A DNA stretch of 64,000 bases from Zygnema circumcarinatum SAG 698-1b. Taxonomy: Eukaryota; Plantae; Zygnematophyceae. The number at the start of each line of letters is the position of its first letter. Position 1 is the first letter of the stretch. The notes under the pieces are model-generated. The model saw nothing but the letters and a program-made list of their open reading frames with translations. It did not search any database and was not told the DNA's origin. The position numbers and the translations under genes were made by a program. The DNA is taken from positions 4,131,909 to 4,195,908 of the forward strand of contig CM074804.1 in NCBI GenBank assembly GCA_037447605.1, read 5' to 3'. This document shows positions 1 through 64,000 of this stretch, in pieces.

Positions 1-185
1 GAGAGAGGGGTGGCAGGAGAGGAATTCGGGAATGCCACAGATGAAAAAAAAAAAAGCTTGACCTACGCTTTGCCTTCTCCCTCTCCTTTTCTTTCAAGAA
101 TAGGTCACATCCTGCTTTGTTTTTGGATGGACGATTAGCCAGCTTTGACGGGAGTTTGAATTCGCTGTTTTTCTATCGCTGCCAG

Positions 186-913
186 AAAGCAGCCTATTTG
201 TGCTGTTACAAATGTTTCGATGATGGAAAGCGGTCAAGGGAGTCCCTGCAGCATTGTCTTCAAAGCTGCCGGCAAGACGTGGAGAGAACTGAAGCAGTCA
301 TAAACTCAGAGCTCAGCAGGTTCCAGGTACTTCTTGCCTACCTCGTGAATCAGAAGAAATGAAACGACAATTGAAAGATTAAAGGGTCACGTCATGTTTT
401 TATTCGGTGCCTCCTGCATCTCTCTCCTTCTCACTCTCAACCACTCCCACTCTCGCTCGTTCGCATGTCGTGGAATGGCTTGGAGAAGATCGCCAGTCCT
501 TCCTCTCCTTCTGCCCCTCCCTACTGTCCCCTCTACTCTCGTCCTCTTCCTCCACATTGTCATGCTCCCTCCGTTCCCCCTTTCAAAATGACGTTGTTGG
601 AAACAGTCATCTGTACGGCGGCGGTACTTGCAGACATTCGATATTATTAATTATGCAATCCTGTTTGTTAGGCTTCCATTTTCACTCCTCCTTTCTCTGT
701 TTGACGAGTTTGCAGGAACGGTTGCAAAGGTGTGCTTTAGGGTGTCAGGACAAGGCCCAGGCCGCGTACTCCCCCAACCCTCTGCAGGGCAGTGCCGGCG
801 CTGAGGAGGAGGTGCGCCGCAAGCTGGAGGGCTGCGTGTGGAGGTGCGCAGATGAGGAGCTGCGAGCTCTGCCGCAAATGTCAGAGCGGATCAAGTATCA
901 ATCAAGAAGCTGA
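186..913 (+). CDS. FAM136A / DUF842 family protein (last two exons; 5' exon lies upstream of the window)
   Basis: Exons 186-326 (CAG|AAAGCA...TTCCAG|GT) and 716-913 splice in frame to KAAYLCCYKCFDD...LQHCLQSC...SELSRFQ/ERLQRCALGCQDK...LEGCVWRCADE. This is the paired CX3C pattern typical of FAM136A/DUF842. Confidence 0.8.
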
Positions 914-1136
914 GGCAACATTTATTGGACCAGTTTTCGAGCACTCTCGGCTTTTCTCCCTTTTCAACAGGTTGAGCGAATGTTGAAAGTCAATTCTTTT
1001 TCAAAAAAGAAATCGAAGTAGAAATAGGGCACAAAGTAGAGTTATAGCGGCTGAAACCACCCAAAATTTTGTCAAGGATTGGAGAGGACGTGCTTTCCAG
1101 CTATGGCTGCTTGTGAAGTGGGTTTAGTTTCGGAGT

Positions 1137-1344
1137 CAGGGCGGCCCCAGGATTTTAGTTCAAGGGAGGCTGAGATCCAATATTTTAGGTTTTTCGGGGG
1201 CGCTGACCAGTAAGCTAGGAAAAAATAAACTGAAATTCGAGTGTTTTTTGCTATTCAATCTTCAGAGGCGATCAGCGACTACCAGCTTTTAAAAATCTGA
1301 GGCGGGCTGAGCCCTCCTCACGCAACCGTGGGTTCACTACCCTG
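1137..1344. mobile_element. Possible degenerate hAT-type MITE
   Basis: Begins CAGGGCGGCCCCAGG and ends GGGTTCACTACCCTG (CAGGG...CCCTG termini) around an AT-rich core. No convincing 8-bp TSD. Confidence 0.3.
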
Positions 1345-1580
1345 TTCAGTTGGCCTTTACGAAGAGATTAGGCGAATGGGATTGGCTTCTAGAAGGACCC
1401 ATAGCCTCGATTGTTGAACTCATGCTTCCAGAGAAAGGAGCCACTCAATGTCTTGTCCATGAATTCTCAGTATGTTCGGAGAGACGTGACAACTTGTCTC
1501 ACAAAAAACATTTCGATGTCATCTTTAACTTATCTTGAAATCATTTGGAAGTCCGTGAACCATGAACTACCAGGGAACTC

Positions 1581-1697
1581 CATGCATGCATGCATGCATG
1601 CACTCCGGCGCGCAGTGACAGGACGCGCCTCGCCTCGTCTCGCCGCACACGTTGCTGTCCTGTACAGGTCAAGGTCCGCTGACGTGGCAGGCACGTG
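1581..1697 (+). promoter_or_regulatory. RY repeat (CATG)5 plus ABRE/G-box motifs upstream of a GC-rich island
   Basis: CATGCATGCATGCATGCATGCA at 1581-1602, ACGTGGC at 1682-1688, CACGTG at 1692-1697. Followed by a CpG-rich island at ~1780-1990. Confidence 0.35.
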
Positions 1698-3096
1698 TCG
1701 CCACCCCAATGGCTGTATTGTCGTTGGACCCACTTGGCGCAACGATTGCCGTCCATGTTTTCTGGATCTGACGGCTGTGAGTGCGCGCTAGGGCGCGTCG
1801 GTTGACCCGCGACGGGGAGAGGCGGAGCCGGCGAGGCCGTTCGCGCCCGCCCGCCTGCCCGGCCGCGTCTTCTTGGAGCCGCCTCGCCCTGCAGCGCGCC
1901 CTGCCCTGCCCTGCGGGTCTGCTCGAGCGCGCTGCGGCGGAGGATTGGGAGCGCGGTGAGGGAGGGAGGGAGGGAGGGAGGGCTGGGGACCGTCCTCCAT
2001 ATTAGGAAGAATAGTGTTTCTTTAGTGTGCTGCCGCTGCGAGACTAATTTTTTTCGTTTCTTACGTTTGTTTGACTGGCTGGAATTCGCTGCATTCCGGA
2101 TTTTCCGCGCAAGCCTCTTGCAAAATTCGTGTAGTGTAGTTAGTGGACAGGATGGGTGGCGGGGGGGGTAGTTTTTGCGACAAGCAAGAAGTTGAACTGT
2201 GACGTTGAGCATCGTCAATGTTTGTACTTGATACTGAACATATGAGGCTGGTAAAATGTTTATGTTTGGTGGAAAAACCGAAATATAAGACTTCCATTGG
2301 AACTCGAGCACTGGAGCCCACCTGAGATGAGGGCTTCACGAACAATCGAGAACAGCAATACAATCTTTTGTTGTTTTCTTTGTATTCGATCAGTCTTCGC
2401 ATTGTTATTTTTTAGTTTCCTTCACCTGTACCCGTCCTGTAATAGATTCAGAACATGCATATGTTGTATATGTGGTTTATTTTATAGAATTTGGATAGAT
2501 TGGTTCTTCTGTAAGGACTTAAACTCTACCTCTAAAGGTTGTCGAGCCTGAAACATTGCTCTGTGTAAGTCCATCATGCGTAGGATTTGCTACTCAGCTT
2601 ACCGAGGTGCGCGATTCAGGACTAAAAACTGAGAATATGGGTCAGTAAGTGTAGATCCGCAGTCGTCGGGCTCTCTCCTTGTGAAGATGGTTCTGGTTTT
2701 TTGCACGAGAAAACTGGCAACTCAGGCACCACCCCTTGACGTGGCATAAGTTAAATGAACTTTTTGGAATGGAGGTGCAGGGAGCTTTGTGCGAAGGCTG
2801 ACAGCGGGATGGACATGCCGAGTGTACCGCTGACGAGATTGACATAGAAAACCGGGAATCCGAGCATCGAGGCTTCTGTCTCTGAGAATACAGCAAAGAG
2901 GAAGAAAATACTAAGAAGAGTCATTGTACGAAGGCGATCAGAATGCGACAGTTTGATTGCAGTGTTGTTGCCATGTTTGAAGTCAACTCCAATTTCCAGT
3001 TTAACAAATACTCAATATGGCACACGTGAATGGCATGCTGTGTCTTGTGGTTGTGGCCACCATGAGTTAGTTTTCTCTCTGTGGTGATTGTTTCAG

Positions 3097-4790
3097 ATGG
3101 AGGAGGAATCAGAGAAGGAGAAACTCGTGAGAGCTCTTTGTGAATTGAAGCAGAGGCGACAACACTTGCAAGGCGACCGAGATTCTAAATGGCATCCGAA
3201 GGTGGATATTGCGGATTCAGAAGATTTGCACCTTGGTGGTTCATTTCCTGTTTCAGTTCAGGAGATGCAGATGGAGTTAGAATGGAACCTGCATGAATTA
3301 CAGTTGCAGAAGATATCTGTCGCATCAGGGCATCGAAAAGTAGTGTACGATCAACTGGAGCTTTTGAGAGAAAGGCAGCTGTTCCTGTTGGAAGTTGAGG
3401 TGACAAGAAAACGGTTACAGAGTGAAAAAGAAGCTGCTCATAACGCGGCTGCGGAAGCGAGAAGACGGTTGGAGAGAGAGAGGGAGATGATGCTCCACGA
3501 AATGAAGGAGAAAAGGTTGCAGATCAAGGAGAAAACGAATCGTCTTGAAGCGCACGTTATCGAGATGAAAAGAGCTGCAGAGCAGGAGCGGATAAAGATT
3601 GAGAGAGAAGTAGAAGTGAAGAAGGCAATTACAGCAGTGGAAAGGGAGCTCGCTCTAGAAGAAGTGAGACAAGAGAAGGCGAAGATTAGAAAAGCATGGC
3701 AAGCTATAGAAGAACAGCAAAGGGAGCTGGAAAACAGTGGGCAAAAAACTGTGCAGTTAAGGGATTTAGGAGAAAGCGAGATAAACGGCATGAAGGTGGC
3801 TGTGAACGGTGGAGACAACACTACTCAAGAACTCAAGCAGATTGAAAATAATGGTGTAGTCAGTTGTGAAGAGATGAATAAGGATTTGAAGCTTGAGTTA
3901 TCTGACGACGAGCGGACGGCATCGATGCACGAGGAAGAAGATTTGACGTCTTTTTCATCCACGGAGGATGACAGTGCTTCTACTGCCACTGTCACGTCAC
4001 AAACGGAGGGTGGATCGCAGGTATGGGCGTAATCTTACATCGTTAAGAAAACGAACAAGGAAAAATCGTCACAGTTTCTCAGAGTGTCGCTGCCCTTTAG
4101 ATTCAAATGCATCCATGCAGCCATGACTTGCATCAAAAGTCCATGTGCAGAAACATTTGGTGAGAAATTTCGAGAGTCTGACGTAAATGCATGCTCCTTG
4201 TGATGAATCTACTTCTGTGGTTCTGGCAGGTTTCAGTTTTGTTAGAAAAGAAGGCCGACCTGAGGGAAAAGAAATCCGCTCTCGAATTGCAGCTCCAACA
4301 ACTGGCCGCGTGTCGCAATGGCATGAAGACTGAGCTTGTGGAGCTCCTGGAGGAGCTGCAGGACCTGCAAAACCAACGGGACATCATTGCGGAACAAAGG
4401 GCGCAGGCGAAGGAAGTGGAGCTTCAAACAGATATCTCTTCCCAGCAAACCGACAGCCAAAATGGAGAAAGCTTTGACACTGACGCAACAGAGCTTTCGT
4501 CACCGTTGAGTTTCATTTCTTCTCAAACAACCACTCCCGAACAGAAAGGCGAGCATGGCATGCACCGCGGAGCACTTGTTGACGGAGGGATGGGAGGGGC
4601 CGTGGGAGGAGGGAAAGGGTTCTCCAAGAAGGGAAAGAAGGCGGGGCATCGCGGTGGATCGGCCGGGTGGATCCGGAGGTGGAGTCGACTCTTCACGGTC
4701 GGGGGTCGGGATATTGGTGGCGGGCAGCCAAAGGGGAAGTATGGTACTGTGGTGCAGGAACCTTGCAGTGTGGTGGTTGAAGTCAATTGA
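3097..4790 (+). CDS. Coiled-coil protein of unknown function (~494 aa, 2 coding exons)
   Basis: Exons 3097-4020 (TTTCAG|ATG ... CAG|GTATGG) and 4230-4790 join in frame. E/K/R/L-rich heptad sequence, acidic Ser/Thr linker and Gly/Lys-rich C-terminus. No family recognised. Confidence 0.7.
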
Positions 4791-5921
4791 AAGCAGTCTG
4801 GTATTTTCACTATGACTGAACTCTCCTTACTTATTTTGTTATTATTTCATACACTGGAAACCACTCGAAGTCGTCAGGGGAGGAGAGGGATTTTGCAAGC
4901 GAGTGAGAGCTTGAAGAAGCTGCTTGCATAAGACGTAGCATAGTCCATCGGTATTGCATAATTGGAGGGCCTTATTATGGTACTTCTGCATTTACAAGAT
5001 GCGGTGTGGGCGGTTCCCTGCCATACTGTCGGTCTCTTGTTGTTGATCAATGGCGTCGTCCTTTGTAGGAGGAAGTCATGTTCAAATGTAAATGTTGACT
5101 CCGTTTGCTGTTGGGATTTTTTTGAGGGTGACTGGATGGGAAGAGTTTACTATTCAGACAGTTGTTTAAAAAAGATAAAGAAAGATGTTTTATGCATAGA
5201 CTGTAAGTAGAGAATTTAGCACAAAAATCGGCAGACAATCGAGTGTGAAATACCGAGAGGGGAAGATATGCCATGTCATAAGTGGCTCACTACAACAATA
5301 ACCCGTTTCTCAGCCCGACCTGCGCTCTCCATTTACAATCAGTAACATTACAGGTTCTGTAGCATGGCACTATCTCCCTGTTGACAGTTTTCAAGGCCAT
5401 CCAAAAAAAACACGGAAAATTTATCTATTGCACAAGCTGACGAATGCCACTTCTTGCGTCACGGACGAGTATGTGAATATGAGATAGATGATAAGAAAAA
5501 CAATCGAAAATAGAAACTCAAAAAAATTCCTTTTAGCACACACAAAAATGTTATCAAGATGCTACATCGTTTTACACATTCTCATTTTTAAAAAATAAAA
5601 AATGGAACGAAAAAAACGAAAGTAACATTCTCTTATCTTTACGACCGCTATCTTCACTGTGCAGCCGCGCCAGCTTGGTGCTTCAAGCGACTTCGTCAAA
5701 CGAGAAGTTTAACTGGCCTTATTTCATGAACAACACTCTCGAACATTCCTGAGCCGGATACATTTCTCAGGACCTTCCAGAACCTTCCATGCTCCATGCC
5801 ACGCAGCACCCCTCACAACATTGAAGGCAAGTTTTAAGGGTTCAACTCAATGGCGTGCAGATGCAGGACTGAAGAAGCGCTCCTCTTCAAGTCAAGCTCC
5901 AATATTTGACCCAACTTAACC

Positions 5922-8900
5922 CTACTTCCACTTAACATAGGAAAAGATGTAAGTCGTTACGGAGCGAGGCGTCATAGAAATCTGCAACTTCGAGGGGAGC
6001 TTTATTGTTCTTCTGACAACCAACTTGTGCCGCTCCCGAAGTGAAGTCCTGTATGCCGCATAGCGTGTCTGTTTCCCTGGAACAGTTGCAAACTTGATAT
6101 TCACAGTGAAGGTTTGGGCCCCCTTCAAATAATTAGCTGCTATTATGACCAACCTCTTAAACCTAGCCGAGTACGTCACAAGCAGCCCCATTTGGCACGA
6201 GGAGTGCACTTGCAAAGGAACGTCTCCCTTCCGTACCCATTTGGAGAACTGCATCATGACATAGTACTGGGGTCGAATCCGGTATACGAAAGGGGTCCTT
6301 GAATAAGTGAATGTGGAAAAAATAAGTCCCCAGTAAGGCTCCCTCCCGAACTCCTCCACCGCTTGCCAATAGACCCATGCAGATGCATGAAGGATGTTTA
6401 TGTCCATCATCACAAATCGTGCCATCCCGAGGGCTATGTCCATCTCAGAGCCTCTCATACTGTACGGACCCCACTCCGATACCCAAAATTTCTTCTTCTC
6501 GGTGGCAGCAATACCCGCTAGGGAGGACCGGTAGCGGATTTGCTTCCATGCATCAGTCATGACTTTTCTAGACTCGTAAGTATGCACGTTGTATTGTGAG
6601 ATTAACGCTTTAGTTTTCTTGCTCAGGTAGTCCGAATACAGCCTCGGAGTGTTTTTACCCAACGAATCAGCTGCCGAGATTTTCGTTGGCAACCTTTTCG
6701 CTCTGAGCTTGGAGGCGAGCACGGGAATAAATCTGTCAATAGACGTCCCATTGAAATTGCATCCTTCCTGAACCCCTCCCGCTAACCAGCCCCCCTCAGT
6801 CGGTTCATTGAAAGGCTCCAATGTCCGAAAAGTTATCCCCCACTTTGTACGAAACTGACGGACTACATCTGTTAAGTAGTCTGCAAACGCTCCATAATCC
6901 CTGGGATGTAAATTATCTTCATACCGTTTGGCTGAACCTGTAAAATCTTTGCTAATGGTCATCCATGCTGGAGGAGAATTTGAATACGCTTCAATGATGG
7001 TTGCTCCCCTCTGTTTTGCCCCAGCAAGCATCACTCTCTGGTTGGAATCACTCCCCCAGTCATAGGGAGATGCTCGCGTCCACTTGTAACCTGGAATTGC
7101 GCGAAACTTGTATTGTCCACTTTGAAAACGAGACACGTTCGAGTATCCCCCTCCGCCAATGTTGTATCTCACAATGTTGAACCCCAGGCCCGCTGTGCCG
7201 CTGAATATAAGATCAAGAAGCCGGTTTCTTCGGTCAGCGGGAAGCCCCCCTGCCCAATTTGCCCACCTGCAGAAACCGGACGTGCTAAACATGATTAGCT
7301 TGAGTGTGTGTGAGTGTCTGAGTGAGAGAGAGAGAGAGGGAGGGAGGAGACAGTAGCCACCAAACTAATTGGTCTGCAACAGAGCGAACAAATGGAGTGA
7401 GAAGAGAGGAAGGGGAGGATGAGGAGAGAGGAGCAGGCGACAGCAGGGAGACAGTGTGACTGAAGGCGAGTAGAAGGGTCTTCTCAGGGAGAGGGGGATC
7501 ATCATCATCATCATATGGTGTCCAGGAAAGGACAAAGCAGCGTTGAGTGTCATCACTGACTTTCAAGCCATCGTCAAGAAGAGAAACATGGCAAGTTTTC
7601 CGGTCACGAGCGAGAAGCGGTCCAAGCATGTCAGCCAGAAAATGATTACAAGGAATTGAGTGACTTATTTCCCTCTCTCGTCCTCCCTCCCCACATACAT
7701 TTCTCACTTTTCTCATTCACACCCCAGGGATGTGAAATAGCGAAGATGAATGGAACATGCAAATAGAAAGCTAATCCCGCAAAAGGCTCATTTAAGGGGC
7801 TGCTAAGACTTTCCTACCTAGCACTCCAAGAAAGAATGCATACATAAGAATATCCCCAATACACTTCGATGCTGGGACCCACTTTCTTTCTTGTTGATCT
7901 CAACAAGAAAGAAAGAGTAAGGCAATGCTGCACATTAGCGGTTGCAGTAACCAAAGGAAATATAGTTCATGCTAAAGCATCATCAAGAAAAATCACGAAA
8001 TGAAATGGATTGCGAACCGGCAGCAACTCCAGTCTGTTACGAAAATGTCACTTAGTATTCTGTGAAGGTATGTATATGTCAGGCAAGTCACACGAACGTC
8101 AGAAAGCTTTATACGCTTCCACACCTTTTTCCAAAAAGAGTGGAAGTAACACTTCGGGAACTGTAAACCGCAGGGCTTAAGGTCAAGCAAGAGTGTACGG
8201 ATGATGTCATGATGTACCTGCTTTCCTTTGTGCAGAGCATAGAATGAAACTCTCATCTTATCACATTATTTATAATGTTATATTGCATTGCGATAGGTTC
8301 TTTATGCGGGTTTTATACCCTTGTCTCTCAACCTAGGCCTAAACTATTACAGCGAAACAAGCAACCCCAAAAACGGAAACCACAAAAACTTAGACAGAAA
8401 GACATGACAACTTACCAACCTAGAGAAGTTCCCCAACCATCCCACGTTACACCAAGTGTCTTCGCTTCAATTATCACATTCCCTGCACATTTGCGCTTGG
8501 ATATATATATAAATAAAAAGGAGCGACCAATCACCCAGAACACTTCACACAATAATGAAGAGTTCCAAAATATTGAATTTGTGATTTTTCTCAATTCAAT
8601 TGGTGAATTTCTCCTGTGTGCGAATCTCTCAGTTAATGATGAAGGTAAAGCCCACTTCAATGTTCTTACAAAGAACCCTGGTTTCCCCTCCCTGTGTTGT
8701 TCAATGTTTACACCGTATCTCTGTTCGTCTGTTGTCCCATAAAGCAGGGCATAGGTTACGCAAGGACAGACACATGCATTTGCTGTCCATGCGACAATGC
8801 TTGATATCTCAAAAACGGAAAAGTAAAAAGAAGAAGCGGAGGGCTTAACGTTTGAAGGAGAGAAAAGAGGAGGCTCAGACCTGCAACGTCTCCGCAGGTT

Positions 8901-9022
8901 CTAACTTCCGGCGGATCCGCTGAAATAGTAGAAATCGCGGAAAGAAGAACGGCGATCAATAGGAAAATACGTGAAGATGCATTCTGGCGACTAGATGGCA
9001 ACATATTTTGAGAACGAAACAT
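5922..9022 (-). CDS. Secreted glycoside hydrolase family 30, subfamily 5-like (endo-beta-1,6-galactanase)
   Basis: Exons 9022 (or 9004)-8881 (signal peptide IFLLIAVLLSAISTISA), 8482-8416 and 7266-5922 splice in phase. They give WDGWGTSLGW/WA, GLGFNIVRYNIGGG, EAYSNSPPAWMT, LEPFNEP (acid/base Glu), QEGC and VSEWG (nucleophile Glu), which are characteristic GH30_5 motifs. Confidence 0.85.
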
Positions 9023-9819
9023 AAATAAGGCGAGTGAAATATGAGAGACGACTCTGTTCTCTACTAAACCTCGGTTTTCGGGAAGAAACTGAGGAGACGT
9101 AACAGAGATAGCCCTAATTCACTGCCGAGGCTCAGAGGGACGAAGAAAGATGAAACTAAAATAATGCCCTTAATATATGATATGCGAAAAAGGGAGCAAA
9201 CGGATCAAATCAGGGCTTGCAATGAAATGCTTTCCGTGGGAGCATGGAACCGGCTTTGCAAAGAATAGGGAGATTCATGCTGCCTGCTGCAGGAGGAGTG
9301 GGTGAGAGAGGGAGTGAGCAGGAAAGAGCGGGAGAGAGAGGGAGAGGGAGAGAGAGGGAGAGAGGGCGAGAGAGGGAGAGAGGGGAGCGGGAGAGATCGG
9401 GAGAGAACGCGAGAGATAGCGGCAGCCGCCATTTAGGGTTAGGCTCGCAGCGCATCTCGCGGCCTCGCTCTGAAAGGCGGGCCGCGGGCGGGCGGGGGGG
9501 CGGCCAGGCGGGCCATCGCCGGGATTTCAAAAATTAACGAACAGCTGAAAATATTTACCTGGGCAGATGTGGACTGCCCTCAAAATGTTCCCCACCCATC
9601 GCTACCGATAATGTTTTTTGAGAAAATTCGCAAATCGATGGACGGATTCTATGATAGATTTCAATGCCGAATAACTGACTCGGGCAGCCCGCCGCCCGCA
9701 AACGAATCTCAAACTAATGACAGTCGTGGTCCGTATCCCTCCACCGACATTGAACTCGCGGGGCTTGACCGACCGCCGGCCCCCAAGTGGCGTCCCGTCC
9801 TGCGTCCTCGCCTTGCGGC

Positions 9820-10156
9820 GCCACGTGGCAGTCACCCCCCGGGCCCACGTCAGCCACCGACAGATCGGTGGCGCCGGTAGCGCCGGCCGCCGTCCGCAGA
9901 TCGCGGGGTGGGGTCATGGTCAATGCGGTCAACTCGCGGCGCGCGGTCCAATCGAAGAGCGATGAGCGACGTCTGACAAGTGCGATGAATCCGGTATACA
10001 CGTGCAAGGCCGGCCTGCTGTTGGTGGAAAGCGCTGAGTGGTCGCTTGAGAGCTGCTGCTTGACACGTGTAAGTCGTTGGATGGTCGGCTTGTACCGCTC
10101 ACAATGCAGCGCTGCAGTTGCACAAAACTGCGCATGTAAGCATGCATGCATGCATG
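9820..10156 (-). promoter_or_regulatory. G-box/ABRE cluster plus RY repeat upstream of the GH30 gene
   Basis: GCCACGTGGC at 9820-9829, CCACGTCAG at ~9845, CACGTG at 9999-10004 and 10064-10069, (CATG)4 at 10141-10156. Lies in a CpG-rich island 5' of the CT-rich leader (9205-9430). Confidence 0.35.
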
Positions 10157-10242
10157 ATGGCTATAGGTCCGTATGTATCGAACGCGTATATAATACGCCG
10201 TATAATACGTGCGTATTATACGATTTTTAAAAATACAGGGTG

Positions 10243-10783
10243 ATGATGTTTGATTGAACTCACGATGGCAAGGCCATCAAATGTACATGGATAAAATCGA
10301 CATAGGGAACCAAAAGAAGCGGTCACAATGGACATAAGGACAAAGAGGAAGCCTCGAAACGGAAATCAACTTCTAGGCTCAACAACACGGCACTAGAAGC
10401 AGCCGCGAAGGTCGCCAATATGGGGCGCAGCACGCGCAGAAAGGGGCGGAAGGCCACCGGGACGAGTCCCAACAATTGCTGCACGTCGAAGGATGGTGGA
10501 AGCAAGACACCGCTGTAACGCGACGGAAATGCGCTGTCGATAAAAAGTTGCAAGGATCGCTGGGGGAGGGCTGCCGGGGCCGTGCATCTGAAAGGAGCGG
10601 TGGGCGCATTGGCGAAGGAAGACATCCAACCGAGCATCAAGCGAAAATTTCGATCGCCAACGGAACAAACTTATCGGCCGAGTCGCGGTGAGCATACGCG
10701 CGGTCCTTACGAACAGCAGCGCAACGACGCCCTCGTGGTGCTCGTGGTGTGCGGCACGGGATAACATAGCACGGCGAGTCGCC
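10243..10783 (-). mobile_element. 5'-truncated CRE-like (RLE endonuclease) non-LTR retrotransposon relic, copy A
   Basis: The minus strand, with 2 frameshifts, reads ATRRAMLSRAA..GVVA/AAVRKDRAYAHRDSADKFVPLAIEIF/LDARLDVFLRQCAHR...ILATFYRQRISVALQRCLASTILRRAA...GCF*. This matches the K-x3-Y...F-x-P-x-A-x-E...QRxSxALQR C-terminus of RLE domains. A ~150-bp 3'UTR follows. Confidence 0.8.
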
Positions 10784-11423
10784 GTATTTTTAAAAGTGTA
10801 TATATATGTATTTAACGTATTTTCTTTTGATTTCTCGCTAATTCAACGTAGATTGATTACTGTACTGTATAAGCCAACTAGCACCTCAACACGTGTGACT
10901 GGCTCGTACATAATTCTCGTACGAGACAATTTTTTCAAATTTTTTTCTCTCTCGTGTTCTCGCGACTGCTTCTAGGCCTGCGTTGTTGTGCCCAGTCGTA
11001 ATTTACCGCTCCTACCTTCATTTTATTGTGTTTCGGTCCTTTGTGACCAATCCTTCGTGGTTCCACATTTTGCTTTTATCAATGGCCTCGCCATCGCGAA
11101 TTCAATGAAAAAGTTCCCACCTATAATGATGGCCGCATGCATGCATTGCTATTATTTGCACACGCCATTGCTGTACCACAAGGTGAGATGGCGTTTAAAG
11201 CACAAGTTACGAACCAACAATGCAATCCACACCAAGCCAAACCAATCCACCTAGTTGGCTGCTGCTCATAGTGTGAGTTCAAATTCTCCGCCCATGCTTG
11301 TCTGTTTTCGCCCCATCCTGGACTACTGTATGTACAACTCATGCGGCGCCCTGGCCTTTCGGCGCAACCCTACTGTTCGTGGCAAGCAGGAACTGCAAAT
11401 GCAACGGTCTCCTATCCGCGTCA

Positions 11424-13396
11424 TCAAGCGATGCTCGCCTGCAGCGCGAACGAGTGCGCGAGCTCCTCGTTCTCCCCAAAATTGACCGCCTTCGCTTTCA
11501 CTTCGAGCGTCGTCCTCCCAAAAAACATTGCCACCTCAATCTTCCGCTCTTTCCCCTTTGAGGTGTCGGGAATCGGGAACTCGAAGGTGCTTTCCATGGC
11601 CACCTCCGCGTCCGTCACATATCTGGGACACGCCGCGTCCGTGCTGTACACGCCGACGAGCAAGCACGTCTGAGCCGCGGAGGTCGGAGTGAAGGTCTTC
11701 GTAACGGGGACGTCAATCCCCACTTCGTCGCCGTTCACAACGAATGCTTCAAACACGTCCTTGCAGAACCACGCCCCGTCATCATTCTGAAACACAAGCT
11801 CCGGAGGGTCGCGAGGGTCTCCCACAGAGTATGCTCGGGTCACGCTAACGCCATATGTTTTTCGAACGACCCGGGAAACCATGATCGCTGGATGAAGGCA
11901 CATTTGCACCGCGCCCATGCAAACCGCCATTTCAGGGTTTGGAGGAGCGACAATTAGAGGTACCTCCGCGCGAAAACGGTCACTGATTTTTTGGAGAAGG
12001 TATTTCGAATTTGAAAACCCTCCTACGCACACGATAGCTTTGCAATTCTGCATTTGCCCCAATTGTCTCTCTATAAGCTGCACGATGCTGCTCACACTGG
12101 GCTCAAAAAGGGATATCATAGTCTCGGGACTTAGCAGGATTGAGTCATGCTGCGCCTTATCGTATGCTCTCCACGCAGCTGCAAGGCGGGAGGGAAGCTC
12201 AAAGCGTGTGCCGACATCTTGGCCCCTTCTCAAGAAAAATGCCCCCAAAACACACCGTTACAACAAAGCATGTAAAGAGCATAAACACAATTAGAGCCTC
12301 ATTCCGTTTGCGTTTCAATCACTGATTCGAACATTTTACTCTTGCAAGAAAACAGCAGTTAAAAAAACAAATGATAAAAGCACAATGGCCCTTGCCTGAA
12401 TGAACATTTACAAGACTCCCAAGTCTTTTGAATCGCAATCAAGATTTCCGGATCAAGGTGTGTCGCTTCTTCGAAGCATCCAATCATGTTCTTGAGATAT
12501 TCTTCGAACTCTTTGTCAACGAACGTCGAACCACAAAGCGCACCGTCACTGCGACAAACTTCTTTCATTGTGCCAATTCTGCCTGGACTTAATTTTTGCA
12601 GACCAACAGTATCAACTGTTCCTCCACCACAATCAACAACAAGAAACTGATCTCCAACACGCAGATGATAGAGATCGGTGTATTGCTGAAAATACACAGA
12701 TGCAGCTTCTGGTTCCAAAATGATCTGAACAGGATGAGGACTGCCCCTTCCTGCAAACCCAGACCCTACCTTCTTAACAAGGCCTGCCTCTTCTGCAAGT
12801 TTTTTCATTTTCTGCTTTGCTTCCTCACTCCATATTGCAGGTACGGTCAACGCCCACTGAATATCATCCTCTGAAATGTTGCTTGGACACTCTCTCAAAA
12901 TATGCTTCAGAGCGAAGCCCGATATTTTGGCAAGGTAATCACGAATAGCGTCCTCAGCAGTGGGGCCAGGAGGCAAGTGAGGTAACAACCCTTCAGAACA
13001 TTCTCTCCCTGCAAGTCGCAGCTTAATTTTTTGGACCAGCACTCCAGCCGCCGCCTCCTCCGCCGCCTCTCTCTCGACTTCACCAAGCATGCGCGTCCTC
13101 ATCATCTGCCGTCGCACATTTTTTAGGGTTTGGGTGTATGTCCCCACTGCACGCCATCCCCATTCTTGAAGCTCATATTCGCCTCCGCTGCGGAGATACC
13201 ACAAACTCGATGATGTTGCAGAATATGGAAGGCCGCAAATCTCCTTTTGAGAAGGCCAGTCTTGCAAGACTTTGATCTTCTCTACTTTGTTTCCCCTGTA
13301 CGCATAAGCTACTGATGAAAATGTTGTTCCGAAATCGATTGCGATTGTGACACGTGGCTCCTTGAGAGATGGAGCCAGTGGGTAACTTCCACTCAT
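11424..13396 (-). CDS. Atypical Hsp70, HSPA12-like (~600 aa, 2 exons, GC-AG intron)
   Basis: Motifs IAIDFGTTFS, WALTVPAIWSEEAKQKM, LEPEAAS, VVDCGGGTVD, CGSTFVD, VGGFSNSKYL, RKTYG. Exons 13396-12396 (1001 nt) and 12225-11424 (802 nt) join in frame via AG|GCAAG...GAGAAG|. Confidence 0.85.
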
Positions 13397-14019
13397 TTCT
13401 GCGGAGGTAGAGTCAGCGGCTACTTGCAGGGGGCTGTATTGCAGATTCTTGAGATCTACTTGCCACAGTTCTTAGAGAAGAAAGTCTGTGCAGTTACCTA
13501 AAATATCGTTTGCAAACCGCTTACAATCCTTTGCAGCACCCCCCTTTCATTTCTACTGCTACTTTTACAGGCAGCATCGCTGAAATAGCATACGACGAGG
13601 GGTTGTGTGGATCCAGCGGAGGCGGAACTAGTGTTAAGAAGGGTGGCCGGGACTTTCCGAGGCGCAGAAGGTCTAGAGGACGCTTACATGCAGATGCTTT
13701 CCCTTCCTCTTTCCAATGCCCTGCTCTCACCCCGTGAGAATTGCCACGGCATCGGCATGCCACGAAGCACGGCGGGATGGGCCAGAGGACGACGTCTGTC
13801 TCGGAAGCTTGGAGAGCATGCGCGCAGCTGCAAGGGCCGCCGGCCCACACGTCTGCATGCAGAGGCTGGCGGCTGCGCGTCGTCATCTCGAGCACGAAAC
13901 GGTGTCCCGGCCGGCGGGTTCGCCGCCTTGGAACTTCCAATCCGCGCTGCAGAGCAGTGCTACAAGCTCGACGAGACCAGAGTTGGACACTCCCTGTACC
14001 GACATACGCTGGGGCTGTG

Positions 14020-14210
14020 GTAGCCAATCACTGAATTTCATGATTGCAACCATTGGCAATTGTTGGCTGGGTTCCGGCAATCAACGATTGTCGAAAGAAT
14101 TGGCAATGATTTTTGACTGGGCCTACGAGCCAATGGTTGTGGCCATCCCATTGTTTGATCCAACGATTCTCACTGCTGTACACGGAAAAGGCCCATTGTT
14201 GGTTCCTTGT
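14020..14210. repeat. Degenerate CAACCATTG/CAATGGTT motif array
   Basis: GCAACCATTGGCAATTG, CAACGATTG, CCAATGGTTG, CCATTG and CAACGATT are repeated in both orientations. The same motif forms the foldback at 57115-57474. Confidence 0.45.
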
Positions 14211-14535
14211 TTGGTAGTCCAGAGTCAGAGGGCTGACTGTTGCCCTTTACGACCTCTCTAAGGATGGGTGACTTGTACATTTCATTTTGCCAAATGCAAC
14301 TGCCGGCTGTTACAGCTTCTTCTATTAAGCTTGCAAATCCGAGCAAGCGCATGTAGGATCATAGAGGGAGAGGGGGCAAGCAAGAGAAAGACAAGACCAA
14401 ACAACAACAACATGCAACATGTAACATGCAACAGGCAACATGTGGTGTGACCGCACACAGTTTCGACCGATGCAAATTTAATTGCAAGTAAAATTAAACA
14501 ATGGATCAAAAATTTCTATTGTGCAAGCCACGAAC

Positions 14536-17500
14536 TTAATTTTGATTCCCCCGGTCGGAGGCAACGGGAGGGAGCCACAGCTTAACCTTCTTATCCGCGC
14601 TCCCTGTCGCCAAAATCATGCTGGGTCCTTTATCTGCAACCCGACCGCCAAGGTGATCCCTCTGTAACTTAATAAATGCCTGACGAGGAGATGGTTGAGT
14701 GCCGTAGACCTGGCAACCACTACTGCTCCATTTGCAACTTACATACAAGTACATGCACTTCAAAAGTACAAGCTAATGCATGCATTCCCCCCATCCCAAC
14801 TCCATAAGTAGTCCCAACCTCATATTTCCACCATCCCATCATCTACGATACGATCGCTATATTCAGCACGTATACCCGGGTATTGGTACTGAGGCGTGCT
14901 GTTTCTGAGTACGTTTAACGTGCAAGTGTGATGGCAGCATAGACTCATGCATGCATAGACTTCGGGCATATGCATTCTCACCTGTCATTAATGACTTTGG
15001 TGCCCATACCATTGACGTGATGACATCTGCAAAGCAGACTCAAACTTCAATAATGTAAATGGCAATTAACTCGACGGCTGTCTGTCTGCACCCTTTCTCT
15101 TGTAGGATATCTAAACCTAACAATAGAAACAACACAACGACTGCAATAAATACAAGGACTTCAAGAATACACAGCCTCCTCACTTACCGCCTTCCCCCTG
15201 AGCGGTGGACCTAGACTTACTAGCTCATCAACATAAATTGATTAAAATTCATTGCATTCAGCTTCACGAAATGAATGGATAATTGAGGAACCCTGTCTAA
15301 AATGGTTCCCATATTCAACGAAGGATTTGCCTAAGACCGAGAAACATGAAGGAAATGAAGGCAACAGTGTCCCACCGTCATGGGCTTTCTCAGCCGTGTC
15401 GAAGACCGCACCAGTTTCCAAACTCAGCCATTGGAGAGCAGAGCCAATTGAGGCAGCCAGGACGTTATTGTTCGGTGAAACAGCAATGCGGTCATAATGG
15501 GGGACTCGCTTGCCCCCTTTTGCAGAAACACTATTTGGAGGTTCAGGTATTGGGAAGGTTTTGAGACACTTGGGATCTTCATCCAAGTGGTATCGCACTG
15601 CAAGCAGAGTGAAACATTCAAGTAAGCTGAAGTTAAGTGTTGAACATGCACGATTGGGTTGTGAACAAAACCAACTGAATGTATGAAGCTTGCCAACGAC
15701 GTTTGAATACCTTGTACATCATTGCTTGAAAGTGATTATTACGCCCGTTTCAGATAGAGTTCAAAAAATAAAATGAAATGTGACATAAGTTTGCTTCACA
15801 GATACTTTAATGTCCACGATCATGTGCCGATCACTCTTGTTCTCTGCCATAGCTATTAACTTATTATATTCCATCAGTTCAAATAGAATGAGAAATAGCG
15901 GGGAAAAAAAAGGTTCGAGAACTGATGGCATACTCACCATTGATGTTCCACACTTTCATTGTACCCTCCTTGGATGCAGTAACCACGCGCTGACTATCCC
16001 ACGTAAAGCTCAGCCATGTCACTGCACTCTGGAGACCAAACAATCCACTTTGTTCAACATTTCAGTCATCATAAGAGTAAGCTCTGAAAGCATACTTAAG
16101 GAAACAAAAACCATTGACGATACTGCTTAGCTGCAACCGTCCATGAGACTAGATTAGCGATCAGCAAGGGACTCTCCCCCATTCACATCGTGCAATCATT
16201 TTAAAGTGAGTCGCCGGTCAAATGGGTAGACGGTGGCTCGTTATCATCCAAAAATATCGAACTATCCCAAAGAAAAAACGTCTTTACTCGAGCTCCCCAC
16301 AGCTAATGCTCATCATTTTAATGGACTGACCATTAACCTTTTTAGGACAGCCATGGCCTTCCAGACACAATTGTCACACGGGAAATACAGAGTGAGGAAG
16401 ATGTTACATGAGGATTGACATGGAAGCTGAAGCATCACAATCCTACCTTATGTCCCTTGAGTTGCATAGCTTTCACCACTTCCTTCACCGAGCCATCCTT
16501 TCCATAGACAATTTCCCATATCTGTCGGCCAAGACAGTGCAAGTTCAAGTGGTTTCAGAACTGGAGCAAAGTTGACATACTCCACACATAAAGCTCAAGA
16601 ACTCCAAACGAGTGGAATGCAGGAGCTTGGAAGTCCACAAGATGAAAAATCTTTGAGCGGAACAGTGAATTTTTTGCGCCTCACATCGACCATAACTCTC
16701 CATCTACCACACCTTAGGTTCGCCTAACAAAGCTTTGTCCCTTTGCTCCCTTTGTTGAAAAATTTGAGCTGTCACTAATCGCTCCAGCACGAACTCACCT
16801 TCACATCGGCGGTAAATGCTGCAATTGCCAAAAAGCGGCCATCTGGTGAAAATGCGGCCATGGTATTCTTCAACTGGTTGGAATCCACAGAGCCCACGCA
16901 CTTGCCGTCTTCCACAGTCCACAGCTTCACATCGGTCGCTGTAAACTCATCCAACAGCGAGCCCGATTCATTCAGTCAGCTGAGCAAACGAAGGTCAAAT
17001 TGTCACAGTGGGACTGTGGCGGTTCTGGGACCTCTTCAACACCTGAAATACCAATAATTCTCCCCCTTTTTCTCTGCTTATCTTTTCCATCCGCCTTCTC
17101 AAATATGGGGAAATCCTCCTTTTAAGGCCGTTATGACGACGCTCGACCATTTATAGAATTCAAGTGCCAACACTCACTACCTTCAGAGCATGTCGCTAGA
17201 AGTATTCCTCCGTCTGCTGAGCCGTAACTGGCTGTAACCCCCGTGAGAGTAAGAATGGCATTGCCATTGTGGATCTTTTTCTTCTCCCACTTTATCTCCG
17301 GGGGAGGTAATTTTCCCTGCTCTCTCGCTTCAGCAGCTGCCTTTCCGCCTGACGCTGCAAACAAGCAAAGTCCTCCTCCCTGTGAATCCATCGTCGCCAC
17401 AGCCAGTTGAGAGGCACCTTCTCCAAAAGCGACACCTGTAGGCGAAATACCAGTGGGCATGTTGATTCGAAGAAATCTGTACGGAAAAACGTCGATAATA

Positions 17501-19405
17501 GTAACTTTATTCAGCAACAAATGTAATGTACGACAATGCAAAATGAAACTGTGAACGGACAACAATCAGACGAGCAGTTCAAATCCCCATTAGAGCCTAA
17601 CATGATGAAGTTGACTGAAACAACACCAGTCCTGGGATACTGTAGCTGTGGGTTGGAAGGCTTGATTAAGATACGCTTAAAAAAAAAAAAACGAAAAATG
17701 GCTGAGTCCCTTCCCTTTGTGAAGAGCCTATGAAATATCAGTACATTAAGATGCAAAGATCCAGTTCTATCTGGTAAGAGGACGAGCGCAAAGAATTGAA
17801 AAAGCTTTATATTCGAATGGCACATTTGGAAGCCCTCACTTGAAACTTTTGGAGGCCACGTCTTCAAGCTTGAACACACGCACTACCCCATCAGCACAAG
17901 CTGCTCCCCCAACCCGACATACAACTCTGCATTTTTGTCAGGAACTCAAACCCCGCCGAGTCCTAACCCAGCTTTCGCTGTCAGAACTTCCCTCCTCAGT
18001 CGACTCACCAACAAGGAGAAGAGCTACAAACTGGGAGGTAACCAGATCAAGTTCAAACTGCGCATATAGAACTTCAGGTTGAGCACACTCTTTTAAATCA
18101 TCGAACTTGATGCACAAAAAATGACCGACTAAAGATCAGACTCGGTACTCGAATTCACAACTTCCAGATCCCTTCGTCCAAGCTTTCAATCAAATCGAAA
18201 GACCAAAAAAATCTTCTATTTTAATCGTTGCAGAGGTAGCTCTAACTGACACAGACTAAATAGCAGGGGAGGTATGCACCAGTTGCAAGGCCGCGAGCAT
18301 CTGCTGTAAAAGCGATTCCACATACAGCGTCACCGTGGCCCTTCAAAGTGTTGAGGTCCAAGGAATGATGAACATGATGCGCTGCACTATGGCTACTCTG
18401 CAAAGTGCAGAAGCAGCAGGCTTACCAACCATTATTGATGCATTTTCGATGCATGAAGATAATCAAGCCTCACATTGGAAGCAGAACGCGAGAGCACACA
18501 CACAATTCAACCATATGAATTGATTGACAGAAGGAGATGTCTCCTTCATCTTGGAGGAATCCTGCTAAATTTCGCGGAGATTTCTGACGAGAAAATGAAC
18601 TTTCCGAAAGCATGGTTATGCTGTCTCTAGTTCCAGGCACTTAGAATAACGAGAAATAAATTCCAAATTTCAAATTTAAAAAGGTTGCAATTCTGTTCGG
18701 ATGGAAGTGAATTATTCGACAATACACTCAATTGATTAGGATGTTAGGATATTTTTCTGGCTCCTTCAATTCCTCACGTGAAAGGGAGAGGACCGTGCCA
18801 GCAAGTGGATTGCTTTGCCGGCAATTTATCAATAGAAGCAACTGTAAATTAAGCGATCACGCGTCCAAATAAAAACCTTCGTTGCGTATAACTTCTACAC
18901 AGAATGTCTACTACTAACTTATAGGACGTTTCTCTAAATAAATCTCCAGGTTCTCTCTTGTTGATGAGTTCGATCTCCTATACATCCCTGCATATACACT
19001 GTGCTTTCTAGAACAATGGACTGAGGCATTCAACGTAGGTCATTCCTTTCTCCAAGCATCTGAAGCAGCAGAATTTGCTAAGGATTGCTTCAAGTACACC
19101 TAATCCGAGTTATGTATTCTACAATTCATAGAAACTATTGAATGAGCAAACGCAGGGCCTATATCCCTCACCTTATCTCCTCCTCCTTTTCCCTTGGAGC
19201 TTGCACTGCCCTTCTTTCCAATTCCAGCTGCAGATTTTGCAGAACTCTCCACTGTATTTGAGCTGCTAATGGAGGGCGCACCGCCATCGCTTCCAGGATT
19301 ACCAGAAGAAAATAAAAATTGCAAAACTGCTCCAACAAATATTGTAAATATGATCCCAAATATGGCCACCTCACTCCATGCAAAGCCTCCGACGAGGTCA
19401 GCCAT
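14536..19405 (-). CDS. TBL2: Transducin beta-like protein 2 (TBL2)-like WD40 protein with N-terminal TM anchor (multi-exon)
   Basis: Exon 1 MADLVGGFAWSEVAIFGIIFTIFVGAVLQFLF (TM segment). Later exons include LDLNTLKGHGDAV, ACADGVVRVFKL, FLRINMP, FTADVK, QLKGHK, RYHLDEDPKCLK, DTAEKAHD, and the last exon MILATGSADKKVKLW...*. Confidence 0.88.
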
Positions 19406-19649
19406 GGATTCGCCTTCCGCTTTCTCCTCTCCAGATGACGAGCACTGACAAAATTCACGCCGAAGCGGTCCGCAGCACAATTTTCCAAGTGCGTCCTTTC
19501 AGGCGCAGCTAGATGCAGGCTCAATCCCTTCCCTGACGGCCTCCCTCCCTCCCTCCTTCCGGAGAGTGTGGGCGCTGGTGGGCCGCCAACTCGGTCTTGG
19601 AGGTGTTGTCCTTCTGAACTGCCAATTCAAATTGGAGGCACTGCGGTCC

Positions 19650-19815
19650 CTGCTTCTAGAGCCTCGTTGTTGGGCACAGAAGCAGATTCCAGCTCATAGC
19701 CATTTCCTTTTTTGTTCCAAGTCCTTTTCGGCCGGTTCCTCGTGGTTCCCCACATTGTTTTGTGCATATACATTTGATGCTATCGCCATCGCGAGATCAA
19801 CACCGACACTTCGTT
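19650..19815 (+). mobile_element. CRE-like retrotransposon 3' end relic, copy B
   Basis: CTGCTTCTAG (the element's CF* stop)...GGTTCCTCGTGGTTCCCC...CATTTGATGCTATCGCCATCGCGAGATCAA aligns by eye with the 3'UTR of copies A and D. Lies in the TBL2 upstream region. Confidence 0.65.
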
Positions 19816-20422
19816 TCTTGCCTTGGCTCATTTGACGTTGCATTTGTCGAATATTTTACAGTATTGTAAGTATTGTATGGAGCAACGATACAGCAAATAC
19901 ATTGGAGGAATTGTAGGATTGTTGAAGGAATAAAGCAGTTTCCATATTTTTGTATCTTGACAAAAAAACAAAACTGGCAGGACCTCATCTTTGATTGAAA
20001 TACTGCATTGTTTCTCCTTATTGACTTTTATTCGATTCTTTTGTCCCAAGAAATGTGCTCGTCCAAGTTTGTACTGGTCTGCATATTTTTCAACAGCGTG
20101 AAGTTGCGCATGCCAAGTGTGAACAATCCCAAGTCACAACACACAACGAACCCATCACTGTCTCTTGCTTGCCAAACTTCCTTCTTTGAAAAAGTTCCAA
20201 GGCGTAACGTGACGTAACGTGACATGACAACATGTCTGACACGGCAACGCATGTCAGTTTATTGACAGCTCTCAAATGTGCGACATCATATCATACCACA
20301 TGATGTCAAGGAGATGGGGGAGAGAGAAAACAGAAGTGGCTATAGACGAAGAAGGTAAAGTAAACTCCAAAAATAGGACGAGTACCGAGGAGAAAAATGG
20401 CAAGGTTACGCCCAGCCTTCTT

Positions 20423-23400
20423 TTAAGCTCGTTTCGTCTTGTCCATGATCTCAATGTGTCCTTTGGGAATGGCATATTGCTGCACAAGGTGTCGCCCCAA
20501 ATCCTCCAGCACTCCTCCCTGCACAAGTACTTCACTCTGCCCTTTCTTTCCTGCATGAAGGAAAAAGGAAACAGAAAGAAGTGTTAATCAGATATAGGTA
20601 TTGGAATGGAGGCTTTAAAGGAAGGATGTGGCATTGATCTCACGATGGCGATGCCATCAAATGTACATGGACAAAATCGTCATGGGGAACCACAAGGAAC
20701 TGGTCGCAAGGCAACAAAGGACATAAGGAAAAAGCGTGTTTGTTTAGGCGTTGAGATTCTGCCAATGTTCCAATACCTTTGCCTCTGTTGTTTCACATAT
20801 TCCGCCATGGAGTTTAGAAAGTGCTTACAAGCTCAAACACTCCGTATTTCCTCATTTGCCTGCCAGCTTTGCATAGTCCGTCAGCTGGATACTAATGGCT
20901 TATTCTGAGGCATCGAAAGGAAACCAACAACCTTACCTGGCACTTCCGCTAGTGATGTGCTGCATGCAAACTTCTTCTGCAGCTCCGCTGCCAGCGCTTC
21001 AGGGTCCACCAGGAACGATTCCACCCCAGTGACACGTGTCACCTTCTTGTTTCCCTGCCGCCGTTCCGTAATGATGTGCACGCTTTGCAGTGCTCCTTTC
21101 CGGACGACTGACTGACTGCCACGTGTCACTCTATGGTGAGCTTGCATTCTTCCGACAAAAGTAGGACCTAAGTCCTTCTTGTGTACCTCGTCAGGATAGC
21201 GTGTGCCCTTTTTAATAGCGCCTTTGAAAAGCGCATCACACAGGGTTGCATCCAAGACGACCATAGCCCGATTTTCTGTCTTGTCCAAGTTCAGCAGTTC
21301 CACATATCTGAAAGCAACCTCGGAAGCTTCTGCTGCTGAGTAATAACCCCCAGTGTCAGCACCGACAGCCTCAAAAATAGGGCTAACTTGATGTGTAACC
21401 TTGAAGACCTCAACTACCTCAACACATGCTTCCCCTTGGCTTGGTATTGGCGTGACCCCTTTGGCTGCTGGTGAAGCTGTAGGAACATCTGCAGACGGAG
21501 GGCTTTTCTCCGGAACAAATTTCAAGTATTCAGGATGTCTTCTGTTGATGCCGGTTATAAACATCTCTTTTCTGTGTTTATCCTCCTTCACGGTAACCTA
21601 ATACAGATCACATGTCAAGCAGGCAGTAAGAAAAATCTGTCCACTCCATTGAGCATTGTAGAGATAAGCTGAAAAGGCGTTGTGGATCAATCCTGTGTGG
21701 CCACAATTGAACAGTCAACTCGTATTCGGGTGTCCGAAGTACAAGCTCAAATGAAAGCGATACTAAATTGTCTGCAGAGTTTCAAAAACAGGAGAATGAG
21801 CGAGGAAAAATCGAGTGTTGGAGCTCACCAGACCCGAAGACGCTGTTGTTTGCAGCCACTTGCTGAGTTTTTTATGAGACGACTTCTTCATGTCTAGCGT
21901 GGTCCCAGGAGGCCGCTTTGGCAATATGTGGTTGGACCTGTGGAAAATTGGAGCAAAGAGATGGTGATGGTCAAGGAGGAAAAATGGGGTGTGGAAAGAG
22001 GGGTAGATTAGACGTACAAGGATAAATGGGAAGGCGATTGAATCTGACGCACAGAAATTCATTCATACAAACTCATTATTCGTATGGTTGACTTCCATTT
22101 TCAAGGCAGGCAACACGTGCTTCTCATTCCAAACCAACGTGGAGAGATCGCCTACCAAAGTGTACTGCCTGGAAGTGGCAGTTCTTTGTCCTTAACAGAC
22201 GCATGAAGAGCCTGCAGCAGACACTTATCCAACAGAGCATCCATGTCTTCCATTGTCAACGCATTCGATGCTGCATCTTCTTCTCCCTCACCATCCCCTG
22301 CCTCATTTAAATGGAGCTCTCGCATACCGTCGGTAACTGCACCTCCGTCTCCTCGTGCATCACCACTGGGCTGTGCCCCGTCTGTTGCAGTTGCTGCATT
22401 ATTTCCTCCTCTGGAAAATGAATCCTCCTCCTCTTGCTGCCCTTCCAAATCATGTGCCTCTCCTGCTGTCCCTTCGTGCATTTCCCTACTTGTTCCTTCA
22501 GCTAAGTCAGAAATATCAGTCGATGCACTTCCTTTAGCTGGATCCTCCACAACCACCCCATCCAAAAAACCAGCATTTGGCACATATTTTCCTTCCGCTG
22601 ACTCCCTGGCAAGCACATGCAAACAGAGTCATATGCTTAAGACTGTCAGGCTGTAACTATGAGAGCATCTTCTCAATATTGTCTGATAGACCTGTCCAAT
22701 TTGTTGCGTGAGGCATTCACTGGGGAGGGGGGGCACACAATGCAGGATCCCGAAACCAGAGCATGAGCCAAGAACGCAAGCCGGCCACTTGTGAAGGACC
22801 AAGCACTTTGGGGTCTGTCCATCTTCGGCCAGCTGCTTACCCAAAAAAATGTGCATGCAAGAAAGCGCCGCCTTTCTAGACTAAAGCCGAAGTTAACTTG
22901 CCATTGTGATGTTTCAAATGGTTAACCTCGCTTTTAACCCTTGGGATACATCAAGTCATCTTGCACTTGCAGTTCAGTTCAGGAAGGCCTGTTGACAACT
23001 TACCACAAGGTATCTTGATAGTAGTGCATCACACGAACAGCCTTCCCCTTCAGTCCAGCTCGCAGAGCCTGCTGGCTGCTGGTAGCGGTGCTGCCAATCT
23101 GCACCGATTGTTGCAGCATTGAGGGACGTGAGGCTCAAAGTAAGGAAATGACGACCTCTGCATGTAAGCAGTTGAAATTTATAATAGATGCTCTACGGTG
23201 CACGAATCAATGCCACCTTCTGAAAAATGGCAATGATTCGAAAAAGATAAAAACTCTGCTTCACAGGCATAGGACTTGGCTTAGTCGGCTGCACTCAACT
23301 TTGATTCAATCGCAAATTAATCGTGATTGCTCCATGTCAGCACCAAAAAGGCATTATCCTGCTCAATCATAGTTTTCTTCCTAGACCTTCGGCCACACAA

Positions 23401-24439
23401 ACAGAGAAGTGGAAGATACAGGGATAGGAAAGCCTGTACCTTGCAAGGCAAGGTTTGCCTAAAACTGGTTGCTAAATAGGTGACCAAGAACCTGGTTGGC
23501 CTCTGGCTAAATGGGAAGGTCCCCTTAGCTATTTGCTCGTCTCTCCTTCCCCGGAACTTACCGCGATTGGTGCATCATTCCCAGGAACTCGAATAGCCCA
23601 AAGTTCGCCCTCGTTAAATGCAGGAAGTCCTTCTGAGGGCACTTTGATTCCAGGAAGCATGAGATCCGCGCCTCCCAGCACGTAGCGGGACACTTCGCCC
23701 CCCTTGAGCTCAAATGCAGGCACCAAGTGAGGTACCTTCCACAGGGAGTAAACTGCGCACACATGGAATAAGCCACCCAGCAGACGCAGGCAGAGGTATG
23801 AGTTGCTGAGAATGGATAATGGTGCGGCATAATACTCTTGAGACATGAAGCTGCTGCAAAGAGGCTTGATTTTTAGCTCTCAAATTACCGCTTTATTGGG
23901 ATCCAGCATCAGAGATAAGTTATTCGACCAAGCAAAATCGTGTTTGAATTGAGAACTCACCGGTAGGAAAAATCTCGTGACCGCGGCCATTAATATCAAA
24001 GAGCATAGGAGGTCCTCCTTCAATGGCATACACCAGAGCACGGTTAACGAGCTTTGTTACTGTCATATCACCCTGCATTACAAGGACTTTCGCAGTAGTA
24101 AGCTAGTCTTTATAAAACATTATGCTGAATGCATCGCCACTTCTAAAATTTCGGTTAAAGCGACCTTAATGAAGGAGACACGTCTCATCGATTGAAATTG
24201 GTTTGGATGCAGTACTGACGCCTTCCTAGTTGGTGGATGGAAAATGTATGCCTCTAAGCCCCTTCTGTCCTCAAGTAATCCCTTCTTTCCTCTCTCGTGC
24301 TCACCTTAGGGGGTAGAATAGTGTCAATGTCTTCCTCAGAAGCTGATGCGAAAAGCTCTTTGACCGTGCGCCGCAACTTCTTTTTGTCAGCTCCTGAAAG
24401 GCGTTGCTGGCCACGCACTTCACTTGGCTTTTTAAACAT
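20423..24439 (-). CDS. EIF2D: Eukaryotic translation initiation factor 2D (ligatin): PUA + SWIB + SUI1 domains (multi-exon)
   Basis: Starts MFKKPSEVRGQQRLSGADKKKLRR. PUA region VYSLWKVP...VLGGADLMLPG; DMKKSSHKKLSKWLQ; SUI1 region ERRQGNKKVTRVTG...LQKKFACSTS; last exon KKGQSEVLVQG...IEIMDKTKRA* (stop 20423-20425). Confidence 0.92.
20622..20735 (-). mobile_element. CRE-like retrotransposon 3' end relic, copy C (in the last eIF2D intron)
   Basis: GGATGTGGCATTGATCTCACGATGGCGATGCCATCAAATGTACATGGACAAAATCG...GGGAACCACAAGGAACTGGTCGCAA is shared with copies A, D and E. Confidence 0.75.
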
Positions 24440-25326
24440 GGTGCTTGCTGAAGGACAAACCGGGCCGTGTCAACAATCCTCAATTCCCAGCTAAAACCTG
24501 AAACAAGCATATGAATGTTTAACACAGGGCCTCGAGAAAGCAACACGATGTCGAATGAGCGATGCGGCAGTTCTTGTGAATTTAGTTATTCAAGTTAGTT
24601 ATTTAGTTATTATTTATTTATGTTACTCTCGTAGAAGTTTTCATGGGTAAATCATTGCAGGAGACTGAATTTCCAGAAGTCAACCGATAGCGATGGTTTC
24701 TAATCCCGAAAGAAGACGTTACAGAAAGTAATACCCTAATCTTGTTATGAAGAAGTTCAAACGAAAACAGAGGTTGAACTACAAGCGAAGATGAAGTCTG
24801 CATAAAGAACATACCGTGCAGTAGGCAAAAAAGCAGAACGCCAAACGCGAAAGGACCACGAATTTCTGAGCGAAAGGCCGATGAAGTTTTCGATTTCCGC
24901 TAATAAGCTCGGTACAAGCTGGCTACTCTTTGCAGTTCCAGAATCACTCCAATCTTTGCTTTGGAGAAACACACATCAAAGCGGCTCCCAGCTTCCAGAA
25001 ACCACTTCCCACTTAAGATCAGATGATCAACATTTGGATATTCAAAAGCCAAGTGGATCCCTCGTGATCAATACATTTACCCAAATCCTCGTCCGGTTCA
25101 CTAGCCTGTACGGAGGAAGATCGAGGTCCAAATTGAACAGATTAGACGCAATTCCTGTTTCCACGCGATCAACAGTGCTGAACCCTCCTTATCCATGAAT
25201 AGTGGACTCGCTGGATGGAGCGAGTGGAATCTTACGACGATGGGCCCGCCTGGCCAGTGAAGTCATTCTGGAGAGGCGATCGCGGCAGGAGCAGCAGTAG
25301 CTGCCGAAGGTGTCTTGCAGGTCGCA

Positions 25327-28300
25327 ATGGCGAATGTGGACAAGGCCATCTCAGACGCGGTCTTCTCCTTGCTCGAGCGCATAGGAGTAGATACCAACTA
25401 CATCAGTCCGATTACTAAAGAGCTTCCATTCATAGCAAGCCCGACTCCGGTGGTGTTATCAGTAACAGCATACTTGATTATTGTCAAATTATGGGCAGAA
25501 TACATCAAGATTTCAGGCTTAAAGCCGAGAGTCGCCGACCCCCCCGCATTGCACTTACTGATAGTTTTGCACAATCTGTTCCTGTGTGGATTAAGCTTGT
25601 ACATGGGCGTAGGAATTGCTTACGAAATGTGGAAGCACAAGTAAGTAATTTCCGGTTTTTTTTATTTTTCTTTTCTTCTATTTTCTTGGCTTTCTGCTGG
25701 CCTGTCCGCTTAATTGCCTTTTCTTTCTTCAGGAAGTTGGAAAACGTCATTGGTTGCAACCTTGCTTATTCTCTGGCTAGCGGTAGAAAAAAAAAAAAAA
25801 TCTGCTCATCAAATTTTATCTGTCCCCGTCCCTTTGATGCCGCATCATTTTTCAAATGCGTAATGGTCATACTTGAAGATGTTGGAGTTCCATGAACGTC
25901 TTAGTTGATCTTGCCCACTCTATGAAAGGTCCAGCTTCACTATGTTGCTGGCTTCCGACCCTTACAAATGGTTTTGAATTGGTCGGTGTAGCTTATGCCC
26001 TCGGATTTTTTATTGCATTCATTGTGCCTCATGTATTGTTCTTGTATTGCCATTTTCAGTAGCTTTGATCCGTAAACTTTCGCGATTCGCATGTATGCAT
26101 GAGTTTGGAGCGAGCTATGTGCAGATCCTCTGAAGTTATGTAAATTGGTTGATAAATTTCTTGCAGGTTTACAATTTTTGGAAACAAAGTGGACCCGGAT
26201 CAAGTTGAGGTGTGATCTTCATACACTTCAGCTTTCAGGCAGCTGAATCTATTATCTGTAGCTGTGATCCTTTTTTTGTTTCACCTCTCCAATCGCTGCT
26301 TTACATCATCCGCCTACCCCAAACTTTCTTTGGTTCTCGAAGCCCACGGAAGAGAAAAAAAAGCGCGGGATTTAGTCGAAGCTATTTTGTTCTCAACTGT
26401 GCATTTGCGTTTTTGGCTGTTCTGTTACTTTTGCCAGCTCGGCCACCTTATTTACATATTCTACATCAGCAAACTATACGAGTTTGTTGACACAGTAAGT
26501 TGGGAAACTATGCCACACGTTGTAGAATGGTTTATAAACCAATTTTGTCTTCAAATTTGTGAATACTGGAGTTGTGCAACACATAGAGATTGGAACTGCT
26601 GATGGAATCTGTACGTACCAAACTAAGTGACGAAGACTGCCGGTATGTTCCTTTTGATATCCATGAAGTACCACGATTTGTTTCCTCTGATAGTGCAAAT
26701 CAGCGAGTGTTTAGCAAGTGTTTAAGGATACAACATTATGCTTGCTCTGTTCAACTGTCAGGCTATCTGCTTGCAGTAGGGTGTGGCTTTCAGTTCTGTG
26801 AGAAGGAAGCTAATATAAAGCAAGGACATTAATCACTATAGACAAAATTTACTTATCGATATAGCAGTATGCTGCTTTTTTTATTGTCAAAAGGAAAACA
26901 GGAAAGGTTTGCAAGTTGATTGGTGCAGTACGCACCAATGCTGCATTCGTTTGCTTAGCGCTGAGCTGACTTGCGTCAGCTTGCCAATATTGAATGTTTT
27001 GAGAGAACAGAGAGAGAGATTAATCTTTTTAATCACTTTACAGAGATCAATTGAAATGTAGTCCTTATCCCATCGACCCAGATTTGACGAGGCATCAACC
27101 TACTATACTTGGACAAGCGTCAATTGGATCTGATACGTCGGAAGGGGTGTGAATATACCTTTTTTATTTGAATGGTTTCGTGTGTTTCACAGGTGATCAT
27201 GTTGTTAAAGCGGAATTTGCGTCAGATATCCTACTTGCATGTGTATCATCATGCCAGCATATCGCTCATCTGGTGGCTATTGGCGTATCGTTGTCCAGGC
27301 GGTGACGGTGAGTCGTTGATGGGCTTTCTTTGCCCCCAGGATGTTGGAATATCATAAAAGAAGTGTCTTTCTGTTTGTCCTTCCTTTTTTCATGTCAATG
27401 GGAGAAGCGTCTATCGGATTGTCCCACAACTATGACCTTTGCCATAGGCTATTTTAAGAGAAGTGTGAAATATGCGGGGAACATGTGCAGTAATAATTTA
27501 AGTTTAAACATTGACAAGAATGCATGAAGGCTCTAGTTGTCGTAAAGGCAATTCCTACCTGCCATATGCTTCAATTTAGGCTATTCAACGAACTAGTCAA
27601 TTCAGCTCAGACTTGTTTTATAAGTGGATTTCTTACGTTGGGTGCCTGAATTTAATTGATAAGTTTCCTTTTGTTGGTGGGGGTGTGATGTGTCAATGTA
27701 CAGCTTATTTTTCTGCGCTTTTCAATTCTTGGGTTCACGTGATTATGTACCTTTATTATCTACTTTCAGCGATCATTGGCAAGAATGAAAAGCGTCGGAG
27801 GAAGTACTTGTTCTGGGGCAAGTAAGCTGCATATGTCCTTCAATAAGCCACACTTTATATTTTCATTTGCTCGCCTTAGAATTACTTAAGCATAAGTAGT
27901 CGGATTGATTCAATTTGAAAAGTACATCTAGGGCGAACCGTCAACCTGCCTCCCTGGCTTTTCTTTTTATCATCTTGTGCCAGAGATTTATCCTATCATC
28001 CTTCACGCGTGAAGTCTCCTTGGATAAGTTGCCCAAAGCCACCGTCTTTTGAAAAATCTGTACATGTATGGAGCGAGCCAAGTGTCGAGAAGGTAGAGAT
28101 TGGTGTCTATACGTCCTTTTACGAGACTGTTCTGTTCAAATATGTGAAGGTAAGTTGTCTATCTGTGGCTGGCTTGCTGTCTGCAGGTATTTGACCATGC
28201 TGCAGATGGTGCAGTTCATGTCATTCATCGTACAATCCGTGCACGGGATGTTGTGGCCCGAAGAGTACCCACGTGGCATGTGCCGGGTAAGAATTGCAAC

Positions 28301-28848
28301 TATACTACATGTAACTCTACTCTCTCTCTTTTCTAGTTAGCGAGTTAAGCTGTCAGAAAATCGATGCTTTCTCCAGATTAAAGGCAAAGGTAGCCGTTTT
28401 AATCTCGGTACTTTCAATATGCCCATTCTAGATTCGTGGGATACTGCTCCCGATCTGTTTCCTGCCACTCGCAATCATGTGACCTGCTTACGTGTTATTT
28501 AGGTCAATACAAGCAAACTAGTTGGTGCTCCGTGCAAATACACTCGCTGTCAGGATGCTCTCATCTCTTGTTGGCCCTTCTATTTTTTCTTGCTAGCTGT
28601 CCATTCTTACAGACTGCACTACTGTTTAACACAACGCCTTGCAGATAGTCCGAAGTCTTCAGCTTTCATGCTGCTCTAGTTTATGGTTCCACACGCCATT
28701 TTCTCATTGCGTTTTTTGTTGAACGGTGGCGCAGTTACTTTTTGTCTATTCCCTCTCTTTGTTGTTATTTTTCTGCGACTTCTTCTACCAAAAGTATGGT
28801 AGGCGCTCAGCAAGTACTCAAGTAAAGAGGAGCAAGAAAGTGGAGTGA
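25327..28848 (+). CDS. ELO/GNS1/SUR4 family fatty acid elongase, Delta6-PUFA-elongase-like (multi-exon)
   Basis: Motifs HNLFLCGLSLYM, FYISKLYEFVDT, QISYLHVYHH (His box), AYFSALFNSWVHVIMYLYY, KYLFWGKYLTMLQMVQF, and C-terminal SKKVE* (dilysine-type ER retention signal). Confidence 0.92.
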
Positions 28849-29861
28849 TCTTGTGGTGTTGGAAAATCTTCCCCAGACGATCCTTAAGACCTACCAATTT
28901 TGTAGGCGGTGTAAGCAGTTTGCAAGTTCAATCAAAGGTGAGAGTTTTTCATTTATCTCGGTTGTTCAGTTTGTTCTCTCTTTTGTCATGTGGTTCTGTA
29001 GCGCGGTTACATATGACTAGCTTCTATGCCAAATTTTAGGTATGGCCTTGCAGCTTCTTTCCTGTTAGCCATTCTGAGCTTCAGTGTAGTGCCCTTTTTA
29101 ATCCTTCCCTTTGGGTGAAACTTTTTCTAGAAGAGGCAGTACGCGACAGCTTGCCTCAGACACGAAGAACGTCCATACATTTCGTATTCTGAGAAAATGA
29201 TTCAGAACTTTTGCTATAGAGTAGAGGCTTAGGGTTTCAAATTTTTATTGTGAGAAACAGCACTTTTTGGCATTCAAAAGACAAAAATGGGACCATTTTT
29301 CCGCTCGGTGGCTCACATAGGATGTAATGGACTGCGTGTTTTTAAAAGCTTCGGATGTTGGGCATTTTTTGTGCATTTGTTTTGTAAATCAAGGCTGTAA
29401 GTCGTTCACCTGCATGCGGCCTGCAGAGAGGAGGCTCAGCTCGAGATGTGCGCGGATGTCATGAGCCGCGGACTGCATTAGGCACTAATGTTTCATGCAA
29501 AATTGCACACATCGCACAACATGTTGCAGCAAATCTTTAAAATATAAAAAAAGTTAGTTTCCGAGAAGTATTTGAAAATTACTCTGGATGCATACCATGG
29601 ATTGGAATTACGCCTCTCCCACGATTGACGACCGATTGGGTTGAACATTTCTAACCGGTCCATTCCGTGAAGGTGCTGGGACTATACTGCATCGCGCGCA
29701 CTGGCTGTATCGTGGCGAGTCGGTGCCGCCGGTGTCCTCTAAGATCGCAGCGCTCGCTCGCTCGCTCGCTGTGGTACCGTGGTCCGTAGTCCGGACCGGA
29801 CAAGCGACGGGGCGACCGACCGCCCTACTCGGCAGTAAGGATGGATATTAGAACGCAGTGG

Positions 29862-30312
29862 AGCAAAGGATGTGGCATTGATCTCACGATGGCGATGCCA
29901 TCAAAACGTACATGGACAAAATCAGCATCAGGAACCACGAGGAACTGGTCGCAAAGGACTTCAAGGACAAAAGAAAGAGCTAGGAGCGGAAAGCTACGCC
30001 TAAGCGCAACAACGCAGCCCTCCCTCGAAGCAGCCGCGAAGGCTACATCGCGCGGAGGGAGGGAGGGAGCGACGCACTGCCACCAACCGCGGCTTCACGC
30101 CGAAGGGGCGGAGAAGCGAGGCACCGTTGACTGGCAATGGAAATGCGCTGTCGATAAAAAGTAGCGAGGATTGATCGGCTTCCTTCCGGGGCCGTGCGCG
30201 CATCTCCAAGGAGCGATGAGCGCACTGGCGGAGGAAGGACGGACGGCATCCAAACGGGCGTCGAGGCGCCCACAAATCGCAACAGCCGCAGGAGCAAACT
30301 CGTCGACCGAGT
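29862..30312 (-). mobile_element. 5'-truncated CRE-like RLE non-LTR retrotransposon relic, copy D
   Basis: The minus strand reads DEFAPAAVAICGRLDARLD/FLRQCAHRSLEM/SILATFYRQRISIASQRCLAS...RGCF, frameshifted and homologous to copy A, with the same 3'UTR. Confidence 0.8.
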
Positions 30313-30522
30313 CACATCACGTTACGTCACGTGGGCATATGCACTCTCCTTCCCAAGGGCCGCTTCGCCTTCATGCTGCGCTGCACGCGGCAACACATCG
30401 CGACGGGGCGGATTGGCGAAAACATCCTCAAAGTGTGCCGAGCACCTTCCACGAGCGCCAAAAAAAAGAATTCCAATCAAAAATTCTAAAAGTCAGCCCG
30501 GTTATAAAACACTTTTAGAATT

Positions 30523-30685
30523 TCCGTACAGTCATACGGCCATACGGCAGCCACTCTGACGGGCAATGCTGGCCCAGCTCCATTCGCAACGCCAACTTGA
30601 ACCAAACCTAATTTTGAGATTGTGGAGCCGTACGACCGTACATGTTGTTCAATCTCATCGGCCGTACGGTAATTCTAAAAGCTGT
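30523..30685. repeat. CGTAC-rich dispersed repeat, homologous to 56651-56850, interrupted by an LTR insertion
   Basis: Core CATTCGCAACGCCAAC...ACCTAATTTTG...CCGTACGACCGTAC is shared with 56775-56840. Confidence 0.55.
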
Positions 30686-33600
30686 TGTAGCGTAGTGGAG
30701 CTGCGCTCGACGGATCCGCGTCAGTTCAGTTGTACTTGACATATGCCTCTTCAGTGTCACGGACCGGCATAATCCAGGAGCTGCCGACGGAGAATGCGAG
30801 AAGGCGGCGCCATGTGTTGGCGGCCCACGGAACAGCACACCATCCAGCAAGGCGCACTCGGAAGCGCCGCATAATGCCGCCGATTGTCATTTGTTGACCT
30901 ATCAGAAGGCTCCACGTAGTCAGTCAGGCCTCTCAGTGGGCAGTTGGCCAATCAGAGACTGTCATTGCTAAGACTTAGGATTTACTGTCAGTGATAAGTA
31001 GATGGGATGTCAGTGATGCTAGTTTGTCTTTTAGTGCTGGGCTTAGTATTTGTATTTGCTGTGTGGTTTGTTGTCTTGTTCTTCTTTTCTTCCTCTCAAG
31101 CTCTAGCAACAGATGCTAAGTAAGAGAGAGAGAGAGAGTTCCATTGCGTAGAGAGAGAGAGAGAGAGAGAGTCTTCTTGCTGATAGCATTTAGACATCCC
31201 ATTCAGCCCAGCCAGACAAGCATTTCAGTGAGAAGACACTTTTATTGCAATGACAATCCCCAGCCAACCGCTGGCTGGGGTGAGTTTCCAAAACACAACC
31301 TTTATCTAAGCTGAGTCCTATTTTCCCTTTGCTGNNNNNNNNNNTAGAGGATTCACTGGAAAGCAGGAAGATGCAGAAGCCTGGCTGAGACATCTGGAGG
31401 AAAAGGCAGCGCAAGCAGACCTGAAGGATGACCAGTGGATCAAGCTGGCCCTTGGGGCGCTGGAAGGAGAGGCAGTCAATTGGAAACTGTCCCGAAACTG
31501 GCACAAGGCGGCTGTCGTTGGCACCCTGACTAGGGACACATTCAAGCAGGCTTTCAGACAACGCTGGATTTCAGATCCAATCACTGTGCTAGACCGACTT
31601 CGCTACATAGAGTGCTACAGTGATGAGCGGTTGTTNNNNNNNNNNGAGCCGACAGCGGCACAGCCGGAGCCGACAGCGCCAGTGACGGAAGAAATGCACG
31701 TGAACCCTCCCCATCGCCCTCGGGCAGCCCGTTTCTACCCCCAAGCAGCCGATCGTCGACCACCTCCCCCGACAGATGGCCTATCCCTGATTGAACGCAT
31801 GGTTCATCAGCTCATGGGGGACAAGGCTAAGATCGGAATTACCTTGTCACAGTTGATGCAGCTGGTTCCAGGTGCTGCAGCCGTCGTTCGTAAGCTGGCC
31901 GACAGCGCAGAGGCCACCCTGCGGCCTCCCACGGTTCCCACCTGGGACGCCCTCGCACACCTCCTCTCCGAGATATATACTACAGACTGCCACGTGCTTC
32001 TTCCAGACCGCGACCTCGCTCTCCCGCGGGCCCCTCGAGCACCTTTATGTCCCTCTACCCAACACTCACGTGCGACGATCGTCAATGCATGGCTGAATGG
32101 CCACCCAGGGAGGTCATGATCGACACAGGAGTTATGCGACAGTCTGTCCAAACCAATGACTGAAGGCTACAGGGGTTAAGTTGGACAAGACGCTCGAACC
32201 CATCCCCAGATATGTGGGGGTTGAGGGGAGTCTACATGAAGGTTTGGGCAGTGCCCAGGTGATCATCAGCCTTGGAGAGATGGGAGCCACGGTGAATGCG
32301 GTCATCACAGCCGCTGAGCATTATTCTATCCTGCTTGGCTCAGATTGGCTCATTGCAATGGGGGCACAGATCGACTTTTCTACGTGTCAGCTGCACTTAT
32401 CTGCTGGCGGGACAGCTTGCTCCTTCCCCATCATCCTTGAGTCCCTTGCCATCGCCTTCTGAAACGACACGCCACGCGTAGTCTCTCTGACCCGAGATGA
32501 ACATGTACTGGCATGCCGGTCGGCAGCCCCATTCTTCTATGGATCTGCCAACTCTGATACTGGAGACGGCACTTCCTCCTGTGGCTCTCTCCGGGGTTGA
32601 GCCTTTCCTGGGTGCCAATGGGAGAACTTTTGCTGCGCAGGTGCTGGCAGCCGAGCTTTCCCGCCCACCAGACTAGCGATGAAGAAAGCGGCTAAAATAG
32701 ATGGAACATATGCCACTGGGGTCGAGCATTGAGACCCAATCAAGACATCGCAATTGCGACAAGTGCTGCGTTGCTATCACTGACAGTCTTTGCCTTGCCA
32801 TGCATTGACATTTGGGGGTACTGATATTGATATGAGAGATCCCTTGCACTGATGACCATGACCTTATCGCTTTTCCGCTGCTCTACAGGGGGGCCATGTC
32901 CAAGACAGACCCGATGAAGAAGTGTGCTGCTGACCCAGGAAGCCCTGGAGAACACCCTGCGGGCCAGCCTGTGCCTCCGCCACCAAGCCGGATGGTAGAC
33001 CTCGTTTGGAGACTATTGGAGTTTGATGGGGACTGATGAAGTGGGATCCTGATACACGTTGGATGTGGACCCTGCATCCTCCACGGCGCTCCCCTTGATG
33101 ACCCAGTGGTTCCCAGGCAATTGCAGATGCAGAAGTCCTCCCGGAGACGCCTTTTGCGAGAGGCCGATCGCGCATGACAGGGCCTCGACGCTACACGCTT
33201 CATGCAGTGAGATGCTTCCTTTGGGCTCAAGAATTCTAGGCCAAGTCACCAGCGCCTGGGCCAACCAGGTCTTTGGTCCTGCCCGTCTCTCTGGTTGCAC
33301 TGTGATGATGCTTGCCTCCATAGCAAGGATTGGTCCTCCCACCTGCAACACATTGACCAAGTACTGCAACAGCTCATCAGTGCGCGTTTGAAGATTGCCC
33401 CCAAGAAATGCAAGTGGGGCCATCAGGAGATCACTCACCTAGGACATCGTCTTGGCATCAATGGACTGAAGCCATCACTCGACAAAATTGAGGCCATTGA
33501 CCTCATGCCAGTTCCACAGAACCTCACTCAGCTCAAATCTTTCTTGGGACTCACCTCCTTCTATCGCCGGTTCATCAAAGGTTNNNNNNNNNNGCAGGCA

Positions 33601-33715
33601 GACCCACAGCACCAACACAACCCTTCATCAGTTTCAGCACGGACGCGCGAGTGGCCGTACAGCACCTGCAACCAGCTCAGCAGTCTCCCCTTAACCCCAC
33701 TTATCTTGTGCTACA
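30686..33715 (+). mobile_element. Degenerate Ty3/gypsy LTR retrotransposon (three assembly gaps inside)
   Basis: Termini TGTAGC (30686) and GCTACA (33715) are flanked by a CTGT direct repeat. Gag-like segment at ~31380-31630, protease C-terminus ILLGSDWL at ~32330, and RT/RNase H linker CDDACLHSKDWSSHLQHIDQVLQQL...KKCKW...LGH...LKSFLGLTSFYRRFIKG at 33295-33583. Stops and frameshifts are present. Confidence 0.85.
31335..33593. other. Three 10-N assembly gaps (31335-31344, 31636-31645, 33584-33593)
   Basis: Runs of n in the sequence. All fall inside the LTR element, so its true length is unknown. Confidence 0.99.
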
Positions 33716-34739
33716 CTGTTCTAAAACTCTGAAGCTTTTGAGTACTAGAACGTTCTAATAATGCTGAAATCTACAACTCTGAAAGTCGCTTGTCCATCCG
33801 TACCCGGCCGAGCCGAGCCGCGGGCGCCGCCCGCCGAGAGCCTGCCTCGCTCCGCCTCAGGTGGCGCCGGTAATTCCGGTACCGTACGGCGCGCTTCGGA
33901 CAGGGAGGGGGCGTACGGACGGTACCGCAACGAACGATGTCAGGAACGTCAGTTCACGGCGGGGCGCGTTGGCCTGCACGCACTCTGGAAGAAAGTAAAG
34001 TGGTGCTGAAGGGTTTTTACACAGAGAACCGGTACCATTTTGTAGGCGGATCTCGATATTGCAAAGTACTCGGTTTGGTATTGCGGAACTACCGTGTTCT
34101 AAAACAGAACAGGTTGAGAAAAAAAGAAACTACAGACTTTGGCTTCTCAAAAATAAACTTTCAAAACCAGTTTCTCAAAAGCAAACCCTATATTTGTGAA
34201 CACGAGTCATTCTGAGAAATATGAGAGATGGATTCCTAAATTTTTTTCTCAACACAATTTTTATGGAGAACCAATTGAACATTGAACAATTAATTATTGT
34301 TCGTCTTCAATTTGAGTTTCCCTTGGGTCGTTCGATCAACAATGAGATTTTAGCGATCGCAAAGCGCGTGGACCCGCTCGTCCATACCCGTACTACTGAA
34401 GAAAACCTTCAGTAAGGCTGATACCCAGGCTGATTAGGGGGAGTACTGCACTCAGGTAAAAAACGATCCTCCCCCCAAAGTGTACGGTACCGCAAAATAA
34501 AAACTCTTCAGCACTACCTGGGCGTGCCAGACTTAAAAAACGTTAGTATGCGTGCTCGTATGTTTGAAACCAGAACGAGTACTCGAGTAATATCGCGATC
34601 CTTTAGCGGCGGAGTACTTCCGTAATCCTTGTTTTCGTAACGCTTTCCGTAAGATTTCGTTATGTCTGACACGCCCTCCTGACGACAAAACCGCACCGGT
34701 GGCTTTTTGCACGTCTGGCACGCCCTCATGAGCAACCTT

Positions 34740-35110
34740 TCGGTCGTACGAACGGCCGGACGGACGGACGGACTGACGGGCGGGGGGAACCTGCGGCGGC
34801 GCGTGCCAACCGTACAGCAGCCCCAAGCCTCCGCGAATCCGCTGACGCCACGTGTCCCACCTTTTCGAACGGCGGCACGCCGTACATTTCCGACCGTTGG
34901 ACCCCGCGACGTGCGTCAGGTCAGACGGCGCCAAGCACTCGCCAAAGTCGGACCGTACTGGACCGTACTGGACTGTACCGTACCGTACCGTACCTTTACC
35001 CATACGACGGCAGCGGCCGAGGCGAGGGAGCCCGGCCCGGCGAGGGCGCCCGGCCCCGGCACGCGGCCGCCGTCGTACGAGGCCGTACAGTAACGGCCCT
35101 CGGCCTGTTA
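34740..35110 (+). promoter_or_regulatory. Dense CCGTAC/GTAC array (SBP/SPL-type motif) upstream of transporter copy 1
   Basis: About 8 CCGTAC plus CGTACG in 370 bp, including GGACCGTACTGGACCGTACTGGACTGTACCGTACCGTACCGTACC. A CT-rich leader follows. Confidence 0.5.
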
Positions 35111-35393
35111 CAGTCCAGTATCGCGATGCGAATTCTGGCCTGAACGTCCGCTCCCTCCCTCCCACTCCCACCCTCCCTCCCTCCCACTCCCACCCTCCCT
35201 CCCTCCCTCCTGCACAGAGCAAGCAGCAGCACCTCGCCCGCGCCGCTCCCCTCCGCGCGCGGTGCCTTTCCGCCTCCGCGACAACTATCTCAATCACTTC
35301 TGCTCTCTCTCCGATTCCTCACTCACCTGTCTTCTTCCGGTCTTCTTCGCTCCCTTTACCTCTTGTTCCCTCGCTCGGCCCACTCTCCTAACC

Positions 35394-37941
35394 ATGTCGT
35401 CTGCTCCAAAGGTAGATACAACGGCTACATCTCCCGAAGAGGTAAACTACCACCCTTTCATCTTCCACCATCTTACTCTCCAGAGAGTCTTTCCAAAATA
35501 TCCAGTTCAATAAACTCGTTTTGTCACTCACGAATTTCTCTTCTATAACCTAGTCTTCTTTGTTTTCATTCCTATCATATTCCTTTTCATTGTTATCGTG
35601 CAGGCCGAGGAGCCTTTATTGTCGCACAAGACGCCTGGAAAATCTCCATCTGAAAAGGATCGACAAGGAGAGACTGTGTTTGAGGACTTGAAGATTAGAT
35701 TTCTCGCAATTTTCAGAGAATATGTTCCAAACTTCAAGGCATTCGCGTCCGTGTTTATGGCCGCTGCCGTGATGCTGACAGTGTTTCAGTGGTGGTTCTT
35801 CAATATCGCAGTCATCATTATCAACAAATGGATTTTTCAGGTGATTTGACGTCACTTGTTCATTTACTGGGTTTGGCATTTCCTTCCTTGACTTGATTTC
35901 ACTTCTTGTTCAAATAAGTGTCTCCATTTTTTTTGTAATGCGAATGTACTCCTCCTTCGACACTACCCTACTTCTTTCCTCCCCTTATTTTCTGTCTGGA
36001 AATTTTGAATTTGAGGAAGAACTTTTCCAAACAATCGGAGGAATTGCCGGCAACGAAAAAAAAAACAGGTTGATGACAACGAATAAATGCACAAAACCCA
36101 GCGTCGCCACATTGGTCACCATGAGTTTTTCGTGCTTTCGAAGTTCAAATTGACGTTTTCCGAGTTCCACCGCGCTCAGCTCAGGATTCATTTGGTTCAA
36201 TTCGGATTCACTATTGCTCATTAACGCATCACCCTAATGGTTTGCTGGATGAAGCTTCAAACCCCTTCGCGAAACCATGAATGCTACTTGTGAGGACCTA
36301 TCTTTTCCCAATACACTACCTGGAAAATTCAGCTGAATTTACATCTTGCCGTGACGGCTGGTGCAGGAATTCCATTTCACGTTTCCATTGACGTTAACGT
36401 GCGTCCACTTCGCGGTGTCGTGGGCGGGGGCCCACATCTCCATACATGTGAGCAGCCCCCTCCCCTCTCCGTTTCCCCTCCCCCTCGAACCCTAATCCTT
36501 GAGAAGTGGGGGCGCATGCAAGAACCACTCGGAGCTGACCCCCCCCTTGGGCGGGCAGGGCCTGAAGCTGAGCCCCCTGATCGCGGTGGAGCGCGCGGAC
36601 CTCCTCCCGCGCATCCTCCCGCTCGCCGCCGTCACGTGCGTCAACATCGTGCTGGGCAACGTCAGCCTGCGCTACATCCCCGTCTCCTTCGTGCAGACCA
36701 TCAAGGCGCTCACGCCCGCCACCACGGGTGGGTAAATAATCTTAAGATAGCGGGAGGAAGGATAGAGCCGTCAGTAGATGAACTCAAATACAGGAAGGAA
36801 AAGATAGAGCAGTGAATAGATGGAGATAACCCATGCTACAATGAAGGGAAAAATACAGGTGAGGATGCAGCTGAAAGGGGTTTGCGTGTTGCGGGCTGCG
36901 CAGTGCTCCTGCAGGTCCTGTTCTGGGGCAAGAAGTTCCACTCGTTGGTGTACGTGAGCCTGCTGCCGGTGGTGGGCGGCATGGTGCTCGCCTCCTTCAC
37001 GGAGCTGAGCTTCGTGCTGGCGGGGTTTCTGGCCGCCATAGCCTCGTGCTTCATCACCTCCACGGGCGTCATCCTCGCGGAGATCCTCCTGAGCGGAAAG
37101 TACAAGTTCGACTCCCTCAACACGGTCAGCCGCGCCCCTCCCCTCCCCCACTCCTCCAACTCGATCACGGTCTCACACTTCTGCGTCTCCCTCTCTCCCC
37201 CTCTCCCTCCCTCCCTCCCTCCCTCCCCTCGCTGAAGGGAGCGCGGTACGGTGCGGGCGGCGGGGCGGGCAGGTGTACTACATGGTGCCGTACGGCCTGC
37301 AGCTGCTGGTGGTGCCCGCGGTCGCCCTCGAGGGCCGCGCGGTGCGCGAGTGGGCGCTGCGCTCCGGGGAGCTCTTCTGGCCCGCGCTGGCGGCCGTCGT
37401 GGCCTCCGGCGCGCTCGCCTTCGGGCTCAACTTCTCGCTCTACGCCGTCATCAAGGTCACCAGCGCCGTCACCTTCAACGTCGTCGGGAACTTCAAGGTC
37501 AGGCGGACGACTGCTGCCTTCCTCCCGCACGGGCTCCTTCTGAAAGTGAACACCCAGATAGATGGCTTCGCCTCCTCCTCGGATATTGTCGAAATTGGGT
37601 CTGCCTTTGCAGGACGCGGGGAGACTAAAGAAAGGTTTTCAGATGTCAAAAGACTAAAAAAAAAAGAACAAAGCTTGAGAGAGATCCAATGTGCTGATTT
37701 CCTGGAGGGAGTGAGTGCGTGCGGGTGTGAGCAGGTGGCTGTGGCGGTGCTCTGCTCGTGGCTGGTGTTCCGCAATCCCATGAACCTCCTCAACATATTG
37801 GGCTGCGCCATCACCGTTGGGGGGTGCACGTATTACGGGTATCTGCAGCACCACTTCGCGCAGCAGGCGAAGGCGGCCTCCTCCGCGGCGCAGGCACAGG
37901 CCGGCCCGGCAGCGCCCGGGAAGCAGCCGCTCGCTGTCTGA
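35394..37941 (+). CDS. Nucleotide-sugar transporter, TPT/NST family (UDP-galactose transporter 1 / GONST5-like), copy 1
   Basis: Motifs LTVFQWWFFNIAVIIINKWIFQ, FTFPLTLTCVHF, NIVLGNVSLRYIPVSFVQTIKALTPATT, FTELSF, YKFDSLNTVYYM, FGLNFSLYAVIKVTSAVTFNVVGNFKVAVAVLCSWLVFRNP. Seven GT-AG exons. Confidence 0.9.
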
Positions 37942-40900
37942 GCCGCACTCTGAGTCTCGGGGGAAGGGGGTGTATAGCTGGAGGGTTCGCCTTCCCTCTC
38001 AAATCTCGCCAATTCTCCATAGGAATCATAAAGGGGAAGAGTTTACGGTGTTCGGATGGTGCAAATCGCTCATTTGAGCATCTTTTTTTCCACCCGCAGT
38101 TGTACTCGTTTGAGTAAGAGATGGCGCAGTAGTTCGCGCCGAGGTTCATTCAAATTTCGACTTGTACATTACAGAGCGAAGGCAGCGCTAGAATAGGAAG
38201 GTTGTGGCAATTTGTTGCCACCAAAAAAAAAAACTTTTAGTTTAGCATTTTATTTCTATTCAATAATCAATTTTTATGAGAGAGGGGGCGAGAGCTGCCC
38301 CTAAACTGACACATATACAAGCGTAGTCTTCAGTCCTCCAGCAGCGCATGATGTTATTTTTCCACTGGTGACTGAAAATGGCATGGACAAGCATGTAACA
38401 TTGCGAGCACTTCTTCTGAAAGAGACTGAAGACTTCAGCAAGGCTGGGCTAGTCTCTACTTATTAAAAAGCGTGTCGTAGTTTCGAAGACAACGAACTCT
38501 CCTCATGCAGTCAATAACCCCTTTACATAAATTTTTGCACATCACAAAAGTACTTCAGAATCCTTTCATTCCCTTCCTACTTTCTGCCTCTCGATGTATC
38601 CATGTGAAGGAGCTTCAGACTATGAAATAAGCTAAATGGAATCTGCTTTGAAGGAAGTACAGCGAATTTCGCTGTAATGACTTGTTTCGCAAGAAATATG
38701 TACCCGGTTTGACTTGCGAGAGAGTGAAACTTTTTTAAAATACAAAATGCCCTGTTGTAATCGTGAAGAATGCATATATTGCCTAAGCTGGGTCACTCAC
38801 GGTCCGACTTCATTCAACCGGCTGAATCTCTGGAGTTGCGAACTGAGACGGAGAGTTTCCAACCTAAGAAACGAGATTATCAACTTGTTCTACTTTAAAC
38901 AGACGTGGGAAGGAAGTAGGGAAGTGGGAAGTAGCGTCAGCAAAGTTGAACCACTTCAGCTAAAGTTAACGAAGTTGAAAGGAACTGGACATGCATGCAA
39001 CAGGTCACATTGGAGCTTGGTTTGACCCGTTACACGTCGGAGCCTCATGGCTTTCATGTGTTTTTTTAGTTCGTTTTTCTTTGCTAGTTCCTGCTGTCCA
39101 TTGCCCTGGACCTTATCCCTGGCTACAAAAACCATACTTCGTAAGAAAAACGACGCAAACAATAACAGGTGTCTCTTCTAAGGAGCCGGTTCATGAAAAC
39201 ACAATGACGCAATAATAGGCTACATTTTTGCGGGGACCTTTATCTCTTCAACTCGCGTACAAAGTGTTTGTATTTAATATGAGAATGCTGGTCTATAAAG
39301 AAGTTAATCCAACTAAAGACCTGCTGCAAAAGGCATCGGGCACATCTCATTTGCGCATGCGTTTGTGTCCATATCAATTTTCAACTCCAGAGGACAACAA
39401 AGCGTCGAGCGGTCGCCGGACGACTGGAAACTGTTTTCGCATATCTACACCACGCCAAGCGGTTTGACAGTTTAAGGCCAATTCTTATTCCCATCAAAAC
39501 TGATTGATGAATACAAACTAAGTGCTAGAGAAAATAAAATAAATATTCGGCAACAAATCTCCACGATGCCAGTACCCTACCACTGCTTTTTGAACTCCGT
39601 ACGAAGTGAACAAACGCTGACGATCTAGCGTTTTTTTTTTTTTGGTGGCAACAAATTGCCACAACCTTCCTATTCTAGCGCTGCCTTCGCTCTGTAATGT
39701 ACAAGTCGAAATTTGAATGAACCTCGGCGCGAACTACTGCGCCATCTCTTACTCAAACGAGTACAACTGCGGGTGGAAAAAAAGATGCTCAAATGAGCGA
39801 TTTGCACCATCCGAACACCGTAAACTCTTCCCCTTTATGATTCCTATGGAGAATTGGCGAGATTTGAGAGGGAAGGCGAACCCTCCAGCTATACACCCCC
39901 CCCCCCCGAGACTCAGAGTGCGGCTCAGACAGCGAGCGGCTGCTTCCCGGGCGCTGCCGGGCCGGCCTGTGCCTGCGCCGCGGAGGAGGCCGCCTTCGCC
40001 TGCTGCGCGAAGTGGTGCTGCAGATACCCGTAATACGTGCACCCCCAACGGTGATGGCGCAGCCCAATATGTTGAGGAGGTTCATGGGATTGCGGAACAC
40101 CAGCCACGAGCAGAGCACCGCCACAGCCACCTGCTCACACCCGCACGCACTCACTCCCTCCAGGAAATCAGCACATTGGATCTCTCTCAAGCTTTGTTCT
40201 TTTTTTTTTAGTCTTTTGACATCTGAAAACCTTTCTTTAGTCTCCCCGCGTCCTGCAAAGGCAGACCCAATTTCGACAATATCCGAGGAGGAGGCGAAGC
40301 CATCTATCTGGGTGTTCACTTTCAGAAGGAGCCCGTGCGGGAGGAAGGCAGCAGTCGTCCGCCTGACCTTGAAGTTCCCGACGACGTTGAAGGTGACGGC
40401 GCTGGTGACCTTGATGACGGCGTAGAGCGAGAAGTTGAGCCCGAAGGCGAGCGCGCCGGAGGCCACGACGGCCGCCAGCGCGGGCCAGAAGAGCTCCCCG
40501 GAGCGCAGCGCCCACTCGCGCACCGCGCGGCCCTCGAGGGCGACCGCGGGCACCACCAGCAGCTGCAGGCCGTACGGCACCATGTAGTACACCTGCCCGC
40601 CCCGCCGCCCGCACCGTACCGCGCTCCCTTCAGCGAGGGGAGGGAGGGAGGGAGGGAGGGAGAGGGGGAGAGAGGGAGACGCAGAAGTGTGAGACCGTGA
40701 TCGAGTTGGAGGAGTGGGGGAGGGGAGGGGCGCGGCTGACCGTGTTGAGGGAGTCGAACTTGTACTTTCCGCTCAGGAGGATCTCCGCGAGGATGACGCC
40801 CGTGGAGGTGATGAAGCACGAGGCTATGGCGGCCAGAAACCCCGCCAGCACGAAGCTCAGCTCCGTGAAGGAGGCGAGCACCATGCCGCCCACCACCGGC

Positions 40901-41511
40901 AGCAGGCTCACGTACACCAACGAGTGGAACTTCTTGCCCCAGAACAGGACCTGCAGGAGCACTGCGCAGCCCGCAACACGCAAACCCCTTTCAGCTGCAT
41001 CCTCACCTGTATTTTTCCCTTCATTGTAGCATGGGTTATCTCCATCTATTCACTGCTCTATCTTTTCCTTCCTGTATTTGAGTTCATCTACTGACGGCTC
41101 TATCCTTCCTCCCGCTATCTTAAGATTATTTACCCACCCGTGGTGGCGGGCGTGAGCGCCTTGATGGTCTGCACGAAGGAGACGGGGATGTAGCGCAGGC
41201 TGACGTTGCCCAGCACGATGTTGACGCACGTGACGGCGGCGAGCGGGAGGATGCGCGGGAGGAGGTCCGCGCGCTCCACCGCGATCAGGGGGCTCAGCTT
41301 CAGGCCCTGCCCGCCCAAGGGGGGGGTCAGCTCCGAGTGGTTCTTGCATGCGCCCCCACTTCTCAAGGATTAGGGTTCGAGGGGGAGGGGAAACGGAGAG
41401 GGGAGGGGGCTGCTCACATGTATGGAGATGTGGGCCCCCGCCCACGACACCGCGAAGTGGACGCACGTTAACGTCAATGGAAACGTGAAATGGAATTCCT
41501 GCACCAGCCGT
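36354..41511. repeat. Large inverted repeat (palindrome): arms 36354-38234 and 39630-41511, unique spacer ~1.4 kb
   Basis: The arms are reverse complements across exons 3-7, introns and 3'UTR. Differences seen are only G6 vs G5 (37819-37824 / 40042-40046), GGGGGAAGGGGG vs G12, and A11 vs A13. Confidence 0.95.
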
Positions 41512-42592
41512 TACAGCATATTGATTCAGTAAGCTATTGCCTTTGAATTATATTTATAATATTCTCAAAGAGATTGGGGGTGTAAAGTAACCAAATAATG
41601 TGTGAAATAACCAAATAATGACAAGATTCAGCAATACAGAGAGTATAATAATTTGATTTGAACCAAACGAAACCTGATAAAATTTAAAGAATGCAGATGA
41701 GCGGAGGAACAGGAAGAGATATGCGAGCAAAGAAATAGATGATGTGGCATTGATTTCACGATGGCGATGCCATTAAATGTACAGGGATAAAATCATCACG
41801 GGGAACCACGAGGAACTGGTCGCAAAGTCTTAATGGACAAAAGAAAATAGCTATGAGCGAAAAGTTACGTCTAGGCTACGCCTAGGCGGGGGAGCAAAGC
41901 CTTTACTTTCCATGCTATCACTCCCTCTTCTCATTCAGATTATCAAATCTTTCCAACGATCTCAACATTCTCCAATCAAAATGACCAAAAAAGACGAGGA
42001 AAAGAAAATTGTGCAGAACAAGAAAAAGGCAAACCTCCTCCAATGGGAGTGAAGTCTAATGAAGGCACCTGGAAGATCCACTTGTTGATTATGATAACTG
42101 CAATATTGAAGAACCACCACTGGAAGACTGTGAGAGTCACAGCAGCTGCGGATAAAACTGTCGCAACCGCGCTGAAGCTGGGAATGAAATTCTTCAAACT
42201 CCAAGAAGGGCGAAAAGTTTGTGGCCTCTCCTCTGCTGCGTTTGGAAAAAGTTCGACTCCTTCTTTTGAGAACAAAGGTTCCTTCTCCTGTACACGGCGA
42301 AATATCTGTTTTAACCTGTTAGCTTCAATAAAAAATAAAATGCGATTTTCCAGGAATAGCGAATGGGTTAAAGCATTCTATAAACTGGATAAAGTTACTG
42401 TGACATGTGTAACTTGATAAAGTTACTGTGACATGTTAACTGCCAAACGAGTAAAATCACCGCTTTAAGTGAAAACCAAAAAGTAGGCGCAAGTGATGGA
42501 GAGTTAGAAACGGAAGGTGGGACAGAGAGAGGGAGAGTGAATGAGCTTACAGCCATATGCCCTGCAGTCTCTGATGCGGAGTAGGGAGGCAT
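39925..42592 (-). CDS. Nucleotide-sugar transporter (UDP-Gal transporter/GONST5-like), copy 2, with an apparent 1-bp frameshift in the last exon
   Basis: Has its own diverged exon 1 (MPPYSASETAGHMA) and exon 2 (EKEPLFSK...LTVFQWWFFNIAVIIINKWIFQ), then exons matching copy 1. C5 at 40042-40046 instead of 6 shifts the last exon; this is either a real lesion or a homopolymer error. Confidence 0.82.
41735..41886 (-). mobile_element. CRE-like retrotransposon 3' end relic, copy E (in intron 2 of transporter copy 2)
   Basis: GATGTGGCATTGATTTCACGATGGCGATGCCATTAAATGTAC...GGGAACCACGAGGAACTGGTCGCAAAG matches copies A, C and D. Confidence 0.75.
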
Positions 42593-43219
42593 TGTTGCTG
42601 GTTTTAGATTATGAATGGTTTTAGGTTATGAATACCTGCAATAAAGTAGATAAGGGGTGGCGAGAGAATCAGAGAGGGATACTGGGGAAAGAGGGGGTAG
42701 GAAGAAAGTGGTGACTTGAGAAATTGAGGAAAAGTTAGAAATTGAAAGAGAGGAAGGGGAGAGAGACAGAGATATATATATAGAGAGAGAGAGGGAGAGA
42801 GAGTGGGGAGGATGACTAGGATTAGATGCGGGGAAGAAGGGAGGCAAGAGAAGGCAGTTTTGAAAGCGATGGAGGAGAGTGGAGGAAGAGAATGTGAAAG
42901 GGCAGAAAAAGTGAGGAAGGAGGAGGAGGGCTGGTAGGCGCGCAGAGGGGACAGGAAAGATGTGGCGCCTGTCCTCCGGCAGACAACGAGACAGGGAGAG
43001 AGAGAGGGAGAGGCCCAGTGCGGAGACGAAGGAAAGAGCGATGGATCCGATGGGCAAAGCACGACGGACAGAGGGAAGAATTAAGCTTTATATCATACCG
43101 TTAACTGGACAAAACTACAATGCGGGTCGAAATTTCCGCAGAGGGGCTCAAGTTCTCTCTCCGAACGGGAGGAGGTTTCGAGGAGGACAGCACAGCGGCC
43201 CCTCCCCACGTTCCTCGCA

Positions 43220-44040
43220 GGCCCTTTATAGGGCGAGGAAGGGACGGCGCGCAGGCGGCAGCCGTATGTCCGTACGGCCGTACACCCGCAGCCGTTCGGG
43301 GTCGGTCCCCCGCCGGCGGTCCCAAAAGGGCAAGGGCCCGCCAGGCCCTCCCCTGGCGGCAGCGGACGTTTCTGCGCCCGGGTTTGCGCCGCCGCGCGAG
43401 CGGTTTGCAACTGGATGACGTCATTATAACCCTCTGTGAGCTTGTGATGGCAAATATGACGCCACCTTCAAGTCGGGAGATGGGAATTGACGGTCGACAG
43501 CCCTCGGATCTCCCCTTCTGAAAACCTCGTCGGCCGGTTTTCAGCACCTTGAAGGCCGTACAATGCCGTACTGATTCGTACACGTTTGTTTTGGGCCGTA
43601 CAGTGAAATGATTGCCCCCAGGCTCTGTTTTTTACGCCTGGTCAGGGGAGCCGTCTGAATGGACCGCCCTGCTGCAGCGGTCAAAAGGCGCACCTTTTGC
43701 GCCAGTCGCCGGCCGCGAGGTGGCCCTCCTGCGGCAGTTGCCGTACGAGGCCAATCCGACGAGGCCTCCTCCTGACGTGTGCCGACATTTTTTGGCTGCC
43801 CGGAAAAAGGCCGGGTTGCCGCGCGGCCGTCTCGTCCGCCCCTGCATGCCTGCCCGTCCGTACAGTGCCGCAACTTTGAGCGAGCGAGGCTCCTCCGTAC
43901 GGCCTCGATCGCGCTGCAGCCACCCGGCCGCCCGTCCGCCGGTTGGCGGACGTGCAAGCCGTCCGTCCTCGAGGGACAAGTGAACTCTATTTTCTTCGTT
44001 ATTTTTATGAAAATCAAAAAACAGAGTATACCGTACGGAA
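43220..44040 (-). promoter_or_regulatory. TATA box plus dense CCGTAC array upstream of transporter copy 2
   Basis: TATAAA on the minus strand at ~43224-43229. About 9 CCGTAC sites between 43270 and 44040 in a CpG-rich island. Confidence 0.5.
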
Positions 44041-45079
44041 CCAATAAGCGGTCCAGGTTCAGCAGAGCACTGGCTTTCGAGTCCACCAAACAGCCGCAGG
44101 TTCCACCAGCTTGCTCGCAAGATCAACCGCCTCTACTTTGCTGTCAGCATCGTGTTCACGCTGATCGCGTGCCGCGTGGCGCGATCCCGTGGAGCCGGTT
44201 GGCAGGCGGTCGGCCTGCCGCACGCCGTAGCGGGATACGGCACAGTTGGGTTGCAGGGTCGCGGAGGACACTGCCCAACCGCCGGCGGGTCGCACCGGAC
44301 GCAATTCTGAGCGCAGTTACCATGTCGCAGACAGGAAAACCGCAAAACTACAAAACACACTAAAAATACACCGACGCTGGAGTTCAGCCCTTCACTGTTG
44401 TTTGCAGTCTTGCATGGAAACAGTTTGGCGTTTGTTTCCAAATAGCGCACACACTGTCCTACAGCGACAGTGTCACAGTTGCGATCGCAGTTCACATCGT
44501 GGGAATCGCCCGCCGTCAAGCGTCACCGTTTTTAGTACGCTACTGCATTGAAATAGGAAGGTCGATCTCAAGACGAGGACGACATACGCCCGGACCCACT
44601 CCAGCAAGAAGGAGCGACCACGCCATGGCAAATGAGCGCAAACCCGTCGCCGCCTCGCTTGGCCCGTGTGTCCGTGTGTGCGAGATCGAGAGGAGATTAA
44701 AAAAGAAGAACAACCTTCCAAATTGCTTGTACAGTATTTATAGACATACCCATCTACGCCTCTCCAACGGCACATAAAAGGTGTGCTGATAATTTCGTAA
44801 GAAAGATAACGAGCTATGCATTACAATGAGCCGAACGTTGACGGAAAAAAACAGGATGGATACACATTGAAAAAACCAGCCATCGCCTCCGGGTGCTTCT
44901 CCGGCCTATTCCTTAACTGCGAGGCCTTGCGGGTGTACGTGTCTGCACATGCGCAGCAAGCTCGTATTTGCTGAAAGTTCAAGCAAGAGCGGCCTCACCT
45001 GGATGTAAATCACACAGTTCAACCTAAGCTCAAGTGGACTCACACAAACGTGGAATACTCCTTGCGATCCACACTTCCC

Positions 45080-47669
45080 TTAGTCAAGTTGCATTGTCTG
45101 CAGAGCTCCACCCCCACAAACAATTAGCAATACTCGGGACTTTGTAAATCCAAGTTCTTGAACTTCAGATGATACAGCACAATCATATACCACTTTAAAA
45201 TGAAGTGTTTGCCAGGACTAAGCAGGATAGCCACACTCTGAAGAAATAGCATACAAGCTATGTAATTGTCTATAATTTACTGAACAAATAATCAAACCAG
45301 TCCTGTAAGGCTTAGGCGCAGTAAACAGTTTGGAATCTCAAAAGCTTCAAACGTTTACGTAGGAAGGGCGAGCTGAGATAAGGCAATTTGTCCAAATGGA
45401 CTAAACTCACCTTCCAGAGGCCATCATTCAGGTAATGCAGAGTATCCACACCAATCCCCTTGTTCACTCGCTTTCTGCAGCGCCAAATCCAGGAACTCAA
45501 AATGTAAATGCTGCCATGCAAACATTTACTTTTCTTCACCTCGTGAGAGGCACAAACATCGCACTCTCACTAGGACGCTGTCTGTCCACTAGAAATGTTA
45601 TTTTCAATGCGATAACCCCTTCATTGATGGAATCAGAAGATTGCTGAAATGTAAGAGTCTTACCCTAAGTGAACTAACGATATAAAAATATCTCGAGAAA
45701 GAGCTAACATCACCCTACCTCGAGAGAAGAAAGGCCAACTTTATTCCGACTATGCAGGTTAAGCGGTGGGAACACGAGAAATTGAAGAAGAGTGCTCATA
45801 CATTTCAGATGTGGGCATTTTGGTCATGCCAATTGCCAGCGCATTTTCCTTATCCTCTGCCATTACCGCCTGCAGACACCCGCAGTTTTCCTCTTGATCT
45901 CAATTTGATTTCCTGCATAATGACGACAAGAAGCACAGCAACCAGACAGACTACACCAATTTTCAAACATACGATCACTTCAGACATCCCATAGTGATTA
46001 TGAAACTCTTTTCCTTTCGTCAACTACCCTGAAACCGAAAGACATCACTATTGGGACACGCTGATCAGTGAAAGAGAGACGTCGCATATTCTCTGCCTTC
46101 AACGTTTCATTCGCCTTACAATACCGGACCTTTATACCAAATGACAGAAGCCCTAATAGGGAACTCCTTTCACATATCTGAGCATCAAAGTGTGCATTCC
46201 AGCCCAATGCCATTATTCCTTCAACGTTTTTTGGAGACGATTCACGACTCACCACTGGTGCATCTGCAGGGACATCAGCATCCAAACCTCCTCCTTTTGA
46301 TGTGAGGCCGGGGCACATGATGTTTGCGCCTGCCATCACAAACTTGATGGCGCCACGATCCACTTTCACCTTCTTCATCATATCCGGATCTACGCAGATT
46401 GGCCACAACTCATATCTTAAGTCAAATATGCTCCTTATCTACTTCAAAGATTTTTCAAGACGTTAAAGCCCATCAAAGAATGCTTGAATAGTCTACGTTC
46501 TAAGTCACATTCAGCGGCACTCAAACCAGCGAGGCCCCTCTTCCCACTTTCCCTTCCATTACGACTTTTGCTCCCATTACCAAAACTTACATTGGTGAAG
46601 CAATCTTAATGTTGGCATGTAAGGGCCATCACGAATGTTGAAAAAGAGTGGTACATTGTTTACGACAACGAGGTTGATATGATTCTGACTGCCCCATTGA
46701 ACCCAAGCTTCAGTTTCACCCACACATTTGCTTCTCGCTATTTTAGCACAAATGGCGCTTACACTTCTGAGCCAAAAAAGGAAATGATTTTTCTTATCAT
46801 TTCTATCATTAAAATAAACTCATGCTATGTCTTTTTGCGAATTTTTCACTGTCACTCATTCACCAATACATCAATTTCTTTCTAATCTAAGTGCTCCACT
46901 TCCACTTTGATTTTCTTAGTGAAAGTGAAACCTCCTTGGTTCCCGTCCTTTCAACATTATTTCAATAACTTATTTTGCTTCAACGCATATGCGGAAGCAC
47001 AACGGCTAATCAAGGCATTACAGAAACCCAGTGATTTTGAACTATGGCACGTTGGCTGTTCTTTAACAGAGCTTACCATTTGGCAACTATCAACGGAGAT
47101 TTCTTGGGCAAAAGGTCATCCAAAATTGGTTCAAGTAGTGGGTACTGCTCCAACAACCCGCACGAAAACAACTTTCAGAACTGAATAGAGCGGACTCATT
47201 GAGCTTTCAAGAACATTCTGGGCTCCAGCAGCCCTGCAAACTCCTTCATGTGGTTCCTTTGATTCACATGTATGCTGCAATCTACTAAGGAAAGACGAGG
47301 TTTCATGATTCAACCATTTTTACCTCCTCTGCTATGCTTTGACGGATTTTTCGCTGCACGGATGCTTTCACTTGATTTTGTCCAGCCACCTCCTCTGTGG
47401 TAAACCTGAACGAAGAAACATGCAAGACGCCTCACTTTATTCTTTCTGGTGCACGTGCGGAATATGCTAAAAAAGTGTAAGCTGGTTAAGAATAGGCATT
47501 ACTGCTTCTTTACACATAACATTTGTCTAAGAAGTCACTAAGACCATTGTTTTCATAGCATGACTGCTGAACTGATAGTTACGAGATTCACAACAATAGC
47601 TTCTCGAAGGTAGTCTCATAGACAATCAAAAGAAACATTGACAGCGGAAATATCTTACTTCTTGAACAT
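45080..47669 (-). CDS. MCTS1: MCTS1/MCT-1 (Tma20) PUA-domain translation reinitiation/recycling factor (multi-exon)
   Basis: Starts ATG TTC AAG AA|GT (MFKK). Later exons include [89 protein letters not shown], and the last exon TMQLD*. Confidence 0.92.
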
Positions 47670-47736
47670 GGTTGATTAGAGAACGGATTGCTCGCCAGGA
47701 AGAGCTTTCACGCAACGCACAAAGGAGATATTGAGC

Positions 47737-49762
<2,026 letters not shown>

Positions 49763-50967
49763 ATGCAGCTGAATCTATATTATGTTATAAATCATCCCTC
49801 CCACTGCGAGTCCTCGGCTTTGGCTGTGCCCCCGCAACTGCCAAGATCTCGTCTCCCCAGATTTGGTCAGAACCGCAAGTGCACAATTTTTACAATTTGT
49901 CAAGAAAGAGAAAAAAGGGTTCTCTGCTTGAATGCGACTGGTTCAAATATCGCACAACCAGTATGCAATAATTGTACGTTAGCGGGAGAGAGAAAGTGAG
50001 GGATTAGATAAGGAGTGTGAAAGAGAGGAAACGCTAAGAAAGAGAAAAAAAGAGGCCTTGTTCCTTCGTGACGCGATGCAGGCATGCAATATCGGCAATT
50101 CGCCGGCCCTGTTCTGCAATGTCTTCCAGCTCAATTGCGAGCCTGCATGTATGTACTGTATTTGTGAGCAGCTTCTGCAAGCTGCAATTTCAAAAATCGT
50201 AATGTGCCAACGGCTGTCGAGGGCTGTTTCCTCGCCCTCCCTCTCAGAGGGTTGAGCGCAGCGCCACCCTCGTGTCGCCACAATGTTTTCCACCTGCCCG
50301 GAATAAAAACCGCGCGCGCCCATTGGCGAACGCTAAGTTTCAAGTGGCTCGCAAAAGTTTCCGACCTGCCCTGCCCTTCCTGCCGAGGGCCCCTCCCACA
50401 ACGGTGTAGCGTATTGGCGAGGGGAAGGCAAAATATCGTACCCACCGATATTCCTGATTTCCAAAAACTATTTGCGCATTTTACCGGCCGGCCGGCAAGC
50501 GGCCGACCCTCGGCGCCGCCGCGTCGCAGCGACGTTTCCCGGCCGGCGGGCGGACCCCCCCTGTATCGGCATCCGGCCGGCGGTATGGCTGAATACCGAG
50601 CCCGCGTCCCTTTTCGGCTCGCTCGCCGCTGGGCAGCGAAACGAAAAATGTCGCGTCGTCGACCGGGCAGAGGGAAGAAACTTTTTCGACCCTTTTTTTT
50701 TTTTTTATTGGGAGGGGAAGTTCCTGCCCGGACAGGCGCAACCATGGCTCTTGGAAGGCTTGAACAGGGCTCCTCCTCCCAGTAGCGCTTTCGCTCTAGC
50801 TCTGGCTCCCTCCCTCTCTGCGTCTCTCCCGCTCCCACCCCTCACCCGGCTCTATCACTTTACTCTCTCATCGCTAGGAAATCACTCCATAACCGCTTAC
50901 TGCTGTTTCTTCGATTTTTCTTTGTTTGCATCTGCACTCTTGAGGAAAGAAGAAGGGATCTGAAGAT

Positions 50968-53900
50968 ATGAAGGAAACAATGTATGGATTTGAGGCGCTC
51001 ACGTTTAACTTAAAGGATGGATACTTGGAAGCCATCCTGCGCGGATACAGGGCGGGCCTGCTGACAGCTGCAGATTACAACAACCTCTGTCAGTGCGAGA
51101 CACTTGACGATATCAAGTTGCATCTGACGGGAACTGACTATGGCGCCTTTCTGCAAAACGGTGCGGCTGACGCGTGCTGTATAGGAAGAGCGGGATGGAT
51201 GATAGGGGGAAAGGCGAGAGAGTGGGAGTGGGAGAGGGAGAGGCGATCAGGAGTAAAGTCGAGAAAGGAATAGTGATGGACGTCGGGATTGGGGAGGGAA
51301 AGCGAGGGATGGAGTGGGAGGTATGAGAGGGAGCGCTAGTGAAAGGGGGGAAGTATGGATAGAGAGGTTCGTATGCGAGAGAAGGGAGTGCGAGCGAGAG
51401 AGAGGTAGGGCACCTGAGAGAGTTGATAAACGTCAGATTTATTCGATAGAAAACTTAGGTTATGTTTGATCAGAGCTCCTACTCAAGTCTACTGTGACTG
51501 GACTATAACTTGGACTAAACCTACTTTTCTTATTCTGCGACGCAGAGCCATCACCCCTGCAGACGACTATCATTGTCGAAAAGTGCACCCAGAAGCTGGT
51601 GGATGAGTACAACCATATGCGGACGCAAGCCAGCGAACCTCTTGCCACCTTCCTGGACTACATCACGTAAGATCAGGCCCTTCTTTGCTATGTGTTACTT
51701 CTAATAGTGTGTCTTTTCCAATTTCTGCAACAGCGCGTTGTCAGGTTAAGCGCAGTTACTGCGGCTTCTAGCTAGCCGCCGTGAATATTTTGAGCTGCAT
51801 TTTAACTAGCTCAGTCGCCCCTTAAACGATAATGACGACTTCTACGATAATGTTTCGGCCTCTTGTAATCCAAAATCCGAAGTCTGCGTTTTTTGGGTGC
51901 AGGTATGGGCACATGATCGATAATGTCGTGCTGATTGTAACTGGTACCCTTCATGAAAGGGATGTGCAGGAATTGCTAGACAAGTGCCATCCATTGGGCA
52001 TGTTTGATAGGTGCGACTTTCTTGACCCTGGATGGCTGAGCTTTCTCCTTTGGGTGGATCCGATGAACTTGGATTCAAGCTCCTTAAAAATCTGTGTGAC
52101 CTGCATTCTTTCATTCGTATTTATGCCATCCTTCCAAAAGTCTTTGCTTTTCTTTTTAAAATGGTATTTTCTTTTCGTTTAAAGAAGGGAAAGGGTTTTG
52201 TTGCTGCAGCATTGCAACCCTCGCTGTTGCACAAAACATGAGGGAGCTGTATAGGTTGGTGCTGGTGGATACACCTCTAGCTCCCTATTTTTCGGAGTGC
52301 ATAACTTCAGAGGTAAAACTTCAGTCTCTTACGGTGATTGCAAGTAGATCAATGTTGTCTGTAATGGTGCGCTCTTATATGCAGCGCAGTTTCTAAACTC
52401 GAAGTATGAATGTTGCCTAGCAAAGAATTTGCTTGCTTGCTTTTAGGAGAAAAATCCTGATTTCGAATCTGCATTTCATATTGCTTGTTGAAGCAACATG
52501 TATAGTCCCATAATAAAACCTAAAGCGTTTTGCAGGACTTGGATGACATGAATATTGAAATCATGCGAAATACTCTGTACAAGGCGTACTTGGAGGATTT
52601 CTACAGGTTTTGTGAGGTACTAGCTTTGGGGAGTTCTTCTTGAAGCACGGCAGGTCTTCTGTAGGATTCAGAGTGGGCGTAGTTTGTGTTGCATCTGCAA
52701 TTCAGCTTTGGCACGCCTGCCCGCCCTCTGCTCACATTCAACATTCAGCATTCTGTGTTCCTTTCTGGGTATGATTGTGTGCTTGCAATAGGGTTAATTC
52801 TTGTCTTTACTGGAACTGAAGTGTACTTGTCTCTTGACCTGCAGAAACTTGGAGGAGCAACATCGGAGATTATGTGTGACCTTCTCTCGTTTGAAGCTGA
52901 CCGACGCGCGGTAAATATCACCATCAACAGGTACTTCATATTGCATACTAGAACGTTTTACACCTGTACGCACAAGCTCATGTGCATAACTAAGCAACTG
53001 AACCAAAACGATCCTGCTTTTTTCCTACGTCTGAGCAATCCTGTCGACCGGCCTTCTTTGAATTTACTGGGAGTTCCTTGACGGCATATTCTTGCTGAGT
53101 CATTGGCTGTTGCAGCAAGATGAGAGTTAATGGTTAAAACTATCTTCAAGCGATGGCTTTCCCGGTGTTGCTTTCTTGGCCTACTAGCCTTCATGTACTA
53201 CTAGGCTTCTGACGTAACTTTTAAGCCCAGACACTGACCTTGTCGAAATGGGCTTGAAACCTTTCGTCAGCAACTTTGAGGATAGTTGATTTTTGAGTTT
53301 TGCGAGTAAACGTCCACTGTCGAAGGGCTCCTGTTGGTGGTTCTATGCAAGAAGACATACAGTGCTGCAGCTTTTTTGATCCTTAAAATCTTCAAACATC
53401 TCTGTTGTGCCTGCAGTATTGGAACGGAACTTACTCGTGACGACAGGCGGAAGTTGTACTCCAATTTTGGGCTCTTGTAAGTATATTTACACCGAAAAGT
53501 GCTTTGCCCTTGTTCCTTTGCACTCCATTTTGGAATTGTTCTTTGCTTTGCAAAAGCAACTAGCCGTAACATGTGCCCCAATTTGGTAAATCTTCTAGAT
53601 TATCCTGTATGGATCAGCCTTAAATGCTAGGTGCTATGTCTGTCTTGCAATTTAGTGACAGCCAACTAGTCTTTCTGGATGAGATGTGAACTTCACTATT
53701 GTCGGGCAGTGTGTTTAAGGCTGCCCTGGTGGTGAAGGCCTAACGTGCAAAATTCGTCATACATCGTGCATTTTTTATCGTGCTTGCTCCTATTCCCTGC
53801 TGGCTGTACATAGCTGCATGACTGTAAAATCCATTGGTTGCCCTCCCGAGCAGGTACCCATATGGTCATGAGGAGTTGGCTATCTGCGAAGACTTCGACC

Positions 53901-55118
53901 AGGTGGTTGTCAGCTGTGCCCACCTCCTGGAATTCTTTAATGCTTTTTTGCACTCTGACTGTTTTTTTGGACGTGCTCTGACTTCTCTGTGTGAGAATTC
54001 AGAGTATGTTGTCTCGTTGGTCCTGATAGGTGTCGACAGGTCGTAGCTCCACAGCATGGACATTTTGAATGTGGAGAGTTTCCTTTCCTGCCTTTCTGGA
54101 ACTCCTGCGTGTACATTGTTCTCAGTTTTTTCTAAATGACGTTTACATTCCAGTGTAATTCATTTTAAAATTTTGGGGTGAAGACGTCTCAGGGTCACCT
54201 GTGTGAAATTGTTCCTCTGACCATGCTTTTGTAGATCCTTACACTGTCTACTGTTGTTAGGCCTGAGTTTATTGGAACTTCTTGACATGACTTTTTGTTT
54301 TCAACTAGTCCCAAATATGGGAGTCCATTTTTTTGTTTATCCCTGCAGAACTTGGTTCAGGCAGTCAGAAATACAGATGCACATTGTAGGGGTCATCTAT
54401 TTGATGAACGCTTTCACAATTAGTTGGAGACTCATTTCACAAGTATTGTACTGTTTATGTTTCCTTTACTCCTCTCTCAAAGAGCTGTCCTCTGAGTGGG
54501 CTGCGATTTATACTTTTGCCGCTCGTGACACAACAACACTTCTTTTTGGCTTTGTCAGGTCCGAGCAGCAATGGAGAAGTACCCTCCCTATGGGAGCATC
54601 TTCGCGAAGTTGTCCTTCGGAGAGAGCCAGATGTTGGACAAAGCGTTCTATGAGGAAGAGGTGAAGAGATTAACACTTGCTTTTGATCAGCAGGTAAGTT
54701 CTTTCTTTCAGCTCTGATGGCATCCAAGCAGAAGGGTATTCCAGTGTTCAATTGACCAGATAGCCTGCAACATTGTCGTTTGGATAAACATCTTTTTGAC
54801 GATGCACGACATCAACGTGCCTTGAAAATGTAATCAAAGGACTCGGTACTACCAGATGGTCTACGCGTTTTGGATTAACTTGTTCAGAGTTTTAAAAGGA
54901 ACTTTTGCTGGAATAGATTTTGTGATGTCAGAGAGCTGGACCTAAAGGGGGGTTCGTCTTTGTCATGCACCTGCCTCTCCCTGCAGTTCCACTACGGAGT
55001 ATTCTTTGCATACGTTCGGCTGCGTGAGCAGGAGATCCGCAACCTGATGTGGATAGCGGAGTGCGTCGCTCAGAACCAGAAGTCGCGCATCCACGATGGC
55101 ATTGTCTTCATATTCTAG
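50968..55118 (+). CDS. VHA-d: V-type proton ATPase subunit d (multi-exon)
   Basis: Motifs [10 protein letters not shown]...[69 protein letters not shown], and last exon [43 protein letters not shown]. The start may instead be 50980. Confidence 0.96.
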
Positions 55119-55123
55119 AGCTC

Positions 55124-55165
55124 AAGCCCAAGCCCAAGCCCAAGCCCAAGCCCAAGCCCAAGCCC
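55124..55165 (+). repeat. (AAGCCC)7 tandem repeat just after the VHA-d stop codon
   Basis: Seen directly, starting 5 nt after the TAG. Confidence 0.9.
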
Positions 55166-55964
55166 AAGGCTAAGCAGACAGTTGTGCTCTCTAATTGATC
55201 GACCGAGTTGTTGACGAAATTGACCACTCTCACCATGGACGCAGCCTAGGGGGTCTGCGCTGGAACCACGAATACTGCCAGGAGGGTCAGGCCTTGACCT
55301 TGACCTTGTATATGTCACTTAGTTTTTGTACCATTTGAGTTCGAGATTAAAAAAGAAAAAAGTGCAGAAGGACTCAAACTGCAGTCAGTTGGATAATGCA
55401 AAAAAAAAACTGCCTCTTCTTTCATCTTTTACTCGTGGTTTTAGGATTTATAGACGGATTAGGTCTGCCCTTTTTTTTTTCAGATTAATGTTTTAAGGTC
55501 CTTAAGGTGTCATATCAAGTATTGGAACAGGAATGAATCTCCCCCAGAAAGTTGTTGGTGGAGAAAACAGCGGAGTTGCTGCTGCGAATTCATCCGACGC
55601 ATTATTTCTTCCATTTTATGGCCCTCCGAATTCGAAAGCCTGACGAAATTTCAGCCAGGGGGCAGTCAACACCCTGATTAAGGCTAGCCAAGGACCTAAT
55701 TTTCTATTGTCTTTTCCCATAAAAGAGAACTCCTGCACTTGCTCTTGTGTTTGTTTCCTTATTTTTTAACATGTTCGTTTGACAAGAAGAGGTCAGCAGC
55801 ACGTTCTGAGTCTTCCCGACCTAAGCTAGGCTGCGAGTCTCGGCGCTGAAAAAACTTTCAGGCGCTGCATCAGTTGGCCTTTCCGCCGGCCTAATGACAA
55901 CTTGAGCGCATATTAACGATAAAATCGTGTTGAGAGTCTTGAGGCGCAATGACAACGTGTATTA

Positions 55965-56002
55965 AGAGGGACATCGTGATATCGATGCCACATCCTTTGC
56001 TT
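55965..56002 (+). mobile_element. Very short CRE-like 3' terminus relic, copy F
   Basis: CATCGTGATATCGATGCCACATCCTTTGCT matches the terminal ~30 nt of the family (CATCGTGAGATCAATGCCACATCCTTTGCT in copy D). Confidence 0.55.
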
Positions 56003-56650
56003 GTACTATGAAACAACAAACAATAAGCCTCTAACATCAAAGATGATTCTGGATGTATTCGTATTGTTGTTGCTGCGAACTTTGTTATCTGAAACATCAT
56101 ACACATATATATACAGTAACAGTTACAACAGCGTACAAATATATATCAACAAAATTGTGTACGTACACGCAACACTCATACAATGTCGGACAGTATGTTT
56201 CAAAAACAGCAAAGACAACTAATCGATTTAGAAACAACAACTAAAACATAATAACAACAGCATGCTTAAAACCAAAAAGTCCTACGACGCCTTACCGATG
56301 TTTGCATGGTTTCATCCTGCCGTTGTTCTGTGTCCCCTAGCAATAATGTTAGTGCGCCACAGTGCTGGAACACCTCAAACGAGGGCACCGCCCTGCATGG
56401 CTGCCTGCCTCCGCCCCGCCCCGCCCCGTCCGGCCGCGCCGGTGGCGCCCCCCAAGCTGGCGACCGCGCGCGCGCGCGCCCAAGGCCCAACCCGCGGCGT
56501 TCGGTTGCCCCCCCCTCCGCCTTCCCTCCCTCCCGCCCTCCCTCTTCCTGGGACTAGGGATGGATTAATTACGACTATATAATATATATTATATTATACA
56601 ACCGTGACGACTAGATAACGGCTGATATATATTACTTTACAACGCCTTTA

Positions 56651-56850
56651 CAACATGTACGGTCGGACGGTCGTACGGTCGTAGGACTGTACGGTATTAT
56701 GCGGTACGGATGTACAGTCGAGCACGAGCAGACAGAGTGAACCAGACGGACGCATTACGGACGCATTACGGACGCATTTCGCAACGCCAACGCCAAAACG
56801 ACCTAATTTTGGTATGGTACGACCGTACGACCGTACGAGTACGGTCGTTA
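56651..56850. mobile_element. CGTAC-rich foldback/MITE-like element
   Basis: Left end CATGTACGGTCGGACGGTCGTACGGTCGTA is inverted relative to right end TACGACCGTACGACCGTACG. Internal (GGACGCATTAC)x2-3. Core shared with 30580-30650. Confidence 0.5.
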
Positions 56851-57114
56851 ATTGTTCAAAACGAGTGGGTATAATATGTGTAATAAAGTGTTTTACTTTG
56901 TAATATATTACTACTTTTAAACGTGCAAACTTTCATTGAACTTTTAAACCCGTTCTAAAGTATATAATATATTCGGAATTTATAACGCGGGCCATCCCTA
57001 CCTGGGACGCGGGTTGGAGAGGGCCGGCCGACTTGCGTCCACGTGGCGGAACCTGATTCGTCCACGCTGCTCCTATACATGACCGCTTGCATGCTCCACT
57101 GGCGCGACCCCTCG

Positions 57115-57474
57115 CAGTGTCAACAGGTCGGAACATTGGATCAACCATTGCAATCGTTGCGAACCATTAGATCGCGAGCCAGCCAACCATTGCCAGACCG
57201 AAACAACCATTGGCAACGGTTGCAACCATTGATTCAATGATTTCAACCATTGCCCATTGGGTTCTAAGAGTTTTGTCATTTATAGCAAAAATTTCCATCA
57301 CACTTTAGAGTACGTCTTTCCAGAGCGAATCGTGAGTTTCAATCCGGCTATCGGCGGAGAAAAATTTGCGGTTTCTATGTTATGGTGCCAACCATTGCAA
57401 TGGTTCTGAACCATTGGATCGTCCAACCAGTGCCATCCAATGGTTGCCGATCCAATAGTCCGACCCGTGCACTG
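57115..57474. mobile_element. MITE-like foldback with CAGTG...CACTG termini and CAACCATTG subterminal repeats
   Basis: Left end CAGTGTCAACAGGTCGGAACATTGGATCAACCA; reverse complement of right end CAGTGCACGGGTCGGACTATTGGATCGGCAACCA. Many AACCATTG copies. No TSD found. Confidence 0.6.
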
Positions 57475-57798
57475 TTGTTCCGTTGCGCATTGGCACGTGC
57501 GAAAGTGCAAATACGAAAGTGCGATGGTGCGCGCACTTGCCCGAAGACATGAAAAATAAAAAAAATAGAAAATAAAAAAACAACGTCTATACTACTAAGG
57601 AAGACCTTTCCTCATTTTTTTGAGCATAGACGTAAATATTTATGAAAGTTTTGAAAAAGTGCTATGACGACCTTGAAAGTTTAAATAGACAAGCATCATG
57701 ATAGTCCCAAAGTATCATACGATCCAAGTTTTCCGGAGTTTCATTTTTCAAAAGGCAATTTTTTCCTGTTTGTGATTCTCATTCTTCCTTTTTATAAA

Positions 57799-60700
57799 TC
57801 ACCCATCGTACTCCAATGCCCTATAAACAGCCGTACTATTCTCCTCCCTATCCGACTCCAAATGAATGTCATCCCCTCTCCCTTCCGCCTTCACGAGCCC
57901 CTCTTCCTCTCCCTCCCCGTCGCCTGCTTTCGATTTCCCCACTGCAGCTTTCCGCCGCGTCTTTTTGGCCCCCACGGCCGTCTTCTCAGAAGCGCTCCCA
58001 CCCATCTGGAGCTCCTCTGATCCCTCTCCTCCGTTCAACGGTGGCCCTTCCAAAGCAGCAGCCGACTTCTTGACCTGCCTTTTCGGACTGCTTTTTGGCT
58101 TATCTGCATCGGTTCCCGTTTCAGCTTCTGTCTTTTTCCTCCTCGCTCTCACCTTCTTTGCGGAAGGTTCTCCTGCCTCCATCTCTGTCAAACCCCCAAC
58201 AGCCTCTTCTCCGATGGAGGACACTACAGATAGGGACGATGGCCCCCCCGCACTCTCTTTAAAGGGCTTTGCAACCTTCCAATCATCCTCAGCCTCACCT
58301 CCCTCTCCCACCTTTTTCGAACTTTTCTTGCCACCACCAGCCTTCTCCTGTCCCTCTACTGCCCTGTCTAGCATTCCTACTTCTCCCTTTGCGCTGCCAT
58401 CTTCCTCTGGTTGGTTCCCTTTTTCCTCCCGTCCCCCTCCATTACCCTTTTCCACCCTATCCTCCTCTCCTGCAACTCTTTTCTTTGCTTTCTTCCTCTT
58501 CACACCGGCTCCTTCCTCAGTCTCTACCTTCGACACTCCCTCAGTTCCTTTTCCCATCTTTTCTCTTGTTCCACTCTCAACTCCAAGGCTTCCAGCTGTC
58601 TGAACTCTCGCAAGCTCCTCTCTAAACTCTTCTAAACTCATTCCATCTTTCGATACTTCATTCACCGCCCCAAATGTTCTCTTTTCTTCCTGACCTTCTT
58701 CCCCTCCCTCTGCCAAGTCTGAGTGGCTCTCACCCTTCAACTCTTCCAGAGTGATCTCCCTCATCGCCCTTCTTGCATTTCCTCTAATCTCCACTCTCTC
58801 TTCTTTTGGCTTTAACCGAGCCTCTGTCTCGCCAGGGGAACTAAACTGACCGACAGAGGGCAACTGATCAGTTTTGCTTGCAGTTAAACCAGACACTCGA
58901 GCTCCAACTTCCGTCACGATCACAATAACCTCTGGTCGTTTATTGCTGTACTTTTGCACAACCTTCTGTATCATTGCTGTGACAGATTTCTGAATGGTGG
59001 GATCTGACGCATTCCTGCACAATGCAACAAAAGTATGTATGCCGTATACAGAAGTTGCACATGCAAAAATGTGGCAGAACAAACACGTTTTTTCTTTTTT
59101 ACTTTTTGAAAACAGGGGAGGGAGACTGCAAGCACACACTTACCTGCTTATAGCTGCCAGTCCAACATTCGCTGCACTTTCAATGTACTTCAACAGCTTC
59201 CCTCCGTCCAGCCATAGACAACGCGTGGTAATCTTCACGCTCGCATTCAATCCAAAGTTCTCACTTTCCCTCCCATCGCCATCTCTGCTCGACTGTCCAG
59301 CCATTGCGTTCTGAGAGCTTCGCTGCACTTCAACACTGAAGACAAAAACTTGCAATGAAAGTCTGAAAACCCTGAAAACAAGCAGTTCAACATTGGACTT
59401 CTCACACTTCAAACATGTTCCTTTAGCCAGTTAGACCTCCTCCGATCCAACAAACCAAAAAACTTGAAATCTACTGATCAAGTCTTCCTCGTGGTTCCCA
59501 ATCCTGTTCCGCCGCACCTCGCTACCACAACGCCCTCCAACGCAATGCGCATCCTCTCGTCGATGGCTAAGTCCTGAGCGGTTCCGAAGGCCCTATCGCC
59601 ATCGTTGTACATGGTCTGAGGGACCCATGCAGAAGGACCCCAACACGGAAGCATACAAAAAAAATAACAAGAGTGAGGAGAGGAGAATGGGAGGCTGGCG
59701 TGGGGTGGTCGGAGAGGGATTAGGAGAGAAGGGAGTGAAAGAGAGGAAAGGAGAAAGAGAAATACTTCCCGCTCAAAACGATGACTTACCTCCAGCTTTT
59801 CTCTACCAAGGAAAGCAAATCCATTGGAGAGAACTCTCCCATTCCGAAGAGGCGAAACTCCCAACATTTCTCCATTTTTTATCACCTGCACACCTACCCA
59901 TCTACCCATCAGCTTCAATGCAAGTAGCCTTTCAAAGGGAACTGGGTATTGATTTCCATCGCTGCACTTTACATCCAGTCCTCAGGACGCATGACAAAAT
60001 TAATGCATTGATTTCCATGGAATGATAAGACGGAGCATAGGATTACACCTCCACACTGTTTTCCCTCCCTCTGAAGATTAGAACCTGACCTTAAGTAAAC
60101 CTGCAGATGTAAGGGATGATTTCGGTTTGTAAGAGTATGGCTTTCATTAGAAAAGCAGACTTCTCTTACTTACTGTACTTAAACTGTGGTTCTACTTTGA
60201 CTAGTGTGTAATGCAAGTGGCAGCGTACCGTGGTGTGTCGGATTCCCTGTTTCCTTGCGAGCAGTTCATGCTCCTTCATGAAGCACATTTCTCCATGCAC
60301 GGGCAGAAAGTGCTGCGGCTTTACCAGCCGAATCACCTCCTCCTGTTGCCATCCAGTGGCCGACCGAATCAGTCGATGTGAGAATCGAATCAGAAAGCAT
60401 CAACTGCATACATGGAGAGCTCACAAGCGTAATTGGATACGCGTTTGAGGTCAAATCAGAATTTTGAGTGAACAACACACTGTTACCTGCTCCCCTCGAT
60501 ATGCATGGCCGGATGTATGCAGATTGGCATCTCGCCCCTGAACAATCCGAGATCCAATATCTGCAATTCGGTTCATCATCTTCACTACTCGAGTCTCGTT
60601 TCCGGGAATCATCTGCAAGATTTGCGGAATGAGAATGGGACCAAAAAATCAGAAACTAAAAAGTCGGAAGGAGCAAAGAGCATGGACGAAGAGGTCAGCG

Positions 60701-63700
60701 CAATACGCTACTTGCCAAGGTCTCATAGGCAGGATTATAGGATGGGCGCAAAAGGGCCAAAAATCACCTTTGCAGAGTAGAGCACAAGATCGTCCTTGTT
60801 CAGCTTCAAGCTTCGGCTCGTTCCATAGGACGCAAGATTTAGGGCTGCCCGGGGCTCCGCCTGCTTCCAAAAAAGGTTTCAACAGTAAGGAAAATGATCC
60901 GGGAGGAAAAAGAAAGGAAAAACCTGCACAACAAGAGGAAAATATAGGCAGAGATTAAATCACCTGTGATCCTGTGGTGACCACAATCAGTTCACGAGGA
61001 GAAAAGGAGTACATATCTTCCGGGCGGACCTGCATAGGCAGCCAAATTTTATGAGACAGATATCCTTATGAGTGGATGGGAGAGTAACAAGAGAGCGAGA
61101 TAAGAAGAGCGAGCAGCTGATTCGAAAAGAGAGTAGAGCGTATAAGCGTTTGCAATAAGATTCTTACAAATGTGCTGTCCGTTACACTTAGTTCAAGGTT
61201 TTCAGATTTTTGCCATACCAAGGTAGAAGGGTCAAAGGGTGCCTGATCTGTCCGAAATGCTGCATCAAGATAAGTTCGCAGAGACATGCCGATAAAGACC
61301 TGCATTCAAAATTAAGTGAAAGCTATGAAAGACTTTTCTAAAAGAATTGTGGCATGAGGTCCATACATGACAAGGGAGAAAGAGAAAGGGCGGGAGGAGG
61401 GGGTGGGGAAAGATTGCACATGAGAATCCCGAATACAAAAGGAGGATTAAGTTCGTCTCAAGCAGATTCTCCAACGCTATGGCCTGACGTGTCTTTACAA
61501 AGGATCGTAAGTCTACAACGTTGATAATTCACACGAAACGAGCGGACTCACCAACTTTCTTCCTGACGCATCAGCAGCCCTTTTTAAGCTGCCCAAGCGG
61601 TGAACATTGGAAGCGAACTGGGTAGTGATAATGCGACCCTTCGCCTCCATAATCTTCTGCATTAAAGACACTTGAACATCCAACTCGCTGGTTGTTCTAC
61701 CCGGGGCAAGTGTGTTGGTCGAATCACTCATCATCTGCAACATGTGAACGCAGCGGTGATTTGTCGATTGATTACACAACGAGCTGCTTTTCCAACACGC
61801 AATGATAAGCCACTTAAGCTTGTGTGGTGCCGCTAGGCAGGGAGAAAGAGGGGAGGAAAGGGACACATAGGAGGAGAGAAAGTGAGGGGAGAAAGGGAGG
61901 GGGGGCATAGATATTTACCAGCGTGACCCCTTCCTTCGAGAGATTTTCAAAGAAGACGCGATCAAATGGACGGTCATCCAGGGGGCTCTCGTCAATCTGA
62001 AACCCATAAAACACCATACCCTTCGCGCCAATTAAAGTAGAGAACCTTGAGGAATGGGAGCAGCTCAAAGGAGGAAAGTATGCCTACCGACATGGCAACT
62101 ACACGTGGTCCCACGTGGCGACTCCATTTCTTCAACCACTATTACTCTAAACACAAGGCTCATGTCTTGGGAAGTTCCCATATCCCATTTCTCCCCTCCC
62201 CCTTCCTCCATCTCCGCTCTAGCCTGCTTCCACTCAACAGTCTCCCACCCATCCTTCCTTTTCCCTTCCCTATTCCCCCCTCTCCCTCCCAAACCCACCT
62301 TCGCCACCTCCATTTCCACATCCACGTGCAGAGCTTTAAGTGCAGCAGTTACTTCACGGTCCCAACTCTCACCTTCCAATCTCCCGTGTGCACAATGGTT
62401 CCGTCGTCACATCGCAAAACGAGCCCGCAGCAATCAGGAATGGAGTGAGTGACTCTCATGGGCTCAACTTGGAAGGGTCCCGCCTTGAAGGGAGTGCGCA
62501 TTTCAAAGGAGTGGCAGCGGTGGTCGCACGGCACATTGTGCTCCTTCAAGCGCCTCTTGATCAGCTGGAGGAGAAACAGGACCCACATGCCTGTAAATGA
62601 AGGAAACTTTGCAGCCACTTATGATGGTGATGATGGTGAAAACAATCAGACTGGCAATGACTGTTGGCAGGCCAAAGAAGTGAGGCGAAGTAAGAGAGGT
62701 TAGCTGGGCAATGTGGGAAGAAGGATGCGTGCGATTGAGATAATGAATGACTGAAGAAATGGATTGGATTACTCTTTGCACAACTAGTCTGGACATCAAA
62801 CCAACTTGCTCGCCAACGGTAGAAAACGTGACCCCTTAAGATAGTGTGCTGAGAAACGCTAAACTCGGAGTAAGAAGTTATTATCAAGGTTTTCTATGCT
62901 GCACGTTGGTTTTTGGGGCATGTCAACGAAAGACCATTAAAAAAAAGCAAGATGTCTTGATTGATGATGACGTTTGCTGATGGAAACAGATGTAAGTCGA
63001 TTGAACAATGTCGACTTTGTCTCACCTCTAGTGTGAATGGTGTTCCAAAAATTGGAGTTGAAGGGTCCAAGGCCGGGACAACCTGTTTCCATGAGCTCAA
63101 ACATCCGGACGGATCAAAAGGAGGGTCAATCGTATCAAACAGTTTAACATTCTCATCATCCCCAGTCAAAAACAGAGAAAGTGAAAAGTCAAACACTCTA
63201 GTAGCTGGATGAGCCACAGAGCTTGATGAAGAGACTGTACTACCGTTCTCCCATGTAAACCTGCAGTGGCATTCAGTGCAGTGCAACCGTACACTGGCGA
63301 TGATGCCAAGGTTAAGATTGACAGACAAGTGCAAAATTAGATACACATGGAAGATTAGGTTTGTACTCACCCATGGAACAGCTCCAATGTGGTCCTCGTG
63401 GCCATGCGTGAATATGACTGCCTCGATCTTATCTCGCCAACGGCGAATGAAGTTGGTGTCTGGTAGAACTCGTTGAATGCCCAGCTCATCATAACTGCAA
63501 GGCAAAGCGATAGGTGATAGAAGAGATTGTCAGCAAATTATGGGCCCGAAGCTGAACTTGTATTTCAAGACTCAAACACTGCTCAGTGGCAAGACATAGA
63601 AAGTAGTTAAATCTTTGAGTGTCCAGAGATGCCATTGAGAGTCTCTGAACTCTGGATCAATATGGCCCTCTCAACCTCTAAATAGACAGCAAGGCTGCTG

Positions 63701-64000
63701 TTGAAAAATGAAAAGCTGCGCAAAGGAAAGGAAACACAGGCCGAGGAGGAGTCATTTACGAAGCTGAGTGAATAGACTTACTCTGGAAACATGAGACCCG
63801 CGTCCACCATAATGTAGCGGTCGTAATGGCCAATAAGCATGCAATTCATGCCGATCTCTCCCAATCCCCCTATTGGCAAGATTCTAAGTGGAGGCCCGTC
63901 AAGGCCCTCATGAAAGAGCTGCATTTTGCGCTGCACTTGATCGTCTCTGCTGCTTTTGGGACCCTCACGATTTGACGACCCTCGATTGCGCTGCCCTCCA
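57799..64000 (-). CDS. RNJ: Ribonuclease J (plastid-type; 5' end lies outside the window; multi-exon)
   Basis: Motifs [33 protein letters not shown] (metallo-beta-lactamase motif), THSIPDCCG...[57 protein letters not shown], followed by a ~400-aa E/K/G-rich low-complexity tail. Confidence 0.93.

Follow-up and report, generated by a model that had tools for sequence, protein, structure and literature searches.

The locus described here raises the question of how two neighbouring genes can be nearly identical over their 3' halves, introns included, while the 5' halves of the same genes are so diverged that their introns no longer align. All of the evidence comes from one assembly of one species, and the window referred to below is the whole 64-kb stretch of DNA that was analysed. 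The two genes are convergent, lying tail to tail, and each has seven exons separated by GT-AG introns:

35394-37941, + strand: copy 1 transporter gene, 395 aa; all introns GT-AG, open frame, exon 1 predicted only
35394-35441, 35604-35840, 36367-36447, 36559-36727, 36904-37124, 37273-37497 and 37735-37941, + strand: coding exons of copy 1
39789-42592, - strand: copy 2 transporter gene (gene model); last exon read in a shifted frame
42592-42551, 42287-42069, 41498-41418, 41306-41138, 40961-40741, 40592-40368 and 40130-39789, - strand: coding exons of copy 2

The predicted products are members of the TPT family (UDP-galactose-transporter-1-like), the nucleotide-sugar transporter family of Pfam PF03151. 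When the Pfam TPT profile was searched exon by exon with a cut-off of 30 bits, exon 5 alone exceeded the cut-off (52.8 bits), exons 4 and 7 each remained below it singly (27.8 and 18.5 bits), and the profile positions matched by exons 4, 5 and 7 were colinear (63-103, 108-179 and 259-290, respectively). The copy 1 model was 68% identical over 307 columns to a homologue that carries PF03151 (P0001; local alignment by script), the alignment was gapless at every exon junction, and the similarity to members of the TPT family is colinear and full-length. A simple hydropathy scan revealed seven strongly hydrophobic regions (the family has ten membrane helices). Of the proteins with solved structures, the Galdieria translocator (5Y78/5Y79) is the closest in sequence (exon 5 against 5Y78: E = 5e-6); the best-matching relative found, known as a transcript only, shows 65-68% identity at the protein level. 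The locus shares with TPT / UDP-galactose transporter 1-like members the profile matches, the identity to homologues and, in copy 1, the C-terminal motif that is conserved in the family; it differs from them in its cytosolic N-terminal tails, which comprise about 50-60 residues ahead of the first helix and are specific to each copy. The tails had no match elsewhere, either among Pfam profiles or in a protein search with copy 1 exon 2 limited to proteins of 43-138 aa, a size range with full-length relatives outside its scope, and within that range no product of this species was found. A protein search with a 267-aa ORF spanning exon 6, intron 6 and exon 7 of copy 2 returned family members of at most 65% identity and no product of this species.

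The 3' halves of the two genes form an inverted repeat, which is real: the arms (36347-38233 on the + strand; 41518-39633 on the - strand) are 99.7% identical over 1,887 nt and are separated by a unique spacer, so that the near-perfect palindrome of about 1.88 kb reported from a reading of the sequence only (hereafter the sequence-only reading) is borne out.

36347-38233, + strand: palindrome arm 1, running from the final 20 nt of intron 2 through exons 3-7 with introns 3-6 and a 292-nt 3'UTR up to an A-run
39633-41518, - strand: palindrome arm 2, the reverse complement of arm 1
38234-39632, no strand assigned: spacer that both gene 3' ends face, 1,399 nt, GC 0.42, short ORFs only

The outer boundary is sharp, with identity starting some 20 nt upstream of the exon 3 acceptor, and introns 3-6 are identical between the copies. 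Two transitions (36350 and 36353) lie at the extreme outer edge of the arm, consistent with boundary erosion. The inner boundary is the A-run itself, with 11 A in copy 1 and 13 A in copy 2. The 3' halves had been described as essentially identical with a sharp boundary; both points hold, but differences within the arms (an indel in a G-run, an AA/GG difference and the length of the A-run) had been overlooked. The two halves of the spacer showed no similarity to each other, no second copy of the spacer was found within the 64-kb window, and an Rfam scan of 34-44 kb, spacer included, gave no match.

Outside the arms the same two genes are old paralogues, and this is clearest in exon 2.

35604-35840, + strand: exon 2 of copy 1, encoding the diverged N-terminal tail and the first membrane helix; GC3 0.54
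42069-42287, - strand: exon 2 of copy 2, paralogue of copy 1 exon 2
41741-41876, no strand assigned: dispersed repeat fragment in copy 2 intron 2 (BLAST within the window)

Exon 2 is only 51% identical between the copies at the amino-acid level (73 aligned codons), and in exons 1-2 a nucleotide identity of 77% is reached over one 138-nt stretch only. The comparison of synonymous divergence between exon 2 and exons 3-7 that had been proposed as a check gave a clear contrast: pS is 0.70-0.75 in exon 2, where 19 of 27 synonymous sites differ in the last 45 codons, indicating saturation, and the 301 codons shared by the arms carry 0 substitutions. At the same time, dN is 0.025 over the last 25 codons of exon 2, indicating that the first membrane helix is conserved at the protein level. 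Introns 1 and 2 and the 5' flanks (promoters) cannot be aligned, and introns 1 and 2 nevertheless occupy the same aligned positions in the same phase in both copies. Thus the divergence of exons 1-2, introns 1-2 and promoters and the conservation of intron positions, both of which the sequence-only reading had noted, stand, and the latter extends to phase. The fragment in copy 2 intron 2, which had been taken for a retroelement relic and may be one, is a dispersed repeat with three other copies in the window (75-86% identical to 20625-20735, 29869-30005 and 19692-19800).

The differences inside the arms bear on the state of copy 2.

37819-37824, + strand: coding G-run, 6 G long in copy 1 and 5 long in copy 2 (40042-40046, C on the forward strand)
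37964-37965, + strand: 3'UTR difference inside a G-run, AA in copy 1 and GG in copy 2 (39901-39902)

With one G fewer, copy 2 shifts frame in exon 7 after two glycines (copy 1 residue 358), and its conserved last 38 residues are replaced by an 83-residue out-of-frame tail; as assembled, copy 2 has lost the conserved end of the last helix. The stop codon of copy 1 would fall at 39925-39927 in copy 2, and homologues read ...GGCTYYGYLQ..., in the frame of copy 1. Every difference in the arm interior sits in a homopolymer run, the only other two being the edge transitions, so that the interior differences may be assembly errors and are little guide to the time since the last conversion. The frameshift could be a lesion of very recent origin, or the assembly could be wrong in this homopolymer. 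The earlier proposal of two isoforms with an identical transport core is weakened by the frameshift, if it is not an error of this kind. Both copies are presumed to be expressed, and their N-termini and promoters may differ in targeting or regulation, as that proposal had it.

A second contrast coincides with the arms. GC3 is 0.93 inside them (281/301) and 0.52 in exons 1-2 of both copies (94/182; Fisher p = 3e-26), and non-coding GC is 0.544 in the arms and 0.405 beyond them (p = 1e-13). Scanning the 64-kb window revealed periodic GC of at least 0.85 over 60 codons at the arms only; other long coding-like ORFs in the window, chosen by eye and unconfirmed as genes, have GC3 of 0.43-0.64. Along the arm, GC3 is 0.74 in exon 3 at the outer edge, rises to near 1.0 through exons 4-6 and falls to 0.86 in exon 7, a profile that is highest mid-arm and lower at the outer edge, as expected if conversion tracts most often cover the middle. 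Two observations qualify this. GC in the arm introns and 3'UTR (0.46-0.72) is far below the GC3 of 0.93, and intron 4 and the 3'UTR are hardly enriched; such unevenness across sites argues against biased conversion alone, since that would raise all sites. In addition, an orthologue transcript (L001) has GC3 of 0.8-1.0 over its entire length, and high GC3 may therefore be ancestral rather than accumulated in the arms.

Any account of the locus has to start from what is observed: the identity pattern, the saturated divergence beyond the arms, the contrast in GC, the family to which the genes belong and, in the assembly, a frameshift. We consider it likely (probability about 0.7) that an old inverted duplication had its 3' part homogenised by recurrent, GC-biased gene conversion from arm to arm, as the sequence-only reading had proposed in its outline of an old duplication kept alike by conversion; the saturated exon 2, the unalignable introns 1-2, the substitution-free arms and the GC footprint all support that outline. 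The duplication would have produced two convergent TPT-family nucleotide-sugar transporter paralogues, whose neighbouring arms would pair within one chromosome, with non-reciprocal homologous repair copying one arm onto the other and keeping exons 3-7, introns 3-6 and the 3'UTR nearly identical. Conversion would halt some 20 nt short of exon 3, at the point beyond which intron 2 has no homology between the copies, leaving the promoter, exon 1, intron 1, exon 2 and most of intron 2 free to diverge, while selection would have retained the first membrane helix. Mismatch repair towards G/C over many rounds would yield the 93% GC at third codon positions of the arms, and the latest conversion would be very recent. 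Conversion is probably recurrent and GC-biased, with the GC footprint as the only evidence that separates recurrence from a single event. It counts against this account that a GC3-rich third paralogue elsewhere in the genome could have been the donor; none was found within the 64-kb window.

Near-perfect identity as such would need only a single event, in which one very recent conversion or replication template switch replaced the 3' 1.9 kb of one old paralogue by that of the other, with GC3 already high for unrelated reasons. Both boundaries adjoin non-homologous sequence, as a template switch leaves them, the A-run at the inner boundary could supply microhomology, and the GC3-rich L001 means that high GC3 can predate the event. 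We nonetheless regard a single event as unlikely: it leaves unexplained a GC3 step from 0.52 to 0.93 within one gene that coincides with the arm boundary in both copies, its partners would beforehand have shared about 77% identity in exons and no alignable intron sequence, which makes a poor substrate for homologous repair, and an in-register swap that restores a complete reading frame is not to be expected of a non-homologous event. That the palindrome is instead an artefact (one arm being a mis-join, a consensus duplicate or a chimeric fold-back read, or true arm differences having been erased by polishing) is very improbable. Three 10-N gaps within 4 kb upstream in the scaffold indicate that the sequence is not finished, the homopolymer differences in the arm interior are typical of consensus errors, and the protein searches found no independent sequence of this species for the transporter gene; but there is no N within 35-43 kb, each arm continues in frame into a separate, diverged set of exons 1-2 with introns of its own, a fold-back chimera yields neither the unique 1.4-kb spacer nor diverged 5' halves, and polishing is unable to turn saturated introns identical. 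A mis-join of haplotypes was rejected, the 5' halves being saturated and not allelic. A foldback transposon with 1.9-kb terminal repeats was likewise rejected, since the flanks are inverted paralogous exons and no target-site duplication was seen at the arm ends, as was RNA-mediated copying of a tract from near the intron 2 branch region to the A-run, since introns 3-6 are retained and the A-run is present in both arms.

Inverted gene duplicates are known as sources of siRNAs or proto-miRNAs in plants, and the geometry of this locus (convergent genes, arms 99.7% complementary, a 1.4-kb loop) would permit read-through of the spacer to give a 1.9-kb dsRNA, which would be diced into siRNAs silencing both copies. 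It is highly doubtful that this is what the locus mainly does. The normal mRNAs of the two copies have the same sense and do not pair with each other, and the strong purifying selection on exon 2 (dN 0.025), together with an intact copy 1, points to protein function; as for depletion of CpG as a sign of silencing, observed/expected CpG in the arms is 0.89, not below the 0.79 of the window, so that no long-term methylation-driven decay is seen, although this is weak evidence. We give equally little credence to a long-lived, selected mini-palindrome, in which the boundary would be pinned at the intron 2 acceptor, conversion would keep the transport core shared while the N-termini and promoters specialise, and siRNAs from hairpins formed by occasional convergent read-through would act back on both copies in a young, proto-miRNA-like form of autoregulation.

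Recurrent arm-to-arm conversion would place the locus among known cases. A block that spans introns as well as exons is near-identical in genes that are otherwise diverged, and both GC3 and non-coding GC are raised in that block; this would be mosaic concerted evolution, an already known kind of process familiar from other organisms. It has been described for the paralogue pairs BMP8A/B (inverted) and DDX19A/B and TUBG1/2 (direct), with GC3 and intron GC elevated in the converted parts (PMC2720389). Like these pairs, the present locus has two copies only, homogenised over part of the gene including introns, with raised GC3 and intron GC; it differs in the distance between copies (1.4 kb, tail to tail, versus 235 kb in BMP8A/B), in a far larger GC3 contrast (0.52 vs 0.93) and in its host, a streptophyte alga, of which one species was read here. 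GC-biased arm-to-arm conversion is also known from primate X/Y palindromes (PMC8981503; PMC8600007), in which arm GC exceeds flank GC by about 4-5 points (PMC8981503). The locus shares with them gene-bearing inverted arms more than 99% identical, a unique spacer and arm GC above flank GC, the excess here being 14 points in non-coding sequence and 41 points at third codon positions. Arm length in the primate X/Y palindromes ranges from about 8 kb to more than 1 Mb, and the arms hold whole genes and lie on sex chromosomes. In contrast, the arms here are 1.9 kb long and end inside intron 2, leaving each gene half in and half out; the locus works like a palindrome of the sex-chromosome type and is not classed as one, for its arms fall short of about 8 kb and of whole genes. 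The human RHD/RHCE genes, with their 3' ends facing, undergo frequent gene conversion (PMC4824203), and are likewise tail-to-tail membrane-protein paralogues that exchange segments within one chromosome; they swap patches and stay distinguishable throughout, whereas here one continuous block runs from exon 3 to the end.

The locus is a compact gene pair, half homogenised and half free to diverge; with the boundary falling within both genes, each gene supplies exons on either side of it that act as an internal control. A literature search on GC-biased gene conversion in the nuclear genomes of streptophyte algae found little, and the rise of GC3 from 0.52 to 0.93-1.00 across the boundary would be unusually clean single-locus evidence for the process in such an alga. 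Should the structure be present in related strains too, both the bias strength and the rate of conversion would be directly measurable, and the possible one-arm frameshift could be used to test whether a palindrome repairs a lesion or spreads it. Annotators should be aware that copy 2 may be called wrongly and that short reads will mis-map at this locus.

A seed-and-extend scan of 33-45 kb returned two inverted-repeat pairs that abut each other (36347-37823 / 40042-41518 and 37820-38233 / 39633-40046) and join into a single 1,887-nt arm pair, interrupted by one 1-nt indel. Arm identity was 99.7%, both in a global alignment and in a BLAST comparison of 34-44.5 kb with the entire window, and the latter revealed no mutual similarity between the halves of the 1,399-nt spacer. 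The palindromic feature is real, as the sequence-only reading had claimed in proposing a near-perfect palindrome of ~1.88 kb. Its parts, and the differences between the arms, are as follows:

35394-37941, forward strand: copy 1, a TPT-family transporter gene
36347-38233, forward strand: arm 1, with exons 3-7, introns 3-6 and the 3'UTR
38234-39632: spacer
39633-41518, reverse strand: arm 2, with the same content
39789-42592, reverse strand: copy 2, convergent with copy 1
36350 (C/T) and 36353 (G/A): transitions at the outer edge
37819-37824 vs 40042-40046: coding G-run, one G short in copy 2
37964-37965 (AA) vs 39901-39902 (GG): 3'UTR G-run
Inner edge: A-run, 11 vs 13

Identity begins ~20 nt upstream of the exon 3 acceptor, beyond which the copies have in common just a short CTGAAT motif, possibly the branch region, and stops at the A-run downstream of a 292-nt 3'UTR, in agreement with the limits first proposed (just before exon 3 to the 3'UTR A-run). 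The stretch 35-43 kb is free of N; the 30 N of the window form three 10-N gaps (31335-31344, 31636-31645, 33584-33593) in GC-rich DNA immediately 5' of copy 1, where the scaffold is unfinished sequence, and the ORFs there (31310-32116, 33211-33729) may be parts of a mobile element.

Copy 1 comprises seven exons with GT-AG introns and a 395-codon open frame; copy 2 has the same exon-intron structure, and introns 1 and 2 lie at matching aligned positions, each in phase 0, as expected from the earlier claim of conserved intron positions. A word search with the ORF spanning exon 6, intron 6 and exon 7 matched TPT-family proteins, one of them named 'UDP-galactose transporter 1', the best being P0001, a homologue from a Logan transcript assembly. 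When exons were searched individually, exons 4, 5 and 7 matched Pfam TPT (PF03151) at colinear profile positions; exon 5, the only exon to pass the curated cut-off on its own, has a further match in 5Y78, a solved Galdieria translocator. Scripted alignment of copy 1 with P0001 (307 columns, 68% identity) was gap-free at all exon junctions, supporting the splice sites from exon 2 onward; exon 1 is predicted only in both copies. The closest relative found, just 65-68% identical, is the orthologue transcript L001 (Logan ERR12684110, contig 25723, 22-1110), which encodes a 362-aa protein, 68% identical, with a short, unrelated N-terminus. Intron 6 keeps the frame open (37273-37941; ORFs of 222 aa in copy 1 and 267 aa in copy 2), so prokaryote-style gene callers would give a false unspliced protein. 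Introns 3 (36448-36558) and 5 (37125-37272), the GC-richest non-coding arm segments (0.67 and 0.72), have C-rich starts, no pyrimidine tract, and identical G-rich ten bases preceding the AG acceptor.

Exon 2 is only 51% identical in amino acids between the copies (73 aligned codons) and its synonymous differences are saturated (pS 0.75 overall; 0.70 over the last 45 codons, 19/27 synonymous sites); the first membrane helix, encoded by the last 25 codons, has a dN of 0.025, and exon 2 of copy 2 has been under strong purifying selection. Alignment of introns 1-2 and the 5' flanks yields noise only. By contrast, not one substitution separates the copies in introns 3-6 or in the 301 shared codons, so that the halves of one gene pair differ hugely in apparent age. 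These comparisons, among them that of synonymous divergence by part which the sequence-only reading had suggested, bear out its claim that exons 1-2, introns 1-2 and the promoters are diverged. A dispersed-repeat fragment (41741-41876) occupies intron 2 of copy 2 and is absent from that of copy 1, a heterology that would block upstream spread of a conversion tract. The repeat (~110-140 nt) has three further window copies (20625-20735, 29869-30005, 19692-19800; 75-86% identity), and its core holds a short internal palindrome.

Base composition changes at the arm boundary.

GC3 of the exons of copy 1
Exon 1, 0.38; exon 2, 0.54; exon 3, 0.74; exon 4, 1.00; exon 5, 0.96; exon 6, 1.00; exon 7, 0.86

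GC3 of copy 2 exons 1-2 is 0.52, and the arms (281/301) differ from exons 1-2 of both copies (94/182; Fisher p = 3e-26), as does non-coding GC (0.544 in the arms vs 0.405 in introns 1-2 and spacer; p = 1e-13). Across all 64 kb, 60-codon windows with periodic GC of at least 0.85 occur only within both arms; other long coding-like ORFs, picked by eye and unconfirmed, have a GC3 of 0.43-0.64. L001 has a GC3 of 0.8-1.0 over its full length, N-terminus included. The arms were either pushed up in GC or shielded from genome-wide AT drift, and on either reading their substitution regime is unlike that of the adjoining exons in the same genes. GC-biased conversion, documented for palindrome arms (PMC8981503) and mosaic paralogue pairs (PMC2720389), would be expected to produce such a separate regime. 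Enrichment is much weaker in the introns and 3'UTR of the arms (GC 0.46-0.72) than at third codon positions, so a further factor may contribute.

On our best reading, a TPT-family gene would have undergone an old inverted duplication, after which intrachromosomal arm-to-arm conversion, probably recurrent and GC-biased, would have kept the 3' 1.9 kb alike, the latest event being very recent, while the 5' parts outside conversion would have diverged. The saturated exon 2, the substitution-free shared codons and introns 3-6, and the GC step at the arm boundary thus favor the ancient, conversion-homogenised duplication originally proposed. Recurrence is suggested because the GC step falls at the arm boundary in both copies, and because a first conversion today would find only poor substrates in partners that had drifted as far apart as the 5' halves (exons 77% identical, introns without similarity). 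One single recent event would also make the arms alike, yet it leaves the GC step unexplained and we consider it unlikely. That the palindrome is an assembly artefact is very improbable, since an artefact could not yield two arms joined in frame to their own diverged 5' halves around a unique spacer. The geometry would also permit a putative hairpin-siRNA source as the primary role of the locus; however, the normal mRNAs of the two copies do not differ in sense, copy 1 remains intact, purifying selection acts on exon 2 and the arms show no CpG depletion, which leaves this role a slim chance.

The G absent from copy 2 falls in two glycine codons, after which the last helix ends in a conserved ...CTYYGYLQ... 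motif; the protein homologues P0001, P0002, P0007 and P0009 all keep the frame of copy 1 there. As assembled, copy 2 has its last 38 residues replaced by an 83-residue basic tail, which weakens the claim of two isoforms with an identical transport core. Given the selection on copy 2 exon 2, the missing G is either a very young lesion or an error of the consensus in a homopolymer; polishing with short reads is prone to failure in exact repeats.

Arm-to-arm conversion is an already known mechanism. The locus works similarly to primate X/Y palindromes but is kept apart from them because it departs from their size and whole-gene criteria, and its tail-to-tail arrangement resembles RHD/RHCE (PMC4824203). 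The pair, known from one assembly, appears to fit the pattern of mosaic concerted evolution (BMP8A/B, DDX19A/B, TUBG1/2; PMC2720389), membership of which would be proved by arms more alike within than between species. Most of its value comes from how cleanly GC3 contrasts within the genes and from the lesion that one arm may carry.

A short tandem repeat of CCGTA type and a (TCCC)n tract lie in the 5' flank of copy 1 (34950-35000, 35150-35210); a C-rich tract in arm intron 5 resembles the latter. The composition profile also revealed a (GA)n microsatellite of ~2 kb at 47630-49780 (GC skew 0.86, AT skew 0.81).
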